Positions 1 through 64,000 of a stretch of 64,000 bases of DNA are shown one piece after another. The stretch comes from Thermomicrobiales bacterium (GTDB lineage Bacteria; Chloroflexota; Chloroflexia; Thermomicrobiales; UBA6265). The position numbers and the translations under genes were made by a program. Numbering within the stretch: the stretch's first letter is position 1; the number at the start of each line of letters is the position of its first letter. The stretch spans positions 3,795 through 67,794 of the forward strand of contig JBHOQQ010000070.1 of assembly GCA_042408955.1 (NCBI GenBank), written 5' to 3'. The notes under the pieces were generated by a model, which was given only the letters and a program-made list of their open reading frames with translations, ran no database searches and was not told the origin of the DNA.

Positions 1-4
1 CGCG

Positions 5-802
5 ATGGGCCAGACGATGGTGATCATCACTGGAGGCATCGATCTGTCGGTTGGCTCAGTGCTGGCGCTGTCTGGCATCACGACTGGCATGCTCCTCGGT
101 GAGGGCTGGCCGCTTGGCGCCGCGATGGCCGGCGGAATCCTTGTCGGTTCGCTCACCGGACTCATTAACGGGTTGCTCATCACCCAGGTTGGCCTACCAC
201 CCTTTATTGCCACGCTTGGCACGCTCGGCATCGGGCGCGGACTCGTCTACGTCCTGACCAAAGGGTATCCGGTGACGATTCCCCGGGAGCACAGCTTTCT
301 CCTGAATCTCGGCCAGGGATACGTGGGGAGTATCCCCGTGCCTGTCATCATCATGGCAGTGCTGACCATTGTCGGCACGATATTTCTGAGCCAATCGACG
401 CTCGGTCGCTACATCTACGCTGTCGGCAGCAACGAAGAGGCGGCGCGGCTCGCCGGCATCAACGTCGGCCTCGTAAAATTACTCGTCTACACGCTGAACT
501 CCACCCTCGCGGCACTAGCCGGGCTGATCCTCGTTGCGCGGCTCGTCTCCGCTCAGCCGTCTGCGGGTCTTGGGTTTGAGCTTCCGGTCATCGCCGCGTC
601 CATCATCGGCGGCACAAGTCTGTTAGGCGGGGAAGGGACGATCCTTGGCGCGGTTCTTGGTGCAGCTATTATCGGCGTCCTCGACAACGGCATCGTGCTG
701 TTGGGGATCAACACATACGCTCAGCAGATCGTGACCGGTGTGGTCATCTTGTTAGCCGTCTCCTTGGATATCGTGCAGAAGCGGAGACGGCAGCGGGCGT
801 AG
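5..802 (+). CDS. Monosaccharide ABC transporter permease (RbsC/AraH-type); 5' end cut by window edge
   Basis: ORF 5..802 is open to the window start. Polytopic hydrophobic protein with ITGGIDLSVGS and GGTSLLGGEG segments typical of this permease family. TAG stop at 800-802. Confidence 0.9.
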   Translation: MGQTMVIITGGIDLSVGSVLALSGITTGMLLGEGWPLGAAMAGGILVGSLTGLINGLLITQVGLPPFIATLGTLGIGRGLVYVLTKGYPVTIPREHSFLLNLGQGYVGSIPVPVIIMAVLTIVGTIFLSQSTLGRYIYAVGSNEEAARLAGINVGLVKLLVYTLNSTLAALAGLILVARLVSAQPSAGLGFELPVIAASIIGGTSLLGGEGTILGAVLGAAIIGVLDNGIVLLGINTYAQQIVTGVVILLAVSLDIVQKRRRQRA

Positions 803-933
803 CACTCATTGATACGCGCAAACGTTGCGCCTGAGGACACCAGTCTCCCACCGGCGTTTCATTGCTGATTTGCTGTGCTGGGAGCGCTCTCTGCGCCAAC
901 GCTGCGGCCCAGTCGCGAGTGTTTCCGGGGCGC

Positions 934-962
934 TTGACAACAGCGATGGAGAGGTGTAGCAT
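934..962 (+). promoter_or_regulatory. Sigma70-type promoter for the galM-like gene
   Basis: TTGACA (934-939), 17 nt spacer, TAGCAT (957-962), read directly. It lies 74 nt upstream of ATG 1036. Confidence 0.6.
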
Positions 963-971
963 GCGGGCTTG

Positions 972-989
972 CGGAAAACGTGTTTCCCG
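972..989. promoter_or_regulatory. Candidate LacI-type operator (imperfect palindrome)
   Basis: CGGAAAACGTGTTTCCCG lies just downstream of the -10 box. The GGAAA/TTTCC arms resemble the perfect CCGGAAACGTTTCCGG palindrome at 17532-17547, but with 3 extra central nt. Confidence 0.35.
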
Positions 990-1035
990 AGACAACGGAG
1001 GTGCGTAAGGGAGCTTCACGACAGGAGGGAAGCCA

Positions 1036-2253
1036 ATGAGCACGCCGTCTGCCCGCGTACGATGTCGTAACCTGGTTACCGTGCTCAGTTCAGCCGCCGT
1101 AGTGGTCTTGGTCACGTCCTTCTTCGGAGGAATCGTGACGCGCGCACAGGAATCGACGCCGATGCCTGAAGGCACTCCCGGACCGGGACTCACGATCACG
1201 AAAGAGCCCTTCGGCACCGCCGATGGGCAGCCCGTCGATCTCTATACGCTCACCAATTCCAGCGGCATGGAAGTCAAGATCATGACCTACGGTGGGATCA
1301 TCCAGTCCATTCGCGTTCCCGACCGGAATGGTCAATTCGCCAATGTCACGCTTGGCTTTAGCACGCTGGACGATTACCTCGCTGGCCATCCGTACTTTGG
1401 CTGCATCACCGGCCGGTACGCGAACCGGATCGCTCGCGGGATGTTCACACTCGATGGCCAAACCTATCACCTCGCGCTCAACAACTACCCAAATTCGTTG
1501 CATGGTGGACAAAAGGGCTTTGACAAATACGTCTGGGAAGCGACGGAAATCCGCGACGCGAACGGTGTTGGCGTGCGGCTAAGCCGGGTCAGCCCTGATG
1601 GCGAGGAAGGCTATCCGGGCAATCTCGCCGTCGAGGTCACCTACACCCTGACCGAAAACAACGAGATTCGCATCGATTACCACGCGACAACGGACAAGCC
1701 AACGGTCGTCAATCTCACGAACCATGCGTACTTCAATCTTGCGGGAGAAGGGACCGGTAGCATTGAGGACCACGAACTTCAGATCAACGCCAGTAACTAC
1801 ACCCCGGTTGATGCCACCCTGATCCCGACCGGGGAGATCGCTCCCGTTGCCGGCACACCGCTCGACTTTACTCAGCCGATGCGCATCGGCGATCGCATCC
1901 GGGACGATTTCGAGCAGCTTCGGCTTGGCCGTGGCTATGACCACAATTTCGTGCTCGACCGGCCCAGCCCGGACGACACATCGCTGATCTTGGCGGCTCG
2001 GCTGCGCGATCCTGAAAGCGGTCGGACGCTGGAAATCTACACCACGGAACCAGGCATTCAGTTCTATTCCGGCAACTTCCTTGATGGCACGCTGTACGGT
2101 GCAAGCGGCAAAGCCTACCGGCAAACCGACGGCCTGGCGCTGGAGACCCAGCACTTCCCAAACTCACCGAATCAGCCGAATTTCCCCTCGACGGTGCTCC
2201 GTCCAGGGGAGGCATATAACTCAACCACGATTTATGCGTTTTCCATGTCATGA
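1036..2253 (+). CDS. galM: Aldose 1-epimerase (galactose mutarotase) with N-terminal signal/anchor
   Basis: 405-aa ORF with SD AGGAGGGA upstream of the ATG. Mutarotase hallmarks: [54 protein letters not shown]. The N-terminus [22 protein letters not shown] looks like a signal or membrane anchor. Confidence 0.9.
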
Positions 2254-2314
2254 GCGGAAGTCAGCGGAGTGATCCGGCCCCGCGGTTGCCATTCGCGACG
2301 CTCTACCAAAACTC

Positions 2315-2343
2315 TTGACACACATGGCGAGCGGGCATAGTAT
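2315..2343 (+). promoter_or_regulatory. Sigma70-type promoter for the binding-protein/ATPase genes
   Basis: TTGACA (2315-2320), 17 nt spacer, TAGTAT (2338-2343). Confidence 0.6.
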
Positions 2344-2465
2344 CATCGGCTTCGCGAAAAGCCGTGGTTAGGGGGGGGACTACCTCCCCGTTCATCTGGG
2401 CGTAATGCCTGCCGCGCGGAAGGCGCCTCGCGCGGTACGTGGCCATTGATGGGTTGAGAGGAGTG

Positions 2466-3521
2466 ATGCTCGTGAGCACGAACACGTCCGCATGGTCCAA
2501 CCGGATGAATCGACGGCAGGTTTTGGGAGGCATTGCCGGCAGCGCCGCGGCCATGGCGATCTTCGGCACCTCCCGGCACGTTTTGGCTCAGGAGGCAAGC
2601 CCAACACCAGAGTTTGGCTGCATTGGCCCCGCACCGACGGTGACGATTACCCCGGTTCCTGAGGGCACAAAGATTACGGTCGCGCTTGTTCCTAAGCTCG
2701 TTCACCCCTTCTTTGAGGACTGCCGGAAGGGCGCCGAAGAGAAAGCAAAGGAGCTTGGCGTTGATTTCCAGTGGGTCGCGCCACAGACCGGTGACCCCGC
2801 AATCCAGGTCCAAATGATCGAGGACTTGGTGCGCAAGGGTGTGCACGCTATCGTCATCTCCCCGAACGAGCCCAAGTCGGTCGAGCCGGTAATTGCTGAC
2901 GCGGTCAGCAAGGGCATCCTGGTGATGACGTTCGACTCGGACTCCCCCGACAGCCAGCGGCTGATGTACATCGGCACCGACAACAAAACCGCGGGTGGCG
3001 TCCAAGGCAAGACGCTACACGATCTGCTCGAAGGCAAGGGGAAAGTCGGGATCATCACCGGCGGCTTGGGAGCGCTCAACCTCAATCAGCGGATCGAGGG
3101 ATTGAAGGAGGCGCTCGGACCAGACATCGAGGTCGTCGAAACGGTGGCCACCGATGACGACCTGCAAAAGGGCCTGAGCGTGAGCGAATCGCTGCTCCGA
3201 GCGCACAGCGATCTCAATGGCGTTGCGTGCGTAAGCGCGACTGGTGGACCGACTCTGGCGCAAGTCATGCGCGGCCCAGAGTTTCAGGATCGCATTGGCC
3301 AGTTGAAGATCGTTGCCTTCGACGACTTGGAAGAGACGATCAACGCCATCAAGGACGGCATCATTCAAGCCACGATGGTGCAGCGCCCGGTCCAAATGGG
3401 TAAGCTGTCGATCGAGTGGGCGTATAACATTTTGACTGGCAAAGCGACGCCACCATGCACCAACATCGACACCGGTGTCACGGTGGTCACCAAGGAGAAC
3501 ATCGACTCGTACACGAAGTAG
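2466..3521 (+). CDS. Sugar ABC transporter substrate-binding protein (RbsB-like, Tat signal)
   Basis: Periplasmic-binding-protein type I architecture with the twin-arginine motif NRRQVLGGIAGSAAAMA. The start is ambiguous: GTG 2439, ATG 2466 after GAGAGGAG, or ATG 2505. Confidence 0.85.
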   Translation: MLVSTNTSAWSNRMNRRQVLGGIAGSAAAMAIFGTSRHVLAQEASPTPEFGCIGPAPTVTITPVPEGTKITVALVPKLVHPFFEDCRKGAEEKAKELGVDFQWVAPQTGDPAIQVQMIEDLVRKGVHAIVISPNEPKSVEPVIADAVSKGILVMTFDSDSPDSQRLMYIGTDNKTAGGVQGKTLHDLLEGKGKVGIITGGLGALNLNQRIEGLKEALGPDIEVVETVATDDDLQKGLSVSESLLRAHSDLNGVACVSATGGPTLAQVMRGPEFQDRIGQLKIVAFDDLEETINAIKDGIIQATMVQRPVQMGKLSIEWAYNILTGKATPPCTNIDTGVTVVTKENIDSYTK

Positions 3522-3605
3522 CTTGTGCACACAGGCGGCGGCCGGGTGACCAGAGACCGAGCGCTCGCGCCCGGCCGCCGCACCGCCTGTCATGAGGTAC
3601 ACCCG

Positions 3606-5114
3606 ATGACCAAGCCGTTGCTGGCCATGCACAACATCCACAAGCGCTTTCCTGGCGTCCACGCGCTCAACAACGTGTCGATCGAAGTGCACGCTGGTGA
3701 GGTTCTGGCGCTTGTTGGCGAAAATGGCGCTGGCAAATCCACGCTGATGAAGATCCTCGCCGGGGCGATCCAGCCAGACGAGGGCAGGATCGAGATCGAC
3801 GGCCAACCGGTGACGTTCCACACGCCGCGTGACGCGCTTTCGCTTGGCATCGGGATCATCTACCAAGAGCTCAGCTTGGTCGATGCCCTCAGCGTAGGGG
3901 AAAATATCTTCCTGGGCGACCTCCCTCGGCATCCCAAGATTCCAGGCAAAGTCGATTGGCCCACGCTCTGGCGCCGCACAGCGGAGATTCTGAACCGCGT
4001 CGGGGCACACGTGCGCCCGCAAACTCCGGTGCGACACCTGAGCGTGGCCCAAAAGCAAATGGTTGAAATCGCTCGCGCGCTCGCACGCAACGTGCGGATC
4101 CTGATTCTTGACGAGCCGACTAGTGCGCTGACAACGCAAGAAACGGAAACTCTCTTCGATATCATTGCCTCCCTCCGAGAACGTGGAGTGGGCATCATCT
4201 ACATCTCTCACCGGCTGGAGGAGATCTTCGCGGTCGCGCAGCGTGTCACCGTTCTCCGCGACGGCCAGCTCGTCGGGACACTGCCGATCGCTGAGGCGAC
4301 ACACGAGCGCCTGATCAGCATGATGGTTGGCCGCGACCTAAGCAATCTCTTTTCGCGTGCCGCCGCGACCGAAGGGCCCGTGCGCCTGGAGGTACGCGGG
4401 TTGCAGCGCGCTGGCGTGCTGCGAGATATCAGCTTTCATGTTCGCGCAGGCGAAATTCTCGGTATCGCTGGCCTGGTTGGTTCGGGGCGCACCGAGCTTG
4501 TACGCTCGATTTTCGGCGCTGATCCGATCGACGGAGGCGAAATCTTATTGGATGGCAAGCCGGTGACGATTCGATCCCCGCGCGATGCCGTCCGCCTCGG
4601 TATCGGCCTTGTTCCAGAGGATCGCAAGCAGCAGGCATTGCTGCTGAGGATGGCCGTCCGCGAGAATATCTCCCTGCCTGTGCTGACACGCCTGGGCTCC
4701 CCGATGTTCCCATCGCGAGCACAGGAGCGTAGCCTGGCAAGCCACTTCGTCACGAACCTCCGCATCCGCACTCCGTCAATCGAGCAGAACGTGAGTGCCC
4801 TCAGCGGTGGGAATCAGCAAAAGGTCGTTATTGCCCGCTGGCTGGCCCTGCAACCCAAGGTGCTCATCTTAGACGAGCCGACGCGCGGCATCGACGTTGG
4901 CGCCAAGGCCGAGGTGCACGCACTGATTGCCCAGCTTGCCGAGCAAGGCGTGGCGATCATCATGGTCTCCTCCGAGTTGCCGGAAATTCTGGGCATGAGC
5001 CATCGCATCCTGGTTATGCGCCAGGGCAGGATCACCGCCGACATTCCGCGGGAAGACGCCACGGAAGAGCGGATCATGACCGCGGCGACCGGCCAGTTTG
5101 CGGAGGTGGCGTAG
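3606..5114 (+). CDS. Sugar ABC transporter ATP-binding protein (duplicated NBD, RbsA/MglA-like)
   Basis: Walker A GENGAGKST, second NBD GLVGSGRTE, signature LSGGNQQK, Walker B ILILDEPT and VLILDEPT. ATG 3606 follows GAGGT; the upstream 27 codons of the ORF-track call look non-coding. Confidence 0.9.
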   Translation: MTKPLLAMHNIHKRFPGVHALNNVSIEVHAGEVLALVGENGAGKSTLMKILAGAIQPDEGRIEIDGQPVTFHTPRDALSLGIGIIYQELSLVDALSVGENIFLGDLPRHPKIPGKVDWPTLWRRTAEILNRVGAHVRPQTPVRHLSVAQKQMVEIARALARNVRILILDEPTSALTTQETETLFDIIASLRERGVGIIYISHRLEEIFAVAQRVTVLRDGQLVGTLPIAEATHERLISMMVGRDLSNLFSRAAATEGPVRLEVRGLQRAGVLRDISFHVRAGEILGIAGLVGSGRTELVRSIFGADPIDGGEILLDGKPVTIRSPRDAVRLGIGLVPEDRKQQALLLRMAVRENISLPVLTRLGSPMFPSRAQERSLASHFVTNLRIRTPSIEQNVSALSGGNQQKVVIARWLALQPKVLILDEPTRGIDVGAKAEVHALIAQLAEQGVAIIMVSSELPEILGMSHRILVMRQGRITADIPREDATEERIMTAATGQFAEVA

Positions 5115-6087
5115 GGGAATTGACAGCCGCGAGCTTGGCCGCGATCTCGGCGTTGATCCCCCACTTCGGCGGATAAAACGGCTCCACCGGGCCGGCAGCC
5201 GGCCGGAATGTTCTCTTCAGGCGCGTCCGCTCACTGCGCAGGTCGGGGAAAGCGATACGCGAGTACTTATCCACCTCGCAGAAGAGGTTCTGGCAATCGA
5301 TGGCGTGCAGTGAGCGGCCCCAGAGCGACTGAAACCGCAAACCGAGCCGGTCAAACTCCGCCTCTTGCCGCTCGACCATCCAGTGGATGACCGCGGGCAG
5401 CGTGAGCGATCCGGTATGGACGAAGCACTTGCGAATGCCGCGCACCGCGCCCGGTCCCGGCACGGTAAAACCGTTCTCGTCGAAGTCGAACAACTCGCTG
5501 TAATTCAGGTCGATCGCAAGCTGGTAGGCCAAGAATGGCCCAACCAGCGGGTAGGCCAGCAGCAGGCGATAGACGGCGTCCAAACCGCGGGAGCGCGCGA
5601 GCTTCGCTGGCAACCGGTCGCGCAGCATCGCCTCGACCAAGGCCAGGTGCTGGCGATGCTTGCTTCGGGGGCCGCAAGCGGAGCCCGGCGGCAGGATAAA
5701 GGCGCTGGTGTAGATCGCATCTCCGTTGTCCAGCGCCGCCTCGAGGGTAGTAGCGAACGCGGCGGGATCGAAGGAACCGGTGCAGATCGGCCCGTGTGCT
5801 GACTCGAGCCGTTGCCAGGTTGCAATCCGGCTGAACAGGCGGAAGAGAACGATCCGCAGCACCGTGTCCTCCGGCGAGAATCCGGGTTGATAGATCACCT
5901 CACGGATGAGGAACTGGGAGACCCGGTCGCTGGCGCGATAGGCGTTGCAGAATCGATAGGCGCGTAGGATCGGATCGGCGGTCCAAGGCGGCGGTGCGCC
6001 ATCGAGGCGGCGGAAAAAGATGGCCTGCCGCTCGGCGGCAAAGCGCCAGTAGGTATCGAACACAGTCGACCGTGGGAGGGGCTGCAT
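5074..6087 (-). CDS. aGPT-Pplase-like protein (putative DNA base hypermodification family); assignment from memory of family motifs
   Basis: 337-aa ORF. N-terminal TYWRFAAERQAIFFRR...PPWTADPILRAYRFCNAYRASDRVSQFLI, and central GPFLAYQLAIDLNYS plus VPGPGAVRGI. I recall these as signatures of alpha-glutamyl/putrescinyl thymine pyrophosphorylase-type proteins. The 3' end overlaps the convergent ATPase gene by 41 nt. Confidence 0.5.
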   Translation of the reverse strand: MQPLPRSTVFDTYWRFAAERQAIFFRRLDGAPPPWTADPILRAYRFCNAYRASDRVSQFLIREVIYQPGFSPEDTVLRIVLFRLFSRIATWQRLESAHGPICTGSFDPAAFATTLEAALDNGDAIYTSAFILPPGSACGPRSKHRQHLALVEAMLRDRLPAKLARSRGLDAVYRLLLAYPLVGPFLAYQLAIDLNYSELFDFDENGFTVPGPGAVRGIRKCFVHTGSLTLPAVIHWMVERQEAEFDRLGLRFQSLWGRSLHAIDCQNLFCEVDKYSRIAFPDLRSERTRLKRTFRPAAGPVEPFYPPKWGINAEIAAKLAAVNSPTPPPQTGRSPRS

Positions 6088-6192
6088 GCTGTTACATCCG
6101 AGGTATCCTACCTAGTGCCGTCCGGCTGGTGACGATTTCAGATACTGAGATCCTTGCGCGCAACCAGGCCCGAGGCCCGTGGCTCGTGAAAG

Positions 6193-6954
6193 CTACTCTT
6201 CGGCAAACTGGAAGAGCGAGCAGCCGCCATCCACCAGCAGGACGGCGCCGGTCATGTAGTCCGCGGCGGAGGAGCAGAGGAACGCCGTCGCTTTCGCCAC
6301 TTGCTCGGCCGTTTGTAATTGACCCAGCGGAATGACGTGCCGGATGCGGCGGGCATACTGCGGCTCTGTCTCCATCTGGTGCTTGGCGAGCCCCGCGTAG
6401 ACGATCCCAGGAGCGATCACATTGACCAGAATCTTATGCTTGGCTAGCTCGCGCGCCATCGATTTGGCAAGCATCCGCACGCCAGCCTTGGTCGCCGAAT
6501 ACGCCGCGATCTCCGGCCACGGCACCTCCTGGACCCAGGTGCCCGTAAAGATAATTCTCCCTGGCCGCCCCCGCGCGACCATCAGCCGGGCAGCCGCCTG
6601 CCCGACGTTGAAACAACCGGTGAGATTCACATCCATGTGCTCCTGCCATTGTGCGGGTGTGATGTCCAGAAATGGGATGCCGAAGCCGATGGCTTGGTTC
6701 GCAATAGCGATATCCAGCGGGTCAATGGCAGCCAGGACAGCATCAATCGCTGGGCGATCGCGGACATCGGCTTGCACGTAGGCGACATCGCCGTGCTGGC
6801 GCGCCCGCTCCAACCAAGGTGCTGCTTCCTGTGGCGATTTCCGATCAATGAGCGTCACGCGAGCGCCGAGCCGGGTTAGCTCTGCGGCCATCGCCGAGCC
6901 GATATCGCCCGCCCCACCGGTAATCACGATTCCCAATCCCGCGATACCTTCCAC
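6193..6954 (-). CDS. SDR-family oxidoreductase
   Basis: TGGAGDIGSA (TGxxxGxG) and YSATKAG (YxxxK). GTG 6954 is preceded by GGAGGG. Confidence 0.9.
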   Translation of the reverse strand: MEGIAGLGIVITGGAGDIGSAMAAELTRLGARVTLIDRKSPQEAAPWLERARQHGDVAYVQADVRDRPAIDAVLAAIDPLDIAIANQAIGFGIPFLDITPAQWQEHMDVNLTGCFNVGQAAARLMVARGRPGRIIFTGTWVQEVPWPEIAAYSATKAGVRMLAKSMARELAKHKILVNVIAPGIVYAGLAKHQMETEPQYARRIRHVIPLGQLQTAEQVAKATAFLCSSAADYMTGAVLLVDGGCSLFQFAEE

Positions 6955-7027
6955 GGCTGCACCCTCCTCTACGATCGCATTGGGGATGATCGCCCAATCT
7001 CCTCCGCGGCTTCATTGCCATGCGGTC

Positions 7028-7059
7028 TTGACATCGCTCTGAAGCTCCGGTATTGTACC
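7028..7059 (+). promoter_or_regulatory. Promoter of the GntR-family gene with overlapping GGTA-TTG-TACC palindrome
   Basis: TTGACA (7028-7033), 17 nt spacer, TATTGT (7051-7056). GGTATTGTACC (7049-7059) is a GntR-style GT-N-AC palindrome over the -10 box. The ATG at 7069 leaves a leader of only about 6 nt. Confidence 0.55.
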
Positions 7060-7068
7060 AGCACTGCT

Positions 7069-7890
7069 ATGACCGGTAAGACCAACCAGGCTGTGATTCA
7101 CCTCTCTCGCGGTGAACTCGCAGCGACACTCGAAGAGCGGATTCTCAGCGGGGAATGGCCCGTGGGTACCCGGTTACCTTCTGAACGCCAGCTGGCCGAG
7201 TACTACGGTGTCAGCCGGCCAGTGGTGCGAGAGGCATTACGCGCGCTCAGCGAGCACGGACTCGTCGAAATCCTGCCAGGCCGCGGCTCCTTCGTCCGGC
7301 AAGCCCAGGCGACCGACGCGGCGAGCCGCCTAGACGCGCTGTACCGGCGCCGGCAGGCCACGCCTCGCGATCTCGTCGAGGCCCGAACCACTCTGGAGTG
7401 CGCCGCGGCCGCGCTGGCAGCCGAGCGTGCCAGCGCCGACGATTTGGCTACGATCGAGGCCGCCCTGCAGCGATTCGACCAAAGCCAGAGCATCGTCGAG
7501 CAAGCCAGGTACGACCTGGCATTTCATCTCGCCATTGCACGCGCAGCCCATAATCCAGTCATCGAGACGATGTTTGGGTCTATCACTACCCTGACATTCG
7601 AGCTTATGCTGCGCAGTCTTAGCGACCCTGATGTTGCGCGCGTCTCACTACCGTATCATCACGTTATCTACCAGGCGATCCAAGAGCGAGCAGTCGAGCG
7701 GGCCCGCACGGCCATGGCAGAACATCTCGCGGTAGCCAGCACGCATTATGGTGACGACTACAATCGCAGCATAGAAAGTGTCACCCCACGACAGTTCGCC
7801 AGAATGCTCGATCCTGGCGTGACGCTTGAAGATCTTCTGACCGACCACCGATACGCCCGACGCGCCAGTGGGCAAGGAGGAGGCTCATGA
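7069..7890 (+). CDS. GntR/FadR-family (FCD domain) transcriptional regulator
   Basis: Winged helix LPSERQLAEYYGVSRPVVREALRAL plus a C-terminal all-helical FCD-like domain (DLAFHLAIARAAHNP). The ORF-track TTG at 7015 lies upstream of the promoter, so ATG 7069 is preferred. Confidence 0.85.
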   Translation: MTGKTNQAVIHLSRGELAATLEERILSGEWPVGTRLPSERQLAEYYGVSRPVVREALRALSEHGLVEILPGRGSFVRQAQATDAASRLDALYRRRQATPRDLVEARTTLECAAAALAAERASADDLATIEAALQRFDQSQSIVEQARYDLAFHLAIARAAHNPVIETMFGSITTLTFELMLRSLSDPDVARVSLPYHHVIYQAIQERAVERARTAMAEHLAVASTHYGDDYNRSIESVTPRQFARMLDPGVTLEDLLTDHRYARRASGQGGGS

Positions 7891-8684
7891 CAGCGCCCAT
7901 CAGCAGTGAGACGACGAGCGCGGACGCACCCGGAAGCCCCCTGCTTGAAGCTCGTGGCATCTGCAAGGCATTTCTGCACGTGCAAGCGCTGCAGGACGTG
8001 GACTTCCGTGTCTATCCAGGCGAAATCGTCGCGCTGGTCGGCGATAACGGCGCTGGCAAGAGCACGCTGATGAAGATCCTCTGCGGTGCCTATCACGCCG
8101 ATCGCGGCCGGATTTTCATTGATGGCCGCGAGGTGACGATCCGCAACCCGCACGATGCGCAGGCACTCGGCATCGCAGTCGTTTACCAGGATCTCGCCCT
8201 GGTCAACCAGCGCGATGTGGCGAGCAATGTCTTCCTCGGGCGTGAGCCCAAGCGCGGGATCGGTCTTGTGGACAAGCCGCGGATGGTCCGGGAATCACGC
8301 CAGGTGTTGCAGCGGCTCAAGATCAACATCCCTTCGGTCTACGCGCAAGTCGGACTCCTCTCCGGCGGCCAGCGGCAAGCGGTGGCTATTGCCAGGGCGA
8401 TTCACCAGGGTGGCCGCCTCATCTTCATGGATGAGCCGACCGCCGCCCTGGGCGTCCAGGAGCAGGCGAAAGTCCTCAAGCTGATCGAGGATCTGAAAGC
8501 AGAAGGGACCGCAGTCGTCGTCGTCAGCCATAACCTGCAACACGTCTTTCATGTGGCCGACCGGATCGTCGTCTTGCGCGGCGGCTGCAACGCCGGAGAG
8601 CGCCTGAAGGCCGAGACGACGCCGGAGGAGATCGTGCGGCTGATTGTCGGGGCTGATCGCATCGTTCCAGCAGAGGTGGCATAG
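7887..8684 (+). CDS. ABC transporter ATP-binding protein (single NBD, sugar type)
   Basis: GDNGAGKST, LSGGQRQAVAIARA, LIFMDEPTAAL. The ATG overlaps the regulator stop (ATGA). Confidence 0.9.
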   Translation: MTAPISSETTSADAPGSPLLEARGICKAFLHVQALQDVDFRVYPGEIVALVGDNGAGKSTLMKILCGAYHADRGRIFIDGREVTIRNPHDAQALGIAVVYQDLALVNQRDVASNVFLGREPKRGIGLVDKPRMVRESRQVLQRLKINIPSVYAQVGLLSGGQRQAVAIARAIHQGGRLIFMDEPTAALGVQEQAKVLKLIEDLKAEGTAVVVVSHNLQHVFHVADRIVVLRGGCNAGERLKAETTPEEIVRLIVGADRIVPAEVA

Positions 8685-9698
8685 ATGGCGGAGCTGGCGT
8701 TGCGGGATCAGGAAAGCGCCGGGCTCGTCGGCGTCGGAGAGCGAGGGTTTCTGCGCCGCCTGCGGGATACGCGGGAGTTGGGCATCCTGTTCGCGGCTGT
8801 GGCGATGTTCGCCTTTCTGGCCATCGCCCGCACCGACACCTTCCTCACGACGAACAATCTTATCGGTGTCGCCCAGCGTATTTCCTTGCTGACGATCATC
8901 GCGGTCGGTATGACGTTCGTGATGATCTCCGGTGAGATCGACCTGTCGGTCGGATCAATGTACGGCTTGCTGGCAATCGGTCTCTCCCAAGCCCTCGTCA
9001 ACTGGGGGTGGGATCCCATCGCCGCCATGCCTGCAGTACTCCTGGCCGGCCTGACGCTGGGCTTCATCAATGGCTTCATCACCACCACCTTTCGTATCCC
9101 TTCATTCATCGTGACCCTTGGCATGCTCGCGCTCCTGCGCGGCGTAACCCTCACGTGGATTCGGACTCCGCCATTCGGGCGGGTCGGCGGCTGGTTCGAC
9201 CGGATTTTCGGCGGCTACATCTGGGAGATTCCCGCGCAGGTCTTCTGGATGTTCGGCATCGTCATCGTCGCCGCTTGGGTTCTGTCCCAGACGAAATTTG
9301 GCTATCACGTTTACGCAACAGGAGGCAATCCGCAAGCCGCGGCAAACGCCGGGATTGACGTCCGGCGCGTCAAAATCGCGTGCTTCATGATCCTCGGCGG
9401 CCTGACCGCCCTGGCATCCTGCATTCTGATCGGCTGGCTGCACGGCGTCTCGCGCAATCATGGCACCGGCTACGAGTTGGACGTCATCGCCGCCGTCGTG
9501 ATTGGGGGAACGAATCTGTTTGGTGGCGCAGGAAGTGTCTTTGGCACCTTCCTTGGCGCAACAATTACCGGATTACTCACCAATGGTCTGATCCTGCTGG
9601 GGTTCGAGCAGGATACTGAGCAGATTGCCAAGGGAGCCGTCATCATTCTCGCAGTCACCCTAGACAACTGGATTCGGCGCCGCCAGCGGATCGCCTAA
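8685..9698 (+). CDS. Monosaccharide ABC transporter permease
   Basis: Paralogue of 5..802 (GEIDLSVGS, GGTNLFGGAGS). The ATG immediately follows the upstream TAG. Confidence 0.9.
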   Translation: MAELALRDQESAGLVGVGERGFLRRLRDTRELGILFAAVAMFAFLAIARTDTFLTTNNLIGVAQRISLLTIIAVGMTFVMISGEIDLSVGSMYGLLAIGLSQALVNWGWDPIAAMPAVLLAGLTLGFINGFITTTFRIPSFIVTLGMLALLRGVTLTWIRTPPFGRVGGWFDRIFGGYIWEIPAQVFWMFGIVIVAAWVLSQTKFGYHVYATGGNPQAAANAGIDVRRVKIACFMILGGLTALASCILIGWLHGVSRNHGTGYELDVIAAVVIGGTNLFGGAGSVFGTFLGATITGLLTNGLILLGFEQDTEQIAKGAVIILAVTLDNWIRRRQRIA

Positions 9699-9886
9699 CG
9701 CCGGGGGCGGCTGGTCATCATCGCGGTCACGGAAAGGAGGTGAGAACGGAGCACCAGCCAGCATGGCAGCGTGCAGGGCAGTGACGGGACGGACCGCTCG
9801 GTCGCCACGCACTGGCGCGTGGCAAGGCACCGCCCGGCTGAGACACCTATTCGATTGGCCAGCCGGGCATTCGCAGGAGGGACACC

Positions 9887-10894
9887 ATGACCCTGTCTCG
9901 GCGCGACGTGCTCAAGCGTGGTGGGGCACTCGGTGTGGGAGCGGCGGCGCTCTCACTCCCAGCCGCCTCGCTCAAGGTTGCAGCACAAGAGGCGAAGAAG
10001 CGCAAAGTTATCTTCGTGACACACGACGACAACCCGTTCTTTGTTCCCGTCCGCTACGGCTTCGAGGAATTCGGCAGGATGGCCGGCTGGGAGACGCAGT
10101 GGGTTGGGCCACCGAAGCACGATGAGGCCGCCACGGTCCAGTATCAGCTCGATGCGATTGCCGCCAAGCCTGACGCCGTCGGGTTCACGCGCGTCAATAC
10201 GACGATGTTCGATGAGCCGATCCGTAAGGCGCAAGAGGCCGGCATCTTCGTCATCCTCTACAACACGGCATCCGCGGGCTATCAGGACTTGGGCGTCGCC
10301 TACGTCGGCCAGGAGTTCATCCCGGCAGGCATCAAGAGCGGTCTGCAAGCTGCCAAGCATGCCGCCGAACTCACCGGTCGCAAGGACGGCATCATCGTGC
10401 TTGGCACGATCGCTCCCGGCCACAGCGCGCTCGACCAGCGGATGGAAGGCGCGCGCCAGGGCATCGCCCAGTACAACCAGGAGAACGGGACGAACTTCAC
10501 CACCCAGGATCTGACGACTTCCACCGACCAAGCGGAGGCGATTGCTCGCATCGACGCCAAATACACCGAGCTTGGCAATGAGATGGTCGGCTTTGCCGCC
10601 GCCGACTATGTTCACTGGTTCTGCGGGCTCTGGATTGAGCAAAAGGGGCTCAAAGGCAAGTTGGCCAACGGCGGGTTCGACCTGGTACCGGGCGTGCTTG
10701 ATGCCATCAAGAATGGCACGGCGCAATGGTCAATCGGCCAGAATCCCTACGCGCAGGGCTGGGTGACAAGCGCGCTGATCCATATGGCGATCGAGCACCA
10801 ATATCCGCCATTTAGCTATGACACCGGAGCGGAAGTCGTCGATGCCACCAACATCGACATGGTGATCGAGCGCGAGAAGCAATTCACGCAATAG
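9887..10894 (+). CDS. Sugar ABC transporter substrate-binding protein (Tat signal)
   Basis: SRRDVLKRGGALGVGAAALSL twin-arginine signal, PBP type I fold, SD GGAGGGA. Confidence 0.85.
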   Translation: MTLSRRDVLKRGGALGVGAAALSLPAASLKVAAQEAKKRKVIFVTHDDNPFFVPVRYGFEEFGRMAGWETQWVGPPKHDEAATVQYQLDAIAAKPDAVGFTRVNTTMFDEPIRKAQEAGIFVILYNTASAGYQDLGVAYVGQEFIPAGIKSGLQAAKHAAELTGRKDGIIVLGTIAPGHSALDQRMEGARQGIAQYNQENGTNFTTQDLTTSTDQAEAIARIDAKYTELGNEMVGFAAADYVHWFCGLWIEQKGLKGKLANGGFDLVPGVLDAIKNGTAQWSIGQNPYAQGWVTSALIHMAIEHQYPPFSYDTGAEVVDATNIDMVIEREKQFTQ

Positions 10895-10968
10895 CCACGC
10901 TCGCCCATTGATCGAGGGACCAGCGCGGCGAGGTGCGATCGGTTGAGTCTGCAACGATGATCCGCAGC

Positions 10969-10997
10969 TCCCCTCTCCCGAAAATCGGGAGAGGGGA
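10969..10997 (+). promoter_or_regulatory. Intercistronic 11-bp stem-loop between the binding-protein and dehydratase genes
   Basis: TCCCCTCTCCC (10969-10979), loop GAAAATC, GGGAGAGGGGA (10987-10997). A perfect inverted repeat with no U-tract. Confidence 0.5.
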
Positions 10998-11016
10998 CGG
11001 AGGTGAGGGCCGAGCA

Positions 11017-12228
11017 GTGAAAATCACGAAGCTTGAGACGGTGCGGCTTGAGGAATTCCCGAACCTTATCTGGGTGCTGGTGCATACCGATGAGGGCATT
11101 ACTGGTTTAGGAGAGACATTCTTTGGTGCCCAGGCGGTCGAGGGCTATCTGCACGAATCGGCTGCTCCATACCTGCTAGGTAAAGATCCGCTTCAGATTG
11201 ACCGGCACGCCCGCGCTCTCTACGGCTATCTCGGCTACCGCTCCACCGGCGTCGAGATGCGCGGTAACTCTGCGATCGACATCGCCCTTTGGGATATCTT
11301 CGGCCAAGCTACTGGTCAGCCAATTTACCAGCTCCTCGGTGGCCTCACCCGCGAAAAGATCCGGATCTACAACACCTGCGCCGGCTATCGCTATGTCCGC
11401 AGCCGTCCCGCTCAGCTCGTTGATAACTGGGGACTCCCTGCCGGTGAGGCCGAGGGGCCGTATGAGGACCTCGACGCGTTCCTCCATCGTGCCGATGAAT
11501 TGGCGCTTAGTCTCCGCAGCCAAGGCATCACCGGGATGAAGATCTGGCCGTTCGATCCATATGCGGAAGCAAGCGGCGGCATGCATATCTCCGCGCGCGA
11601 CCTCGACACGGCGCTTGAGCCATTCCGCAAGATTCGGATGGCCGTTGGTCTTGATATGGACATCATGGTGGAGTTCCATTCCCTTTGGAATCTCCCGACT
11701 GCGATCAAAATCGCCCGTGCGTTGGAGGAGTTTCAACCCTATTGGTTTGAAGATCCACTCAAGGCCGACAATATTGACGCGCTCGCGGCCTATGCCGCTT
11801 CAACCGACGTGCCGACGACAGTCAGCGAGACGCTTGCTACCCGCTGGTCCTTCCGCGAGGTGCTGGAGCAAGGAGCGGCGCGGATCATCATGCTGGACCT
11901 GAGCTGGGTCGGCGGCATTACCGAGGCGAAGAAGATTGCCTCGATGGCCGAGGCGTATCAGCTTCCCGTGGCTCCGCACGATTGCACCGGACCGGTGGTG
12001 CTGATGGCGTCAATGCATCTTTCGCTCAATGCGCCGAACGCGCTGATTCAGGAAACGGTGCGGGCGTACTACACCGGCTGGTACCGGGAGCTTGTCACTG
12101 ACCTCCCTATCATTGACAATGGCTATGCTTCGCTGCCACCAACGCCAGGGCTTGGCACGCGTTTGCTGCCCGACCTGACCCGCAGACCAGATGCGCGTGT
12201 CCGTGTGAGCGAGCTGGCAACCGTGTAA
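11017..12228 (+). CDS. Enolase-superfamily enzyme (mandelate racemase/muconate lactonizing family, probable sugar-acid dehydratase)
   Basis: VKITKLETVRLEEFPNLIWVLVHTDEGITGLGE N-terminal capping domain. Barrel segments GITGMKIWPFD, MVEFHSLW, WFEDP, APHDCTGP. GTG 11017 is preferred because the ORF-track extension covers the hairpin. Confidence 0.85.
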   Translation: MKITKLETVRLEEFPNLIWVLVHTDEGITGLGETFFGAQAVEGYLHESAAPYLLGKDPLQIDRHARALYGYLGYRSTGVEMRGNSAIDIALWDIFGQATGQPIYQLLGGLTREKIRIYNTCAGYRYVRSRPAQLVDNWGLPAGEAEGPYEDLDAFLHRADELALSLRSQGITGMKIWPFDPYAEASGGMHISARDLDTALEPFRKIRMAVGLDMDIMVEFHSLWNLPTAIKIARALEEFQPYWFEDPLKADNIDALAAYAASTDVPTTVSETLATRWSFREVLEQGAARIIMLDLSWVGGITEAKKIASMAEAYQLPVAPHDCTGPVVLMASMHLSLNAPNALIQETVRAYYTGWYRELVTDLPIIDNGYASLPPTPGLGTRLLPDLTRRPDARVRVSELATV

Positions 12229-12782
12229 CCGATTTCTCCTCAGGGGAGCGACTCCATCGCGCTTCAACGCGGGCGTGGGGCACCATGAGCGTGCTCTGGT
12301 GCGGCATCCGCGTGCCGATTATGACCTCGTTCGAGCGCCAGGTACCCGGCTGACGCCGGATCATCTTCGGTACGCGATGCCGGATCCCGTCTTGGCGCCG
12401 CCCGTCGTGCAGGCCTCAAGGCCCTCCCTCACATTGCTCGGGGCAAGGCGTAACCCTCGCTCAGCGCTTCCGCGCGATCACGAACGGAATGGCGTTGATC
12501 CCCCTTCCGGGGGCTTCGTAGGTTCAGCGCGGGTCTTTCGGCCTGCGCGATCGAGCTAAGCGTTGTCCCGAGCGGAGTGAGGGAGCGCGTCGTTCGGCCC
12601 GCGCACGAGGCGGCACTCAGGTCGATCGTCCGTGAGAAGAATTTGGTCAGTTTCTTGATGGCTCCCACGGCCGCATCCTTGACCGGATTGCGGATCGCAA
12701 CGGAATCTTGAACATCTCCCGCGCGATGAACGCGCAGCAATTACGGGCAGGATCGAACACAGAGAGGAAGGGAAGAGGCGGG

Positions 12783-13154
12783 ATGACGCGGTGGACACGT
12801 GAGGAACTCGGCATCCTCGGAGCAGCCTTGGAGGTAGACCTCGCGGCGCGTCGTCGTGACGGCACGCTGCGACCCCCTGTTCCCGTCTGGATCGTCCGCG
12901 TTGGTGACGATCTGTACATTCGCTCGTGGCGCGGGACCAGCGGTGCTTGGTTCCGCACTGCTCAGGCAAGTCATCAGGGGGTAATCCGAACCGGCGGCAC
13001 CGCGCGGGAGGTAACCTTCGTGGAGGAAACGGACCCCAGCATCAACGACCGGATTGACGACGCCTACCGCGCCAAATACCGTCACTCCAGCTATCTTCCG
13101 CCGATGATCGGTGCGGAGGCGCGCGCCACCACGCTCAAGCTCGTACCGCGCTAA
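12783..13154 (+). CDS. DUF2255-like small protein
   Basis: 123-aa ORF (VPVWIVRVGDDLYIRSWRGTSGAWF) matching my recollection of DUF2255. SD GGAAGGGAAGAGG. Confidence 0.6.
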   Translation: MTRWTREELGILGAALEVDLAARRRDGTLRPPVPVWIVRVGDDLYIRSWRGTSGAWFRTAQASHQGVIRTGGTAREVTFVEETDPSINDRIDDAYRAKYRHSSYLPPMIGAEARATTLKLVPR

Positions 13155-13215
13155 CATGCGCGTTGCCCGCCAACATTGGAGGACCGAGCCGGCGGCAAGG
13201 AGAGGAGGACGAAGC

Positions 13216-14067
13216 ATGACGAGGCTCCGCTGGGGCATCAAGACGGCGCCACAACACACGACATACGACGCGATGCTCAAGGTCTGGCAAGAGGCTGACG
13301 CCACGCCCGCCTTCGAGCACGCCTGGCTTTTCGACCACTTCGCCCCGATCCAAGGCGACTTGGACGGCCCGTGCTTCGAGGGCTGGACGTTGCTGGCGGC
13401 CCTAGCGGCTCAAACCTCGCGCCTGCGCCTCGGCATCATGGTCACGGGCAACACCTATCGTCACCCTGCTGTCCTGGCTCACATGGCCGCGACGGTGGAC
13501 GTGATCTCAAATGGCCGGCTTGATTTCGGAATCGGAGCCGGCTGGAACGAGTACGAGCACCAAAGCATGGGCATCCCGCTTTACACGCCCGGCGAGCGCA
13601 TCAGGCGCCTCGGCGAGGCATGCGAGATCGCCCGGCGCTTGTTTACGCAGCATCTCACCGATTTCGATGGCAAGTACTATCAGCTTAAAGAGGCTCGGTG
13701 CGAGCCAAAGCCGATTCAAAAGCCGTATCCGCCGTTCGTCGTTGGCGGAAGTGGCGAGCAATTGACGTTGCGTGTGGCCGCGCGCTACGCCGACATTTGG
13801 AACTCAACTGCCCAGGACGTGGAGGTCTTTCGGCACAAGGTGCGGGTCCTGCACGAGCACTGCGCCGCTGTGGGACGAGATCCAGCTGAGATCGAGCTTT
13901 CAATCCAGACGCGCGTCAACTACGATGACCTACCGGCGACGGTGGCAACGCTCCAACCGCTCGTCGAGGCCGGCGCCACGCACCTCGTCCTGATGCTGAC
14001 CTATCCCTACCCCGACGGGATCGTCGCGCGGCTCGCCGACGAGGTGGTAGCCCGCATCGGCTGCTGA
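13216..14067 (+). CDS. LLM-class (luciferase-like) F420-dependent oxidoreductase
   Basis: RWGIKTAPQHTTYDAMLKVWQEAD, WLFDHF, GIGAGWNEYEH. ATG 13216 follows AGGAGAGGAGGA. Confidence 0.8.
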   Translation: MTRLRWGIKTAPQHTTYDAMLKVWQEADATPAFEHAWLFDHFAPIQGDLDGPCFEGWTLLAALAAQTSRLRLGIMVTGNTYRHPAVLAHMAATVDVISNGRLDFGIGAGWNEYEHQSMGIPLYTPGERIRRLGEACEIARRLFTQHLTDFDGKYYQLKEARCEPKPIQKPYPPFVVGGSGEQLTLRVAARYADIWNSTAQDVEVFRHKVRVLHEHCAAVGRDPAEIELSIQTRVNYDDLPATVATLQPLVEAGATHLVLMLTYPYPDGIVARLADEVVARIGC

Positions 14068-14124
14068 GCGGCCAAGCAGTAGTCCAGCTGCCACCACCGG
14101 ATAAGACTACTCGGAGAGAGTACG

Positions 14125-14541
14125 ATGCAGATTACAAGGAATGCGACCCCAACAATGGCCGGGCCAAGCGAGTGGTTCACCGGAACGGTCTACGTCGATC
14201 CGATTGCGGTACCTGCCAATGGATCGCGACTCTCCGCGAGCATCGTTCGCTTCGCGCCGGGCGCGCGCACTGCCTGGCACACACATCCCAATGAGCAGAC
14301 GATCTATGTGGTCGAGGGCATCGGCCGGTGCCAGCGGCGCGGCGGGCCGGTCGAGATCTTCCGCCCCGGTGACCGCGTCTTCTTCGAGCCAGGCGAGGAA
14401 CACTGGCACGGAGCCGACCCCAACCGCTTTATGACGCACATTGCCATGCTCGACGTTGACGATCAGGGCACCAGCGCGACCTGGGGAGAGCACGTTACCG
14501 ACGCGGAGTACGATCAGCCGGCTGAGTCAGCACCTGCATAG
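14125..14541 (+). CDS. Cupin-domain protein
   Basis: TAWHTHPNEQTIYVVEG and PGEEHWHG cupin motifs. SD GGAGAGAG. Confidence 0.85.
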   Translation: MQITRNATPTMAGPSEWFTGTVYVDPIAVPANGSRLSASIVRFAPGARTAWHTHPNEQTIYVVEGIGRCQRRGGPVEIFRPGDRVFFEPGEEHWHGADPNRFMTHIAMLDVDDQGTSATWGEHVTDAEYDQPAESAPA

Positions 14542-14626
14542 CCACGGTGCTGAACTACCAGATGGGTGAGCTCCCACACGCTCCGCCGCTGCAAGACAGC
14601 CAGCCAGCGTGACGGAGGTACCTCCC

Positions 14627-15397
14627 ATGCCAGTGCACGCCCTGTAGATCGGCGATTCAGAGACGGTTGTCTGCCGCTATGCCGTCGACGCGGATGTCTT
14701 CGAGCAAGCGTATGTCAATGACAATGGGCGCTTTCTGCGCGATGCACTCGCCGGACATCCAGAGATTCACATCCGCCACACCGTCCCAACCGCAGTGCCA
14801 CACGAGTTCCCAATCAACGAGCTCGATCTGAACGCCTATGACGTCGTTATCTTCAGCGACGTCGGCTACAACTCGATGATCTTCTACCCCGGCCTGACGC
14901 CGCCATACGAATACCCGCTCGGTCCCGATCGCTGTCAGATGGTTGCCGATTTTGTTGCCAGGGGCGGTGGATTCATCATGGTCGGGGGCTATCTCTCCTT
15001 CGCCGGCTTCAACGGGATCGCCCGCTACCACGGTACCGTCATCGAAGAGATCCTGCCAGTCGGCATCGCTCCTCATGACGACCGCGTCGAGGTCGTCGCT
15101 GGATTTCGCTTCGAGATCGTCGATCCCAAGCACCCCATAGTCGCCGGACTCGACTGGTCGGGAGCGCGCTTCACCCTCTGCGGCTACAACCGCGTGCGCC
15201 TCAAGCCCGGTGCGCACCTCGCCGCCCGCCACGGCGACGATCCGATCATCGCCACAGGCTCTCATGGCAACGGCCGCACCGCCATCTTTGCCTCGGATGT
15301 CGCGCCACACTGGGCGGGCGACTTCGTGCGCTGGGAAGGCTACCCCCGCTTCTGGGCGCAGATGCTAACCTGGCTGGCCGGAAGCACATCTCGCTAA
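14627..15397 (+). pseudogene. GATase1-like (putative glutamine amidotransferase/DUF1355-like) gene with in-frame TAG at codon 7
   Basis: GGAGG SD, then ATG 14627 and MPVHAL, then TAG (14645-14647). 49 coding-looking codons follow (IGDSETVVCRYAVDADVFEQAY...) with no ATG/GTG/TTG until GTG 14795. All of this is in one frame. Confidence 0.7.
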
Positions 15398-15496
15398 GAA
15401 ATCCGCATACCTGTTTGGGTCTCCCCGCCACCGCTCGGCGATAATGCACGGTGATACGGCCCGGAACGCTTCGCTTGCGAAAGGATAGTACCTGGC

Positions 15497-17104
15497 ATGA
15501 CGGCTCCAACCCTCGCAATTCTCGGCGCTCGCCTCCGCACGCTTGATCCTCATCGCCCGTTTGCCTCGGCGGTGGCTATGCGCGACGGCTTCATCGTCGA
15601 GGTGGGAGACGACGCCACCGTGCGCGCCACCTGCGACGCCACTACTGAGATCATTGATGGCCAGGGGCTGGCCATCGTCCCCGGCCTGACCGACAGCCAC
15701 TTCCATCCGTTCTGGGGTGCCGAGGCCACCCGCGGCGCCGACTTGACGCGCGTTAGAACACCCAATGAGCTACGCGCGGCGCTAGCCGCCGAGCGGGAGA
15801 AGGTCGGGCCAGATGCCTGGATCATCGGCTGGGGCCTCGTCTTCGAAGTCTTTGAGGAAACCGGTATCCGCGGCGATGTCTTCGACACCGCCATCGGTGG
15901 CCAGCCCGCTTTCCTGGCCTTCTTCGATGGGCACACTGCTGTCGTGAACCAGGCGGCTCTGCGGCTCGGAGGTGTCACTGGCCGCGAAACGTTTCAAGAC
16001 AACTCGGAGGTCGTCTGTGATGCTGACGGCACGCCGACCGGCGAGTTGCGGGAAGCCGGGGCGATGGACCTAGTTCGGCGGGCAATACCGGAGCCAACCG
16101 CTGCTGAGCGGTACCGCTGGTACGTCGAGGCGATGAAACAATGGAACGCCGTGGGCCTGACAGGCGTCCACGCGATGGACGGCAGCCCGGCCACCTTCGA
16201 TCTCCTACGCGAGTTAGAAGGCAACGGTGATCTGACTGTCCGCATGGTCGTACCGCTCTGGCAAAAGCCGGAAATGACCCTTGACGACATGCGGGCACAG
16301 CTTCCGTTGCGGGATGAGCGGGGCCGGCTCTGGCGTGGCGGCGTGGCGAAGTTCTTCATTGATGGCGTGACCGAGACCGGCACGGCGTGGCTCTATGAGC
16401 CGGACACCCTCGGCGAAGGAACCAAACCATTTTGGCCAGACCCGGACTATTACGCCCAGGCAGTCAAGCTCTTTGCCGAAGCAGGATTTCAGTGCGCTAC
16501 GCATGCCGTCGGAGATCGCGCGGTTCGCTGCGCGCTCGATGCCTATCGCGCGGCGGGGGCGGCTCCCGGCGTTCGACACCGCATCGAGCACATCGAGCAA
16601 CTCGTGGACGAGGACCTCCCGCGCTTTGCCGCGCAGGGCGTTGTTGCCTCGATGCAGCCGCTGCACATGGCCGCGTACCGGCCGGATGGCAGCGACGCGG
16701 CCCAAAGCCGGCTCGGACAGGAGCGGCGCGCGCGAGCCTTCCGGTGCCAGGACTTGCGCCGCTCTGGCGCAATCCTAGCGCTCGGGTCCGACTGGATGGT
16801 GGCGCCATTCGATCCGCGGATCGGGATGGCCTGGGCACGGCTGCGGCGGCCCGGTGGCGAGCCGGACTTCGTGCCGGTGCTACCCGAGCAAGCGCTGACA
16901 CCGCTGCAGGCGCTCGAAGGCTACACAAGCGAGGCGGCGCGAGCAATTTCCGAGGAGCACCTCTCCGGCCGGATCGCTCCCGGCTACCACGCCGACCTGA
17001 CCGCCTTTGCCGAGGACCCGGTCGAGTGTGATGCGGACGCCCTGGTTCGGCTGCCAGTCTGTCTGACGGTAGTGGATGGGCGCGTCGTGCACCGGCTGCC
17101 GTAG
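15497..17104 (+). CDS. Amidohydrolase-family metal-dependent hydrolase (Amidohydro_3 type)
   Basis: PGLTDSHFHP, THAVGDRAV, HRIEHIEQ, GSDWMVAP motifs. Confidence 0.85.
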   Translation: MTAPTLAILGARLRTLDPHRPFASAVAMRDGFIVEVGDDATVRATCDATTEIIDGQGLAIVPGLTDSHFHPFWGAEATRGADLTRVRTPNELRAALAAEREKVGPDAWIIGWGLVFEVFEETGIRGDVFDTAIGGQPAFLAFFDGHTAVVNQAALRLGGVTGRETFQDNSEVVCDADGTPTGELREAGAMDLVRRAIPEPTAAERYRWYVEAMKQWNAVGLTGVHAMDGSPATFDLLRELEGNGDLTVRMVVPLWQKPEMTLDDMRAQLPLRDERGRLWRGGVAKFFIDGVTETGTAWLYEPDTLGEGTKPFWPDPDYYAQAVKLFAEAGFQCATHAVGDRAVRCALDAYRAAGAAPGVRHRIEHIEQLVDEDLPRFAAQGVVASMQPLHMAAYRPDGSDAAQSRLGQERRARAFRCQDLRRSGAILALGSDWMVAPFDPRIGMAWARLRRPGGEPDFVPVLPEQALTPLQALEGYTSEAARAISEEHLSGRIAPGYHADLTAFAEDPVECDADALVRLPVCLTVVDGRVVHRLP

Positions 17105-17430
17105 AAGGGATCAGGAGTCAGGGGTTGGGGGTCGGTGTGGGGGCTAGGGGTTAGGGGCTGGGGGCTGGGGGCTGGGGGCTAGGGAAGGTTCGAGCTTCGA
17201 GCTTCGAGCTTTGAGCTATCAGCCGTCAGCTATCAGGTGTCAGCAGGTGGAGGGGCGTGATGCATTGTGCCCCTCCATAACAGGATGGGAGAGATCTGTG
17301 GCCCCCGAACGCTAGTGTTGGGGGCAAACGACCGTGTCTGCCCTCGCCATCAGCCGTCAGGCTGCGTAGGGGCGCGATTCATTGCGCTCCGCCATGATCG
17401 GCATGGGAGGCGCCGGTGGCCTCCCGAGCC
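17105..17430 (+). repeat. Composite intergenic repeat, copy 1: G-run array + CGAGCTT heptamers + TCAG block + GC hairpins
   Basis: 17107-17184 holds at least 9 G4-5 runs, including GGGGTTAGGGGCT(GGGGGCT)x3. 17191-17217 has CGAGCTT x3. Hairpin GGAGGGGC..GCCCCTCC at 17249-17276. Module CAGCCGTCAGG-N9-GGGGCGCGATTCATTGCGCTCC at 17351-17390. Hairpin GGGAGGC..GCCTCCC at 17405-17425. Confidence 0.85.
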
Positions 17431-17489
17431 GTCATGTATCTGCCGATAGCCGCACGGAACTTCCTAGCGGTGTCCGCAGGGGCGAACTC

Positions 17490-17518
17490 TGGACACGGCG
17501 GCGCGGGTGCGCTATGAT
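17490..17518 (+). promoter_or_regulatory. Promoter of the LacI-family gene
   Basis: TGGACA (17490-17495), 17 nt spacer, TATGAT (17513-17518). Confidence 0.55.
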
Positions 17519-17531
17519 GCCAAAAACGCTT

Positions 17532-17547
17532 CCGGAAACGTTTCCGG
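17532..17547. promoter_or_regulatory. Perfect 16-bp LacI-type operator palindrome
   Basis: CCGGAAACGTTTCCGG is its own reverse complement. It lies about 10 nt downstream of the predicted transcription start, in the leader of the LacI-family gene. Confidence 0.7.
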
Positions 17548-17571
17548 AGTGACCGAGCAAGGATGCAACGC

Positions 17572-18573
17572 ATGCCGACGATCCGTGATGTCGCCCGTGA
17601 GGCTGGGGTCTCCGTTACCGCGGCCTCCCGCGCCCTCAATGGCCGGGGCGAGCTCAGTTCCGAAAAGCGCGCCCGCGTGTTGGAAGCCGCCGCCCGCCTC
17701 AACTTCGTCCCCAGCGCAGTGGCCCGCGCCCTCGTCTCCGGCAAAACGAAGACGCTTGGTATGGTCATCACCGACAACGCCAGCCCCGTCTACGCCGACA
17801 TCGTCAAGGGCGTGGAAGCCTCGGCCAAGCGCGCCGGCTTCGGCCTCCTCCTCTGCAATTCCGCCGACTCCCAGGACCAGGCGCTCGCGTGCCTGGCATT
17901 ATTCCAGGCCAAGCAGGTCGATGGGGTGCTGCTGACACCCGTTCAGTCCGATCGCCGCGACATTGAATTCCTCCAGCAGGCTGGCATTCCCCACATCCTG
18001 CTGCTGCGCCACTTCGGCGATCCGGATACCGATGCTGTCATCACCGACAACGTCGCGGGCGGCAAGCTGGCCACCAGCCACTTGATCGAGCTCGGCCACA
18101 CGCGCATCGCCCACATTGCCGGACCGGCGCACACCTCCAGCGCCCAGGGCCGGCTGGCTGGCTATCTCGCCGCGTTGCGCGCGCACGGCCTGGCGAGCGA
18201 TCCGGCGCTGATCCGCCACGCGCCATATACCGTTGAAGGCGGCTACCAGGCGGCGCTGCCGCTCCTGTCTGACTCGGACCGGCCGACCGCGCTCTTCGCC
18301 GCCAACGATCTGATCGCGATCGGCGTGATGAAGGCCGCTCGTGAGCTCGGCCTGCGCATTCCGGATGATCTGGCGCTCGTAGGAGGGGACAACATCGAGT
18401 TGGCCGAGTATCTCGCCGTTCCACTGACCACCTTCCACCAGCCTGGCCGGGAGATCGGCGCCCGTGGCGCGGAGCTCCTCCTCGCCCGGCTGCACGGCGA
18501 TCGGGAAGGCGCCGTGCAGGTCGTCCTTCCCACCGAGCTGATCGTCCGGGCATCGTCGGGAGGGCTATCATGA
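17572..18573 (+). CDS. LacI-family transcriptional regulator
   Basis: HTH PTIRDVAREAGVSVTAASRALNG plus a sugar-binding PBP core. ATG 17572 follows AAGGA (the ORF-track ATG 17563 has no SD). Confidence 0.9.
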   Translation: MPTIRDVAREAGVSVTAASRALNGRGELSSEKRARVLEAAARLNFVPSAVARALVSGKTKTLGMVITDNASPVYADIVKGVEASAKRAGFGLLLCNSADSQDQALACLALFQAKQVDGVLLTPVQSDRRDIEFLQQAGIPHILLLRHFGDPDTDAVITDNVAGGKLATSHLIELGHTRIAHIAGPAHTSSAQGRLAGYLAALRAHGLASDPALIRHAPYTVEGGYQAALPLLSDSDRPTALFAANDLIAIGVMKAARELGLRIPDDLALVGGDNIELAEYLAVPLTTFHQPGREIGARGAELLLARLHGDREGAVQVVLPTELIVRASSGGLS

Positions 18574-19892
18574 CGGCCATCGATCCGATCACGTTTGAGG
18601 TCCTGCGCAACGCCTTCGTCGAAGTGACCGAGGAGATGTCAGTCGCGCTGCGGCGGAGCGCCTATTCGACGAACATCAAAACCCGCGCCGATTTCTCCTG
18701 CCCCCTCTTCGACCACGACCTGCAAACCGTTGCCCAGGCATTCACCCAGGCGAATCACCTCGGTTCGCTAGCAGAGATGGTGCCGCGCGTCGTCCGTGAA
18801 TTCGGTCCGGAGCGGCTTGGTCCGGGCGATAGCCTGATCTGCAACGATCCGTATCGGGGCGGTGCTCACCTCAACGACGTGCTGCTCATCATGCCGGTGT
18901 TCCACGATGGGCAGATCCTGGCGTATGTCGCCAACTTCGCCAACCATGTGGATGTCGTCGGCTGATCACCAACGATTATTGGCGTTTTCATTTATACTTA
19001 TCAGTATATCTTGATACAATCGCCGTTTCATCTTCTCCAAGGCGGAACGCTTGTCGAGGATGTCTTCCGGCTAGTCCTGGCGCAGGTGCGCGCCAAGCGC
19101 GAGACGGCGGGCGATTTTCGCGCCCAGATTGCGGCGAACTTGACCGGCGCGCGTCGCTTGCAGGCGATCGTTCAGCAGCATGGGGCGGAGACAGTCCGCG
19201 CGTGCATGCAAGAGCTGCTGGCGTACACCGAGCGGCGGACCCGCACCGAGCTCCAGCGGCTGCCGCGCGGCACCTATCGCGCTGACGGCGTCATTGATAG
19301 CGATGGATTCACTGACAAGCCGGTGCGGCTTGCCGGGGCGATTACGATTGATGACTACGGCGTCTGCTTCGACCTAAGCGGCTGCGATCAGCAGCGGTCA
19401 GCGCCCGTCAATGCCACCTCCTCGCAGACCTTCTCGGCCTGCGCCTACGTGCTGAAATGCCTGATCGACCCGGACATCCCCGTCAACGCCGGGTTCGACC
19501 GCCACGTGCGCATGATCGCGCCGGAGGGGACGGTGGTGCATGCTCGGCATCCGGTGCCAGTGGTGGGCGGGTGGGAGGTCAATTCGCGCCTGACCGATGT
19601 GCTACTGGCCGCGCTGGCCCCGGCGTTGCCTGACCTGATTCCCGCCGGCACCAAGGGGATGATTTGTCACGCCGGGTTTGGCGGCGCCGAGCCGCGCCGG
19701 GGCGAGTATTACTGCTTCCTGGAAACGCTGTTTGGCGGCTACGGGGTGCGCGGTGGCAGCGACGGCCCGGACGCAGTGCAGGCGCACGTCCAAAACACGG
19801 AAAACGCCCCAGTAGAGGAAACCGAAGGCAACTATCACGTACGCATCATTCGCTACGAGCTGGTCAACGACTCCGAGGGGGCCGGAACCTAG
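18570..19892 (+). pseudogene. Hydantoinase B/oxoprolinase-family gene (hyuB-like), broken by in-frame TGA and 3'-truncated
   Basis: ORFs 18570..18965 and 19011..19892 are in the same frame, separated only by TGA 18963-18965 inside the conserved H-x-D-x-GG motif (HVDVVG*). An AT-rich in-frame patch follows. The protein ends at ...DSEGAGT, where family members continue. Confidence 0.75.
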
Positions 19893-21365
19893 CCGCCATC
19901 TGGCCGGACGTCGGCCCCATCCGCAACTATTTCCACCACATCCGCGAAGGTGGGGCGATGTGCCTGCACATGTTCGGCGCGCAATTCCTCCACGCCTTCG
20001 ACGCCCAGGAATTGCAAGACGATCCGGTGGCCAAGCTCGCCTTCGAACGGGAGATGGCCCGCCTGCGCGATTGGGTCTGGCAGACGCCATTCAAGCGAGG
20101 CGCCCCTTGCCAAGGTACCGGGGTTGGAGGAGACGCTCTTCAACTACTACACGCGCGGCGAGTACGACGACTGGTGGGGCGCGCCGTTCAACGACTTCGA
20201 GCGCTATTTCGACCGCCACCGCGACTGTCCTGGCACGTTCAGCAGCGGCTGGTATGACCCGTACGCCGTCGCCACCACCCGCCACTACGCGGCGATGGCG
20301 GCCAAGAATTCGACCCCGCAGCGGCTGCTGGTCGGCCCGTAGACGCACGAGGCCATGCGCCAGGACGTTTCCTATGCTGGCGATGTTGACTTCGGCCCGG
20401 ACTCGGTACTCGGGAACGCTGGGTACAACGCCTTGCGCTTGCGCTGGTTCGACCGCTGGCTGCTCGATATCCCGAACGGCGTCGAGGATGACCCGCCGGT
20501 TCGCATCTTCGTCATGGGTGGGGGCAGCGGCCGCAAGACGATCAAGGGGAAGCTGGATCATGGCGGCTTCTGGCGGATCGAGCGGGAATGGCCACTCGCG
20601 CGCACCCGCCACGTGACATACTATCTGCGCCAGGGCAACCGCCTCTTACCAGAGCCGCCACAGGAGACGGAAGCCTGGTGCTCCTACGTTTATGACCCCG
20701 ACCACCTGGTACCGACGATCTCCGCGAACGTGACCGGCTTCTTCGAGCTTGTCCCAATCGCCGAGGGCGTGGAGGAGGCAGCGCGCGCGTTCGTCCCCTG
20801 GCGTGCGCGGATGCGCAGCATCGTGTTGCCGGGCGGCTCGCACCAGCGGGAAGCACCGGGCATCGTCGGCGCCCGCCCGCCCTATCCCCTGCTGGCGCAC
20901 CGGCCGAATGTGCTGGTGTTCCAAACCGAGTCGCTAACCGAGCCGGTCGAGGTCACCGGGCCGATGGAGGTCGTGCTCTGGGTCGCCTCCTCCGCGCCAG
21001 ACACCGATTTCACCGCCAAGTTCATCGATGTCTACCCTCCAAATGAGGATTATCCGGAGGGATATCATCTCAACCTGGCTGACTCCATCATCCGCTGCCG
21101 GTACCGGAACGGCTGGGACCACGCCGAATTCATGGAGCCAGGGCAGGTGTACCGCGTTCAGATCGCGCTGCCGCCGATCAGCAACCGGTTCATGCCGGGG
21201 CACCGCATCCGCTTGGATATCTCCAGCAGCAACTTCCCTCGGTTCGATCTCAACCCGAACACCGGTGAGCCGATGGGCCGGCACATGTCTACCCAAAAGG
21301 CACGCAACACCGTCTTTTTCGATCAATCGCGCCCGTCGTACATCATCCTGCCCATCATTGATTGA
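19893..21365 (+). pseudogene. CocE/NonD-family (X-Pro dipeptidyl-peptidase S15-like) hydrolase remnant
   Basis: The N-terminal alpha/beta-hydrolase part is missing. The frame switches near 20095-20110 (..WQTPFKRGAP | PLAKVPGLEE..). In-frame TAG 20340-20342 replaces the W of the family motif GPW-x-H (LLVGP*THE). The intact-looking C-terminal domain runs 20355-21365. Confidence 0.75.
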
Positions 21366-21473
21366 CACGGAGGCAACATCTGAAGGGTTCACTCAATTGG
21401 GACGAGGCCGCGAAGCATGCTAGATTGCGTGCAGGACGGAGTAGACCGCGCCTAGCGGTCACAGGGAGCACGC

Positions 21474-23066
21474 ATGCGGCGCATCCGCTGGAAACTTCTC
21501 GCTTGGTGCATGGGAATCCTGGTGGCGACCGCCGGGCTGGCCACGCTGGCACCGGCTCGCGCCCATCAGGACGATGCAGCGTTCTCCTTGACCATCGGCA
21601 CCGCGCTCTGCGATGCGGAGCCCACGTCCGGCCTAGCGAACGCTGCCTGCCGCGCCGCGCCCGGCATCACCGTGCGAGTCCTAGCGGAAGACGGAACAGC
21701 GCTCGGCGCCTGCGTCACTGGTGGCGCCGACCCAGCGATGGCCCGGTGCACCGTGCCCGTCCCATACGATACCCGGCTGCTCATCTACGAAGATGAGACG
21801 ACGGTGCCACCCGGCTACGGCCCGCGAGCCAACCCGCTTTCAGCCGTCTCGCCAACGCGGGGCGTTTCCTCCAGCGAGACGCAAGATCTCCTCTTCGTCA
21901 ACCTGCCCAGAACGGCGCCTGGAACTCTCCAGCAGGTACCGGTCATCGTCGCCGCTTATGCCTGTCCGAATCCGGCAGCAGCGCTTGATACCTGTGACGC
22001 CCTGTCCGGAGTGGCGATCACCGTCGAGATTGACGGCGTTGAAATGGACGGCAGCCCGCTGATCACCAGCCGGCAGGAGGATGGCAGCCAGGCTGCCATC
22101 TTCGTCGCTCCACCAGACGCCACGCTAACGCTAACGGAGAGCAGCGGCTTGCCGGATGGCCTGGTGCCGGAGGAAGAGTCCGCACCTCGCGTCGTTGACG
22201 TGGCAGATCTTGAGCGGCGCGCTTGCGACCGGCCCGTTCTGTGCGCTTTTGTCGCCCTGATCAATGTGCCGACCGACGGAACGACGCCAGCCGCCAGTCC
22301 AGAAGCGCCAATCACGCCAACAGCCAGCCCCACACAGACGGGCACCGCGATGGCTGGTCCAGCGCCGCAGGCAATCGCCGTCCACGTCCATGCCGGGACG
22401 TGCGCCCGCCTGGCGAAGTCGCCGCGCTATGACTTGCCCGATCTGGTGATCGCCGGGCCGCCCACCGAGGGCGCGGCTGAGGCAAGCCCGGCGATTGTCT
22501 CCGCTGGCGCGGTGGACCTGAGCCTCGACGATCTCTTGGCGGCGCCGCACGCCATCAACCTGCATTTGCGGAGCTTGCCAGGCGAGATGATCGTTGCCTG
22601 CGGCGAAATTGGGGGCACGCGGCTGGCGGATGGCTCCCTGGCGTTCGGCTTGCGGGAGATGCTCGGCTCCGGATACATGGGCGTAGCGCACCTCGTGCCG
22701 GATTCCAACGGCGACGAGCGCACCCACGTAACGGTCTATCTCGCCGCGCATCTAGCAGAGGCAGCGCGCGGTGTTGCACCAGGCGATGGCACCGGCGGCC
22801 CGACAACCGCTGGTTCCACCGGGGAAGACATCTTTGTACCGACGCATCAGTCTAATCCTGATCTGGCGGTGAATTTCCGGCCGGCGCCGAGCCTCGACAC
22901 GGTTCCAGTCGCGATTTTGGATCCGGGGACGCTGATTCAGTTCCTAGGAGAGACGGTGACAGACGCGGACGGCTGGCGATGGTATCGCTTTCGGCTGGAA
23001 GATGGCCGGACCGGCTGGCTGCGAGAAGGGACGTTCATACCACTTGAGGAGGGAGAGGGGACATGA
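21474..23066 (+). CDS. Secreted multidomain protein: two Cys-bracketed beta modules, HxHxGxC domain, C-terminal SH3b
   Basis: Signal peptide LLAWCMGILVATAGLATLAPARA. P/T-rich linkers. The domain at 22371-22755 is paralogous to 38641..39225. SH3b tail DGWRWYRFRLEDGRTGWLREG. SD GGGAG. Confidence 0.75.
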   Translation: MRRIRWKLLAWCMGILVATAGLATLAPARAHQDDAAFSLTIGTALCDAEPTSGLANAACRAAPGITVRVLAEDGTALGACVTGGADPAMARCTVPVPYDTRLLIYEDETTVPPGYGPRANPLSAVSPTRGVSSSETQDLLFVNLPRTAPGTLQQVPVIVAAYACPNPAAALDTCDALSGVAITVEIDGVEMDGSPLITSRQEDGSQAAIFVAPPDATLTLTESSGLPDGLVPEEESAPRVVDVADLERRACDRPVLCAFVALINVPTDGTTPAASPEAPITPTASPTQTGTAMAGPAPQAIAVHVHAGTCARLAKSPRYDLPDLVIAGPPTEGAAEASPAIVSAGAVDLSLDDLLAAPHAINLHLRSLPGEMIVACGEIGGTRLADGSLAFGLREMLGSGYMGVAHLVPDSNGDERTHVTVYLAAHLAEAARGVAPGDGTGGPTTAGSTGEDIFVPTHQSNPDLAVNFRPAPSLDTVPVAILDPGTLIQFLGETVTDADGWRWYRFRLEDGRTGWLREGTFIPLEEGEGT

Positions 23067-23608
23067 CGACCGGTGATGCGACTCCATCCACCTTGCCCAC
23101 CTTCGTCCGGAAGCGACCGAACCGGCTGCTGCGCATCGGCTTTCGCGTGCCAGTCTATCTGTACTGGGGACCGATTGCAGAACTCCTGCGCTCGCGCTGT
23201 GTGCTCAAGCTGACGACCACCGGCCGGAAGAGTGGCCGGCCACGCACCACCTGCGTCAGCTTTATGCCCGATGGAGATCACTACATCGTGTTCTCCGGCT
23301 TCGGCGTGCGCTCGCACTGGTATCAGAACATTCTGGCCAACCCGAAGGTGACGGTGCAGGTGGGCAGGAAGCGCTTTTCGGCCACGGCGCGGGTGGTGGA
23401 AGATCCGGCCCGGCGAAAGGAGCTGATGCTGCGGATGCGCGACCGCTCACAGCGCTGCGGCCCGCCAGTGTGGCTCCGGCCCGTGTTGCGGGCGATCCGA
23501 GCGTTTGACTACGACCAGGAGATCCGGCTGGCGGTGGAGAACGCGGAGATTTTGCCGGTTGTAGAGCTAGTTCCGAACAAGGCAGCTGATACCACGTCAA
23601 CCCAGTGA
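23063..23608 (+). CDS. Deazaflavin (F420H2)-dependent nitroreductase-family oxidoreductase (Ddn-like)
   Basis: LKLTTTGRKSGRPRTTCVSF, DGDHYIVFSGFG, HWYQNILANPKVTVQVG. The ATG overlaps the upstream stop (ATGA). Confidence 0.8.
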   Translation: MTTGDATPSTLPTFVRKRPNRLLRIGFRVPVYLYWGPIAELLRSRCVLKLTTTGRKSGRPRTTCVSFMPDGDHYIVFSGFGVRSHWYQNILANPKVTVQVGRKRFSATARVVEDPARRKELMLRMRDRSQRCGPPVWLRPVLRAIRAFDYDQEIRLAVENAEILPVVELVPNKAADTTSTQ

Positions 23609-23790
23609 ACCGAGCCGGCTACCGAGTAATGGCGTTCCGCATTACACCGGAGCGAAGCTGAGCGTCACGCTCATCGAGCCGCTGCTGGCGGAACGTCGCT
23701 TCCACCGGGTGCTCGCGGCCTGGACCACCATGGCCTTTGATGGCGCCTCCACGCCCCTCGGGCGCTCGCATCTCTAGCCAGACTGGTGTC

Positions 23791-24150
23791 CTATGATGCC
23801 GCCCGCGTGAAGCGCTCGATCGCCTGGGAGAGCTCTACCAGGAGCTCTTCTTGGTCGGTATGGTTGTGATCGCAGGAGCCAAGGACGCAACCGCGGATGT
23901 GGTCGTCTAGCACCATCAACCCGACCGCTCGCGCCGCCGAGATGATGGCCGAAAGCTGCGTGAGCACGTCAATGCAAGACGCATCGCTTTCCACCATCCG
24001 CTGCACGCCGCGCACTTGCCCTTCCAGCCGGCGCAACCGGGTCAGAATCTGCTGCTTGTCCTTGGCATAGGAGGTCGACCGGCGCCGGGGCTCCCCGGCC
24101 GGCGACTCTTCAGTGGTAGCTGGCGCAACCGTCTGTTCCATACCTGGCAT
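23791..24150 (-). CDS. csoR: CsoR/RcnR-family metal-sensing repressor (Cys-His-Cys fingerprint)
   Basis: ILTRLRRLEGQVRGVQRMV, ASCIDVLTQLSAI, DDHIRGC (C...H-x3-C). The true start may be ATG 24141, making the mRNA leaderless (see promoter feature). Confidence 0.85.
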   Translation of the reverse strand: MPGMEQTVAPATTEESPAGEPRRRSTSYAKDKQQILTRLRRLEGQVRGVQRMVESDASCIDVLTQLSAIISAARAVGLMVLDDHIRGCVLGSCDHNHTDQEELLVELSQAIERFTRAAS

Positions 24151-24177
24151 GATACCCCCTTAGGGTACTGCGCGCAA
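24149..24177 (-). promoter_or_regulatory. csoR promoter with operator in the spacer
   Basis: On the minus strand: TTGCGC (24177-24172), 17 nt spacer, TATCAT (24154-24149). The spacer contains the inverted repeat TACCC-N5-GGGTA (24153-24167), a G/C-tract CsoR-type site. The predicted transcription start falls at about the A of ATG 24141. Confidence 0.5.
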
Positions 24178-24344
24178 GAGCACCCCGGCTCTTGTCTGGC
24201 AGCCCAGCCGCGATCGACCACCAGTCGTGCCGATCATGTCGCCGCCGCGTGGTTGTCCCAGCGAACGAGTTCAGCCACGAGCCGCGCGGAAAGGGATTAT
24301 CCTTCCGCGCGACGAACACGGGAGTTGGCTGACTGGAGCACGTC

Positions 24345-24986
24345 ATGACCCTGCCAAACACATCGACATTGCTTGTCTTTGTTTTCGCCGCGCTGGCGCT
24401 GCTGCTGATACCTGGACCAGCGGTGCTCTACATCGTCGCGCGTGGCGTCCAGCAGGGACGAGCAGCGGGAGTGGTGTCGGCGCTCGGCGTCGGCGCAGGG
24501 GGAGTGATGCACGTCCTGGCTGCTACAGCCGGTCTTTCGGCGCTGCTCCTCTCCTCGGCCCTCGCCTTCTCGGTCGTGAAATATCTTGGCGCGGCCTATT
24601 TACTGGTTCTCGGTATCCGCACGCTGCTCGGTGCCGGCAGCGCATCAGCACTGGCGGAGCCAGCGCCGGTGCGGCTGTGGCGAGTCTTCGCCCAAGGCGC
24701 CATCGTCAACGTGCTCAATCCCAAGGTGGCGCTGTTCTTCTTCGCCTTCCTGCCGCAATTTGTCGATCCATCCAGGGGAGATGTAACCAGCCAGTTGCTC
24801 TTCTTCGGCTGCCTGTATGTCACGCTCGGCATCATGAGCGACAGTGCCTACGGATTGCTCGCCGGGACAGCCGGGCACTGGCTGAGGGCACGGCCACGGT
24901 TCCTGCGCCGGCAGCGCCTGGTCTCGGGCAGCATCTACATTGGCCTGGGGATGACAGCCGCGCTCACCGGCTCGCGCAAGCCCTGA
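24345..24986 (+). CDS. LysE/RhtB-family amino-acid exporter
   Basis: Six hydrophobic segments, LIPGPAVLYIVARG, NPKVALFFFAFLPQF. SD GGAG. Confidence 0.85.
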   Translation: MTLPNTSTLLVFVFAALALLLIPGPAVLYIVARGVQQGRAAGVVSALGVGAGGVMHVLAATAGLSALLLSSALAFSVVKYLGAAYLLVLGIRTLLGAGSASALAEPAPVRLWRVFAQGAIVNVLNPKVALFFFAFLPQFVDPSRGDVTSQLLFFGCLYVTLGIMSDSAYGLLAGTAGHWLRARPRFLRRQRLVSGSIYIGLGMTAALTGSRKP

Positions 24987-24995
24987 CTGCCCGGC

Positions 24996-25523
24996 TTAGG
25001 CGATCGTGCGGCGGGAGGTGATGACGCCGGTATTCATGCCAACCAGGTTCAACCCGCCGAAGAAGCGCGCATGCTCGATCTTGACGCAGCGGTTCATCAC
25101 CACATCCAGGCCAGCCTGCCTTGCCCGGCGCGCTGCCTCCTCGTTGACGATGCCCAATTGCATCCAGACCACCTTCGCGCCGATTGCAATCGCCTCCTCG
25201 ACGATCGGCGGCACGTCCTCCGCCCGCCGGAAGATGTCCACAATCTCCACAGGCCGCGGGATATCCCGCAGCGAGGCATAGACCGGCTGGCCGAGGATCG
25301 TCTTGCCAGCCAGGCGGGGATTGACCGGGATGATGTCGTAGCCCCACGACTGCATATAGATCGCCGCGAAGTGGCTGGGCCGGTAGGGATCATCAGACAA
25401 CCCGACCATCGCGATCGTCTTGTAGGTCGTCAAGATCCGCAGCCGCTCGTAGGCGCCCGCCGTGGCAACCGGCGCCTCCGCCAGCCATGGCACGGCACAG
25501 CTTTCCACCTGCATCTCCGTCAC
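24996..25523 (-). CDS. CoA-binding domain protein (YccU/YneT-like)
   Basis: IAMVGLSDDPYRPSH and GYDIIPVNP. GTG 25523 follows GAGGAGGG. Confidence 0.8.
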   Translation of the reverse strand: MTEMQVESCAVPWLAEAPVATAGAYERLRILTTYKTIAMVGLSDDPYRPSHFAAIYMQSWGYDIIPVNPRLAGKTILGQPVYASLRDIPRPVEIVDIFRRAEDVPPIVEEAIAIGAKVVWMQLGIVNEEAARRARQAGLDVVMNRCVKIEHARFFGGLNLVGMNTGVITSRRTIA

Positions 25524-25554
25524 CGTTGCGCCCTCCTCTCAAGCTGACGGCAGG

Positions 25555-26934
<1,380 letters not shown>

Positions 26935-26991
26935 TCATCACCTCCACAACCGCCGTCAACCATCAGGGGCTAGCCGGTAGCCGGTAGGAGT

Positions 26992-27151
26992 GGACGCGAA
27001 TCATGGCGCCCCGACAACCCCTGACGGCTGATTGCCAACGGCCGGAAACTCGAAGCTCGTCGCTCGAAGCTCGTAGCTCACCGCTTCCCTGCCCCCCGAC
27101 TCCTGACCCCCGACCCCTCCCTAGCCCCCAGCCCCTAACCCCTAGCCCCTA
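26992..27151 (-). repeat. Composite intergenic repeat, copy 2 (inverted relative to copy 1)
   Basis: Read on the minus strand. The G-run array (27148-27087) is CTAGGGGCTAGGGGTTAGGGGCTGGGGGCTAGGGAGGGGTCGGGGGTCAGGAGTCGGGGGGCAGGG. The GAGCT(A/T)CGAGCTTCGAG block is at 27079-27049. CAGCCGTCAGGGGTTGTCGGGGCGCCATGATTCGCGTCC is at 27030-26992. Module order is the same as in copy 1. Confidence 0.85.
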
Positions 27152-27694
27152 GATTTGGCCAGCCTGCGCAGCCACAAACGATAGCTCCATAACCGGCGAT
27201 TGTCGCAGCGTCGAGGCTACCACGCAGTAGCGTTCGGCCCGCTGCTTGAGCCGCTCGAGCCGGTCCGGCGGAGCATCGGCCACGATGCGGATCTCTGTCC
27301 GGATCCGCTGGAATCCTACCGGCACCTCCGGGTCAATCCCCATCGTGCCACGGAAGTCCATATCGCCGTGGACAGTTACCTCCACCTGCTCAAGCCTGAT
27401 GCCCATTGCCGCGGCGACCATCCGCAGCGTGATTTCTTGGCAGGCTGCCAGTGAGGCCAGCAGCAAATCGCCTGAGCAGGGCACGTCGCCCAGCCCGCCA
27501 GCGTACGGGTGGGCACCGACATCCCAGCTTACGCCGCCACTCGCTTCGGTGGTGATTCTGGCGCGTGTGGGATCGTCGCCGGGCGTTGTGCTGCACACCG
27601 TGATCGTCAATTGCGCCGACTCGGGCTCGCGCTGGTAGCGCTCTTTGAGCGGAGCCTGCCGCTCCCGCAACGTCTGCGTTTGCGTTACCGTCAC
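27149..27694 (-). CDS. OsmC/Ohr-family peroxiredoxin-like protein
   Basis: VPCSGDLLLASLAACQEIT and AERYCVV. GTG 27694 follows AGAGGAGA and avoids the 38-nt overlap with trx implied by the ORF-track start. Confidence 0.8.
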   Translation of the reverse strand: MTVTQTQTLRERQAPLKERYQREPESAQLTITVCSTTPGDDPTRARITTEASGGVSWDVGAHPYAGGLGDVPCSGDLLLASLAACQEITLRMVAAAMGIRLEQVEVTVHGDMDFRGTMGIDPEVPVGFQRIRTEIRIVADAPPDRLERLKQRAERYCVVASTLRQSPVMELSFVAAQAGQI

Positions 27695-27716
27695 CGGTCC
27701 ATCTCCTCTGGCCCGC

Positions 27717-28115
27717 CTAGGCCGCGTTGACGATTTGCTCCCGAAGACGGTCACGGTCTGTCAGACCGCCATTGATGGCGACGATCCGGCCATCAGGCGC
27801 GGCGATCACCGTCGTCGGAACCACCAGCACACCGAACTGCCGCGCTAGGTCGGGAGCCACCGTCGCGTCGAGGTGCTCGATCTGAATCCGGCCATTCATC
27901 TCGGCCACCACCTGCTCAAGGATACGCTTTTGCACCGCGCAGGCGCTGCAGCCAGGACCGGAGAACGCGAGGATGCGCGGTAGCGGCGCAGTTGCCGGAA
28001 GATGAGTGAGGCGCCGCACGCGCTGATAGTGCCATTGAACAAGAGCACGGATGAGGGTTCCAGCCAGGGCGATACTCCCCAGGAGAAGGAAGGTAAGGAG
28101 AAGGCGGTCACTCAC
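27717..28115 (-). CDS. Membrane-anchored thioredoxin-fold protein
   Basis: N-terminal TM helix and GPGCSAC (CxxC) active site. The GTG start overlaps the upstream stop (GTGA). Confidence 0.8.
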   Translation of the reverse strand: MSDRLLLTFLLLGSIALAGTLIRALVQWHYQRVRRLTHLPATAPLPRILAFSGPGCSACAVQKRILEQVVAEMNGRIQIEHLDATVAPDLARQFGVLVVPTTVIAAPDGRIVAINGGLTDRDRLREQIVNAA

Positions 28116-28579
28116 GCCTGGCTCCTCCTACCGAGTCCCAGCCGGTGGAGTTGGTAGAAAAGGAAGCAGCCGGCGCAGAAGCCGAAAAGAAGGTTGATCA
28201 GCGCCAGCGCGGCGACGATCCAGGCCAGCACCCAGCCCAGGGTAGTGATCTCAGCAAAGAGCGCGCCGGCTGCCAAGATCAGCACGGTCGCGCCAAGCGC
28301 TTGGGCAAAGCGGTGAGGCGCAGGATCGTCCGGGCGCGGCTTGGCTGGGATAAGACCCGCCGCCCGCACGACGTAACGATAGAACAACTGAAAAGGCCCA
28401 TAGCCCGGCAGCGCCGCGCCAATAGCCAGGGACACGCCCGCCACGAGGATCAGCCAGGCGCCCGCCGCGTTGCCGAGCACGAACGCGAGCGTCACGAACG
28501 CGATGATCAGCGCTTGATTCGTTCGCAGCCCGTTGACGTCCACGCGTGGCGTATCTGCTTGCATCGTTGTTGCTGTCAT
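28112..28579 (-). CDS. DUF4395-like membrane protein
   Basis: Four hydrophobic segments and the C-terminal FGFCAGCFLFYQL that I recall for DUF4395. SD AGGAG. Confidence 0.65.
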   Translation of the reverse strand: MTATTMQADTPRVDVNGLRTNQALIIAFVTLAFVLGNAAGAWLILVAGVSLAIGAALPGYGPFQLFYRYVVRAAGLIPAKPRPDDPAPHRFAQALGATVLILAAGALFAEITTLGWVLAWIVAALALINLLFGFCAGCFLFYQLHRLGLGRRSQA

Positions 28580-28625
28580 GGCTCACTCCTGCCTGGCAAA
28601 AGTGGAGTTCTTGACCATTAACTGC

Positions 28626-28654
28626 ATTATGCGCGTACTGGCAGGATGATGCAA
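28626..28654 (-). promoter_or_regulatory. Promoter of the DUF4395-trx-osmC operon
   Basis: On the minus strand: TTGCAT (28654-28649), 17 nt spacer, CATAAT (28631-28626), about 40 nt upstream of ATG 28579. Confidence 0.55.
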
Positions 28655-28735
28655 GCAGGCAGCAGCGAGGAGGGCAGATGAGGCCGCGGCGAAACGCTGC
28701 CTATTGCGGCCTGCGAGCGCTTCCCGTGGTGCTCG

Positions 28736-29005
28736 TCAGAGGCGGGCAAATCCCTGGTGACCAACCACGGGGCCAGGCCAGGATTCGACATGATCGACGC
28801 GGGCCGACGGGGGGCCATGCCGGCACCATCGGAGAAATTCGTCGATTGCCCGTGGCTCCCCTTCGACCTCGATGAAGACCGTGCCATCTGGCTCGTTGCG
28901 GGCAAAGCCGGTCAGGCCGAGGCGAAGCGCCTCCCGGCGAGCGGCTTGCCGGAAATTCACGCCTTGGACAAGCCCGTGAACACGGATATTCAAATGCGCT
29001 GTCAC
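28736..29005 (-). CDS. acyP: Acylphosphatase
   Basis: RVHGLVQGVNFRQAARREALRLGLTGFARNEPDGTVFIEVEG. GTG 29005 follows GGAGG and overlaps the cupin stop (GTGA), giving the usual length of about 90 aa. Confidence 0.85.
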   Translation of the reverse strand: MTAHLNIRVHGLVQGVNFRQAARREALRLGLTGFARNEPDGTVFIEVEGEPRAIDEFLRWCRHGPPSARVDHVESWPGPVVGHQGFARL

Positions 29006-29328
29006 CTGACCTCCCGCCGTTGCTCGCTCCAGAAAAAGACACATCCGTTCGGTCCGACCAACGCCGCATGCTCGATGCCGCCTGGAATGATCAGCTTATC
29101 TCCTGGCAAACACCGGTAGACCGCGCCGCCCACCTTGACCTCCATGCTGCCCCGGAGAAAGACCAGCAGCTTGGCTTCCGGGTGGTGATGTGGCGGGTAG
29201 ACGGTGCCAGGCGGGTCGTGAATGAGCAGGGGCGCCCATCCCTCTCGCTCCACGGTGGCGTGCACGGACACCTCATCGAGGTTGGTAAACGCTTGGGGCT
29301 CATAGCGCACGAGCGTCATTCTCATCAT
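29002..29328 (-). CDS. Cupin-domain protein
   Basis: PPHHHPEAKLLVFLRG and IPGGIEH. Start MMRM at 29328 follows GAGGGA. The rest of ORF 29002..29886 is an out-of-frame shadow of the photolyase gene. Confidence 0.75.
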   Translation of the reverse strand: MMRMTLVRYEPQAFTNLDEVSVHATVEREGWAPLLIHDPPGTVYPPHHHPEAKLLVFLRGSMEVKVGGAVYRCLPGDKLIIPGGIEHAALVGPNGCVFFWSEQRREVR

Positions 29329-29365
29329 TCCCTCGCCACTTCCAGGAGTCACGCCAGACAAACTG

Positions 29366-30748
29366 CTACAGTCCCAATCGCTTCTCGCTTTCAGCGAGAT
29401 AGTGCTCAACATCAAATCGCTTGCGCAAGGCATTGATGCCCATCGGCCGGATGAGGCCGGAAATCGGCCGCTCCGGCGGGAAGGGCCGGTCATGCCGCCC
29501 ACCAATGCACCAGGCAATTTGGGCATATCCGTTCGCGTCCCGGCCATCGAGAAAGTAGCGGTCATTGAGCGTAATTGCCACCTCGTGCGCTTCCTCTGGT
29601 GTGCGCGTCCAGCGGAGGATCTGCTTTGCCCAGTACATGCGTAGCACGTTCGGCAGCCAGCCCTCCCGCACCATCTGACGCTGGCAGGCATTCCACAGGC
29701 GGTCATGCGTCTGGCCCGCTGCCAGGACCTCCAGGGTGTAGCAAACTGGGCGCGGATCATCACGGTGCCGATCGAGCGTGCAGCGCCCCCAGGCTGGCAA
29801 GCCGTCGTAGGCATCGTAGTGCGGGTTGCGCAGGCAGAAATTGATCGCGAGCTCCCGTTGCGTGATGAGCTCATCGAGGAACGCATCGACAGCTACCGTT
29901 GGCACTCCTGCCGATTGGGCATCGCGCGCGGCAACTGCGATCTGCAACGGGCTGATGTGTCCAAAGTGCAGATACGGAGAAAGTCGGCTGGTGCTGTCCC
30001 GGTCCGCGCGCAGGCGGTCCTCATGATAGCGGGGCAAGATCGTGGTTACGAAATGGCGTAAGCGGCGTTCTGCCTCGCGCGCCCCTCCTCGGAAGCCATG
30101 AGCGGGAGGAACGGTGCGATCGAGCGGCAGGTGGTCAATGGCGTCGAGCGGATCGGGGCCATCGCGAACCGCTGACGCCACGAAGGCGACAGGATTTGGC
30201 ACCGGTGTCAGCTCCTCATCCAGCCGCCGCCAGAGCTTGGGGCGAATGGTGCGGGGAGCCCATTCCTCGTTTGGCAGGTACCGTGTAGGCACGATCACGT
30301 CGGTTTCCACCGTGAGGAGCGGCACGGAAAGGCCAGCTGCCACGCCCTGCCGCCAGGCGCGTCCCAGCCTGAGCGGGTCATCATCCGTGATCACGGCGAT
30401 CGCACCCAGTTCGGCGGCAAGCGCCGGGATCACCTCAGGTGGCTCGCCAATCCGCAGCACCCACCCAATGCCTCGCTGCGCAAACGCGCGTGGCAGTTCC
30501 TGAAGCCCTTCGGCAAGAAAGTGATAGGCGCGCCAGGTCGCGCGTGGGTACGCGGAAACCAGGCAGAACACAGCCACGACCGGAACGTTAAGCTGGTTGG
30601 CGATCTCGACGGCCACGTTCGCGGCGTGGTTCCACGTGGCTCGCTGTGCGCGCTGCACCCAGAGCAAGACCACGTTCCCGGCCCCGATCTGGCCTGGCCT
30701 CAGGACGGTCACTCGTGGTGATGGCGCCAGAATGCGCACGATATCCAT
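29366..30748 (-). CDS. phr: Deoxyribodipyrimidine photolyase, class II
   Basis: The C-terminal block LWNACQRQMVREGWLPNVLRMYWAKQILRWTRTPEEAHEVAITLNDRYFLDGRDANGYAQIAWCIGGRHDRPF matches the class II CPD-photolyase signature as I remember it from the Methanosarcina enzyme. Confidence 0.85.
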   Translation of the reverse strand: MDIVRILAPSPRVTVLRPGQIGAGNVVLLWVQRAQRATWNHAANVAVEIANQLNVPVVAVFCLVSAYPRATWRAYHFLAEGLQELPRAFAQRGIGWVLRIGEPPEVIPALAAELGAIAVITDDDPLRLGRAWRQGVAAGLSVPLLTVETDVIVPTRYLPNEEWAPRTIRPKLWRRLDEELTPVPNPVAFVASAVRDGPDPLDAIDHLPLDRTVPPAHGFRGGAREAERRLRHFVTTILPRYHEDRLRADRDSTSRLSPYLHFGHISPLQIAVAARDAQSAGVPTVAVDAFLDELITQRELAINFCLRNPHYDAYDGLPAWGRCTLDRHRDDPRPVCYTLEVLAAGQTHDRLWNACQRQMVREGWLPNVLRMYWAKQILRWTRTPEEAHEVAITLNDRYFLDGRDANGYAQIAWCIGGRHDRPFPPERPISGLIRPMGINALRKRFDVEHYLAESEKRLGL

Positions 30749-31000
30749 TGCTTCGCTGGTCCTTTCGCCTCAGGCACGCCCACGGACTCCTCTGGCTCTG
30801 GTGTGACATCTCGATGCCTACCAGGAGCCGCCCTCGACCAATGATGCACCCAATCCGAACCAACGGCGATCGCCGCGTACCAATTGGGTTTGCTAGTCAA
30901 GGTTCGTTGTTCAATACTTGAATAGTCAGAATATGACACCATTGGAAGCCTCGGGAGAATGCAAACGGTGAGATTGCGAGCGGCACGGCAAGGGGGACAC

Positions 31001-31855
31001 ATGCGCTCATGGCTGATCCGTCATCTTTCGTTAACGGCGCTTTTGACGATGCTGGCCGGGTTCGCAGTGCCTGGGCTCGTTCCCACGCTCAATCGAGCCG
31101 CTCATGCCGGTTCCGTAACACTCACCGTCTCGGCGGCGGCCGACCTGATGCCGGCTTTCGAGGAGCTCGGCCAGAAATTCGAGCAACGGACAGGGGTTCA
31201 CGTGGATTTCAACTTCGGCTCGACCGGCCAGCTCGCCCAGCAGATCGAAGCCGGCGCGCCGGTCGATCTCTTTGCCGCCGCCAATGTCTCCTACATTGAT
31301 CAGCTCGAAGCCAAAGGGCTCATCGTGCCCGGCACCAAGGCGGTCTACGCCCGCGGCCGAATCGTCCTCTGGACCCGGCCTGATAGCAGCGTGCCCATCG
31401 AAACCGTGCGTGATCTCCTCAGTCCTCAGATCAAGCGCATCGCGATCGCGAATCCCGATCATGCCCCGTACGGCATTGCCGCGCGCGAGGCGCTGCAATC
31501 CGCTGGCATATGGGAGGCTGTGCAGGACAAGCTGGTCCTCGGCGAAAATGTGCGCGATACCTTGCGATATGCAGAAACCGGGGATGTTGATGTCGCCATT
31601 GTGGCACTCTCGCTGGCAATTCAAGGGAACGGACGATGGACGTTGATTCCACAAGAGCTCCACGCGCCAATCGATCAAGCCCTGGCGGTAATCCGGGGCA
31701 CAAAGCATGAGTCCGAAGCACGCGCGTTCGCCGCGTTCATCAATAGCGACGAAGGGCGGGTAGTCATGCGTCGCTACGGCTTCATTCTCCCTGGGGAATC
31801 CGTCGAAACCGGCACCCCAGTGCCCACCGTGGCTGCGGCCACACCAACCGCTTAG
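31001..31855 (+). CDS. modA: Molybdate ABC transporter substrate-binding protein
   Basis: Signal peptide and FNFGSTGQLAQQIEAGAPVDLFAAAN. ATG 31001 follows GGGGGA. Confidence 0.85.
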   Translation: MRSWLIRHLSLTALLTMLAGFAVPGLVPTLNRAAHAGSVTLTVSAAADLMPAFEELGQKFEQRTGVHVDFNFGSTGQLAQQIEAGAPVDLFAAANVSYIDQLEAKGLIVPGTKAVYARGRIVLWTRPDSSVPIETVRDLLSPQIKRIAIANPDHAPYGIAAREALQSAGIWEAVQDKLVLGENVRDTLRYAETGDVDVAIVALSLAIQGNGRWTLIPQELHAPIDQALAVIRGTKHESEARAFAAFINSDEGRVVMRRYGFILPGESVETGTPVPTVAAATPTA

Positions 31856-31864
31856 CCCCTGCTC

Positions 31865-32509
31865 ATGTGGGAGCCGGCCCGCCTATCTTTGCAAGTCATG
31901 GCCGTGGCCGCCCCGGCGATCGCGGTAGCTGGCCTGCTCTTGGGACTCCTGTTCGCACGCGTCCGCTTTCGCGGCCAGTCGGTCGTGGAGACGGCCGTGA
32001 TGCTGCCGATGATCCTCCCGCCCAGCGTGGTGGGGTATGTGCTGCTTCGCGCGCTGGGACGGGAAGGTCCGCTTCAAGGCTGGCTCGGCATCAACTTGCT
32101 GTTCACTTGGAAAGCCGCGGCGGTTGCCAGCGCCATCGTCGGGCTGCCGTTGATGGTTCAGGCCGCCAAAGTCGGGATCGCCCACGTGGATCACGACATC
32201 GAGCAGGCAGCTATGGTTGATGGGGCATCCCGGCTGCGCATCCTGCTGACGATCACGATCCCACTTGCGCGCCGGGGCATCCTCATCGGTATCCTGTTGG
32301 GCTCCGTCCGTGCCCTTGGAGAGTTCGGTGCCACGCTAGCTGTCGCGGGCAGTATCCCCGGACGGACGCAAACCCTCCCGCTCGCCGTCTACGACGCCAT
32401 GCAGCGCGCCGATTTCTCCCTGGCAAACCGGCTTGCCCTCCTGATGATCGTAATCGGCTATCTTGCCGTCTGGCTCTCGCACCGCCTCTCCGAACGCGCG
32501 GAGTCCTGA
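31865..32509 (+). CDS. modB: Molybdate ABC transporter permease
   Basis: Five-TM ABC TMD with an EAA-like loop (EQAAMVDGASRLRILLTITIPLARRG). Confidence 0.85.
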   Translation: MWEPARLSLQVMAVAAPAIAVAGLLLGLLFARVRFRGQSVVETAVMLPMILPPSVVGYVLLRALGREGPLQGWLGINLLFTWKAAAVASAIVGLPLMVQAAKVGIAHVDHDIEQAAMVDGASRLRILLTITIPLARRGILIGILLGSVRALGEFGATLAVAGSIPGRTQTLPLAVYDAMQRADFSLANRLALLMIVIGYLAVWLSHRLSERAES

Positions 32510-32559
32510 CACGCCGCGCCAGTGGCGCCTCGCTTGAGGCGCGTGATGACGGGATCAGA

Positions 32560-33825
32560 TCACTCCACGCCGCACCACTCAAGCAAGAAAGCGCCCAGTC
32601 CTTTGGCGATCGGGACCAAGGACGTCAGGTCCAGCCACTCATCGGCCGCGTGGGCATTCCCGCCGGCCACGCCATACGTTGTGGCTGGCACCCCTTGGAA
32701 GATGTAGTACCGCATGTCGTTGACGGCCGTGGCGATCCGCCGCTGCAGCGGCTGGCCAGTCGCTCGCTCGTGGGCCCGTGCAAGCACTGACAGGAAGGGC
32801 GCTCCCTCATCCAGGATCACACCTTCCGTCTGGAAGCCATCGTAGATCACCACGGGCGGATGCTCGCGCAGCCAGTCGTCGCCAGCGGCGACGGCGCGGA
32901 TCGTCTCCTCGATCTTCGCGCGCATCTCCGCCACCGAGGTCCCGGGGAAGAAGCTGACCCGGCAATGGAGCACGCAATCGCCTGGCACCGTGCTCGGCCA
33001 GTCTCCCCCCTGAATGACGCCGGCGTTCAGGTTGATCGGGTGAGTGATCCCCTCCCAGAGCGGGTGCACCTGGAGATTGAGCGCCTCGTCAAGATCCCGC
33101 AGCGCGAGCACGATCGGCGCCATCTTGACGATCGCGTTCACTCCTTGCCAGGCATGGCCGGCGTGCGCGGATTTCCCTTCCACCCGGACACGGAACCACA
33201 TGACTCCCAGGTGGGCCGCGGTGTAGGAGCCTCCCTCTGGCTCGGTCACGATCGCCGCATCGGCCCGGTCCCGCAGCGAGGCGGCCAGCGCGCCGTTGCC
33301 GGTGCATTCCTCCTCGATCACGCTGTGCACGATGAGATCGCCCTTGAGCGCAATCCCGAGATCATGCAACAGGCGTGGGAGAAAGAGGTTCAGCGCCACG
33401 CCGCTTTTCATGTCGTAGGCGCCACGCCCGTACATCCGGTCACCAACAATTTCGGCTCCCCACGGGTCATGCGTCCACGCTGAGACCGGCTCCGGGCTGA
33501 CGACATCAATGTGACCGTTCAGGATCAGCGACCGGCCACCGCCAGCGCCTGCCAGCCGGCCGGTGACGTTTGGCCGCCCTGGAAATGGGACGCCGCTCTG
33601 TCCCGCATTCGGCTGGTCCGTGATCGCGTCATCGAGTTCCCAAACGTCAACGGCCAAGCCAGACCGTTGTAAGTGATCGGCCACATACGCGTGCGCCTCG
33701 GCTTCCCGGCCGAGCAGGCTGGGCCGCCGCACGAGATCGGCAACGATTTGCACGAGCTCATCTTCCCGCCGCTCGATCGCATGCCAAAGATCCTGAATTG
33801 CCGCCTCGCCCTGTTCCTTGGCCAT
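32560..33825 (-). CDS. M20-family metallopeptidase/deacylase (ArgE/DapE/CPG2-like)
   Basis: LNGHIDVV, GRGAYDMKSG, IEEECTGNGA. ATG 33825 follows GGGAGGA. Confidence 0.85.
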   Translation of the reverse strand: MAKEQGEAAIQDLWHAIERREDELVQIVADLVRRPSLLGREAEAHAYVADHLQRSGLAVDVWELDDAITDQPNAGQSGVPFPGRPNVTGRLAGAGGGRSLILNGHIDVVSPEPVSAWTHDPWGAEIVGDRMYGRGAYDMKSGVALNLFLPRLLHDLGIALKGDLIVHSVIEEECTGNGALAASLRDRADAAIVTEPEGGSYTAAHLGVMWFRVRVEGKSAHAGHAWQGVNAIVKMAPIVLALRDLDEALNLQVHPLWEGITHPINLNAGVIQGGDWPSTVPGDCVLHCRVSFFPGTSVAEMRAKIEETIRAVAAGDDWLREHPPVVIYDGFQTEGVILDEGAPFLSVLARAHERATGQPLQRRIATAVNDMRYYIFQGVPATTYGVAGGNAHAADEWLDLTSLVPIAKGLGAFLLEWCGVE

Positions 33826-33947
33826 CTGTCCTCCCAATCGCTTGCCCCGTGCCGGTCGCCACATCTGCCGATCGCGTGGCGCCGTGAAGGTTGCCAGCGC
33901 GGTATTGTTTCATGAATAAGGGAGAAAGGTGAATGGGGAGGATTGCG

Positions 33948-35306
33948 ATGCGAGTGGAATTACGACACGTGCCGTGCCCAGCACTTGAGGTGCCGGTCGA
34001 GCGACCGGAGATCAGCGCGGAAGAATATATCCTGCGCGCGCGGATGCTCTATGAGGCGGTTGATCTCGACTGGGTCGCCGTCTATGGCGACCGCGAGCAC
34101 TTCGCGAACCTCATGTGGCTGACCGGGTACGACCCGCGCTTCGAAGAGGCACTGCTTGTCCTCGGGCCGGACGACCGGCGCGTCCTCTTCGTTGGCGTCG
34201 AGGGGGTTGATTACGCGGAGATTGCTGGCTTGCCGGCGGAGATTCGCTTCTATCCCCCGTGGAGCATCGTCGGCCAGCCTCACACCGATAGCCCAACACT
34301 CTCGGAGATGCTGCGGGATATTGGGATGAAGCCAGGCGACCGCGTCGGCATCGTTGGATGGAAGACCGTAGATCCGCGGGAAACCGGCGCTCCAGCGGCG
34401 CCCGCGTTCGTCCCGGCGCTGCTGCCGCGCATCATTGAGCGCGTCACCGGCACCCGCGTGACCGACGTCACCGCCACAATGATTGATCCGGATTCGGGCC
34501 TGCGCACGCGTAACTCGGCGACACAGATCGCCATCTTCGAGTGGGGCGCGGCCCGTGCATCGGCGGCGGTGTTGCGCGTCGTGCGCGGCATCCGGCCAGG
34601 GATGACCGAGCTAGAAGCGGCCGGCCTGTTCGGCTATCAGGGGGAGCCGCTCACCATGCACCCGATCATCACCTCGGGCAGTGGCAAGTTGATCGGCCTG
34701 CGGTCTCCGACCTCGCGGATGATCGCTTCCGGGGACGCGATTTCCGCTGCAATCGGCTATTGGGGCGGCCTGACCTGCCGGGCCGGTTTGGTGAGCGACA
34801 CGCCGGATGACGAGTTTGTGACGCGGTTCGTCCAGCCGTATTTCCGCACCCTCGCCACTTGGTGGATGACGATCGGCATCGGCATCACCGGCGGCGAGGT
34901 GATGGCCGCGATTACGGCTGCCCTTGGCGATGCGCCGTTCCGCTCCTTCGTGAATCCAGGGCATCTGACGTCGTACGACGAGTGGCTGCATTCGCCGGTG
35001 CACGCCGAGAGCACCATCCCGATCGCCTCGGGCATGGTGCTCGCAGCCGACATCATTCCGGCGCCGCTGCCGCCAGGACGAGCGCTCAACTGTGAAGATA
35101 CGGTCGCGATCGCCGGGACTCGCTTGCGGGCGGAACTGGCGGAGCGCTTCCCGGCGGTCTGGGAGAGGATGCAAGCCCGGCGGCGATTCATGACTGACGC
35201 GCTCGGCATCCGGCTGCGGCCAGAGGTTTTGCCGTTATCCATCGCTCCGGCCTATCTGCCACCCTTCTGGCTCGACCCAGAGCTTGTCTGCGTCGTGGCC
35301 GGGTGA
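33948..35306 (+). CDS. Creatinase/aminopeptidase P-like (M24-like) protein; weak assignment
   Basis: 452-aa ORF whose two-domain layout only loosely resembles creatinase/prolidase proteins. ATG 33948 follows GGGGAGG. Confidence 0.45.
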   Translation: MRVELRHVPCPALEVPVERPEISAEEYILRARMLYEAVDLDWVAVYGDREHFANLMWLTGYDPRFEEALLVLGPDDRRVLFVGVEGVDYAEIAGLPAEIRFYPPWSIVGQPHTDSPTLSEMLRDIGMKPGDRVGIVGWKTVDPRETGAPAAPAFVPALLPRIIERVTGTRVTDVTATMIDPDSGLRTRNSATQIAIFEWGAARASAAVLRVVRGIRPGMTELEAAGLFGYQGEPLTMHPIITSGSGKLIGLRSPTSRMIASGDAISAAIGYWGGLTCRAGLVSDTPDDEFVTRFVQPYFRTLATWWMTIGIGITGGEVMAAITAALGDAPFRSFVNPGHLTSYDEWLHSPVHAESTIPIASGMVLAADIIPAPLPPGRALNCEDTVAIAGTRLRAELAERFPAVWERMQARRRFMTDALGIRLRPEVLPLSIAPAYLPPFWLDPELVCVVAG

Positions 35307-35337
35307 TCCTCAGCGCGGCGAGGCCACACCTGCTCAA

Positions 35338-35703
35338 TCAGCACGCGATCGGGACAGCCGGCTGGCCTTCCGGGGGCGCTGGCACGTCGGTCTGCGGAGA
35401 TTGAAAGGAAGCTGGCTCGCCAGCCGGGGCAATGGCGGGTGGGCTAGCCGTGGCTGGGATGCGATAGCAGCCATGAGGAAAGCCGGACACGTAGCCAACA
35501 ACGCTGGTTGGGGTCTGATACCAGCGGATACCGCGACCACCACCACCGTGTGGGCTAAATGCCGCGGGCGACCCCACCGGCTCTGGACTTTCAACCGGAG
35601 ACCAATGCGCGCTCAGCCAAGCGCCAAAGGAGCCGACATTCTCCCCCCGCCATAGAGCCGCCAAATACCGGTCGTAGCTGCGGGCGATCTGGGTAACGTT
35701 CAT
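35338..35703 (-). CDS. Hypothetical protein (121 aa)
   Basis: ATG 35703 with GGAG 7 nt upstream; G/C-rich third positions; no recognisable motif. The longer ORF-track call (to 36039) runs antisense through the tRNA. Confidence 0.35.
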   Translation of the reverse strand: MNVTQIARSYDRYLAALWRGENVGSFGAWLSAHWSPVESPEPVGSPAAFSPHGGGGRGIRWYQTPTSVVGYVSGFPHGCYRIPATASPPAIAPAGEPASFQSPQTDVPAPPEGQPAVPIAC

Positions 35704-35875
35704 GGCGGGACTCCGAATTTTGGAGAAATTGATCAAAATCGTTGGCAAGCCTACCACACCGCTCCTGCCGGGGCAAGCTCGCTCACGAGCCAGGCCGGAC
35801 GACCGGCTCTGCCGTCCAGGCAGGAGCGATCGTGATAAAATAGGTGCGAGCACAGGTGATGCCTGTGCCCTTCCT

Positions 35876-35946
35876 GGCGCCATAGCCAAGCGGTAAGGCA
35901 CGGGTCTGCAAAACCCTGATCGGCGGTTCGAATCCGCCTGGCGCCT
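35876..35946 (+). tRNA. tRNA-Cys (GCA)
   Basis: Folded by hand. Acceptor GGCGCCA/UGGCGCC, D arm GCC..GGC, anticodon loop CUGCAAA, T arm GGCGG-UUCGAAU-CCGCC, discriminator U. 71 nt; 3' CCA is not exactly encoded (CCCA). An extended -10 TGATAAAAT lies at 35833-35841. Confidence 0.9.
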
Positions 35947-35950
35947 CCCA

Positions 35951-35984
35951 GTGGCACTCCGATTGAAGGAGTGCCACGCTTTTT
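35951..35984 (+). terminator. Rho-independent terminator after tRNA-Cys
   Basis: GTGGCACTCC (35951-35960), loop GATTGAA, GGAGTGCCAC (35968-35977), then GC TTTTT. Confidence 0.85.
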
Positions 35985-36014
35985 GAGTCCCGCTGCGCCC
36001 GGAGGCTTTGCTGG

Positions 36015-36605
36015 ATGCCGGCTCACTCTCCTTCGCCAAACCAGCCAGTCGTCATCGCGCAAACGACCGGGTACGCTGGCAAATTGCTCAGGGTTCGCGT
36101 CGATCAGCTCCTGCTCGGTCCCGCTCACACCACCACCCGAGAAATCGTGGAGCACCCGGGCACCGTGGCGATTCTCGCCCTGACCGCCGATCATCACCTC
36201 GTGCTTGTGCGCCAGTATCGTCACGCGGTGGGCTCTGTCTTGGTCGAGATCCCGGCAGGGACGCGCGAAGCCAATGAATCCGCGGCGGAAACTGCCCAGC
36301 GGGAACTCATCGAGGAAACTGGCTATGCGCCGGGCGAGCTTCGCGAGATCCTCTCGTTCTACCCGTCACCCGGATACTCTGCAGAGTCCATCACCATCTT
36401 CCTTGCGACGGCGTGCACGCCGGCCTCGCCGCGTCCAACCGGGGACGATGCGGGCGAGGTTCTGCTGGTGCCAGTGACCGAGCTAGCTCACCTCCTGGCA
36501 CCGGGGCCCGATCAGGTTCACGACGGCAAGACCTTGATCGGTCTTTCCTGGCTGATGACCCAGGGATTGGCAACGCCAAGCCGTGGGGACGCGCCCAACG
36601 AGTAA
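36015..36605 (+). CDS. NUDIX hydrolase (ADP-ribose pyrophosphatase-like)
   Basis: Nudix box GTREANESAAETAQRELIEETGY. Confidence 0.85.
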   Translation: MPAHSPSPNQPVVIAQTTGYAGKLLRVRVDQLLLGPAHTTTREIVEHPGTVAILALTADHHLVLVRQYRHAVGSVLVEIPAGTREANESAAETAQRELIEETGYAPGELREILSFYPSPGYSAESITIFLATACTPASPRPTGDDAGEVLLVPVTELAHLLAPGPDQVHDGKTLIGLSWLMTQGLATPSRGDAPNE

Positions 36606-37026
36606 GCGCGCCATCAGCAACCAGATGTCAGCAGGTCCGGTTGCAGAGCGACAACCTATGCGCTGGCAACGTCCATTTTTCCTGGGACAGCCGGGGCAGG
36701 CACTGGCCCTGATGGCAGCGGCGTCACACCTTACCAAACCAACACTGTTCGTACACCTTGTCTTGGATTGTAATGCCCAGGCCCTACCGTGACTCACAGA
36801 CACATAGTACTTTTCCGCGATGCAACCGCTAGGACCAATTTCGCCATCCGTGTTACCCAAAATCCCTATACCAAATGTCCAGCGCGCTCGTTACGTTTTG
36901 ACCGGGGATCAATGTGACGCGGCTCCATGCTGAGGGGACAGGACACCGGAGACACGGTTCCTGGGGGCGGGCAGGGGCTACGCGGGTGGCCGGTGGGCAT
37001 GTGTAGTGTGGGAGAGGGTGCTGGCA

Positions 37027-37740
37027 ATGTTGAAGCGACGGATCATGCTCGTTGACGATCATCCCATGTATCGGCGGGGGCTGAGACGCCTGCTCGAAGA
37101 ATCTGGCCGGTACCAAGTGGTCGCGGAAGCAGAAAACGGGCATCAGGCCATACATCTCGCCGATGTTCACCATCCGGATGTCGTGATTCTTGACGTCCAG
37201 CTTCCTGGCGTCACAGGGCTCAAGATTGCCCGGGTGATTCGCAGGCAGCAACAGCGCGCTAAGCTCGTCTTTCTCTCAATGCACATCGACGACAATCGCC
37301 TGTTCGACGCCATCCGGGCGGGCGCGGTGGCGTTCCTCACCAAAGACATTGACGGCGAGGCGCTGCTCGATGCGCTACGGCGCGTCGTGATGGGCGAGAA
37401 CCTGATCAATTCGCTCATCCTTTCCCGGCCAAAGTTGGCGTGGCGTGTGTTGTCCGAGTTCCGGCAAATCGCCCAGGATGGCGAAGGGCTCCCTGGCACG
37501 ATGCCGCTGTCGGCACGGGAGATCGAGGTTCTCGACTGTGTCGCGCAGGGGCTCTCGAACAAGGAGATCGCGGACGCCCTCTTTGTGACCGAGCAAACGG
37601 TCAAGAACCATATGACGTCTGTGCTGCGCAAGCTGGACGTGAATGACCGGGTGCAGGCGGTGCTTTACGCTGTCCGGCATGGCTGGATCGAAATCGGCCC
37701 GCAATCCTACGCGGCGGTAGACGTGCCCAAATCCGCCTAG
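37027..37740 (+). CDS. NarL/LuxR-family response regulator (orphan)
   Basis: REC domain (VDDH, ILDVQLPG, LSMH, LTKD) plus LuxR HTH (LSAREIEVLDCVAQGLSNKEIADALFVTEQTVKNHM). ATG 37027 follows GGGAGAGGG. Confidence 0.9.
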   Translation: MLKRRIMLVDDHPMYRRGLRRLLEESGRYQVVAEAENGHQAIHLADVHHPDVVILDVQLPGVTGLKIARVIRRQQQRAKLVFLSMHIDDNRLFDAIRAGAVAFLTKDIDGEALLDALRRVVMGENLINSLILSRPKLAWRVLSEFRQIAQDGEGLPGTMPLSAREIEVLDCVAQGLSNKEIADALFVTEQTVKNHMTSVLRKLDVNDRVQAVLYAVRHGWIEIGPQSYAAVDVPKSA

Positions 37741-37849
37741 GCCAGGAACCTCACGCGGCCGCAGGCTTGAAGCTGCGAACGTTGAGCCTGAAACTTCCTG
37801 TGCCTGGAAGCATCTCGGCCGAACCGGTCAAGCAGGGAGCGAGCGCACG

Positions 37850-38560
37850 GTGCAAGACGAAACGGTCTTCGTGGCAACTCCGGCCTGGCGGAGTCACCAT
37901 GCTGGGGCATCAGCCGCGGTGCTCGCGGTCCGCCTTACCGCCCCTCCTGTTCGCACGCGTGCGCTCGACGCCGCGCGCGAGCAGCTTGAACGCGAATTGC
38001 GTTTGCGCTACGGCGGCCTTGCGCGATCTGAGCTTCGGACCATGGGCAATTTGCCAGCGTACGTGTCCTACTACCGGCAGTTCGGCCAGACCTATCACGT
38101 CTTGCACCAGATCGAATCGGTTGCCGTAAAGGGGAAGCCGCTTGCCCCTCGGGAGCCGCTCGTGGAAGCCGGGTTCCTGGCCGAGCTTGCCACTGGCCTT
38201 CTGACGGCAAGCCACGACCTCGATGTGCTCACCCTCCCAATCATGATCGACGTGGCAACCGGCACCGAGCGCTATACGCTCTACAATGGCGAGGCCGTGA
38301 CTGCCAAAGCTGGCGACATGCTGATGCGGGACCAGAACGCGTTGCTAACGACCATTATTCTGGGACCCGCCGGCGTTGCCCGGATCACGCCGCAGACCCG
38401 GTCAGCCGTGTACTGCATTTATGCCCCACCAGGGGTGAACGCGGTGGAGGTGCATGATCACCTGACATTGATCGAGCGCACCGTGCAGCTTCTTGACCCA
38501 GCTGCGATCATCCACGCAAGAATCGTCCTAACGGCGCCGCCTGAATCCACATCTTGTTGA
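37850..38560 (+). CDS. B3/B4 (PheT-like tRNA-binding) domain protein
   Basis: Resemblance to stand-alone B3/4 proteins (YVSYYRQFGQTYHVLHQIESVAVKGKPL, LLTASHDLD). GTG start. Confidence 0.55.
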   Translation: MQDETVFVATPAWRSHHAGASAAVLAVRLTAPPVRTRALDAAREQLERELRLRYGGLARSELRTMGNLPAYVSYYRQFGQTYHVLHQIESVAVKGKPLAPREPLVEAGFLAELATGLLTASHDLDVLTLPIMIDVATGTERYTLYNGEAVTAKAGDMLMRDQNALLTTIILGPAGVARITPQTRSAVYCIYAPPGVNAVEVHDHLTLIERTVQLLDPAAIIHARIVLTAPPESTSC

Positions 38561-38640
38561 ATGCGCCAGACACGAGCGTGCTCCCACCGGCGGCCAGCGG
38601 GAGCACGCCCCGAGCTGCCCTTCGTCCGGGCCACCCTGCG

Positions 38641-39225
38641 TCACGAGGCCGGCGTAGCCTCCACGTCGGTGGATGTGCCAGCCGCGCCACCTGACTGGAC
38701 AAGGTAGACCGTTACCTGCGTTCGGCCATCCATGCCCCCGCTGAGAATCGCCACGCCAGCGTATCCGGAGTTGTTGAGTTCACCGAGTCCGAACGTGAGC
38801 GTGTCACCAACGCGCGTGCCGCCAACGTTGCCGCACGCGATGTAGTTGCCGATATTCTCTTGGCTTTCATGCACGTTGATGGCATATGGAGCAGCCAGCA
38901 AGTCATCGAGGCTGACCTCAAGCTGGGTAACACTCATGAGCACGGGAATGGCATTCGCGGCGCCGGCCTGCTCACCGGCCATGGGACTCGCTTCCATCCC
39001 AGCCATCGTGCCACTGATTTCCGCGATATTGGTGAGGGGATACACCACCTCGCCGAGGTTGTCGCACGTCCCTGAGTGAATGTGTGCCGGATGCCCAGCG
39101 GTTACCTGACCCGGCGCCGCAGTGGGACTTGCTTCCTGCGCCTGTACTGCCACTGCGCCGGCAACGAGCAACCCAACGATGCCGACGATGCCCCCAAGCT
39201 GTGCTACCAATCGCCCCAGTCTCAT
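38641..39225 (-). CDS. Secreted single-domain HxHxGxC protein (paralogue of 22371-22755)
   Basis: Signal peptide (LVAQLGGIVGIVGLLVAGAVAVQA). AHIHSGTC, VSLDDLLAAPYAINVH, IACGNVGG, SGYAGVAIL, VTVYL. SD GGAGGGT. Confidence 0.75.
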   Translation of the reverse strand: MRLGRLVAQLGGIVGIVGLLVAGAVAVQAQEASPTAAPGQVTAGHPAHIHSGTCDNLGEVVYPLTNIAEISGTMAGMEASPMAGEQAGAANAIPVLMSVTQLEVSLDDLLAAPYAINVHESQENIGNYIACGNVGGTRVGDTLTFGLGELNNSGYAGVAILSGGMDGRTQVTVYLVQSGGAAGTSTDVEATPAS

Positions 39226-39367
39226 ACTCGGTCACCCTCCTGTGACATCGATCCGGCCAGCACGCGCCGCGCTGGCGCTCAGGAGGGTGCATGCGGTATG
39301 CCAGGAAGGCACTGGGTGACCCCGCGGCGTGACATGTAGGCTACCTGGCCGCCTAGCAGCCCCTCGG

Positions 39368-39733
39368 TCAATGACGGTCAACATGCGGCTGGTAGCGCAC
39401 GATGGTAACTGGGTCGGTGGTGATGAGTCCGCCCTGCAACATTTCTTCAATCGCTGGCAAGAGGCGAGCGACTCGTTCTTCCGTGTCGATCCACTCCAGC
39501 ACGAGCGGCAAATCCGCCGACAGATCGACAATGGACGCCGCGTGGATCTTGCTGTGGGCACCGTAACCGGCCAGACCGCGTGTCACGGTGGCGCCGGCCG
39601 CGCCTTCCCTCCGGAGAAATTCAAGGAGCGCGCTCCAGAGCGGTTGTCCATAATGCCGGTCCCGCTCACCAAAATACGCACGGACGCGGATCCCCCGCCC
39701 GTTCATCTGATGCTCAAGCGCTTCGCGCCCCAC
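39368..39733 (-). CDS. DUF190 (PII-like) protein
   Basis: IRVRAYFGERDRHYGQPLWSALLEFLRREGAAGATVTRGLAGYG. GTG 39733 follows GAGGAG, 30 nt after the MFS stop. Confidence 0.75.
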   Translation of the reverse strand: MGREALEHQMNGRGIRVRAYFGERDRHYGQPLWSALLEFLRREGAAGATVTRGLAGYGAHSKIHAASIVDLSADLPLVLEWIDTEERVARLLPAIEEMLQGGLITTDPVTIVRYQPHVDRH

Positions 39734-39763
39734 CAGCGCACTCCTCGCTCCTTGTCCGCCCCG

Positions 39764-40966
39764 CTATCGCTGGCGCCGAACCGCCAAAAGCACAGGCACG
39801 GCTGCGGCTTGGGTCAGGACAGCAAAGGCCACCACGGTGCCAACCGACCGATCGTAAAGCAATCCCATGACCGCGCTGCCGGCAAACCACGCCATGCCAT
39901 AGCCACCATTGAACAGGCCATAGGCGGCAGCACGGCGCTGCGTTGAAACCAATTCTGCCACTGCCGCCCGCATAATGGACTCTTGGCTGGCCAAGCCAAT
40001 GCCCCACAAGCTGACGCCAATCAACGCCGCAACCGGCCCACCTAGAAAGACCAGTGGAGCGAACGGCAAGGCCAGCATGACCGCTGCGGCTACAACTGGG
40101 TAGCTAAAGCGATCGAACAGGCGCCCAAGAACAAGCGCCCCAATGGCATCAATGCCCATTGCCACTGCGTAATACACCGGGATAAGGGCATCGCGCACAA
40201 CCGCGTCGTGGGCAAGATGATAGGCAATCAGGGCGAAATCAGCGAATCCAGCCCCGACCAGCGCCGAGCCCGCCAAATAGATCCAAAACGCTTTAGGCCA
40301 ACCATGCGTGACAAGCGGCTCGGCCGCCTCGAAGGCACCAGGGTGGGGATGCCAGAACCGGACCGCGATCAACACGCCGAGTGTGCAAAGCGCGGGGATC
40401 GCTAGCACGGCCAAACCTGTTCGATAGCCATCTCCCAGCCACATCACCGCGACGACGAGTAACGGCCCAAGCACCGCACCTGTTTGGTCAAGCGCCTCAT
40501 GGATTCCGAACCCCCAGCCTCGTCCGACCTGGGAGGTGGCATAGGAGAGCATCGCATCGCGCGCGGGTGTCCGCACTGCCTTACCAATCCTCTCGGCAAT
40601 GAGCAGCAGTACAGCCCATTGCCAGTGCCCAACCAGCGCAAGCAACGGCACCGCCACCATGTTGATGGTGTACCCCGTAAGGGTGATGGTCCAATACCGT
40701 GCGGTCCGGTCGCTAATGTAGCCAGAAACGATGCGCAGCGCGTAGCCCAGCAATTCGCCGAGCCCGGCCGTGACGCCCACAACAGTCGCGCTGGCGCCAA
40801 GCATGGCAAGATAAGGTCCCGCAATGCTGCGCGCCCCCTCGTAGGCCATATCAGCGAACAAACTGACGACTCCGAGCAGGACGACGAATTGCAGTGCCCG
40901 CTTGGCGTCACTGCCGCGTGGCTGGCTGGAGGTGCCTTGGAAATGATCAGCGGCCTGATGGGTCAT
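39764..40966 (-). CDS. MFS transporter (about 12 TM)
   Basis: 400-aa polytopic ORF with a motif-A-like GYISDRTARYW. The ATG directly abuts the stop of the upstream gene. Confidence 0.85.
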   Translation of the reverse strand: MTHQAADHFQGTSSQPRGSDAKRALQFVVLLGVVSLFADMAYEGARSIAGPYLAMLGASATVVGVTAGLGELLGYALRIVSGYISDRTARYWTITLTGYTINMVAVPLLALVGHWQWAVLLLIAERIGKAVRTPARDAMLSYATSQVGRGWGFGIHEALDQTGAVLGPLLVVAVMWLGDGYRTGLAVLAIPALCTLGVLIAVRFWHPHPGAFEAAEPLVTHGWPKAFWIYLAGSALVGAGFADFALIAYHLAHDAVVRDALIPVYYAVAMGIDAIGALVLGRLFDRFSYPVVAAAVMLALPFAPLVFLGGPVAALIGVSLWGIGLASQESIMRAAVAELVSTQRRAAAYGLFNGGYGMAWFAGSAVMGLLYDRSVGTVVAFAVLTQAAAVPVLLAVRRQR

Positions 40967-41698
40967 TCACTGATCCTGGCGAGCGTGGCCGGCCCCACCA
41001 GGCCAGCCAGCGACGTGATAGACCGCGCGCTGGGCTGCTCCACGCTCGATGCCCGCCGGCTCGTGCCGGTAGCGATAGTCGTGTTTCCGAATGATCTCAC
41101 GAAGGTGCCGGCGGAGTTGCCCCACCTGCGCGATCGCCACCTCACGGAGTATGGCAAACTCCTCCGGCGCGGCACGGCATAGCGCCTGGCGCAGATGCGG
41201 GATACACAGTGTGGCCGACTGGGCATACGCGGCCCGAAACTCCGGCTCTGACAACCCCGCGATGAGTGCTGTGACGGCTATCGCCGCCGCTTCATCCCGG
41301 ACCCGGCAGAAGGGACACTGGCCATCAGGCTTGAGCAGCGTACATTCCCGATCCGAACTCGCATCGCCAGAGAGAGTGAATCGCGCGACGATTTCCAGCA
41401 GACGCCCGCCGCGTTGCGAGGGCTCAAGCTGCCGGAGCGCCGCCTCGATCTCCTTGAGCACACCGTCGTACACCAGGGAGGTGCTGAGAACGCGGGCGCG
41501 GGCAAGCCACTTGTTGGCATGCTCCGGGCAAAATCCCCAGGCGGCATCGACGTCCGCGCGGAAGCCTGGATCGTTGACAAACTCATAGTCAACGCTGTCC
41601 ATCGCGTGCTCCACCGCCCGGTGCATCAAGCGGCAAACAGGACAGCCGGGCATGGGGAATGCGTCGAGCAGGTCTTCGTGCGCCGCTGATCGCTCCAT
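40967..41698 (-). CDS. Cys-rich DUF6062-like protein (two CPxC...C-x2-H half-repeats)
   Basis: ATG 41698 follows GGAG. CPVC...GFCPEH and CPFC...LCIPH. The size (243 aa) and motifs fit my recollection of DUF6062. The ORF-track start 41794 lies inside the riboswitch. Confidence 0.65.
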   Translation of the reverse strand: MERSAAHEDLLDAFPMPGCPVCRLMHRAVEHAMDSVDYEFVNDPGFRADVDAAWGFCPEHANKWLARARVLSTSLVYDGVLKEIEAALRQLEPSQRGGRLLEIVARFTLSGDASSDRECTLLKPDGQCPFCRVRDEAAAIAVTALIAGLSEPEFRAAYAQSATLCIPHLRQALCRAAPEEFAILREVAIAQVGQLRRHLREIIRKHDYRYRHEPAGIERGAAQRAVYHVAGWPGGAGHARQDQ

Positions 41699-41710
41699 GC
41701 GGTATCTCCA

Positions 41711-41758
41711 CAAAACAAAAGCTTCTACCGCCCCATGACATCGGGAGCAGGTAGAAGC
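41711..41758 (-). terminator. Riboswitch expression-platform terminator
   Basis: GCUUCUACC (41758-41750) pairs with GGUAGAAGC (41729-41721), followed by UUUUGUUUUG (41720-41711). The 5' arm is shared with the aptamer pseudoknot. Confidence 0.75.
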
Positions 41759-41798
41759 TATCAGCCGCTGCTGCGGCAGTGTGGCGAGCCTCATCGCC
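41750..41798 (-). promoter_or_regulatory. Fluoride riboswitch (crcB-motif) aptamer candidate
   Basis: GGCGAUGAGGCUCGCC ACA CUGCCGC AGCA GCGGC UGAUAGCUUCUACC. It has P1 GGCGA/UCGCC, pseudoknot GAGGC:GCUUC, hairpin CCGC/GCGG, and a CUGAU...UAC junction of the same length as the recalled reference sequences. Confidence 0.75.
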
Positions 41799-41835
41799 GG
41801 GAGACCAGCCTCATCTGCCTGGCCTCACCGCCGGG

Positions 41836-41864
41836 ATAGTAGGGTTGCGCACCAGGGCTGTCAA
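41836..41864 (-). promoter_or_regulatory. Promoter of the riboswitch operon
   Basis: On the minus strand: TTGACA (41864-41859), 17 nt spacer, TACTAT (41841-41836). Confidence 0.65.
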
Positions 41865-42061
41865 GCGCGATCTGCACACGATGATCTCCTGGGCTGCGTG
41901 AGCCGTGTTGCACGCTTTACAATCGGAGGTGCTGTTGCGCGGCGACGCTGGCAGTATGCCAGGTCATCGTTGAACGGCTCCACCGCACACCCGCCAACGC
42001 CAGAGGAGAGTACTCAGGTGGCGCATGACATCGCTGTAGCCTTCTGCATGGAGATCGCCCG

Positions 42062-42439
42062 GTGACCTATCTCCTTGTCGGGCTCGGCGGGTTTCTTGGC
42101 GCCAACGCGCGTTACGCGATCTCCGTTTGGGCGGCGAACCGGCTTGGCACTGCATTCCCGCACGGAACGTTTATCATCAACGTTTCCGGCAGCTTCCTCA
42201 TGGGCGTTGCCGTCACCCTTATCGCTGGCCGGTTCGATGATGCCGCCAGCGCCCGCTTGCTGATCACCACGGGCTTTCTGGGCGCGTATACCACCTTCTC
42301 GACGTTTGCCTTCGAAACCCTGGCATTGCTTCGCCAGCGCGATTGGCGTGGTGGCCTTTTCAACGCTGTGGGCAGCGCCGGACTCGGCGCCGCCTCGGCA
42401 GCGCTCGGTATCTGGCTTACCAATCGGTCATTCGGATGA
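42062..42439 (+). CDS. crcB: Fluoride channel CrcB (copy 1)
   Basis: GLGGFLGANARY, FPHGTFIINVSGSFLMG, GFLGAYTTFSTF. GTG start after GGAG. Confidence 0.9.
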   Translation: MTYLLVGLGGFLGANARYAISVWAANRLGTAFPHGTFIINVSGSFLMGVAVTLIAGRFDDAASARLLITTGFLGAYTTFSTFAFETLALLRQRDWRGGLFNAVGSAGLGAASAALGIWLTNRSFG

Positions 42440-43011
42440 GCGGCACGCATCCCAACCCTGGCCCGCGAATGCAGTACACCACCCACGGCCACGAGCCCAT
42501 GTCACGTCCGCATGTGACTGTGGCACCCGGCGACTCGGCGCTGCCGGACGGAGTGCTGGCGCAGCGTCCCGCTGGGAGCCAGCAGCCAACCACAGGTCCA
42601 TCACATCCGCCTCCCTCGTTCGCTCTGCACGAGACCATCGTGACCATCACCGCGGTCGGGCTCGGTGGCGTGCTCGGCGCCAACGCGCGTTACGTTCTGG
42701 GGACCTGGGCACAAGCGGCCTGGGGTTCCGAGTTCCCCTGGGGAACGCTGCTCATCAACGTGCTCGGCAGCCTGCTGATCGGTGTCTTCCTGACGCTCGC
42801 CACGGAGCGCCTCACGATTCGCCCAGCGACGCGCCTATTCGTCGCGACCGGTATCCTTGGAGCATTTACCACCTTCTCGACGATGAGCTATGAACTTGTG
42901 CACCTGCTCCAAGCCGGCGCCCTAATCCGGGCTGTGCTGTATCTGCTGGCGAGTCTCGGCCTCGGCCTCATTGCCGTCATTGGCGGCCGCGTGCTAGCGC
43001 TCGCGGTTTAG
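42436..43011 (+). CDS. crcB: Fluoride channel CrcB (copy 2), possibly with a 68-aa Pro-rich N-terminal extension
   Basis: GLGGVLGANARY, FPWGTLLINVLGSLLIG, GILGAFTTFSTM. ATG 42436 overlaps the crcB1 stop (ATGA). The alternative GTG 42640 would give a canonical 123-aa protein. Confidence 0.85.
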   Translation: MSGTHPNPGPRMQYTTHGHEPMSRPHVTVAPGDSALPDGVLAQRPAGSQQPTTGPSHPPPSFALHETIVTITAVGLGGVLGANARYVLGTWAQAAWGSEFPWGTLLINVLGSLLIGVFLTLATERLTIRPATRLFVATGILGAFTTFSTMSYELVHLLQAGALIRAVLYLLASLGLGLIAVIGGRVLALAV

Positions 43012-43207
43012 CGCATCGGATGCGTTGCGGACGCAAGAGATTGCTCGCGCCGCTCAGGATGACCGTGGGAGGCGGCCGGAATGAGGCATCGCTAAGGCAA
43101 GCCGTGCTCGACCACGGGCATACCTGGCCCGCGTTTCCAGCCCGGCGAGTTGCCGAGAGCCGGCTCTCCGATGAAGCGCCACCATGTGGCGCGGCCCATC
43201 GTCCAGA

Positions 43208-43945
43208 TCATGGATGATGCGAGACCGGACGCGGCACGAGATTCTCGGCAAATGCGTAGAGCACCGCCTGCGTCCGGTCGCGCACGCCGATCTTCTGGAA
43301 GAGAGCGGAGAGATTGTTCTTGACCGTGCTCTCAGCGAGCGATAGTTCGTTGGCGATTTGCCGGTTGTTATAGCCGGCGGCCAAGAGCCGCAACAGGGTC
43401 AGATCCCGTTGCGTGAGCGCGCCATCGCGGTGGCCTTCGTCCGGCTGCCGCGTCACGAGGCGGTGATATTCGCGAATGAGCACCGGAGCCAGGGTGGGAT
43501 CAATTGCCGATCCGCCAGCGGCCGCCAGGCGTACCGCGCGGATGACATCCTCGGAGCGGGCATTTTTCAGCAGATAGCCCTTCGCCCCGGCGCGCACTGC
43601 CTGGATCGCGTAATCATCTTCCCAAAACATGGTCAGCACGATCACGCTGGTATCAGGGCAGAATCGTGTGACTGCCTCGGTTGCGCGGATACCATCAACA
43701 ACCGGCATATTGATGTCCATCAGAATTACCTGTGGGGCCAATTCCCGCGCGAGGCGGATCGCCTCCTCACCGTTCGCAGCCTCGCCCACGACGACGATGT
43801 CGCTCGTTTCCTCGAGGAGTTTCCGCAAGCCCTCGCGGACCAAATGATGATCATCGGCGAGCAAGACGGTGAGTCGCTTGTCTCCTGCCATCTTCGAGGG
43901 AGCGCCTTGTCCTGACCGGCGATCCGGAGCCGGGCTTCGCTCCAT
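43208..43945 (-). CDS. NarL/LuxR-family response regulator
   Basis: REC (LLADDHHLV, ILMDINMP) plus LuxR HTH (LTQRDLTLLRLLAAGYNNRQIANELSLAESTVKNNL). Start uncertain: ATG 44020, 43945 or 43891. Confidence 0.85.
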   Translation of the reverse strand: MERSPAPDRRSGQGAPSKMAGDKRLTVLLADDHHLVREGLRKLLEETSDIVVVGEAANGEEAIRLARELAPQVILMDINMPVVDGIRATEAVTRFCPDTSVIVLTMFWEDDYAIQAVRAGAKGYLLKNARSEDVIRAVRLAAAGGSAIDPTLAPVLIREYHRLVTRQPDEGHRDGALTQRDLTLLRLLAAGYNNRQIANELSLAESTVKNNLSALFQKIGVRDRTQAVLYAFAENLVPRPVSHHP

Positions 43946-44020
43946 GCGGGCACCCCCGTGTCCGTTATCGCTCAACTCACCACCTCCGGCATCACCCCAT
44001 GCCTGACGCCATCTTTTCAA

Positions 44021-45223
44021 TCAATCCCGGCTGCGCGCGCCGCCCTGTCCTGCGGAGAGAGGAATCCAGGCACGGACCGTTGTGCCGCCGCCCGGCCGCG
44101 ACCCTACCTCCAGTCGCCCTCCGGTCTCCTCCGCCAGCTCCTTGATCTGCTCCAGGCCAAAATGCCCGACAGGCGCAACGCCGTCGAACCCAACGCCGTC
44201 GTCGGCGACCTCGATCTCGATCGCATGGTCTGCCCGGCGCACTTCCAGGTGCACCCGGTCCGCTTGTGCATGCTTGCGCACGTTGTGCAGCGCCTCTCGA
44301 ACAATGCCGACGATGGCCCGCTCAACTTCGGGCGCCAGCCGTACCCCACTCACCTGAGCAAACTTGACCTCCAGACCTGGCGCAGCGGGAGTCATTTCCG
44401 CGAGAAGCTCCCGTAGTGGTCCGGTAATGCTGGGAGCAGGCGGCTGGGACGAGCGAAGCCTGCCGATCGCTTTCCGCATGCCCAGGATCGCCCGATCAAT
44501 CAGATCGCGCGCCTGCCGGGCATCAGCGGTGATCGCCTGGTCCTCACCGAGTGTCCGGATGAGACGGTCCAGCGCCAGCCCTGCCAGAGCCAGGTCCTGG
44601 GTCGGTCCATCGTGCAATTCTCGGCTGATGTCCTTGCGTGCTGCCGTCAGCTCTCGCTCGTGCTCGGCGCGGGAGATCGAAAGCTCCATGCGCTGGCGCA
44701 TGACGATCGCTTCCAGCGCTTGCGCCGTGACCACGCCAATCGCTCCAACCGCGAGGCGCTCAGCGGCCGTCGTCGCCGGTATCGCCCCGCCGGTACCGGC
44801 AAGGAGCAACGAGCCGAGCAATGAGTCACCTCGGACGAGCGGCACAACGAGGAGCGCAGGCGACCCTTCGATGACATACTGACCTGGTCCAGTGCTCGGC
44901 TCCCCCGGTGCATGCGCGGCGATCCACCGCTGGTGGAGCGATGCAGCAGCTACCTCCAGCGCTTGGCGCGGCAGGGATGGCGGCGTGGCATAGGCGACGG
45001 CGAAGAATCCACGCTCATCCGGCCGCAGGAGCGCAACACTGCTCACTCCGGAAACCCGTGCTGCAAGGCGGCATGCAGTCCGATAGACCCCAACCAGCGT
45101 CCGCTCGCCAGCAATGGTCGCAAGGCCGCGCACCATCGCGTCGGCGGCTCTCTGGACCGGCTCCATTCTGGCCTCCGGCGGAGCCGCTGGCTCGACCGAC
45201 TCTGTATTCGCGATTGGGCGCAT
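44021..45223 (-). CDS. Cytoplasmic GAF-type sensor histidine kinase (HisKA_3)
   Basis: H-box ISRELHDGPTQDL, N-box REALHNVRKHA, DDGVGF, GHFGL. No TM segments. SD GGAGAG. Confidence 0.85.
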   Translation of the reverse strand: MRPIANTESVEPAAPPEARMEPVQRAADAMVRGLATIAGERTLVGVYRTACRLAARVSGVSSVALLRPDERGFFAVAYATPPSLPRQALEVAAASLHQRWIAAHAPGEPSTGPGQYVIEGSPALLVVPLVRGDSLLGSLLLAGTGGAIPATTAAERLAVGAIGVVTAQALEAIVMRQRMELSISRAEHERELTAARKDISRELHDGPTQDLALAGLALDRLIRTLGEDQAITADARQARDLIDRAILGMRKAIGRLRSSQPPAPSITGPLRELLAEMTPAAPGLEVKFAQVSGVRLAPEVERAIVGIVREALHNVRKHAQADRVHLEVRRADHAIEIEVADDGVGFDGVAPVGHFGLEQIKELAEETGGRLEVGSRPGGGTTVRAWIPLSAGQGGARSRD

Positions 45224-45638
45224 CCTTGCTCTCCGCCGGACTCACAACCCTGGGCTCTCGCTCGTGCCAGAGCCTTTCACGACCAGGAAACGCTCGCCCG
45301 CGAGGCTCGAATTCCGCACCCGTGGAGTCCCGATGGCTTTGCCGTGCAATGCACACATGGTGGGGCTATCCAGGGCTACGGCGTTGCCAGCCGAACCTCC
45401 CGACCACCCTCCATCCTACCCATGCGCGTGTCCGCCGATAAGGCAGGGTGCCAAGACTTTGGTCACAACTCGCGATAGGTTCATTTGCGCGACACATTGT
45501 GCCCAAGGCAGTAGCATTGCCTCACGCGCGATGGGCGCGCGGTGCACGAGCATGACGCGTAATTCCGCTCACCGCCAAGGCGCTCGGCTCACGCTCAGCG
45601 CCGGATGCCGGTGAGCCAGTAATCTGAGCGGAGTTAGG

Positions 45639-46448
45639 ATGATAGAGTTGACGTTTCTCGGAACCGGCACGTCAAATGGCATCCCCGTGATTGGATGTAC
45701 CTGTGCGGTCTGCACGTCATCCGATCCCCGGGATCGCCGTAGCCGCACCTCGGCGGTGGTGCGGTATAACGACCGCACGATTTTGATCGACACTGCCACT
45801 GAGCTCCGGCTCCAGGCCATTGCGACTGGCCTCACCCGCGTTGACGCTATCCTGTTTACGCATGCGCACGCCGATCACACGGGGGGCTTCGACGATCTGC
45901 GCCGGTTCAACGAGATCGCTGGGCGTCATCTCCCGGTCTACGCCTCGCCTGAGACCGCGCAAGTGCTCCGCGAGCGGTTCGCCTACGCCTTTGTGGATCA
46001 ATTCGCGTTCTATGGTGGAAAACCCGATCTGACGCTGGAGGTGATTCACGGACCGTTTTCGCTGTTTGGCCTGGAGGTCATTCCCATCCCTGTTATGCAT
46101 GGGCGGATGCAGGTGTATGGCTATCGCTTTGGTCCGCTGGCATATGTGACCGATGCGAAAGTCATTCCCCCTGAATCGCTCAATTTGCTCCGGAATCTCG
46201 ATGTGCTAGTGATCAACGCGCTCCGGGAGCGCCCGCATCCAACGCATCTCAGCCTCAGCGAGGCCGTCGCGGTGATCCAGGAAGTCCGTCCCCGCGCCGC
46301 GTACCTCGTCCACCTCAGCCACGAACTCAGCCACGCGCGAGCAGAAGCGCTCCTGCCGCCTGGCATTACGGTGGCATATGACGGGCTGCGCATTCGGACG
46401 AGCGCGGCCGCGGCGCCGCCAGCCCCGGCAGGGCACGCCGCGCCGTGA
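45639..46448 (+). CDS. MBL-fold metallo-hydrolase (PhnP-like)
   Basis: FLGTGTSNGIPVIGCTCAVC and THAHADH (HxHxDH). SD GGAG. Confidence 0.8.
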   Translation: MIELTFLGTGTSNGIPVIGCTCAVCTSSDPRDRRSRTSAVVRYNDRTILIDTATELRLQAIATGLTRVDAILFTHAHADHTGGFDDLRRFNEIAGRHLPVYASPETAQVLRERFAYAFVDQFAFYGGKPDLTLEVIHGPFSLFGLEVIPIPVMHGRMQVYGYRFGPLAYVTDAKVIPPESLNLLRNLDVLVINALRERPHPTHLSLSEAVAVIQEVRPRAAYLVHLSHELSHARAEALLPPGITVAYDGLRIRTSAAAAPPAPAGHAAP

Positions 46449-46454
46449 GTCAGG

Positions 46455-47717
46455 CTACTCGTGCACCCAGACCATGGTGCCGAGCGGCGCCCAGCCGTAG
46501 AGGAAGGCGGCAACATCGAGCGGCAAGTTGATGCAGCCGTGGCTCATGCGCTGGCCGAAGTTGTTGTGCCAGTAGGCGCCATGCAACGCTTCCGCATCCA
46601 TGTTGAAGTACATCACATTCGGGACATCTTTCACGTCGTAGCTCACCACGCCGCCCGGTGGCGCCTCGTCACCGAAGCCGACAACTTCCCCGGTGCTGCT
46701 CTCGAAGCCGCGCATGTCCTGCTTCTCATACTTGAGACGGACGTGGAATAGGCCAAGCTCAGTTTCGTTCGGCGGCAAGCCTGTGCTGACCAGTGATGTC
46801 AGGATGAGCGTGTTCCCTTGATACGCCCAAAGTCGTTGCTGGCTAATGCTGACTTCGATCCACTTCCGTCCGGGAGCCGATGGATCGCCCTGTGGGTTCG
46901 GGTTCGGCGCCCGGATAAAGAGCGATTCGCTGAAAGTTGGCAAGCCGTTCCGCCGAACACGGGAAGTGTCGATTCCCAGCCGGGGAGCCAGCTCCCGCGC
47001 CAGCGGAGCAAGCCGCACCGCGCCACCTGAGTCGCGGAACAGGAGGGCGCCAGTGAAATACTGCACAACCCCGCCGCGCTCGGCCACAGGCTGGCTCAGT
47101 GGCTCACCAAGGTAATACCAGCCCTCATGAGACGCGTACCAATCGTAGAACGCGCCGCGAATCGTATGACCAGTATCCTCAGAATAGATGCCGCCCTCCG
47201 CGATCGCCCGGGCAGCGGCCTTGCTATCAGGTGGCAGCGGTTGCCACGCCGCGTAGCGGCGATCGCCCCCACCAAAGCCGCGGCGCCCGTCCCGCCGCAT
47301 GACATCCAAGCGGGACGACAGCGCCACCGGACCGATCGGCATCAGCCGCATGATCGGCTCGTCGGTATACAGGTATTCCGGGTGATACTGAAAAATCGCC
47401 GCCTCAAAGGCCTGGCTGTAATATCCGTTATCCGCTGCAAATGGCTCAGATATGGGGTTCCCGTAGACGGCTGCGCCTCCATTCGCCCGCCAGTAGTCAA
47501 GCATGCTCCCGCGCAGCGTGTGCCTGGTGGCGGGAATGTACACCTGAATGTCGCTCTGCCCAATGTCCGGCGGGAGTTCCACTGAGGAGAGATCGGCCGT
47601 GTTGGCGGCCAGTGCCGCCCGCGTCGTGTGCCAAGGCACGGCAAGACTCACGCCGACGGCGACCCCGAGCAGGAGCCGCACCACCCACAGGCGACGCGTG
47701 TGCACCGAAACCAGCAT
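46455..47717 (-). CDS. L,D-transpeptidase (YkuD domain) with N-terminal anchor
   Basis: C-terminal HGAYWHNNFGQRMSHGCINL. ATG 47717 follows GGGAGGAAG. Confidence 0.85.
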   Translation of the reverse strand: MLVSVHTRRLWVVRLLLGVAVGVSLAVPWHTTRAALAANTADLSSVELPPDIGQSDIQVYIPATRHTLRGSMLDYWRANGGAAVYGNPISEPFAADNGYYSQAFEAAIFQYHPEYLYTDEPIMRLMPIGPVALSSRLDVMRRDGRRGFGGGDRRYAAWQPLPPDSKAAARAIAEGGIYSEDTGHTIRGAFYDWYASHEGWYYLGEPLSQPVAERGGVVQYFTGALLFRDSGGAVRLAPLARELAPRLGIDTSRVRRNGLPTFSESLFIRAPNPNPQGDPSAPGRKWIEVSISQQRLWAYQGNTLILTSLVSTGLPPNETELGLFHVRLKYEKQDMRGFESSTGEVVGFGDEAPPGGVVSYDVKDVPNVMYFNMDAEALHGAYWHNNFGQRMSHGCINLPLDVAAFLYGWAPLGTMVWVHE

Positions 47718-47960
47718 GGCCGTTCTTCCTCCCGATGCGTCAGCATCTCTCCGCATCAGCAGGAAGATACGCGCTCATCTCACATCCAGACAAATTCGGA
47801 TCATCACTCCACGAAGAGCCCAACCGATCACTCTTTGCAACACGCACATCCTCTTTTTCTCGTGATTGCGCTGGTACCGCTGTATCGCGAAGGTGCCGAC
47901 CTACGCCGAGAGGAGCGATGCGCTGGCAGGAGCGTCGCCTCGATAACGCACCGGGCCACC

Positions 47961-49877
47961 TCACGATGATGGGGACGCGGCTGGCTTCGTCCAGTCGGCC
48001 CTAGTGACGACGGGCAGTTGAAGGGCGCGCTCCCGCTCCAGATCGAGGTTGCCGATGTGCAGGGAAAGCGGCGACTGTACCCATTTGTAGATCGATTGGA
48101 GGAACAAGCGCACGAACTTCGCGACGTATCCATCAAGGACGTCGGGAGGATATTCTGGGAACATCGCGCCAATGACGCACCGGACCTCTTCAGGGAGCAT
48201 CTTTTCCCCGGCGAAGAGGTAGAAGCAGGCATCGAGGATCGGGAAGGGCATCAGCTCTTCTTCACCCGCTTGGTTCGGCGCCAGCTCCGGCCCAGCCGGC
48301 TTCGCCATCACGGCCTTGATCCCCTGGTACCCATGCTTTTCATACAGATACTCCAGCAGATAGATGACGACCGTTTTGGGGACGTTCGCGAGCACGGCCA
48401 GGGCGCCCATCAGGTCGCCGCCAACGGTGGTATATCCGACCGCCTTTTCGGTCATGTTACCCGTGTTAAGGAAAAGCCCGCCGGATGAGTTCGACCAGTT
48501 CCACATCCGCTGCGCACGCAGGCGCGCCTGAATATTCTGCTCGGTGATCGGCGTTACCGGCTGCCCCTCGTCGAGCATCTGCCGTGTCGCCTCTCGTTCC
48601 CGCTCAAACGCTTCATCGATCGAGACGATCTTGAGCGGCACGCCAAGCTCTTGGCAGATCGTCTCGGCGGCACGGCGCGTCTCCTCCGAGGAGTAACGCG
48701 ACGGCTGATAAAACGCCCGCAGTAGCGAGCCAGGGTTCTCGGCTCGAACACGACTGGCGTACCGATAAGCGACGAGCAGCGTCAGCAATGAATCTCGCCC
48801 TCCGGAGAGGGAGACGCCGATCACCTTGAAGGCGCCTGTCTTCTCGAAATAATCACCCACGCCGAGCGCTAGCGCATCCAGAATATCCTCGCACAGCTCT
48901 TCGCGGGGGCTGCGTGGCTGCTCTGGTCCGGGGAGAAAGAACGAGCGATGCGCTGGGAATGGGTACACCAGGCTCTCGCGCGTGCTGGCCGTGGAAAACT
49001 CGCTCTCTGGAACCTCAATGACTGTCGGTAGGGGATGGGAAGCGATATACGCTTCGCGATCGACGCGCCACGTCGTGTTTTCGGCACGCAGGCGGTTGGT
49101 TCGGTCAAGATCGACCACCGTGGCAGCAAATCCTTCCCGGAAGCGAGGCGCTTCAAGCATGAGGCGGCCATTTTGATTGACAAATCCGCCGCCGTCGAAA
49201 ATCAGGCCATCGTTGGCTCCGACCAGATTGGCATAGGCGATCGTGCACTGGTGATCGGCAGCGCGCGTAGCAATGAGCTCCCGGCGAGTCTGAACCACGC
49301 CGATGCGATAGGCCGAGGCAGAGACATTGCAAACCAGCTCGGCTCCCGCGTAGGTTCTCCGCTTCTGCGGCCCGTCAGGACTCCACAGATCCTCACACAC
49401 CTCGGCAGCAAGGGTCCCGAAGTCGAAGCGGAAGATGACATCACCGAACGGCACCCCATGGCAGCTTTCCCACCGGTGGGGAATGCCGCGGGACATCGTG
49501 CGCCCCTCATAGTAGATGCTGTAGGTGGGAAGTTTCTCTTTCGGCACCAGGCCGCGTATCCGTCCCCCCGCGACGATCGCGGCGCAGTTGTAGCGCAATC
49601 CCTGGTGCTCCACGACGACGCCAAGTACACAGACCATGGTCAGATCGGCAGTCTCGCGCGCAAATCGCTCGAGCTCCTGCCACTGCCGATCGACAAACCC
49701 GTGCCATTGGATGAGATCCTCAGGAGGATAGCCACCAACCATCTGCTCTGGGAAAACGCCTACCGTCACTCCCTCGGCGCCCATCTCCCGGGCAATGCGG
49801 AGCGCCCGGTCAACATTGGCAGTGACGGCTCCGACAGTGGTATTGACGCTGGCAACGCCAACCTTGATGAGTCGCAC
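47961..49877 (-). CDS. nadE: Glutamine-dependent NAD+ synthase
   Basis: N-terminal CN-hydrolase domain (catalytic Cys in AAEVCEDLW) plus the NAD synthetase P-loop VSLSGGRDS. GTG 49877 follows AAGGAGCGAGGA. Confidence 0.9.
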   Translation of the reverse strand: MRLIKVGVASVNTTVGAVTANVDRALRIAREMGAEGVTVGVFPEQMVGGYPPEDLIQWHGFVDRQWQELERFARETADLTMVCVLGVVVEHQGLRYNCAAIVAGGRIRGLVPKEKLPTYSIYYEGRTMSRGIPHRWESCHGVPFGDVIFRFDFGTLAAEVCEDLWSPDGPQKRRTYAGAELVCNVSASAYRIGVVQTRRELIATRAADHQCTIAYANLVGANDGLIFDGGGFVNQNGRLMLEAPRFREGFAATVVDLDRTNRLRAENTTWRVDREAYIASHPLPTVIEVPESEFSTASTRESLVYPFPAHRSFFLPGPEQPRSPREELCEDILDALALGVGDYFEKTGAFKVIGVSLSGGRDSLLTLLVAYRYASRVRAENPGSLLRAFYQPSRYSSEETRRAAETICQELGVPLKIVSIDEAFEREREATRQMLDEGQPVTPITEQNIQARLRAQRMWNWSNSSGGLFLNTGNMTEKAVGYTTVGGDLMGALAVLANVPKTVVIYLLEYLYEKHGYQGIKAVMAKPAGPELAPNQAGEEELMPFPILDACFYLFAGEKMLPEEVRCVIGAMFPEYPPDVLDGYVAKFVRLFLQSIYKWVQSPLSLHIGNLDLERERALQLPVVTRADWTKPAASPSS

Positions 49878-50038
49878 GGTTCCTCGCTCCTTGGGCAACG
49901 CTTCCGGCTCCATGCTGGCGGCATCCGGGCATCGCTACGGCTCGCGCGAGCAGCGCGCCGCGCATCCTGTGCGAAGGATACCGAGCAGGCAAGCTGGCAT
50001 GCGCTCCGCACCATCCGAATGCATCCTGGCGACTGCGA

Positions 50039-50929
50039 TTAGGGCACGTGGCTCGCTCGCACGACCAAGACTGGCACGGGGGCCTCCCGCACGACGCGCT
50101 CGGTCACGCTCCCCAGCAGCCAGCGTTGCAAGCCTCCCCGGCCTCGCGTAGTCATCACGATGATGTCACCCGGCCGCGCCAGGTGGCAGAGCTCTTCTGC
50201 GGGAGAGCCCTCGACGACCTGGATCGAGACGGGGATATCCCGGCTCCGCACGCGCTTTGCTTGCTCCTCCAGATACGCCGTGGCGACGGTGCGCAGCGAG
50301 GAAACCGAGGCAGCGTACGATGCGGCTGCCGAGGGGCTGAGCCGGATCACCGAGCGCAATTTCTCGGTCTCCAGCGTGCGCACAAGATGGATGCGCACGC
50401 CAAGATCGTCTGCCAGGTCCATCGCCACCGGCAGCGCCTGCTCGGCAAGTGGCGAGCCATCCAAAGGGACAATGAGCCGGCTGACCGGTGCCTCCTTGAC
50501 CGGACGCTCGCCCCCTCTAACCATCAGCACGGGGATAGGTGCATGCCGCACAACCCGGTCGGCCACACTCCCGAAGAGGATACGCTCCCCTGCGCCGCGG
50601 CCGTGCGTCGTCATGATAATCAGGTCGGCCTCTACTGCGGCGGCGAGGATGTGCTCGGCCGGATCGCCCCAGCCGACTCGCGTTTCGATCTCTCGTCCCT
50701 GGCGCTCCAGCGTCGCCGCGGCCTCGTCGAGATACGCAGTAACGCGAGCAAGGACGGCAGCGCGCCACTCCTCGCGTCGCTCGTCTCCCCACGACACAAG
50801 CTCAGCCATGCCATCGGGAATGACCGACAGCAAGATCACGACGCGGCTGGGAATGAGCGCGGCATAATCGAGAGCAACATGAGCCGCTTCTGAGCCGTCC
50901 AGGGGAACCAGCAGACGCTCGAACCTCAT
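50039..50929 (-). CDS. Universal stress protein (tandem Usp domains)
   Basis: Two Usp repeats (LLVPLDGS ... TTHGRGAG ... GSVADRVVRHAPIPVLMV, repeated). SD GGGAGG. Confidence 0.85.
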   Translation of the reverse strand: MRFERLLVPLDGSEAAHVALDYAALIPSRVVILLSVIPDGMAELVSWGDERREEWRAAVLARVTAYLDEAAATLERQGREIETRVGWGDPAEHILAAAVEADLIIMTTHGRGAGERILFGSVADRVVRHAPIPVLMVRGGERPVKEAPVSRLIVPLDGSPLAEQALPVAMDLADDLGVRIHLVRTLETEKLRSVIRLSPSAAASYAASVSSLRTVATAYLEEQAKRVRSRDIPVSIQVVEGSPAEELCHLARPGDIIVMTTRGRGGLQRWLLGSVTERVVREAPVPVLVVRASHVP

Positions 50930-50962
50930 CGGAGCCTCCCCTCTGGCATGTGCGATGCTTGG

Positions 50963-51937
50963 CTACTCCTCGCTGCTTGCGCCGGCCGCGCGCGGTGTCC
51001 CGCGCACAGAGGCTGGCACGAGCACGACCGGGGCCGGTCCCGACCGGATCAGTTTCTCTGCGACGCTCCCCAAGACCCACCGTGCGATGCCCGACCGCCC
51101 GTGACTGGTCATGACGATAATGTCTCCATCGGCTAGCGCCCCTTCGATGGCTACCACCGGCGGTCCTTCCACAACGGCCGTGGTCACCTGAACCCCCATG
51201 GTTTCGAGACGCCGCGCAGCCTCACCCAGGCTCGCTTGCGCCTCCGCGACCATCTCCTCTTCAAGCTCCTGATAGATTTCCGCGGGATATGGCCCGCCAG
51301 CCACCGGCGCTGGGAGCAGCGCCGCCGCCGGGTTGACCGCGCGAATCACCAAGATGGGTACGTGTAACCGCTTGGCCAGCTCCGCGGCCACTGGCAACGC
51401 CTCATCAGCGAGCGGCGAGCCATCGTGTGGGACGACGATGCGCAAGATGGTGACTGGGGCAATCTCCGGCGTGGCAACGTGCGGTCGAATGATGAGCACG
51501 GGAAGGGTCGCGGTGCGCGCCACACGGTCCGCAACGCTGCCAAATGCTAACCGGCCGACGGCTCCTCGCCCGTGGCTGGCCATCGCAATGATCTGGCAAT
51601 GGTGGCGCTCGGCGGCGGCAAGAATCGCCGCGGCGGGATCACCAGGCACAAGCTCGATCTCTGGATCGGTCGTCAGCACCGGCCGCCAGCGCTCAACCGT
51701 GTCGCGCAGCATCTGCTTGGCTGATTCCTCTTCGAGCCGCAACACCTCGTCGGCGGGCACCAAGGTGTCGCCCAAGAGTCCGTAAATCGGCTCGGGCTCA
51801 GGCAGCACATGCACGAACACCAGCTTCCCATCCTGCCCGGCGACCGCCTGCGCGTACGGGATGGCCTGCTCCGCGAGCGGCGAGCCATCGAGTGGCACCA
51901 GTACGCACCTGTTGTCAGCCGGCTTCGCCTCCGTCAC
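50963..51937 (-). CDS. Universal stress protein (tandem Usp domains)
   Basis: Paralogue of the previous gene. GTG 51937 follows AAGGAG. Confidence 0.85.
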   Translation of the reverse strand: MTEAKPADNRCVLVPLDGSPLAEQAIPYAQAVAGQDGKLVFVHVLPEPEPIYGLLGDTLVPADEVLRLEEESAKQMLRDTVERWRPVLTTDPEIELVPGDPAAAILAAAERHHCQIIAMASHGRGAVGRLAFGSVADRVARTATLPVLIIRPHVATPEIAPVTILRIVVPHDGSPLADEALPVAAELAKRLHVPILVIRAVNPAAALLPAPVAGGPYPAEIYQELEEEMVAEAQASLGEAARRLETMGVQVTTAVVEGPPVVAIEGALADGDIIVMTSHGRSGIARWVLGSVAEKLIRSGPAPVVLVPASVRGTPRAAGASSEE

Positions 51938-52349
51938 CCTCTGCTCCTTTCTCTTCGTCGCCTTTGTGCCCCGCGGTCCAGCGGAGTGGCTCCTTTTGAT
52001 CGGCAGGATACTCGCCAGCGATGCTCTTGTCCCGCGATGGGTTTCCGCTATCCCGGACCTCTGCCACGTACCGGGAGCGCATTGTTGTGATGGAAATTCA
52101 ACCGGTGACTTGTGGGCACAACTCTTCGGTGATGGTATTTGGGAGAATATTCAGGTAGTATGGTCAATAAGGCGAGGATCTTTTGCTCCTTTCGTCACCT
52201 ATGCTACCTCGCCAGAGTGCGCTTGGGCGCGATTCTTGCAGTAATGGCAGTGCCTCGCGCGAAGTGGGGAATGCGCGGACGCCGTGAGGAAACGCATCGC
52301 ACGAGGGCGTGCGTTTCCGAAGACGCGGCTCGATGGAGGGGGAACGGCT

Positions 52350-53462
52350 ATGAATCAACGACGTAGCCAGAGACGGCCTCACTCGTGGCGAATGCTTGGT
52401 TCCCTGGCGGTGGTCGTTCTCATCATCGCCGGGGGACTGGGCATCGCCATCACGCCGGCCTCGACGATGGCACAGACGGCCACATTCACCGTTGGTGACA
52501 CGGTCGTTGTGACTGCCGATGGAGACGGCCTCAATCTCCGTGCTGCGCCGGGACTCGACACGACCGTTCTCGAAACGCTCCCAGACAGCACGGTAGCCAC
52601 CATCTCCGATGGCCCCAGCGATGCTGATGATCTTACTTGGTACGAAGTCTCCGTGGACGATCGCACTGGCTGGGTAGCCGGTGAGTTCCTGACCCTGGCC
52701 GCGGCGATCGATCCAGGCTTTACCGCCGGCGATCAGGTTGAGGTGGCCACGGAGGCGCTCAATTTGCGGAACGCTGCCGGACTGACGAGTGAGATCCTCG
52801 ATATGATGCCACTCGGCACCACGGCGACGATCCTGGACGGCCCCGTCACCGCGGACGGTATTCCCTGGTATCAGGTGGACGCGACCGGGTTCGGCGAAGG
52901 CTGGGTGGCGGCTGGTTTTCTTGCGCTCGTCAGCGAGGCGCCGGAGACCTTCCCTGCCGGCTCGGTGCTCGTCGTCAATACTGATCTCCTCAACCTGCGC
53001 GCTGGCCCGAGCTTGAGCGATGAGATCCTGGCGCAGCTTCCCTCCCAGGCGCTCGTCACGGTGATCAGCGGCCCAGAGCAAGCGGATGGCTACGACTGGT
53101 ACGAGGTCGAGACTGACGAGGGTAACGGATGGGTCGCTGGCACATTCCTCGCCAACCCGGCCGATCTGATTGCCGTGGGTGACACGGTTCAGGTCATTGA
53201 TGGATCGCTCCGGCTGCGGGCAGAGCCTGGCTTGGACGCGGAGATCCTTGATGTGATGCCAGAGGGGACTGAGCTTGAGGTGACGGATGGCCCGGAGCAG
53301 GCTGATGGCTATACCTGGTTCCAGGTTGAGAACGACACGTTCGGTCCAGGTTGGGCGGCCGGTGAGTTCCTGCTCGTGATCGAGAGCGGCGCCACACCGA
53401 CACCCTCGCCCACGCCATCACCGTCGCCCACCGCGGCTCCGACTGGCACCCCGGCAACGTAG
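52350..53462 (+). CDS. Secreted protein with four tandem SH3b repeats and a P/T-rich tail
   Basis: TM/signal LGSLAVVVLIIAGGLGIAI. Four repeats of about 70 aa (G-D-x-V-x-V...LNLR-x-x-P-x-L...DG..WY-x-V...GWVA-x-x-FL). ATG 52350 follows GGAGGGGGA. Confidence 0.8.
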   Translation: MNQRRSQRRPHSWRMLGSLAVVVLIIAGGLGIAITPASTMAQTATFTVGDTVVVTADGDGLNLRAAPGLDTTVLETLPDSTVATISDGPSDADDLTWYEVSVDDRTGWVAGEFLTLAAAIDPGFTAGDQVEVATEALNLRNAAGLTSEILDMMPLGTTATILDGPVTADGIPWYQVDATGFGEGWVAAGFLALVSEAPETFPAGSVLVVNTDLLNLRAGPSLSDEILAQLPSQALVTVISGPEQADGYDWYEVETDEGNGWVAGTFLANPADLIAVGDTVQVIDGSLRLRAEPGLDAEILDVMPEGTELEVTDGPEQADGYTWFQVENDTFGPGWAAGEFLLVIESGATPTPSPTPSPSPTAAPTGTPAT

Positions 53463-53472
53463 CCCAGAAAAG

Positions 53473-53521
53473 GCGCTGATCCCCGTCTCCACCACCGGGA
53501 GAAGGCCTTGGGGATCAGCGC
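53473..53521. terminator. 12-bp inverted repeat between convergent genes
   Basis: GCGCTGATCCCC (53473-53484), 25 nt, GGGGATCAGCGC (53510-53521). No clear U-tract. Confidence 0.45.
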
Positions 53522-53530
53522 GGTCGTCCA

Positions 53531-54415
53531 TCACGCGGTTGACTCGTCCAGATAACCGATCGAGCGCAGGCGCACTTCCATCAGGCGCATCATCTCTGCG
53601 TAGAAATCGGCACCGGAGACACCATAACCACGGCGGACGGTCGCGTCGAGATCGGCGCTGACCATCTTCAGCCCTTCGGCAGCAACCGCGGCGTATTCCT
53701 CTAATCCGCGGGAGATGACGGCTCTCGCTCGCTCCGGATCATCCAGCATGCGCTGGCGGGCGTAGCTGACGCCGATGCCGATGTGCCGCGCCTCATCGCG
53801 CGCGACAAGTCGTTGCCCTTCGATAAGACCGGGGAAGTTGCCAAAACTGGCGTAGTGGTCGCCAGCCAGGTTCTGTGCTGTCCGAGCAACCACGCCCTCC
53901 GCAATCAAGTGATAGGCCATCACTGCCAGTAGCAACGTGTCCTCGTCCCGTTCGTGATGCAGCCGGCCAACGACCGATTCGAACCGCTCGTAGAAGAACG
54001 CGGCAACAGGATCCAGATGCTCGTCAGCGATCTTCCGGACTGCCTGGATGCCTCCACGGACACCGAAGACGTCCTCATACACGCGCAGCACGCATTGCAT
54101 GTGCCGGTATTCATCGGCGACCTGTGTTGCCAGCACCAGTTGCATCTCATACGTCGGCGCTGCGAGAAGGAAAGGCGCCAAGGTGTGCGCAACGCTGAAC
54201 TCCGCGTGGAAGCGATGGGCAAAGAGCCAGATCAACGCCGTCCTTCGCTCGTCGTCCAGCGCGCGAAAGCTCGCGGCGTCCGTTGAAAAGTCGATGGCGC
54301 TGACGGACCATTGGGTGCGCTCCCAGTGATCGTAAAGAGCCCGAAACGGCCGCGCTTGCTCCTCGATCGCGCGAAGATCGTTGTCCATTTCCGTAGCACT
54401 GATTCGTGACGTCAT
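53531..54415 (-). CDS. Ferritin-like diiron protein, ribonucleotide reductase R2-like (not a canonical R2)
   Basis: Ligand pattern E (FHAEF), ExxH (DEYRHM), E (IAEG), ExxH (DEARHI). The position of the radical Tyr (H+4) is Val. Confidence 0.65.
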   Translation of the reverse strand: MTSRISATEMDNDLRAIEEQARPFRALYDHWERTQWSVSAIDFSTDAASFRALDDERRTALIWLFAHRFHAEFSVAHTLAPFLLAAPTYEMQLVLATQVADEYRHMQCVLRVYEDVFGVRGGIQAVRKIADEHLDPVAAFFYERFESVVGRLHHERDEDTLLLAVMAYHLIAEGVVARTAQNLAGDHYASFGNFPGLIEGQRLVARDEARHIGIGVSYARQRMLDDPERARAVISRGLEEYAAVAAEGLKMVSADLDATVRRGYGVSGADFYAEMMRLMEVRLRSIGYLDESTA

Positions 54416-54603
54416 GCCGCTCCCCCATCCCCATAGGAAGCCACTCGTTGCGAGCCCAGCATCACTGTCTGTCGCCGCCTGCGTGCCCAGCTTCAGCGCG
54501 CCAGCATTTGACCATCATATCGCCTGGCGAGTGTAGAACGCGTGCCCATCCTGTCAAGCGTTCACTGCAGAAAGGCTCATTCTGAACCATCACCCTGAGC
54601 CAA

Positions 54604-55833
54604 TCACTCGGGTGCTTGGCAGTCGAAGACGACCTTGACGGCTTGATGGTGCCCGCGTTGCAAGCTGACCTGCATCGCTTCTCGCCAGCGTGGGAGCGGA
54701 ATCGTGTGCGTTACCAGATCGCCAAGGGGAGCGTCGGGCCGCTCGGCAAGCAAGCGCATCGCTACCTCGAAGGTGTGTGGGCACCCTGGCAGCGAGGATT
54801 CCCGTCCATAGACGTACGAGCCGGTGATATCGAGCTCGCGCGCCCAGATGAACGAGAGATCCAGGTGGGCAAGTTCCCCCGCGCACCCCACCAGCACCAC
54901 CTTCCCACGCGGGCCAGCAACGCGGAGGCTGTCCTCGACACTACGCTTCGAGCCGACGCAATCGAAGACCCAGTCGAAGCCGCCGGCATAGACGGGTCTC
55001 CCCTTGATCGGCTTGTAGCGCTTGGCCCCCACGATCCGCGTGGCTGCTTCGCCGGCGCCCTGGCCACGCAGCACGACGCTTGCGCCAAGCCGTGTGGCGA
55101 TGGCCTCTTGGATGGGGTGTCGCGCCAGCACGGTGACGTGGCACGTGTGGCCAAGCAGGCGCAGCGCGGCCAGCACCAGCAGCCCGATCGAGCCCGCGCC
55201 GATAATGAGCACATGACTCTCTGGCGGCGGTGGCGCCTTCAGCACGGCATGCAGGGCCACGCTCAGCGGCTCAATCAACACGGCGACCCGGTCGGGAATG
55301 GCGTCCGGAACCGGAAACACCTGCTGCCGGTGCACAATCATCTCCTGCCCCCACCCGCCAGGCAAATCGCGGCAAAAGCCGATCAACATCCCAGGCGCCA
55401 ATGATCCTTCGGCCGACGAGGTGCACAATCCTGGCTCCCCAGTCGCGCACCATCGGCACGGGGGCAGACCGCGCATGACGCAGGAGATGAGCGGATTCAC
55501 AACCACGCGCTGGCCAGGGACGACATCGCCCACCTGCGACCCGGTCTCCACGACGTCAGCCACGACTTCGTGGCCGGGAACGACCGGGAACGAGACAAAT
55601 GGCGACAGGGCTGGGCTGCTGCGATTGAGGAGCATAGAGATATCGCTGCCGCACACACCGCACAAGCGCGGGCGAAGCCGAAGCCAATCCGGGCCGGGCA
55701 GCGGCCGGGAAGAGAGGGTAATTTCGCTGAGGCCGGGGATGCGGCCTGAGTCGAGGAGTGGCAACGGCAGCCGGTCAGCCGCGCGTGCAGCCAGATAATT
55801 CGGGATGGAAAAGCGGTATTGGAGAGCCTTCAC
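54604..55833 (-). CDS. Zinc-type medium-chain dehydrogenase/reductase
   Basis: CGVCGSD, PGHEVVADV, structural-Zn Cys cluster CVMRGLPPCRWC, Rossmann IIGAGSIG. GTG 55833 follows GGGAG. Confidence 0.85.
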   Translation of the reverse strand: MKALQYRFSIPNYLAARAADRLPLPLLDSGRIPGLSEITLSSRPLPGPDWLRLRPRLCGVCGSDISMLLNRSSPALSPFVSFPVVPGHEVVADVVETGSQVGDVVPGQRVVVNPLISCVMRGLPPCRWCATGEPGLCTSSAEGSLAPGMLIGFCRDLPGGWGQEMIVHRQQVFPVPDAIPDRVAVLIEPLSVALHAVLKAPPPPESHVLIIGAGSIGLLVLAALRLLGHTCHVTVLARHPIQEAIATRLGASVVLRGQGAGEAATRIVGAKRYKPIKGRPVYAGGFDWVFDCVGSKRSVEDSLRVAGPRGKVVLVGCAGELAHLDLSFIWARELDITGSYVYGRESSLPGCPHTFEVAMRLLAERPDAPLGDLVTHTIPLPRWREAMQVSLQRGHHQAVKVVFDCQAPE

Positions 55834-55883
55834 GTTGCCGCTCCCTCTACGCCGGTCGCCGTCAGCAGCCAGCGGTTAGGCAT

Positions 55884-55929
55884 GAGCCGTCAGGGATGGA
55901 TGGAGCGCGATTCGTCTGCCGACCGGCAT
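55884..55929 (+). repeat. Partial copy of the CAGCCGTCAGG...GCGCGATTC module
   Basis: GAGCCGTCAGGGATGGATGGAGCGCGATTCGTCTGCCGACCGGCAT, compared with 17351-17405 CAGCCGTCAGGCTGCGTAGGGGCGCGATTCATTGCGCTCCGCCATGATCGGCAT. Confidence 0.6.
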
Positions 55930-55989
55930 AGTGCACAACGCGTCCCTGCCCCGAAAAGCTACCGGCGATTGAATCCACGACGCCCGGTA

Positions 55990-57099
55990 TTACGTCATCG
56001 GCACCTGCCGGAGAATCTTTCCCTCGATCCGCTGGAAGATCTCATCGAGGCTTTCACCAGTGATCGTCAGCCCGTGGTTCTTGAGGCCGATGACGGCATG
56101 GCCAGGATCGGGAGAGCGGCGGACCAGCTCCGCGACTGCCGAGGCAAGCTCGTAGGTGCCGCACGGGAAGTTGACGTGTGTCGAGGGAATGCCTTCCATC
56201 CACGCATGGACGTGGAGAATCGCTCCGACCTGCGGATGCTCCCGGTAGATCATGTAATGCTCGATAGCATCCACCGAGACGCGGCGCGGCTTGACATGGG
56301 GCGGCACGCTCAGTTGCATCGCCTTCTTCTCGGGGAGGTAGTCCGTGACCAGCAGAATTTCGGTCCCGATCTCGACGAGATGACTCTTATCAACGCCGCT
56401 CGCGCTCATCCAGAAGCGCTTCTCGTCCTTGCGCGCGCTGAGATTGCCATAGGAAAGTCCACCGATGTTGAACATGGCGCGGACATGGCGGAAATCCTCG
56501 GGTGAGAGATATTCCTCGAGGGGGAATGGCGACGGGAGAAGATCGAGCTCATCGAGTTTCTTGCCGGCGCGGGTGATAGAAGCGGTAATCTCGTCGCCGT
56601 TCCACAGCTCAGGCTCGAGATCCGGGACAAAGATGTTGTCAATAATGAGCTGCGACGTTGCCAGTGGGGCCAGCCGCTCTAAGATCGCCTCAAAGAAGGC
56701 AGGATCGTCCCCCAGGTGCGGAACGGAGTAGGATCCCTGCTCCAGGGTGAAAAAGAAGGCTTCGGGATGGCCGCTCTTCCCTTCTCGAACCATGAGGATG
56801 AAGAGATTAGCGAGCGTGCGCAGCAACAACGGGTAGCCGGTCTTGAGCGGTTCTTCCGGGTAGCGATCATCCTCACCGATGCCGACGACAAACACAGCGC
56901 GGTTTTTGCGGCGCACGGATGTTGGCTTTTCCAGATCGACGGGATGCAGCACGATGCCTCCCTCGTCGGTTGCTTCGTTGGGCTCAATCACGTTGTAGCC
57001 ACGCTCGCGCATGGCCGAAGCGAGATTGCCTGCAAACCAGTCGCGCAGCGCACCCCGCGGCAACGTTGCCAAATGGGAGGCCACCATCCGTTCCATCAT
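55990..57099 (-). CDS. Class II aldolase/adducin-domain protein with an uncharacterised 170-aa N-terminal domain
   Basis: C-terminal half: SARKDEKRFWMSASGVDK, ILHVHAW, IGLKNHGLTITGESL. ATG 57099 follows AAGGAG. The ORF-track extension to 57213 has no SD. Confidence 0.75.
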   Translation of the reverse strand: MMERMVASHLATLPRGALRDWFAGNLASAMRERGYNVIEPNEATDEGGIVLHPVDLEKPTSVRRKNRAVFVVGIGEDDRYPEEPLKTGYPLLLRTLANLFILMVREGKSGHPEAFFFTLEQGSYSVPHLGDDPAFFEAILERLAPLATSQLIIDNIFVPDLEPELWNGDEITASITRAGKKLDELDLLPSPFPLEEYLSPEDFRHVRAMFNIGGLSYGNLSARKDEKRFWMSASGVDKSHLVEIGTEILLVTDYLPEKKAMQLSVPPHVKPRRVSVDAIEHYMIYREHPQVGAILHVHAWMEGIPSTHVNFPCGTYELASAVAELVRRSPDPGHAVIGLKNHGLTITGESLDEIFQRIEGKILRQVPMT

Positions 57100-57392
57100 G
57101 TCACTCCTTTTCACGATTCCTGCGCCTGAGGCAGGGTGATCTTCCGGGATAACCCCACCACGGTCACGCCCAGCATGGTGGTGCACATCGTTGAGGCAGG
57201 CAAGCCAGTGCATCGGGTTGGCGAGCGGCGCCTTCCCCAGCAGGCGCGACCCGTGCAGGCGACAACGCCGTCAAAAGGATACGTGACGGCCAGGCATAGC
57301 GGAAAGGGAATATGAGCGTCAAGACGGGAATACGCTCATGGTATGATGCTGCTCCAGGCGAATGGACCCCACTGTCAGCGAGGTGGATCGTG

Positions 57393-58265
57393 ATGCATTA
57401 CCCGACCGGATCGGTAGATGACCTATTTCGTGTCGCCGCGGTGCAAATGAACTCCCGCGATGATAAGGCGGCAAATATCCAGACGGCGCTTGAGCTTATC
57501 GATCGCGCTGCGAGGACTGGTGCGCGGCTCGTCGCATTGCCAGAGATCTGGACGTATCTTGGCGACCCGGGGGAAAACCGGGCAAACGCGGAACCCATCC
57601 CCGGTCCGACCACCGAGCTCCTGGCGGAGTGCGCCCGCCGGCATGGGATCTACTTGCACTGCGGCAGCATGTATGAAATCCGTCCTGGCGTGCCCAAAGT
57701 CTTTAACACCACGGTCGTGCTTGGCCCAGATGGCGCGATCCTCGCAAAATACAGCAAGATCCACATGTTTGATGTCGTGCTGGAGGGTGTCGCCACCTAC
57801 GAAGAATCCGCCACCGTCCAGCCGGGGGATGAGATCGTCACCGTTGACATTGATGGCATCCGCGTTGGGCTCGCAATTTGCTACGACCTGCGCTTCCCCG
57901 AGCTCTTTCGCATCCTTGCCTTGCGCGGAGCAGAGGTGATCGTCTTGCCTGCCGCTTTTACCCTCATGACCGGCAAAGATCACTGGGACACGCTTATCCG
58001 CGCCCGGGCAATTGAGAACACTGTGTTTATGGTCGCTCCAGCACAAATGGGACCGGATTCGTCTGGAAAATGGTGCTACGGGCGATCAATGATCGTCGAT
58101 CCCTGGGGAATTACCCTGGCCACCGCGCCAGACGCCGAGACGGTCATCAGCGCCACGCTCGACCGCTCACTGCTGCGCAACATCCGCCGCCAGGTGCCGT
58201 CGCTCGCCAACCGCATGCCAGACCGCTACATCTGGCCGGAGCAACCTGTCGCCGCTCACCGATAA
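57393..58265 (+). CDS. Carbon-nitrogen hydrolase (nitrilase-superfamily amidase)
   Basis: Glu-Lys-Cys triad contexts VALPE, YSKIHMFD, LAICYDLRFPE. ATG 57393 follows GAGGTGG. Confidence 0.85.
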   Translation: MHYPTGSVDDLFRVAAVQMNSRDDKAANIQTALELIDRAARTGARLVALPEIWTYLGDPGENRANAEPIPGPTTELLAECARRHGIYLHCGSMYEIRPGVPKVFNTTVVLGPDGAILAKYSKIHMFDVVLEGVATYEESATVQPGDEIVTVDIDGIRVGLAICYDLRFPELFRILALRGAEVIVLPAAFTLMTGKDHWDTLIRARAIENTVFMVAPAQMGPDSSGKWCYGRSMIVDPWGITLATAPDAETVISATLDRSLLRNIRRQVPSLANRMPDRYIWPEQPVAAHR

Positions 58266-58355
58266 ATGACGATACCTTAGGTTCGCGGGAGGGTGCTGCG
58301 CCCTCTTCGCTCGTGGTCGCTCGCTGCCCCAGTCTCCTGCTCGGCACCCGCCGGC

Positions 58356-58613
58356 TCACACCAGCCGGTGCCGCATGGCGAGGGCTGTTGCTGCCGCGCG
58401 CGATGGAACGCCGAGCTTGGCAAGGACTCGGGAGACGTGCACACCGACGGTGCGCGAGCTAATGAACAGCGCATTGGCAATCTCCCGGTCAGAGTACCCA
58501 GCCGCGACGAGCTGGAGTACCTCACGCTCCCGCTCGGTCAATCCGAAGCGCTCTGCAGGACTCGGGTGCGGCGTCCGAGGAAGAGCGGGGACGGTCGAAT
58601 GCTGCTGCGCAGC
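58356..58613 (-). pseudogene. Detached LuxR-type HTH module of the upstream STAND regulator (separated by in-frame TGA)
   Basis: LTEREREVLQLVAAGYSDREIANALFISSRTVGVHVSRVLAKLG is in the same frame as 58614..60818. It has no ATG/GTG of its own, only TTG 58541, and no SD. Confidence 0.65.
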
Positions 58614-60818
58614 TCATCCGATCCCGGTCATAACGGCGTCATGCAAGGACCACGACCGGCCGGATTCCCAAGCCGCATCGAACGCTGTCGCGCCAAGGCG
58701 GCGGCGGAGGGATTCCACCTCGTGAGCGTGCGCGTCGCTTTCGGCCGGCGGGAGTGGCGCCTGAATCTCGTGGCGCACGCGATCAACTGCGCCAAAGAGC
58801 CGCGCTCCGGTCTCTGGCTGTCCTGGCGCCGCGGCAACGGGCGCAAGGGCCTCCAGGCACTCCACTAGTCCGCGCTTGTCCCCAAGCTCCTGCCGTAGCG
58901 CCAGCGCTTCGCCTAATAACCTGGCAGCCTGCACATGCTCCCCCTGCCGGTACGCAACACGCGCGAGATTGTCCAGGGCATAGCCGACTCCAAGCTTGCC
59001 GCCCACTTCCCGGAACAGAGCCAAGCTCTCGGTGAATAGCCGCCGCGCCTCCTGGAGGTCGCCTCGATGGCGAGCGACGTCGCCAAGGTTGAACAGCGAG
59101 TAGGCGACTGCTCCCGTGTCGCCCATCGCGCGCCGGATCGCCAGCGCCTCCTCATGCAGCGACACCGCCTGCGCATAGTCTCCTTCGGCATTGGCGACGT
59201 TGCCGAGATTCGTCAGGGAGTTGCCCAATCCCTGCTGGTCACCGGCCTGCCGTCGCAATGCGAGGCTCTCCTCATGCAGGTGCCGGGCACGCGGATAGTC
59301 TGACTGGTAGAAGGCCACAAGACCCAGACCATTGAGCGAGGTGGCCACCTCCGCGGCCGTGCCAGACGCGCGCCGAATCGTGAGTCCTGCCTGGTACGCC
59401 TGCTCCGCCCGATCGTAATCCCCGAGGTCGAGGGCCAGGTTGCCCAAGTGGTGGAGAGCTTTGGCATGCACAAGCGGCGAAACCGGCCTAAGAAGGGAAA
59501 ACGCGCGAGTAGTCCAGGCATCTCCCTCAATGAGATAGCCACGGGTCACCCAAAAGCGCCAGAGCCCGCCGGCAAGGCGCTGGGCAAGCTCGGCTTCTCC
59601 GCTCTCGCATGCCCAGCCAAGCGCCGCGCGCAAATTGTCCCGCTCGGCATCGAGGCGATCGAGCCACTGGTCCTGATCAGGTCCGACCAGATGTGGCTCA
59701 GCGGTCTCGACGAGCGCGCAGGCCCACTCCGCATGACGCTTCCGAGCATCCGGTTCGTCGCCGCTGGCCGCAAGGCACTCGCGCGCATAGGCTAGCACGG
59801 TTTCCAGCATCCCCAACCGGACCTCAGCGTCGTCGCCACTATCGAGTCTCCGGATGAGGCTCTTATCAACAAGTGAGGCGATCCCATCGAGAACGGCCGG
59901 TGTCTCCCGTCCAGCGACGGTCTCCGCGGCATCCAGCGTGAAGCCGCCGGCGAAAACCGCAAGCCGGCGAAAAAGCATTTGCTCGCTCTGGGGCAAGAGA
60001 TCGTAGCTCCAAGCGACCGCGTCGCGGAGCGTGCGCAGCCGCGAGGGCTGATCGCGCGCTCCACCGGTCAGCAAATGCAGACGGTGGTCGAGGCGCGCCA
60101 GCAGCGCCGGAGGAGACAGCACCTTGCTCCGAGCGGCGGCAAGCTCGATCGCCAGCGGCAGGCCGTCGAGCCGGCGCACGATCTGCGCGACCGTGGTCAT
60201 ATTCTCCTCTGTCAGCGCGAAGGTAGGGTTGACCGCCTGCGAACGCGAGATGAAGAGCGCCACCGCCGCGTTGCGAGCAAGGTCGGCAAGCGCAGGCCGG
60301 CGTCCCTCCGGTGGCAGGCGGAGTGGAGCCAGGGGAAATTCGCGCTCGGCACTGAGGCGGAGCACCTCCCGGCTTGTCACCAGCACGGTCAGCGTGGGGA
60401 GCAGCGCGAGCAGCGCCGCCAGGTCCGCTGCCGCATCGACGACCTGCTCCATGTTGTCAAGGATGAGCAGCATATCTCGACCGGCCAGCGCATCGGTGAT
60501 CTGCTCCAGTGCCGATTGCTCAGCCACCTGGCGAAGTCCCAGCGCCTGCCCGATCGTTGGGGGCACGAGCTCTGGCTCCCGCAGCGGTGAGAGATCAACG
60601 AACAGCACGCCGCCAGCAAACACGTCGCTGAGTTCCGCACCGGCCCGCAGTGCGAGGCGCGTTTTGCCAACTCCGCCTGGCCCGGTCACGGTGATGAGCC
60701 GGCTCTCTCCTGACGTGAGGAGGCTGACAAGCGCGCCTAGCTCTTCCTCGCGGCCCACCAAGGGCGTGAGCGGTGCTGGAAGCGAGTGGAATCGGTCGTA
60801 GGAAACACTGAGGGCCAT
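58614..60818 (-). CDS. STAND-type ATPase + TPR regulator (LuxR-family large ATP-binding regulator, truncated by TGA)
   Basis: P-loop GPGGVGKTRLA, Walker B LLILDNMEQV, winged-helix region, then about 8 TPR-like repeats (ALxxLGNxAxxxGDYxxA). Ends at TGA 58614-58616. Confidence 0.8.
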   Translation of the reverse strand: MALSVSYDRFHSLPAPLTPLVGREEELGALVSLLTSGESRLITVTGPGGVGKTRLALRAGAELSDVFAGGVLFVDLSPLREPELVPPTIGQALGLRQVAEQSALEQITDALAGRDMLLILDNMEQVVDAAADLAALLALLPTLTVLVTSREVLRLSAEREFPLAPLRLPPEGRRPALADLARNAAVALFISRSQAVNPTFALTEENMTTVAQIVRRLDGLPLAIELAAARSKVLSPPALLARLDHRLHLLTGGARDQPSRLRTLRDAVAWSYDLLPQSEQMLFRRLAVFAGGFTLDAAETVAGRETPAVLDGIASLVDKSLIRRLDSGDDAEVRLGMLETVLAYARECLAASGDEPDARKRHAEWACALVETAEPHLVGPDQDQWLDRLDAERDNLRAALGWACESGEAELAQRLAGGLWRFWVTRGYLIEGDAWTTRAFSLLRPVSPLVHAKALHHLGNLALDLGDYDRAEQAYQAGLTIRRASGTAAEVATSLNGLGLVAFYQSDYPRARHLHEESLALRRQAGDQQGLGNSLTNLGNVANAEGDYAQAVSLHEEALAIRRAMGDTGAVAYSLFNLGDVARHRGDLQEARRLFTESLALFREVGGKLGVGYALDNLARVAYRQGEHVQAARLLGEALALRQELGDKRGLVECLEALAPVAAAPGQPETGARLFGAVDRVRHEIQAPLPPAESDAHAHEVESLRRRLGATAFDAAWESGRSWSLHDAVMTGIG

Positions 60819-60854
60819 GGGGCGCTCCTGAGGAGGTGGCGCGGACGGGTGTTG

Positions 60855-61395
60855 TCAATCGTGAGCCAGTACGCTCCTAGCACGGCGGATCTGCGCTGCG
60901 TGCTCGTGAGCATGAGCCGCATAGAGGCGGAGCCAAACCTCGATGGTGAACCGGCCAGATTCTGAGTGCGTGCCTTCGCGCTGCCAGTCTTCCGGCGTCA
61001 AGCGCCGCAAGATCTCGACGGTCGTCTCCCGCGCTGCCGTGATCGCAGCGAGTGCGGCGGTGATTGGCCGGTTGTCATACCAAAGACGGCGGGCAAACGC
61101 TTCTTGGTCATAGCCGGCAAGCGCCGGGCGATGCTCCGCCAGCAAGCGGCGCACGCGCAGCGCGCCTTCCATCTCGCTGTCGGCCAGGTGATGGATCACC
61201 TCACGCACGGACCACTCTGTGTACAGGGGGAGAAAGTACGTACTGCTCACGATGGATCACCTCACGCACGGACCACTCACCAGGCGCCGGCCGCGCATCG
61301 AGTTCTGCGCTGGTGATTCCATCCAACGCGGCCGCCACCTCGGCTGGTCCAGCCTCGTACCGCGCAATGAGGTCTTCCCGCTCTCGTGCATCCAT
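60855..61395 (-). pseudogene. DinB-family (YfiT-like) gene disrupted by a 61-bp insertion/duplication
   Basis: The N-fragment runs from ATG 61395 (MDAREREDLIARYEAGPAEV...PAPGEWSVREVIH) and frameshifts into a stop at 61201. The C-fragment resumes at ...EWSVREVIHHLADSEMEG...HEHAAQI. Removing 61 bp restores one 160-aa DinB ORF. Confidence 0.8.
61190..61278. repeat. 28-bp perfect direct repeat flanking a 33-bp filler inside dinB
   Basis: GATGGATCACCTCACGCACGGACCACTC occurs at 61190-61217 and 61251-61278. The filler TGTGTACAGGGGGAGAAAGTACGTACTGCTCAC contains the palindrome AGTACGTACT. Confidence 0.9.
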
Positions 61396-61589
61396 GCGTC
61401 CCTCGCTTTCTCCCTTGGCTCTCGCGCACAGCCTGGCAAACAATACGCCCCACCCAAAGAACGACGCACCAGCGGCGATGGTGTCAGGTGCGCGAAGCGC
61501 CATGGCCGCACAGGCTGAGTACGCACAGATAGGCAATGTGCAGTACCTCGCCCCTTGCAGGCATTCGACCGGCGCCATTTGCAGACCCG

Positions 61590-61618
61590 TTGACAGATCA
61601 CAGGTGGCTTGCTAGCAT
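61590..61618 (+). promoter_or_regulatory. Promoter of the last ABC uptake operon
   Basis: TTGACA (61590-61595), 17 nt spacer, TAGCAT (61613-61618). Confidence 0.6.
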
Positions 61619-61715
61619 CCCTCCGCTCAAAGGTCCAGATTGGCTGGCGGGCGCGGCGGCCCACGCGGGGTGGCGCTCAGCCGCAACCCGCCCGACGACG
61701 AGCAAGGGGGATGTC

Positions 61716-62873
61716 ATGGATGATGTGATTCGTCGGAGGATGACACGCCGTGAGGCCATGCGCATCTCAATTCTTGGGGCCGGTGCGCTGACCGTGACGG
61801 CCGCCGGTGGGGGACGCTATCTGATTGACCGGGTTGGCGCCCAGGAAGCAACTCCCACCCCATTTGACCGCGCGGCCTGCTACCAGCCGTTCCCGAACGC
61901 CAAGATGGTCAAGTACGAGAAGGTTGCCGATCCTCCGTACAGCCTGGCGCTCTCCAATTCGTATATCGGCAACGTCTGGCGTACCCAAATGATCAACATG
62001 GCCAACGTCTTCGTCAAGCGGCCGGACATCGCGCCCCTGATCAAGGACTGGCAGGTCGCATCCTCCGGTGAGGATGTGGCGGCACAGATCGCGCAGACAG
62101 AGAACCAGATCGCTGCTGGCGCCCAGGCCATCATCATCAATGCGATCAACCCAGATGCGCTGGTTCCGACGGTCAACAAGGCGCGGCAACAGGGGATCGT
62201 CGTCGTTGCCTTCGATAACATCGTCAACTCCGAAGAGATCGTCTTTGTCAATGAAGATCAGTATGAGATGGGCAAGCGCTGGGCCGAGTGGCTGGTCGAG
62301 CAGATCGGCGGCAAGGGCAAGGTGCTGATGGTCCTCGGCGTTCAGGGTACCAGCGTCGATACGGACCGGACCAAGGGAGGCGACGACGTTTTCAGCAAAT
62401 ACCCGGAGATCACGACGGTGAAGGTCGTCGGCAAGTGGGATCCGGGCACCGCGCAGACGGTGACAGCCAACGCGCTCGCGGCTCATCCCGACATCGCTGG
62501 CGTCTGGTGCCAGGGCGGAACGGACGGCGTGGTGCGGGCCTTCCTGGCCGCCGGCCGGCCGCTGGTGCCGATCGCGGGTGAGGCCGAGAACGGTTTCCGC
62601 AAGCAGATGCTGCAATACAAGGATCAATTCAAGGGATATTCAATCGGGCAATCGCCGGGCCTGGTTTGCGTCTCGATCCGCGTCGCGCTCGATCTGCTCC
62701 AAGGCATCGAGGTGCCATCGGCGATTTCGGTGCCGCTCCCAGAGGCCAAGACCGAGGATCTGGTGCCCGGGGTGAATGTGTTCCCGGATGCACCGGATAA
62801 TTTCTTCACACCGATTAACATTGAGCAGTGCGGTGTCTCCTTCACCTACGAGGAAATCGCGCCGCAGAGCTAA
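61716..62873 (+). CDS. Sugar ABC transporter substrate-binding protein (Tat signal)
   Basis: RRRMTRREAMRISILGAGALTVTAAGGG and a PBP type I fold. ATG 61716 follows AAGGGGGA. The upstream 60 codons of the ORF-track call cover the promoter. Confidence 0.85.
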   Translation: MDDVIRRRMTRREAMRISILGAGALTVTAAGGGRYLIDRVGAQEATPTPFDRAACYQPFPNAKMVKYEKVADPPYSLALSNSYIGNVWRTQMINMANVFVKRPDIAPLIKDWQVASSGEDVAAQIAQTENQIAAGAQAIIINAINPDALVPTVNKARQQGIVVVAFDNIVNSEEIVFVNEDQYEMGKRWAEWLVEQIGGKGKVLMVLGVQGTSVDTDRTKGGDDVFSKYPEITTVKVVGKWDPGTAQTVTANALAAHPDIAGVWCQGGTDGVVRAFLAAGRPLVPIAGEAENGFRKQMLQYKDQFKGYSIGQSPGLVCVSIRVALDLLQGIEVPSAISVPLPEAKTEDLVPGVNVFPDAPDNFFTPINIEQCGVSFTYEEIAPQS

Positions 62874-63005
62874 TCGCGCAGGAAGCCTTTGGCGACCGGC
62901 ATCGCGCCGTGCGACAACGCCCATGATGGCAGGAGCCGGGTCGTCGCTCAGACGTCCGGCTCCTCATCGGAGCATGCTGGCGCGCAGGCAGTAGGATTGT
63001 CGACG

Positions 63006-64000
63006 ATGCCCATTCTTGCCGCAGAAGGCATCACCAAACGCTTTGGCGGCGTCGTCGCGCTCGACGGCGCCTCATTCTCGTGTGAAGCGGGCGAGATTCA
63101 TGCCTTGCTCGGCGGCAACGGCGCTGGCAAGAGCACGATGGTCAAAGTGCTCTGCGGAGTCCAGCCTGCTGATGCTGGGACGATCACACTCAAAGGACGG
63201 CAGGTCCGGTTTGCCGATCCCGCCGCGGCCGCAGCCGCGGGTATCGTGCCGGTGTTTCAAGAACTCTCGCTGATACCCGATTTGACTGTGGCGGAAAATC
63301 TCTTCATGGGCCGTGAGCCACGCCGCTTCGGGTTGATGGATCGCCGCGGCATGGAACGCGCCGCGCGCATACTGCTGGAAAGCCTGCGCTTCCCCCCGAT
63401 TGATCCTGGAGCGATCGTGCGTGATCTCCCCTTGGCAGAGCGACAGCTTGTCGAGATCGCCAAGGCGATCGGCCGCCGGCCGGACGTGCTGATCCTTGAT
63501 GAAGCGACATCGGCCCTCGGTGCCCAGGAGGTTGAGCGCGTTTTCGCGGCCCTGCGCGACTTGCGGCAGCAAGGTATGGCCATTGTCTTCATCTCACACC
63601 GGATGGAAGAAGTGCGCGCTTTGTGTGACCGGGCGACGATCTTCCGCGACGGCAAGGACGTGGCAACCGTCAACGTCGCGGAGGCCGGACAGGAAGAGAT
63701 CGTCCGGCTGATGGTTGGCCGCCAGCTTGAAGAGGTCTTCCCACCCAAACCTCCCATCACCTCAGCGCCACCTGTGCTCCAGGTGGAGAACCTGAGCTGG
63801 GAACAGACATTGCGGAACATTTCTCTGACGCTACATCAGGGAGAGATTCTTGGGCTCTCCGGCCTGGAAGGTCAAGGGCAGGGCGATCTCCTGCTGGCAC
63901 TCTTCGGGGTCTACGCGGGTGTGACTGGGTCGGTGCGGGTGAAAAGCCATTCCCTTCCCCTTGGCAGCCCTGCCGCGGCGATGCGGGCGGGGCTTGCGCT
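63006..64000 (+). CDS. Sugar ABC transporter ATP-binding protein (duplicated NBD type); 3' end beyond window
   Basis: Not in the ORF track because it has no stop inside the window. My own translation from ATG 63006: MPILAAEGITKRFGGVVALDGASFSCEAGEIHALLGGNGAGKST...LILDEATSAL...ISHRMEEV..., then the second NBD begins LSGLEGQGQGDLL. Confidence 0.85.
   Translation, partial: MPILAAEGITKRFGGVVALDGASFSCEAGEIHALLGGNGAGKSTMVKVLCGVQPADAGTITLKGRQVRFADPAAAAAAGIVPVFQELSLIPDLTVAENLFMGREPRRFGLMDRRGMERAARILLESLRFPPIDPGAIVRDLPLAERQLVEIAKAIGRRPDVLILDEATSALGAQEVERVFAALRDLRQQGMAIVFISHRMEEVRALCDRATIFRDGKDVATVNVAEAGQEEIVRLMVGRQLEEVFPPKPPITSAPPVLQVENLSWEQTLRNISLTLHQGEILGLSGLEGQGQGDLLLALFGVYAGVTGSVRVKSHSLPLGSPAAAMRAGLA

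Follow-up and report, generated by a model that had tools for sequence, protein, structure and literature searches.

The window studied here (the whole stretch of DNA that was analysed, 64,000 nucleotides from a Thermomicrobiales bacterium) contains a stand-alone gene of the Pfam family PF18723. The reading that we favour, and hold tentatively, is that this gene encodes an old, horizontally acquired accessory enzyme, predicted to be catalytically intact, that may well act on hydroxymethyl-pyrimidine DNA or nucleotides of foreign, phage origin. On this favoured reading the gene would therefore be a single-gene relative of the anti-phage cassettes that contain PF18723. The family adjoins a well-studied DNA hypermodification pathway, and a validated defence system includes one of its members.

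The gene, its family and its surroundings

The open reading frame and its translation agree with what the sequence-only reading had described: 337 residues on the minus strand (protein P0001), downstream of an SDR gene. The gene and its context are:

5074..6087, minus strand: stand-alone PF18723 gene (HMUDK_hel, formerly aGPT-Pplase clade 1), 337 aa, P0001, based on the ORF list, translation, Pfam, phrog_2396 and AlphaFold2
6088..6192, minus strand: spacer of 105 nt from the SDR stop codon to the PF18723 start codon, scanned for promoter and terminator
6193..6954, minus strand: upstream SDR gene (Pfam adh_short), context only and outside the system
3525..5114, plus strand: convergent sugar ABC transporter ATPase gene (two Pfam ABC_tran matches), context only

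The protein matches PF18723 with 340.9 bits (cut-off 25, E 7.4e-102) over profile positions 2-280 of 281, and phrog_2396 with an E-value of 1.5e-57. A Pfam search of the whole genome gave the same PF18723 match, and one copy only. The motifs from which the family had been guessed (WRFAAERQAIFF, PPPWTADPILRAYRFCNAYRASDRVSQ, GPFLAYQLAIDL and GPGAVRGI) are all found in the translation, and more than 7,900 homologues have them in common. The earlier call of an aGPT-Pplase-like protein was right at the level at which it was given: JGI and UniProt still name the family "aGPT-Pplase clade 1". Clustering at 50% identity divides the family into at least 4,500 groups.

Among the proteins of phage M6, gp55 belongs to PF18723, gp51 to PF18724 (clade 2, or AADT) and gp54 to PF18748; PF18723 also takes in the C-terminal domain of SP10 gp186. 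Members of the PF18723 clade lie on long bacterial contigs and those of PF18724 on phage-sized contigs. The window protein has no match to PF18724 even at E<=1, PF18723 being the only family reported, and the PF18724 profile finds M6 gp51 at 1.4e-46 as a positive control. Membership of clade 2 was rejected on this result and on a 12-sequence profile, which found no meaningful alignment with gp51.

No model in NCBIfam or PADLOC matches the window protein, a search of PDB sequences with the family profile matched no chain, and a literature search on PF18723, HMUDK_hel and "DNA base hypermodification protein" returned no papers. To our knowledge, no activity has been demonstrated for any PF18723 member. 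Cellular stand-alone homologues were reportedly noted already in 2013 and 2018, and a stand-alone gene is for that reason not a surprising find. The earlier account of the enzyme's action, on 5-hydroxymethyl-dU after pyrophosphorylation by a 5-hmdU DNA kinase, concerns a related family: the activity has been shown for clade 2 (PF18724/AADT) and not for clade 1. That account was thus borrowed from the sister family, since M6 gp55, the clade 1 protein, was dispensable in the published in vitro reconstitution of the pathway (PMC8989533).

The surroundings are as had been described. The SDR gene lies upstream on the same strand across a gap of 105 nt, the 3' end of the PF18723 gene overlaps the convergent ABC ATPase open reading frame by 41 nt, and the neighbourhood is one of sugar and sugar-acid catabolism, with an aldose epimerase, two sugar ABC transporters, a GntR/FCD regulator and an enolase-superfamily dehydratase. 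A scan of the spacer for promoter and terminator consensus sequences found nothing above chance, and the spacer is poorly conserved in comparison with the sister species. Co-transcription of the SDR and PF18723 genes is possible.

Conserved residues and predicted fold

Conservation was studied in three alignments: A1 with 12 rows, A2 with 93 rows and A5 with 73 diverse members (4 phage and 69 bacterial). In A5 the residues R20, R51, D54, D193, G213, E271 and K274 are invariant, while N48, G183, F185, C270, Y275 and R277 are nearly so; all of them are present in P0001. The segments of the protein are:

5914..6048, minus strand: N-terminal conserved block, residues 14-58 (W14...R20-Q21...F46-C47-N48-x-x-R51...D54-R55-x-S57-Q58), with R20, R51 and D54 invariant in A5
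5503..5562, minus strand: helix-hairpin-helix-like segment, residues 176-195 (LAYPLVGPFLAYQLAIDLNY), with D193 invariant and G183 and F185 nearly invariant (A1/A2/A5)
5437..5460, minus strand: Gly/Pro-rich loop, residues 210-217 (VPGPGAVRG), with G213 invariant in all alignments
5257..5301, minus strand: putative active-site helix, residues 263-277 (IDCQNLFCEVDKYSR), with the Cys270-Glu271 dyad, D264, K274 and R277, proposed from conservation and the gp51 alignment
5074..5154, minus strand: non-conserved Pro/Ser/Thr-rich C-terminal tail, residues 312-337 plus the stop codon, unaligned in orthologues; its last 41 nt overlap the ABC ATPase open reading frame

N48 is invariant in A1 and A2 and conserved at 90% or more in A5. 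In the loop, G211 and G217 are invariant among the close homologues of A1 and A2 and nearly invariant in A5, and P212, invariant in A1, is nearly so in A2. In the putative active-site helix, C270 reaches at least 90% among the 73 diverse members, next to the invariant E271 and K274.

A weak profile-profile comparison with M6 gp51 (hhalign E 0.0078, probability 5%) aligns the helix-hairpin-helix-like segment with the gp51 segment GFGPWIGFKIAD, and places C270 on gp51 C247, R258 on R235 and D264 on E241. In gp51, C247 is the sole Cys in the block described in the clade 2 literature as holding the essential active-site Cys; in that clade both the active-site Cys and a proximal Glu are essential (PMC8989533).

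The C-terminal tail is different in character. The window protein is 16 aa longer than its syntenic orthologue, and orthologues do not align in this region. A C-terminal motif that resembles a clamp-binding motif (QLxLF, of the type that follows a disordered linker) is found in 13-19 of 81 homologues, where 0.2-1.5 would be expected; the window tail ends in ...AAVNSPTPPPQTGRSPRS and does not have this ending.

AlphaFold2 predicts an all-helical fold with a pLDDT of 93.3 and a pTM of 0.90. When the model is compared with BFVD using Foldseek, it matches the SP10 5-hmdU DNA kinase gp186 (TM 0.75, rmsd 2.7, E 8e-15) and nine more family members at E <= 1e-3, including those of PhiW-14, Nodularia and Microbacterium phages. 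Superposition on models of the phage members gives TM values of 0.59-0.75, and from these models it is confidently predicted that the window protein and the phage members have the all-helical fold in common. Models of the clade 2 "amino acid:DNA transferase" are matched with a probability of 0.99-1.00, E 8e-3 to 9e-2 and TM 0.42-0.48. In the PDB, the fold matches are almost all to HhH-GPD glycosylases (OGG1, AlkA, 3-methyladenine glycosylases) and are non-significant (E 0.17-2, TM ~0.3). [quoted passage not shown]

Partners, relatives and selection

In several known systems, genes of this kind are accompanied by partner genes. The phage clade 1 proteins compared here are Pseudomonas phage M6 gp55, the PhiW-14 member, the C-terminal domain of SP10 gp186 and the gp160-type protein of ViI-like phages, represented by Serratia phage 3M_086. 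They resemble the window protein in Pfam family, invariant residues and predicted fold. The best phage identity (37%, tblastn) is to gp38 of Brevibacterium phage LuckyBarnes, which adjoins a thymidylate-synthase homologue and two glycosyltransferases. The phage clade 1 copies have a 5-hmdU DNA kinase, a dUMP hydroxymethylase and a clade 2 transferase as neighbours or fusion partners, whereas the window genome is without these.

AADT (PF18724; M6 gp51 and ViI gp247) is the sole relative with a proven mechanism, in which a Cys attacks C6 and an exocyclic methylene results (PMC8989533). The likeness to it lies in a related fold and, in the weak alignment, in an HhH-like GP[FW] motif, an Arg and the catalytic Cys. 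However, the acidic partner is placed elsewhere (E271/D264 in the window protein, the E241/E243 pair in gp51), there is no PF18724 match and the sequence similarity is marginal. The HhH-GPD glycosylases have an all-helical two-lobe architecture and an HhH-like motif in common with the window protein, with fold matches that are non-significant (E >= 0.17). They differ in that the Gly/Pro loop of the window protein continues with GAVRG where the GPD motif has its catalytic Asp.

NTTI, a validated anti-phage system of E. coli, resembles the window gene by family and length, as its gene 3 encodes a 340-aa PF18723 protein (DefensePredictor, Science 2026, PMC13092281 and its supplement). In NTTI and the related TS-like/HTH-M78/ACPS cassettes, PF18723 is accompanied by a thymidylate-synthase homologue, a dNMP kinase, Nmad2 or ACP-type proteins, and regulators. 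In contrast, no thymidylate-synthase homologue, kinase or MazG gene, carrier-protein gene or HTH-M78 regulator pair is adjacent at the window locus. The locus is not in a defence island.

The absence of a kinase, hydroxymethylase or phage gene, noted earlier for the neighbourhood, holds and extends to the whole genome, whose assembly is 96.7% complete (~3% missing). A genome-wide search for a ThyA-type hydroxymethylase (PF00303) found none, with a control that was positive in 10 of 14 genomes; ThyX is present. Genome-wide searches for the 5-hmdU DNA kinase (PF18748), the clade 2 transferase (PF18724) and the TET/JBP dioxygenase (PF12851), all three run without a positive control, found none either. 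With M6 gp54, the Ploopntkinase3 protein and the Tmk-like fusion domain as phmmer queries, one ORF only was found (E 8e-8), presumably the housekeeping thymidylate kinase. Searches of the whole genome with tblastn and phmmer found no partner protein of five cassette types, in a query set without Nmad2, and no MazG_C protein, ~190-aa partner or metallophosphatase partner. As the genome has no ThyA-type hydroxymethylase, TET/JBP enzyme or 5-hmdU kinase, the substrate of the enzyme is probably not made by the cell's own DNA metabolism.

Close relatives do have such partners. Homologues at 53-66% identity adjoin TS-like/ACP/ACPS/HTH-M78 cassettes, and those from Thermomicrobiales at 64-66% adjoin TS-like cassettes. 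Within the phylum, ThyA-type genes are found only beside PF18723. One homologue lies inside an island with an integrase and ThsB-TIR, and another, P0119, adjoins the ~190-aa and metallophosphatase partners. Other homologues are fused to N6_N4 and MT-A70 DNA methylases, NADAR, Tmk or MazG. The methylase fusions, like the enrichment of clamp-binding-like tails among homologues, link the family to DNA; the Tmk and MazG fusions suggest that some relatives act on free nucleotides and not on DNA.

Among 61 relatives, 6 have PF18723, as do 6 of 300 further genomes from the phylum; the gene is found in ~2% of phylum genomes and ~16% of the family. Within one family there are at least four different solo loci, and at least three independent loci other than that of the window hold intact copies. 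These solo copies lie at unrelated loci, different in different genera, with no neighbour in common. In the tree, solo and cassette-linked copies interleave.

Two species have the same solo locus, and between them dN/dS is 0.15 at a dS of about 1. By this measure the solo copy is under purifying selection and is not a decaying relic. The gene had been described as either a cellular stand-alone member or a remnant of a DNA-modification system. The former is supported, since the copy is intact, solo genome-wide and constrained. The latter is apt historically, as close relatives adjoin TS-like cassettes, but not for the present copy, which keeps its invariant residues. Because it survives alone under selection in a genome without a source of 5-hmdU, an activity independent of partners is predicted.

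The GC3 of the gene is 0.79, native-like beside the 0.66-0.78 of its neighbours. No flanking direct repeats were found and the nearest tRNA is 30 kb away; with no compositional anomaly, a recent insertion was rejected. Most likely the gene is of foreign origin.

Competing explanations and a proposed mechanism

Several other explanations have to be weighed. The protein could modify the cell's own DNA or nucleotides, leaving a low-level mark of an epigenetic type or one that protects from restriction, with partners that are unrecognised or elsewhere and a source of hydroxymethyl-uracil missed by current profiles. The DNA methyltransferase and NADAR fusions among close homologues point to action on resident DNA, the clamp-binding-like tails of relatives suggest action at the replication fork, and the three partner searches without a control leave some room for it, as does the incomplete assembly. 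However, the ThyA-type search, whose control worked, found nothing, neither did those for TET/JBP, three kinase types and the partners of five cassette types, and the solo copies lack a common neighbour; we consider this explanation unlikely. Repair of oxidised thymine is also rather improbable. Here a glycosylase-fold protein would reverse or excise 5-hydroxymethyl-uracil or 5-formyl-uracil without partners. This would agree with the weak but consistent PDB matches to HhH-GPD glycosylases, with the fold assigned in the literature and with a solo, long-resident gene under purifying selection, and the tails of relatives would fit repair coupled to replication. On the other hand, a housekeeping repair gene would not be expected to have so sparse a distribution, the conserved Cys-Glu dyad fits transferase-type chemistry at C6 and not that of a glycosylase, and relatives are found within inducible cassettes and defence islands.

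That the gene is a functionless orphan, left after loss of a TS-like/HTH-M78 cassette, is very unlikely. The nearest cassette-linked homologues, P0021 and P0019 (64-65%, A2), are nested in its clade, ThyA-type genes of the phylum occur only beside PF18723 and the cassette genes are absent from the genome, all of which would fit such a loss. Yet the frame is intact with all invariant residues retained, the low dN/dS applies to two species, and intact copies persist at the other solo loci. Least credible is that the enzyme serves the surrounding sugar-acid pathway, is expressed from one transcript with the SDR gene and takes a small-molecule metabolite as substrate, an idea we find highly improbable. 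The position of the SDR gene, with no terminator detected in between, and the conservation of the arrangement in the sister species speak for it. However, the linkage exists only within the genus, to which the SDR-ABC junction is also confined: SDR orthologues in three other genera (G019, G031 and G004) have no linked PF18723, PF18723 copies elsewhere have unrelated neighbours, and elsewhere the family associates throughout with nucleotide or DNA enzymes. Because the synteny is limited to the genus, as the comparison with relatives revealed, a functional tie to the SDR gene and sugar cluster was rejected; in function the gene has nothing to do with the sugar-acid genes around it.

For the favoured reading, action on foreign hydroxymethyl-pyrimidines, a mechanism can be proposed. 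The substrate would be a C5-substituted uracil, with 5-hydroxymethyl- or 5-phosphomethyl-uracil as candidates, in DNA or possibly as a nucleotide. The base would be held in a helix-hairpin-helix, glycosylase-like pocket, where, by analogy with clade 2, Cys270 may add to C6 in a Michael addition. The acidic neighbours E271 and D264 could serve as general acid or base while the C5 leaving group is released, and the exocyclic methylene that would form might then be captured by a nucleophile or reductant. Counting against the favoured reading are that M6 gp55 was not required in vitro, that the relation to clade 2 is weak, that the locus lies outside defence islands, that the clamp-binding-like tail is missing and that relatives are fused to Tmk or MazG.

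A more specific version, which we regard as speculative and improbable, is that solo PF18723 proteins are single-gene immune effectors. They would recognise 5-hydroxymethyl- or 5-phosphomethyl-uracil in phage DNA that is entering the cell or being replicated, and Cys270 would form a dead-end adduct or a covalent link between DNA and protein. No partner would be needed, because the phage supplies the substrate. If true, this would be a host counter-measure directed specifically against thymidine-hypermodifying and hmU phages.

The solo gene is a clean candidate for the chemistry of the family, because a single protein can be tested without rebuilding a pathway. With the chemistry assigned, it would be clearer what the "second paralogue" does in hypermodifying phages, and a new tool for modifying pyrimidines in DNA could result.

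Family assignment and predicted fold

The 337-aa protein (P0001) matches PF18723 in a Pfam search at E 7.4e-102 and 340.9 bits (score cut-off 25 bits), over profile positions 2-280 of 281. JGI and UniProt name PF18723 proteins 'alpha-glutamyl/putrescinyl thymine pyrophosphorylase clade 1', and therefore the sequence-only reading was right in assigning the gene to the aGPT-Pplase family, the clade being clade 1. All the motifs it cited are found in the translation, and the open reading frame, the gap to the SDR gene and the overlap with the ABC ATPase gene lie exactly where it placed them.

Features of the window
3525-5114, plus: ABC ATPase ORF, convergent, overlapping the last 41 nt of the PF18723 gene
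5074-6087, minus: PF18723 gene, 337-aa ORF
6193-6954, minus: SDR gene, 105 nt upstream of the PF18723 gene
35876-35948, plus: tRNA-Cys (GCA), sole tRNA gene of the window, 30 kb from the PF18723 gene and unrelated to it

The start codon is correct, since homologues align from the first N-terminal residues, while the C-terminal ~25 residues form a Pro/Ser/Thr-rich tail that is not conserved in the homologue alignment. No NCBIfam or PADLOC model matches P0001, and its PHROGs match is phrog_2396, a group of unknown function. In a Pfam scan of phage M6 reference proteins, gp55 falls in PF18723, the proven glycine:DNA transferase gp51 in PF18724 (clade 2, ADDT) and gp54 in the kinase family PF18748.

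An AlphaFold2 model built with 93 homologues is all-helical and confident (pLDDT 93.3, pTM 0.90). Among predicted viral structures it matches SP10 gp186 (TM 0.75, rmsd 2.7 Å, E 8e-15), an experimentally validated 5-hmdU DNA kinase in which a PF18723-type domain is fused to the kinase, and further PhiW-14, phiRSL1, Nodularia and Microbacterium phage members. Matches to clade 2 'amino acid:DNA transferase' models are weaker (probability 0.99-1.00, E 8e-3 to 9e-2, TM 0.42-0.48). No PDB chain matches by sequence, and the PDB fold search gave no significant match; its weak matches (E 0.17-2) are nearly all HhH-GPD DNA glycosylases, which agrees with, but falls short of proving, the glycosylase-type fold attributed to these proteins in the literature (PMC5889632).

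A single, long-resident copy

The source assembly (4.33 Mb, 96.7% complete) holds one PF18723 copy. It encodes no ThyA-family protein, in a search whose control was positive in 10 of 14 genomes, and dTMP is supplied by ThyX. ThyX, located outside the window at C31:2544-4016, consists of two Thy1 domains that share an open frame of 613 aa; it is a flavin-dependent thymidylate synthase with tandem domains. Searches run without a positive control found no PF18748 kinase, PF18724 transferase or TET/JBP dioxygenase in this genome. With tblastn and phmmer we also looked for partner proteins of PF18723 homologues (TS-like enzyme, ACP-like protein, 309-aa unknown, M78 peptidase, M6 gp54, Ploopntkinase3 protein, Tmk-like fusion domain, MazG-MazG_C, ~190-aa partner and 740-aa metallophosphatase); the only two matches are presumed housekeeping proteins (AcpS and thymidylate kinase), and neither of the last two partners is encoded. 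The gene is thus an orphan within its genome, and the earlier observation of no kinase or hydroxymethylase, made on the window, holds genome-wide.

PF18723 is large: more than 7,900 close proteins were scored, and the matches at E <= 1e-3 number 4,507 clusters formed at 50% identity. Within the lineage it is sparse: 6 of 61 relatives carry it, all from the window's own family, as do 6 of 300 genomes from elsewhere in the phylum. The loci within the family are mutually unrelated.

Surroundings of PF18723 genes
SDR/ABC transporter: window, sister species G001, P0003
Hydantoinase: P0014, G019
Luciferase-like/LacI: P0045, G027
DAO/alpha-beta hydrolase: G013
Divergent from TS-like cassette: P0021, G007

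Against the syntenic orthologue of the sister species the gene shows dS ~1.0 and dN/dS 0.15. Its GC3 (0.79) matches that of its neighbours, and no flanking repeats were found around it. These sequence features mark the copy as old and functional, and we read the gene as an accessory one that is distributed horizontally and has long been resident. Purifying selection contradicts the reading of P0001 as a functionless orphan. The surroundings are sugar-acid catabolic as previously described (aldose 1-epimerase, two sugar ABC transporters, a GntR/FCD regulator and an enolase-superfamily dehydratase). A role in the sugar pathway is contradicted by the comparative context. In other genera the SDR and ABC ATPase orthologues are linked neither to each other nor to PF18723, thus the synteny in the window carries no functional signal.

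Partnered and fused relatives

Two Thermomicrobiales homologues at 64-66% identity (L010:1244-7014 and L021:6866-9033) lie divergent from a cassette of a TS-like enzyme, an ACP-like ~95-aa protein, a 309-aa unknown, a 4'-phosphopantetheinyl transferase, an HTH_3 repressor, an M78 peptidase and a papain-like peptidase. Of 10 other PF18723-bearing genomes of the phylum, 3 have a ThyA-family gene, each time directly beside PF18723 (G007:C75, G104:C4, G110:C412) and in lineages otherwise without ThyA; therefore the TS-like partner is specific but optional. In the maximum-likelihood tree P0001 falls inside a well-supported 37-member clade, where TS-linked copies are nested among solo ones.

At 53-58% identity, homologues occur with ACPS-HTH-M78-peptidase C1 genes and MazG_C, and one (58%) lies between two ThsB-type TIR genes in an integrase-bounded island (L023:344-7869), where a TIR-effector-like MAP3K_TRAF_bd/TPR protein follows. 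Others adjoin a conserved ~190-aa protein and a ~740-aa metallophosphatase (L025:5982-8822, L027:1634-4497, L029:5676-8473, L030:5445-8277; also listed are L023:4409-4954 and L028:3926-4504). The smaller partner (~181-208 aa) has no Pfam match and carries invariant D-x-x-E-H-x-E and H-D...Q-L-x-H-x-A-x-H-x-x-K motifs; the larger has an N-terminal metallophosphatase domain and, at residues 437-567, a sub-threshold thymidylate-synthase match (E 0.042).

Fusions at 45-57% identity include Tmk-like kinase-PF18723 and PF18723-MazG-MazG_C. Those with DNA methyltransferases, NADAR-PF18723-N6_N4_Mtase (P0195, 1007 aa; an N6/N4 DNA methylase) and PF18723-MT-A70 (P0193, 672 aa), tie PF18723 to DNA-level modification modules. 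Further, QLxLF-type endings resembling sliding-clamp-binding motifs terminate 13-19 of 81 close homologues, where shuffled tails would give 0.2-1.5, an enrichment that points to action on DNA at replication forks; P0001 and its syntenic orthologue have no such tail. The variants are QLxLF, QxxLF and QLF after a variable linker, as in P0019, P0021, P0051, P0053, P0062, P0064, P0068, P0082 and P0086.

Putative active site and proposed substrate

In an alignment of 73 diverse members from bacteria and phages, R20, R51, D54, D193, G213, E271 and K274 are invariant, and conservation is at least 90% at N48, G183, F185, C270, Y275 and R277; P0001 carries them all. A statistically weak profile-profile alignment with clade 2 (E 0.0078) pairs the GP[FW] HhH-like motif and, in P0001/gp51 numbering, R258/R235, D264/E241 and C270/C247. 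C247 is the sole Cys in the gp51 block described as holding the essential Cys and proximal Glu. In clade 2 these two residues are essential, and attack at C6 yielding an exocyclic C5 methylene is proven (PMC8989533). Because C270 aligns with C247 and this chemistry is proven, C270 of P0001 may likewise attack C6 and form the C5 methylene. In the M6 reconstitution gp54 and gp51 were enough and the clade 1 protein gp55 was dispensable (PMC8989533).

P0001 is a putative pyrimidine-C5 enzyme, apparently active without partners. By the genome searches above, no known route to 5-hmdU is open to the cell, and therefore we favour foreign, phage-derived hydroxymethyl-pyrimidine DNA or nucleotides as its substrate. 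Modification of the cell's own DNA would call for partners that went unrecognised in the genome-wide searches, and we consider it unlikely; repair of oxidised thymine seems about equally improbable. If the substrate is indeed foreign, P0001 would be a single-gene relative of PF18723 defence cassettes. In the validated E. coli system NTTI, gene 3 is given in the DefensePredictor supplement as a PF18723 protein of 340 aa, accompanied by a thymidylate-synthase homologue and Nmad2 (PMC13092281). That cells carry stand-alone homologues of these phage proteins is already in the literature (PMC5889632); the value of P0001 is modest and lies in offering a clean test of PF18723 chemistry with a single protein.

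Follow-up and report, generated by a model that had tools for sequence, protein, structure and literature searches.

A fluoride riboswitch in front of a DUF6062-MFS-DUF190 operon in a Thermomicrobiales bacterium

The window analyzed here, a stretch of 64,000 nucleotides from a Thermomicrobiales bacterium (contig JBHOQQ010000070.1), contains a minus-strand leader RNA followed by a run of genes on the same strand and, divergent from them, a pair of crcB genes.

41836..41864, minus strand: sigma-70-type promoter, TTGACA-17-TACTAT, 10/12 matches
41800..41830, minus strand: 5' hairpin that separates the likely transcription start from the aptamer, seen in the minimum-free-energy fold, conserved in relatives
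41745..41807, minus strand: fluoride riboswitch aptamer, Rfam RF01734, 36.6 bits (gathering score 34)
41711..41759, minus strand: intrinsic terminator (expression platform), with an inner helix prolonging its stem and the U-tract UUUUGUUUU behind it
40967..41698, minus strand: DUF6062 gene, 243 aa, Pfam PF19538, 73 bits
39764..40966, minus strand: MFS transporter gene, 400 aa, Pfam MFS_1, 78 bits
39368..39733, minus strand: DUF190 (COG1993, PII-like) gene, Pfam PF02641, 117 bits
38641..39225, minus strand: possible fourth operon gene, 194 aa, no family match
42062..42439, plus strand: crcB (Fluc) gene 1, Pfam CRCB, 92 bits
42640..43011, plus strand: crcB (Fluc) gene 2, start approximate, Pfam CRCB, 99 bits

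All family assignments are above their cutoffs: 73.3 bits against a gathering score of 27 for DUF6062 (profile positions 18-238 of 243 covered), 78.3 against 33.4 for MFS_1 (PF07690), 116.9 against 23.4 for DUF190, and 94.8 (gene 1) and 103.2 bits (gene 2) against the TIGR00494 equivalog cutoff of 80.45 for the divergent crcB products. The contiguity of DUF6062, MFS and DUF190 proposed in the preliminary description holds: position 40967 is the last of the DUF6062 stop and 40966 the first of the MFS ATG, so that the two genes abut, and a gap of 30 nt separates the MFS stop from DUF190, which has a GGAG of its own in front. We place the DUF6062 start at 41698 because homologues begin at this Met and a Shine-Dalgarno GGAG precedes it (41709-41706, minus strand); a longer reading frame from an ATG at 41794, inside the aptamer, was rejected. 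The fourth gene encodes a protein whose N-terminal hydrophobic stretch suggests export and which gave zero matches in Pfam and NCBIfam searches; no terminator was predicted in the 142-nt gap before it, and it likewise lies 3' of the operon in three other loci (L040, L041, L042). When the MFS and DUF6062 proteins were searched with the CRCB and Voltage_CLC models there was no match, and only the MFS_1 and DUF6062 models matched; the two proteins belong to neither of the known fluoride exporter families (Fluc/CrcB, CLC-F).

The leader reads exactly as it had been described, and the promoter that had been proposed upstream of it is present. Its -35 hexamer TTGACA (41864-41859) and -10 hexamer TACTAT (41841-41836, minus strand) are separated by 17 nt, with 37 nt from the end of the -10 hexamer to P1. 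Shuffled sequence is expected to hold 0.8 such sites, so that the single site observed is no excess; the promoter is kept, as TTGACA-17-TACCAT, in four relatives (L041-L044, alignment A2).

The identity of the aptamer was put to a covariance-model test that had been set as decisive, and the leader scored 36.6 bits against a threshold of 34. The match is full length (model positions 1-64), with E=1.8e-6 for the whole 64-kb window searched against 4227 families, and it exceeds the threshold by 2.6 bits only; the aptamers of the closest relatives are sub-threshold, at 27-32 bits. On the minus strand, P1 pairs 41798-41795 with 41786-41783, P3 pairs 41777-41773 with 41768-41764, and the pseudoknot joins GAGGC (41792-41788) to GCUUC (41758-41754). 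All nine of the nine P1 and pseudoknot pairs form, one of them as G-U. The comparison of relatives' leaders called for in the preliminary description turned up a compensatory change in P1, where GGCGA/UCGCC becomes GGUGA/UCACC. P1 and the pseudoknot also covary in a wider set of 28 distinct aptamer cores: pairing holds in 98% of cells vs 88% in shuffles, and 27 double-sided changes occur vs 5.9 in shuffles, with 0 of 500 shuffles coming up to the observed value; slid controls pair at 59% at most. These counts were made on fixed-length P1 and pseudoknot cores only (A5); the P3 hairpin varies and was aligned wrongly when MAFFT was given whole aptamers. The proposed pseudoknot GAGGC/GCUUC, with its one G-U pair, departs from the consensus GGAGU/ACUCC by compensated changes and agrees with the covariation across the 28 cores. 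A search of positions 39000-43500 with RF01734 at E<=10 returned no second Fluoride match and none on the plus strand for crcB, which bears out the earlier failure to find an aptamer for the divergent pair.

The terminator downstream of the aptamer has a 10-bp stem in which AGCUUCUACC (41759-41750) pairs with GGUAGAAGCU (41729-41720), followed by UUUGUUUUG. This hairpin is contained in the leader's minimum-free-energy fold (z = -3.7; 0/200 shuffles fold as well), and its inner stem changes from CUCCG/CGGGC to CUCUG/CGAGC, a compensatory change, in L042 and L044; promoter, aptamer and terminator are all kept in four relatives. The 3' strand of the pseudoknot (41758-41754) sits within the 5' arm of the terminator (41759-41750), and the competition between the two structures that had been proposed is thus seen in overlapping strands and conserved, with compensatory changes, in relatives. 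A terminator that reuses the 3' strand of the pseudoknot is the standard ON-switch design, and terminators overlapping the crcB motif were noted by Weinberg 2010 (PMC2864571). Aptamer match, base pairing and structural competition place the leader RNA in the fluoride riboswitch class (crcB motif).

This class membership leads us to infer fluoride binding and read-through at the locus. The ligand of fluoride riboswitches is a Mg2+-fluoride cluster held by backbone phosphates. The transcript would start at the sigma-70-type promoter and carry the aptamer in its leader. Without fluoride, AGCUUCUACC would pair with GGUAGAAGCU, and the hairpin and U-tract would stop the polymerase 13 nt short of the DUF6062 start codon; with fluoride bound, GCUUC would be held by the P1-loop GAGGC in the pseudoknot, the terminator would be blocked, and transcription would read through into DUF6062, MFS and DUF190 and possibly also the 194-aa gene.

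Both protein families recur behind fluoride aptamers beyond this locus, in many other bacteria that are uncultured. At the species level, 9 of 39 DUF6062 loci have a same-strand, threshold-level Fluoride match upstream (L001, L002, L003, L011, L015, L016, L017, L020, L023), and four further loci have a sub-threshold aptamer of 23.6-31.4 bits. The operons concerned are varied: aptamer>crcB-DUF190-DUF6062 (L002), aptamer>CLC-DUF190-DUF6062 (L003), aptamer>DUF6062-pyrophosphatase (L004) and aptamer>DUF6062-x-Na_H_Exchanger-Usp-dynamin-MFS (L017), the partners of DUF6062 including CrcB, CLC, DUF190, pyrophosphatase, enolase and a Na+/H+ exchanger. For the transporter, 80 metagenome loci (599 kb in all) were selected by MFS homology alone; aptamers were found in 22 of them, 38 aptamers altogether, with 34 Fluoride matches of 38-66 bits confirmed in 16 of these 22 loci. 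In L097, L103, L114, L115 and L118 the distance from the aptamer to the MFS gene behind it is 66-114 nt, and DUF6062 is also present in 12 of the 80. A survey for DUF6062-MFS pairs behind the motif, proposed in the preliminary description, found the order aptamer>DUF6062>MFS in L050, L054, L056 and L058. Independent counts are below these raw counts because some metagenome contigs are near-duplicates (L054/56/58, L114/115). Neither family is exclusively tied to fluoride, since most loci carry no aptamer in the fetched flanks (26/39 for DUF6062, 58/80 for MFS) and some DUF6062 genes are in unrelated contexts. Given the aptamers in 9/39 (plus four sub-threshold) and 22/80 loci, DUF6062 and the MFS subfamily, together or separately, recur in the fluoride regulon of several lineages, beside genes with an established part in the fluoride response. 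The locus had been called a candidate "fluoride-response or export module"; the response part is strengthened, because each family recurs behind aptamers in many unrelated loci, and export is a putative role.

Exporters are the commonest fluoride riboswitch cargo, and only about 15% of Flucs are under riboswitch control (PMC11139923). A literature search found no relevant paper linking the fluoride riboswitch with DUF190, MFS or dynamin, the supplements of Weinberg 2010 do not mention MFS or DUF190, and neither MFS nor DUF6062 is in those published lists of riboswitch-associated genes that were consulted. Usp proteins also share these operons, and they are not among the genes listed in PMC11139923.

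The transporter belongs to a widespread, tightly conserved subfamily with more than 7900 homologues, 58-64% identical. Its AlphaFold2 model (mean pLDDT 86) consists almost entirely of long helices, consistent with a twelve-helix MFS protein. Foldseek matched it to solved MFS structures with probability 1.00, E about 1e-8 and TM-scores of 0.66-0.74; OxlT, NorA, VMAT and the MCTs are equally near, at 13-18% identity, and do not discriminate a substrate. Searches of PDB sequences with phmmer gave nothing at E<0.01, and NCBIfam gave noise only, with no family-specific model. TM5 contains the pattern G-x8-G-x3-G-P, which we take to be antiporter motif C, a mark of efflux antiporters, and nine charged or polar helix residues are invariant (D39, E43, R46, E71, R78, H156, E157, D160, E329). 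These charged residues favor a proton-coupled antiporter whose cavity is mainly acidic over a carrier with an evident site for anions. With motif C and the nine invariant residues in mind, we regard the protein as a putative proton-coupled efflux antiporter. Motif reasoning would suggest as its most likely role the relief of a secondary effect of fluoride, for instance a disturbed balance of cations or pH, or a metal or cationic species, in parallel with the constitutive Fluc channels of the neighboring crcB genes.

DUF6062 is a protein of two similar halves, which align to each other with E=8e-5, and its AlphaFold2 model is all-helical (mean pLDDT 85). Two sets of residues, C19/C22/C57/H60 and C128/C131/C165/H168, are invariant (alignment A1). 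The earlier label "Zn-knuckle-like" fits only loosely, the protein being an all-helical internal repeat that carries two Cys3His sets. Foldseek returned nothing below E=1 against the PDB, a profile search of PDB sequences gave no significant hit (the best was an ArsR protein, E=0.1), NCBIfam had no match, and no paper found in the literature search mentions DUF6062. Translational coupling here and adjacency in either order elsewhere suggest that DUF6062 works with the transporter, presumably as a cytosolic protein with two putative Cys3His metal sites.

In our view it is likely that a fluoride ON riboswitch controls DUF6062-MFS-DUF190 as cargo of an extended fluoride regulon, the MFS protein being an antiporter and DUF6062 its partner. 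A bolder proposal, which we consider rather unlikely, is that the transporter represents a third, structurally unrelated exporter family for F-, HF or metal-fluoride, with DUF6062 as its dedicated cytosolic partner. The place right behind a fluoride aptamer is usually taken by CrcB or CLC-F, and in five loci the MFS gene is the first after a threshold-level aptamer; TM5 motif C indicates an efflux antiporter, and the NCBIfam and PDB sequence searches gave the subfamily no other function. However, dedicated exporters are close by: here two crcB genes, and in L108, L114 and L115 CLC genes that have aptamers themselves. The helix residues that are invariant are also acidic for the most part, whereas anion carriers of the MFS typically use Arg or Lys. 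If this proposal were true, the new exporter family would number thousands of proteins, about 60% identical between lineages, and its partner DUF6062 would bring a helical fold not seen before, with two Cys3His sites.

DUF6062 could instead have a regulatory role, perhaps as a switch that depends on metal or thiol, and relay the riboswitch signal to the divergent crcB genes or other targets. The crcB pair is without an aptamer and lies on the other side of a shared intergenic region, Cys3His sets occur in many zinc-dependent regulators, and distant family members are found behind BshC, a hint of a tie to thiol/zinc chemistry. But no DNA-binding domain was detected, the ArsR protein being the best PDB sequence match at E=0.1 only and no structure matching, and in L002 and L003 DUF6062 is downstream of an exporter in the same operon, where a relay would be purposeless; we find this role improbable. 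More improbable again is that the Thermomicrobiales-type aptamer is a decayed or re-specialized variant that has lost its fluoride response: scores are near or below threshold (36.6 bits here, 27-32 in relatives) and the linker before P3 is shortened in the RF01734 alignment, but where the aptamer departs from the consensus it does so by pseudoknot changes that compensate each other, its GAUG and CUGAU cores, like the terminator, are intact and are kept in sequences whose DUF6062 product is 70-82% identical to that of the window, and the neighboring genes are crcB and DUF190.

The RNA at this locus is of a known kind, and its effector proteins are the new part. Fluc and CLC-F were both first recognized as riboswitch cargo, and the same logic points to two further families of no assigned function, the MFS subfamily and DUF6062, both of them strong candidates for new functions in fluoride tolerance. 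Should either act on fluoride itself or on a stress that depends on it (such as pH, cations, metals or thiols), it would add a new layer of tolerance, and microbial fluoride tolerance is relevant to engineering the degradation and synthesis of organofluorines.

The leader shares with the fluoride riboswitch class (RF01734) P1, the P3 hairpin, the loop-to-3'-tail pseudoknot, the GAUG and CUGAU cores, the overlapping intrinsic terminator and the ON-switch design; it differs in its GAGGC/GCUUC pseudoknot (GGAGU/ACUCC in the class), a shorter linker before P3, a score barely over threshold and an additional conserved hairpin 5' of the aptamer. Like riboswitch-controlled Fluc (CrcB) and CLC-F, a membrane transporter stands directly behind a fluoride aptamer in this arrangement, but its fold is that of the MFS, and the riboswitch does not control the local crcB genes. 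The transporter has the twelve-helix MFS fold and the TM5 pattern in common with the structurally solved, proton-coupled MFS antiporters OxlT, NorA, MdfA, VMAT and SfMCT, from which it differs in its low identity (13-18%) and in the invariant TM1 motif ADMxYEGARS and TM5 motif GWGFGxHExxDQ, specific to its subfamily. Finally, riboswitch-associated Na+/H+ antiporters, pyrophosphatase and enolase are of other protein families than MFS and DUF6062, but they share operons with both and are plausible models for cargo that serves homeostasis, not export (PMC11139923).

By scanning the whole window against all 4227 Rfam models, we obtained two threshold-level matches, one to a tRNA and one to the Fluoride model (RF01734, crcB motif) at 41807-41745 on the minus strand, the latter scoring 36.6 bits (E=1.8e-6; gathering score 34) over the full model. 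The preliminary description had read a fluoride-riboswitch-like leader here; its transcription of the minus-strand sequence is exact, and the covariance model bears it out. The sole sigma-70-like site within 39000-43300 is TTGACA-17-TACTAT at 41864-41836 (minus strand), whose frequency taken alone is no better than chance and which is kept in four relatives with DUF6062 proteins 70-82% identical to that of the window. In the fold of 41830-41695 (z-score -3.7; 0 of 200 shuffles fold as well), AGCUUCUACC (41759-41750) pairs with GGUAGAAGCU (41729-41720), the stem being extended by an inner helix and followed by the U-tract UUUGUUUUG. The pseudoknot 3' strand, GCUUC (41758-41754), is contained in the 5' arm of this terminator, the sharing that had been pointed out from the sequence.

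Covariation places the RNA within the class. In the window the pseudoknot pairs GAGGC with GCUUC, where the consensus has GGAGU/ACUCC; two of the altered pairs are fully compensated and a third is G-U. The departure lowers the model score, the window being barely over threshold and its relatives at 27-32 bits. The window retains intact GAUG and CUGAU cores. The comparison loci L041-L044 retain promoter, 5' hairpin, aptamer and terminator, with compensatory changes in P1 (GGCGA/UCGCC to GGUGA/UCACC in L042) and in the terminator inner helix (CUCCG/CGGGC to CUCUG/CGAGC in L042 and L044). We counted nine pairs in fixed-length P1 and pseudoknot cores from 36 aptamers: across the 28 distinct cores, 98% of cells are paired compared with 88% in shuffles, and double-sided changes occur in 27 cells compared with 5.9 in shuffles, a value reached by 0 of 500 shuffles. 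Pairing falls to 59% or less when the partner columns are slid. We conclude that the leader is a transcriptional ON fluoride riboswitch, presumably binding its ligand. A hairpin at 41800-41830 (minus strand), lying 3' of the probable transcription start and 5' of the aptamer, is also kept in four relatives and repeats the aptamer loop string GAUGAGGCU; it may serve as a stability element or be what is left of a second aptamer.

Genes of the locus
41698-40967, minus strand, DUF6062 protein (Pfam)
40966-39764, minus strand, MFS_1 transporter (Pfam)
39733-39368, minus strand, DUF190 protein (Pfam)
38641-39225, minus strand, 194-aa protein whose hydrophobic N-terminal stretch suggests export
42062-42439, plus strand, first CrcB protein (Pfam)
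about 42640-43011, plus strand, second CrcB protein (Pfam)

The cargo is contiguous, as first described: GGAG lies 7 nt 5' of the DUF6062 ATG at 41698, the DUF6062 stop abuts the MFS start, and DUF190 follows 30 nt downstream behind a GGAG of its own. The 194-aa protein has no Pfam or NCBIfam match and holds the same place after the operon in L040, L041 and L042; terminator prediction gave none in the gap after DUF190, so its gene may be a fourth member of the operon. The top protein match, at 91% identity, comes from a Thermomicrobiales MAG. Both CrcB proteins score above the cutoff of the NCBIfam equivalog model for the fluoride efflux transporter. Rescanned permissively (up to E<=10), 39000-43500 yielded no further fluoride aptamer, and therefore the divergent crcB genes are without an aptamer, in agreement with the preliminary description. 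Only some 15% of Flucs are riboswitch-controlled (PMC11139923), so it is not unusual for a crcB gene to have no aptamer. LuxR-type response regulators lie on either side of the locus, at 37006-37740 (plus strand) and 43208-45223 (minus strand), an arrangement also kept in L041; the one on the crcB side is accompanied by a histidine kinase predicted from sequence, whose L041 counterpart is HisKA_3.

A profile built from 22 DUF6062 homologues retrieved 39 loci in species-representative genomes. Nine of these (L001, L002, L003, L011, L015, L016, L017, L020 and L023) carry threshold Rfam Fluoride matches upstream on the same strand, and four more (L004, L012, L018 and L032) carry sub-threshold matches. 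The genomes are annotated as Chloroflexia, Thermomicrobiales, Caldithrix or unclassified bacteria, and the operon partners vary between loci.

Gene order in DUF6062 loci with aptamers
L002: aptamer, crcB, DUF190, DUF6062, HD-domain protein
L003: aptamer, CLC, DUF190, DUF6062
L004: aptamer (sub-threshold), DUF6062, inorganic pyrophosphatase
L017: aptamer, DUF6062, 157-aa protein, Na_H_Exchanger, Usp, dynamin-like protein, MFS (58% identical to the window MFS)
L023: aptamer, C2H2 zinc-finger protein, enolase, unknown protein, DUF6062, 165-aa protein

The CLC of L003 contains the strings GNNLI, GREGT and GEVTP, which we take to be CLC-F hallmarks. A protein of 150-165 aa without Pfam match immediately follows DUF6062 in four aptamer-led operons (L016 7151-7609; L017 6053-6526; L020 6617-7087; L023 6585-7082); by BLAST clustering it occurs after DUF6062 in L019 too, a locus without an aptamer match, and the L017 copy falls outside the cluster formed by the others. 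In L001, the MFS orthologue (6982-8161) is split into two reading frames (6982-7401 and 7379-8161), either by a frameshift or by an assembly error, and a DUF190 fused to four CBS domains and a CoA-binding domain (4421-5842, minus strand) is divergent from the aptamer-DUF6062-MFS unit.

The MFS protein has more than 7900 homologues at E<1e-20, most of them 58-64% identical and all named only 'MFS transporter'. In 80 metagenome loci selected on MFS homology alone, an nhmmer profile of the aptamers and a regular expression found aptamers in 22 loci (38 aptamers in 599 kb), with DUF6062 within 5 kb in 12 of the 80, raw numbers that exceed the independent counts owing to near-duplicate contigs. Rfam confirmed 34 matches at 38-66 bits in the 16 aptamer loci of this set that were scanned, and one further match in L053. 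The aptamer lies 66 nt 5' of the MFS gene in L103, L114, L115 and L118 and 114 nt 5' of it in L097. The window order of aptamer, DUF6062 and MFS recurs in L050, L054 (DUF6062 confirmed by Pfam), L056 and L058, and in L051 and L060 a long aptamer operon ends with MFS followed by DUF6062. A genome holds, by our rough estimate, a handful of fluoride riboswitches; one aptamer per ~16 kb far exceeds this, near-duplicates notwithstanding, and the location of the aptamers immediately 5' of these genes, in the same orientation, is not random. DUF6062 and this MFS subfamily thus recur in the fluoride regulon, most members being without an aptamer in the fetched flanks, and the proposal of a candidate fluoride-response module gains support from both surveys.

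Several of these loci form 'fluoride islands' (L118 1-11155; also L103, L114, L115, L054, L056 and L058). L118 has six threshold-level fluoride aptamers within 11 kb, separately preceding a pyrophosphatase, the MFS and a SAM synthetase, with Usp just 5' of the aptamer that precedes the MFS; DUF6062 and a gene for a dynamin-like protein are close by. Dynamin-like GTPases (Dynamin_N) stand directly behind aptamers or within aptamer-led operons in several lineages (L020 1518-3296; L023 1403-3313; L017 8169-9971; L118 633-2390). MutS domain V paralogues also lie near aptamers (L097 1370-4542, minus strand, and L054 8138-9778 by Pfam; L001 2918-4420 by N-terminal similarity only), a pair standing directly behind one in L097, in agreement with the old 'mutS' association of the crcB motif.

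The AF2 model of DUF6062 is all-helical (mean pLDDT 85), and Foldseek found no PDB relative below E=1. Two sets of residues, C19/C22/C57/H60 and C128/C131/C165/H168, are invariant in sequences down to 25% identity, together with a conserved IIRKHDYRY motif. The two halves align mutually at E=8e-5 with CPxC and CxxH motifs in register, which points to two Cys3His sites arisen by internal duplication, from which we infer probable metal binding. Metagenomes hold 5071 family representatives at E<=1e-3, including many tandem doubles of 450-500 aa. The L032 member (5806-7128) has 440 aa and extra CxxC repeats; a long palindrome in that locus (5004-5090) gave several miRNA-model matches, all below thresholds and taken as spurious. 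Distant relatives (23-28% identity) lie immediately 3' of bshC, a bacillithiol biosynthesis gene, and co-directional with it in six loci annotated as Trueperaceae, Deinococcota or unclassified bacterium (L028, L031, L035, L037, L038 and L039), none of which has a fluoride aptamer. This adjacency hints at a link of DUF6062 to thiol or zinc chemistry.

The AF2 model of the MFS protein (mean pLDDT 86), nearly all long helices, is consistent with an MFS fold, and the structures nearest to it are generic (OxlT, NorA, VMAT and MCTs, 13-18% identity). The invariant helix residues are D39, E43 and R46 (TM1, ADMxYEGARS); E71 and R78; H156, E157 and D160 (TM5); and E329. TM5 also carries G154-x8-G163-x3-G167-P168, which we take to be MFS antiporter motif C. 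These features favour a putative proton-coupled efflux antiporter. Such a protein might export fluoride directly; this is the less likely reading because the invariant residues are mostly acidic and dedicated exporters co-occur with it (crcB in the window; CLC genes with their own aptamers in L108, L114 and L115), and a secondary role is somewhat more likely.

The RNA of the window is a new member of an already known class, of which more than 2500 examples are on record, spread over 24 bacterial divisions (PMC5473149), and the interest rests on the effectors. We found no relevant literature naming DUF6062, and no relevant paper linking an MFS, DUF190 or a dynamin-like protein to the fluoride riboswitch; earlier listing in supplementary data, such as the 2012 gene tables, is possible. 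Gene context links two protein families of unknown function to fluoride repeatedly and independently, and the hypotheses can be tested directly. A 2024 review gives as associated genes Fluc, CLC-F, Na+/H+ antiporters, pyrophosphatase, HAD-type phosphatases, enolase, formate hydrogen lyase and chorismate mutase (PMC11139923). The Na+/H+ antiporters of the regulon, for which a role in homeostasis has been proposed (PMC11139923), offer a model for the MFS protein, whose secondary role could by analogy be cation or pH homeostasis.
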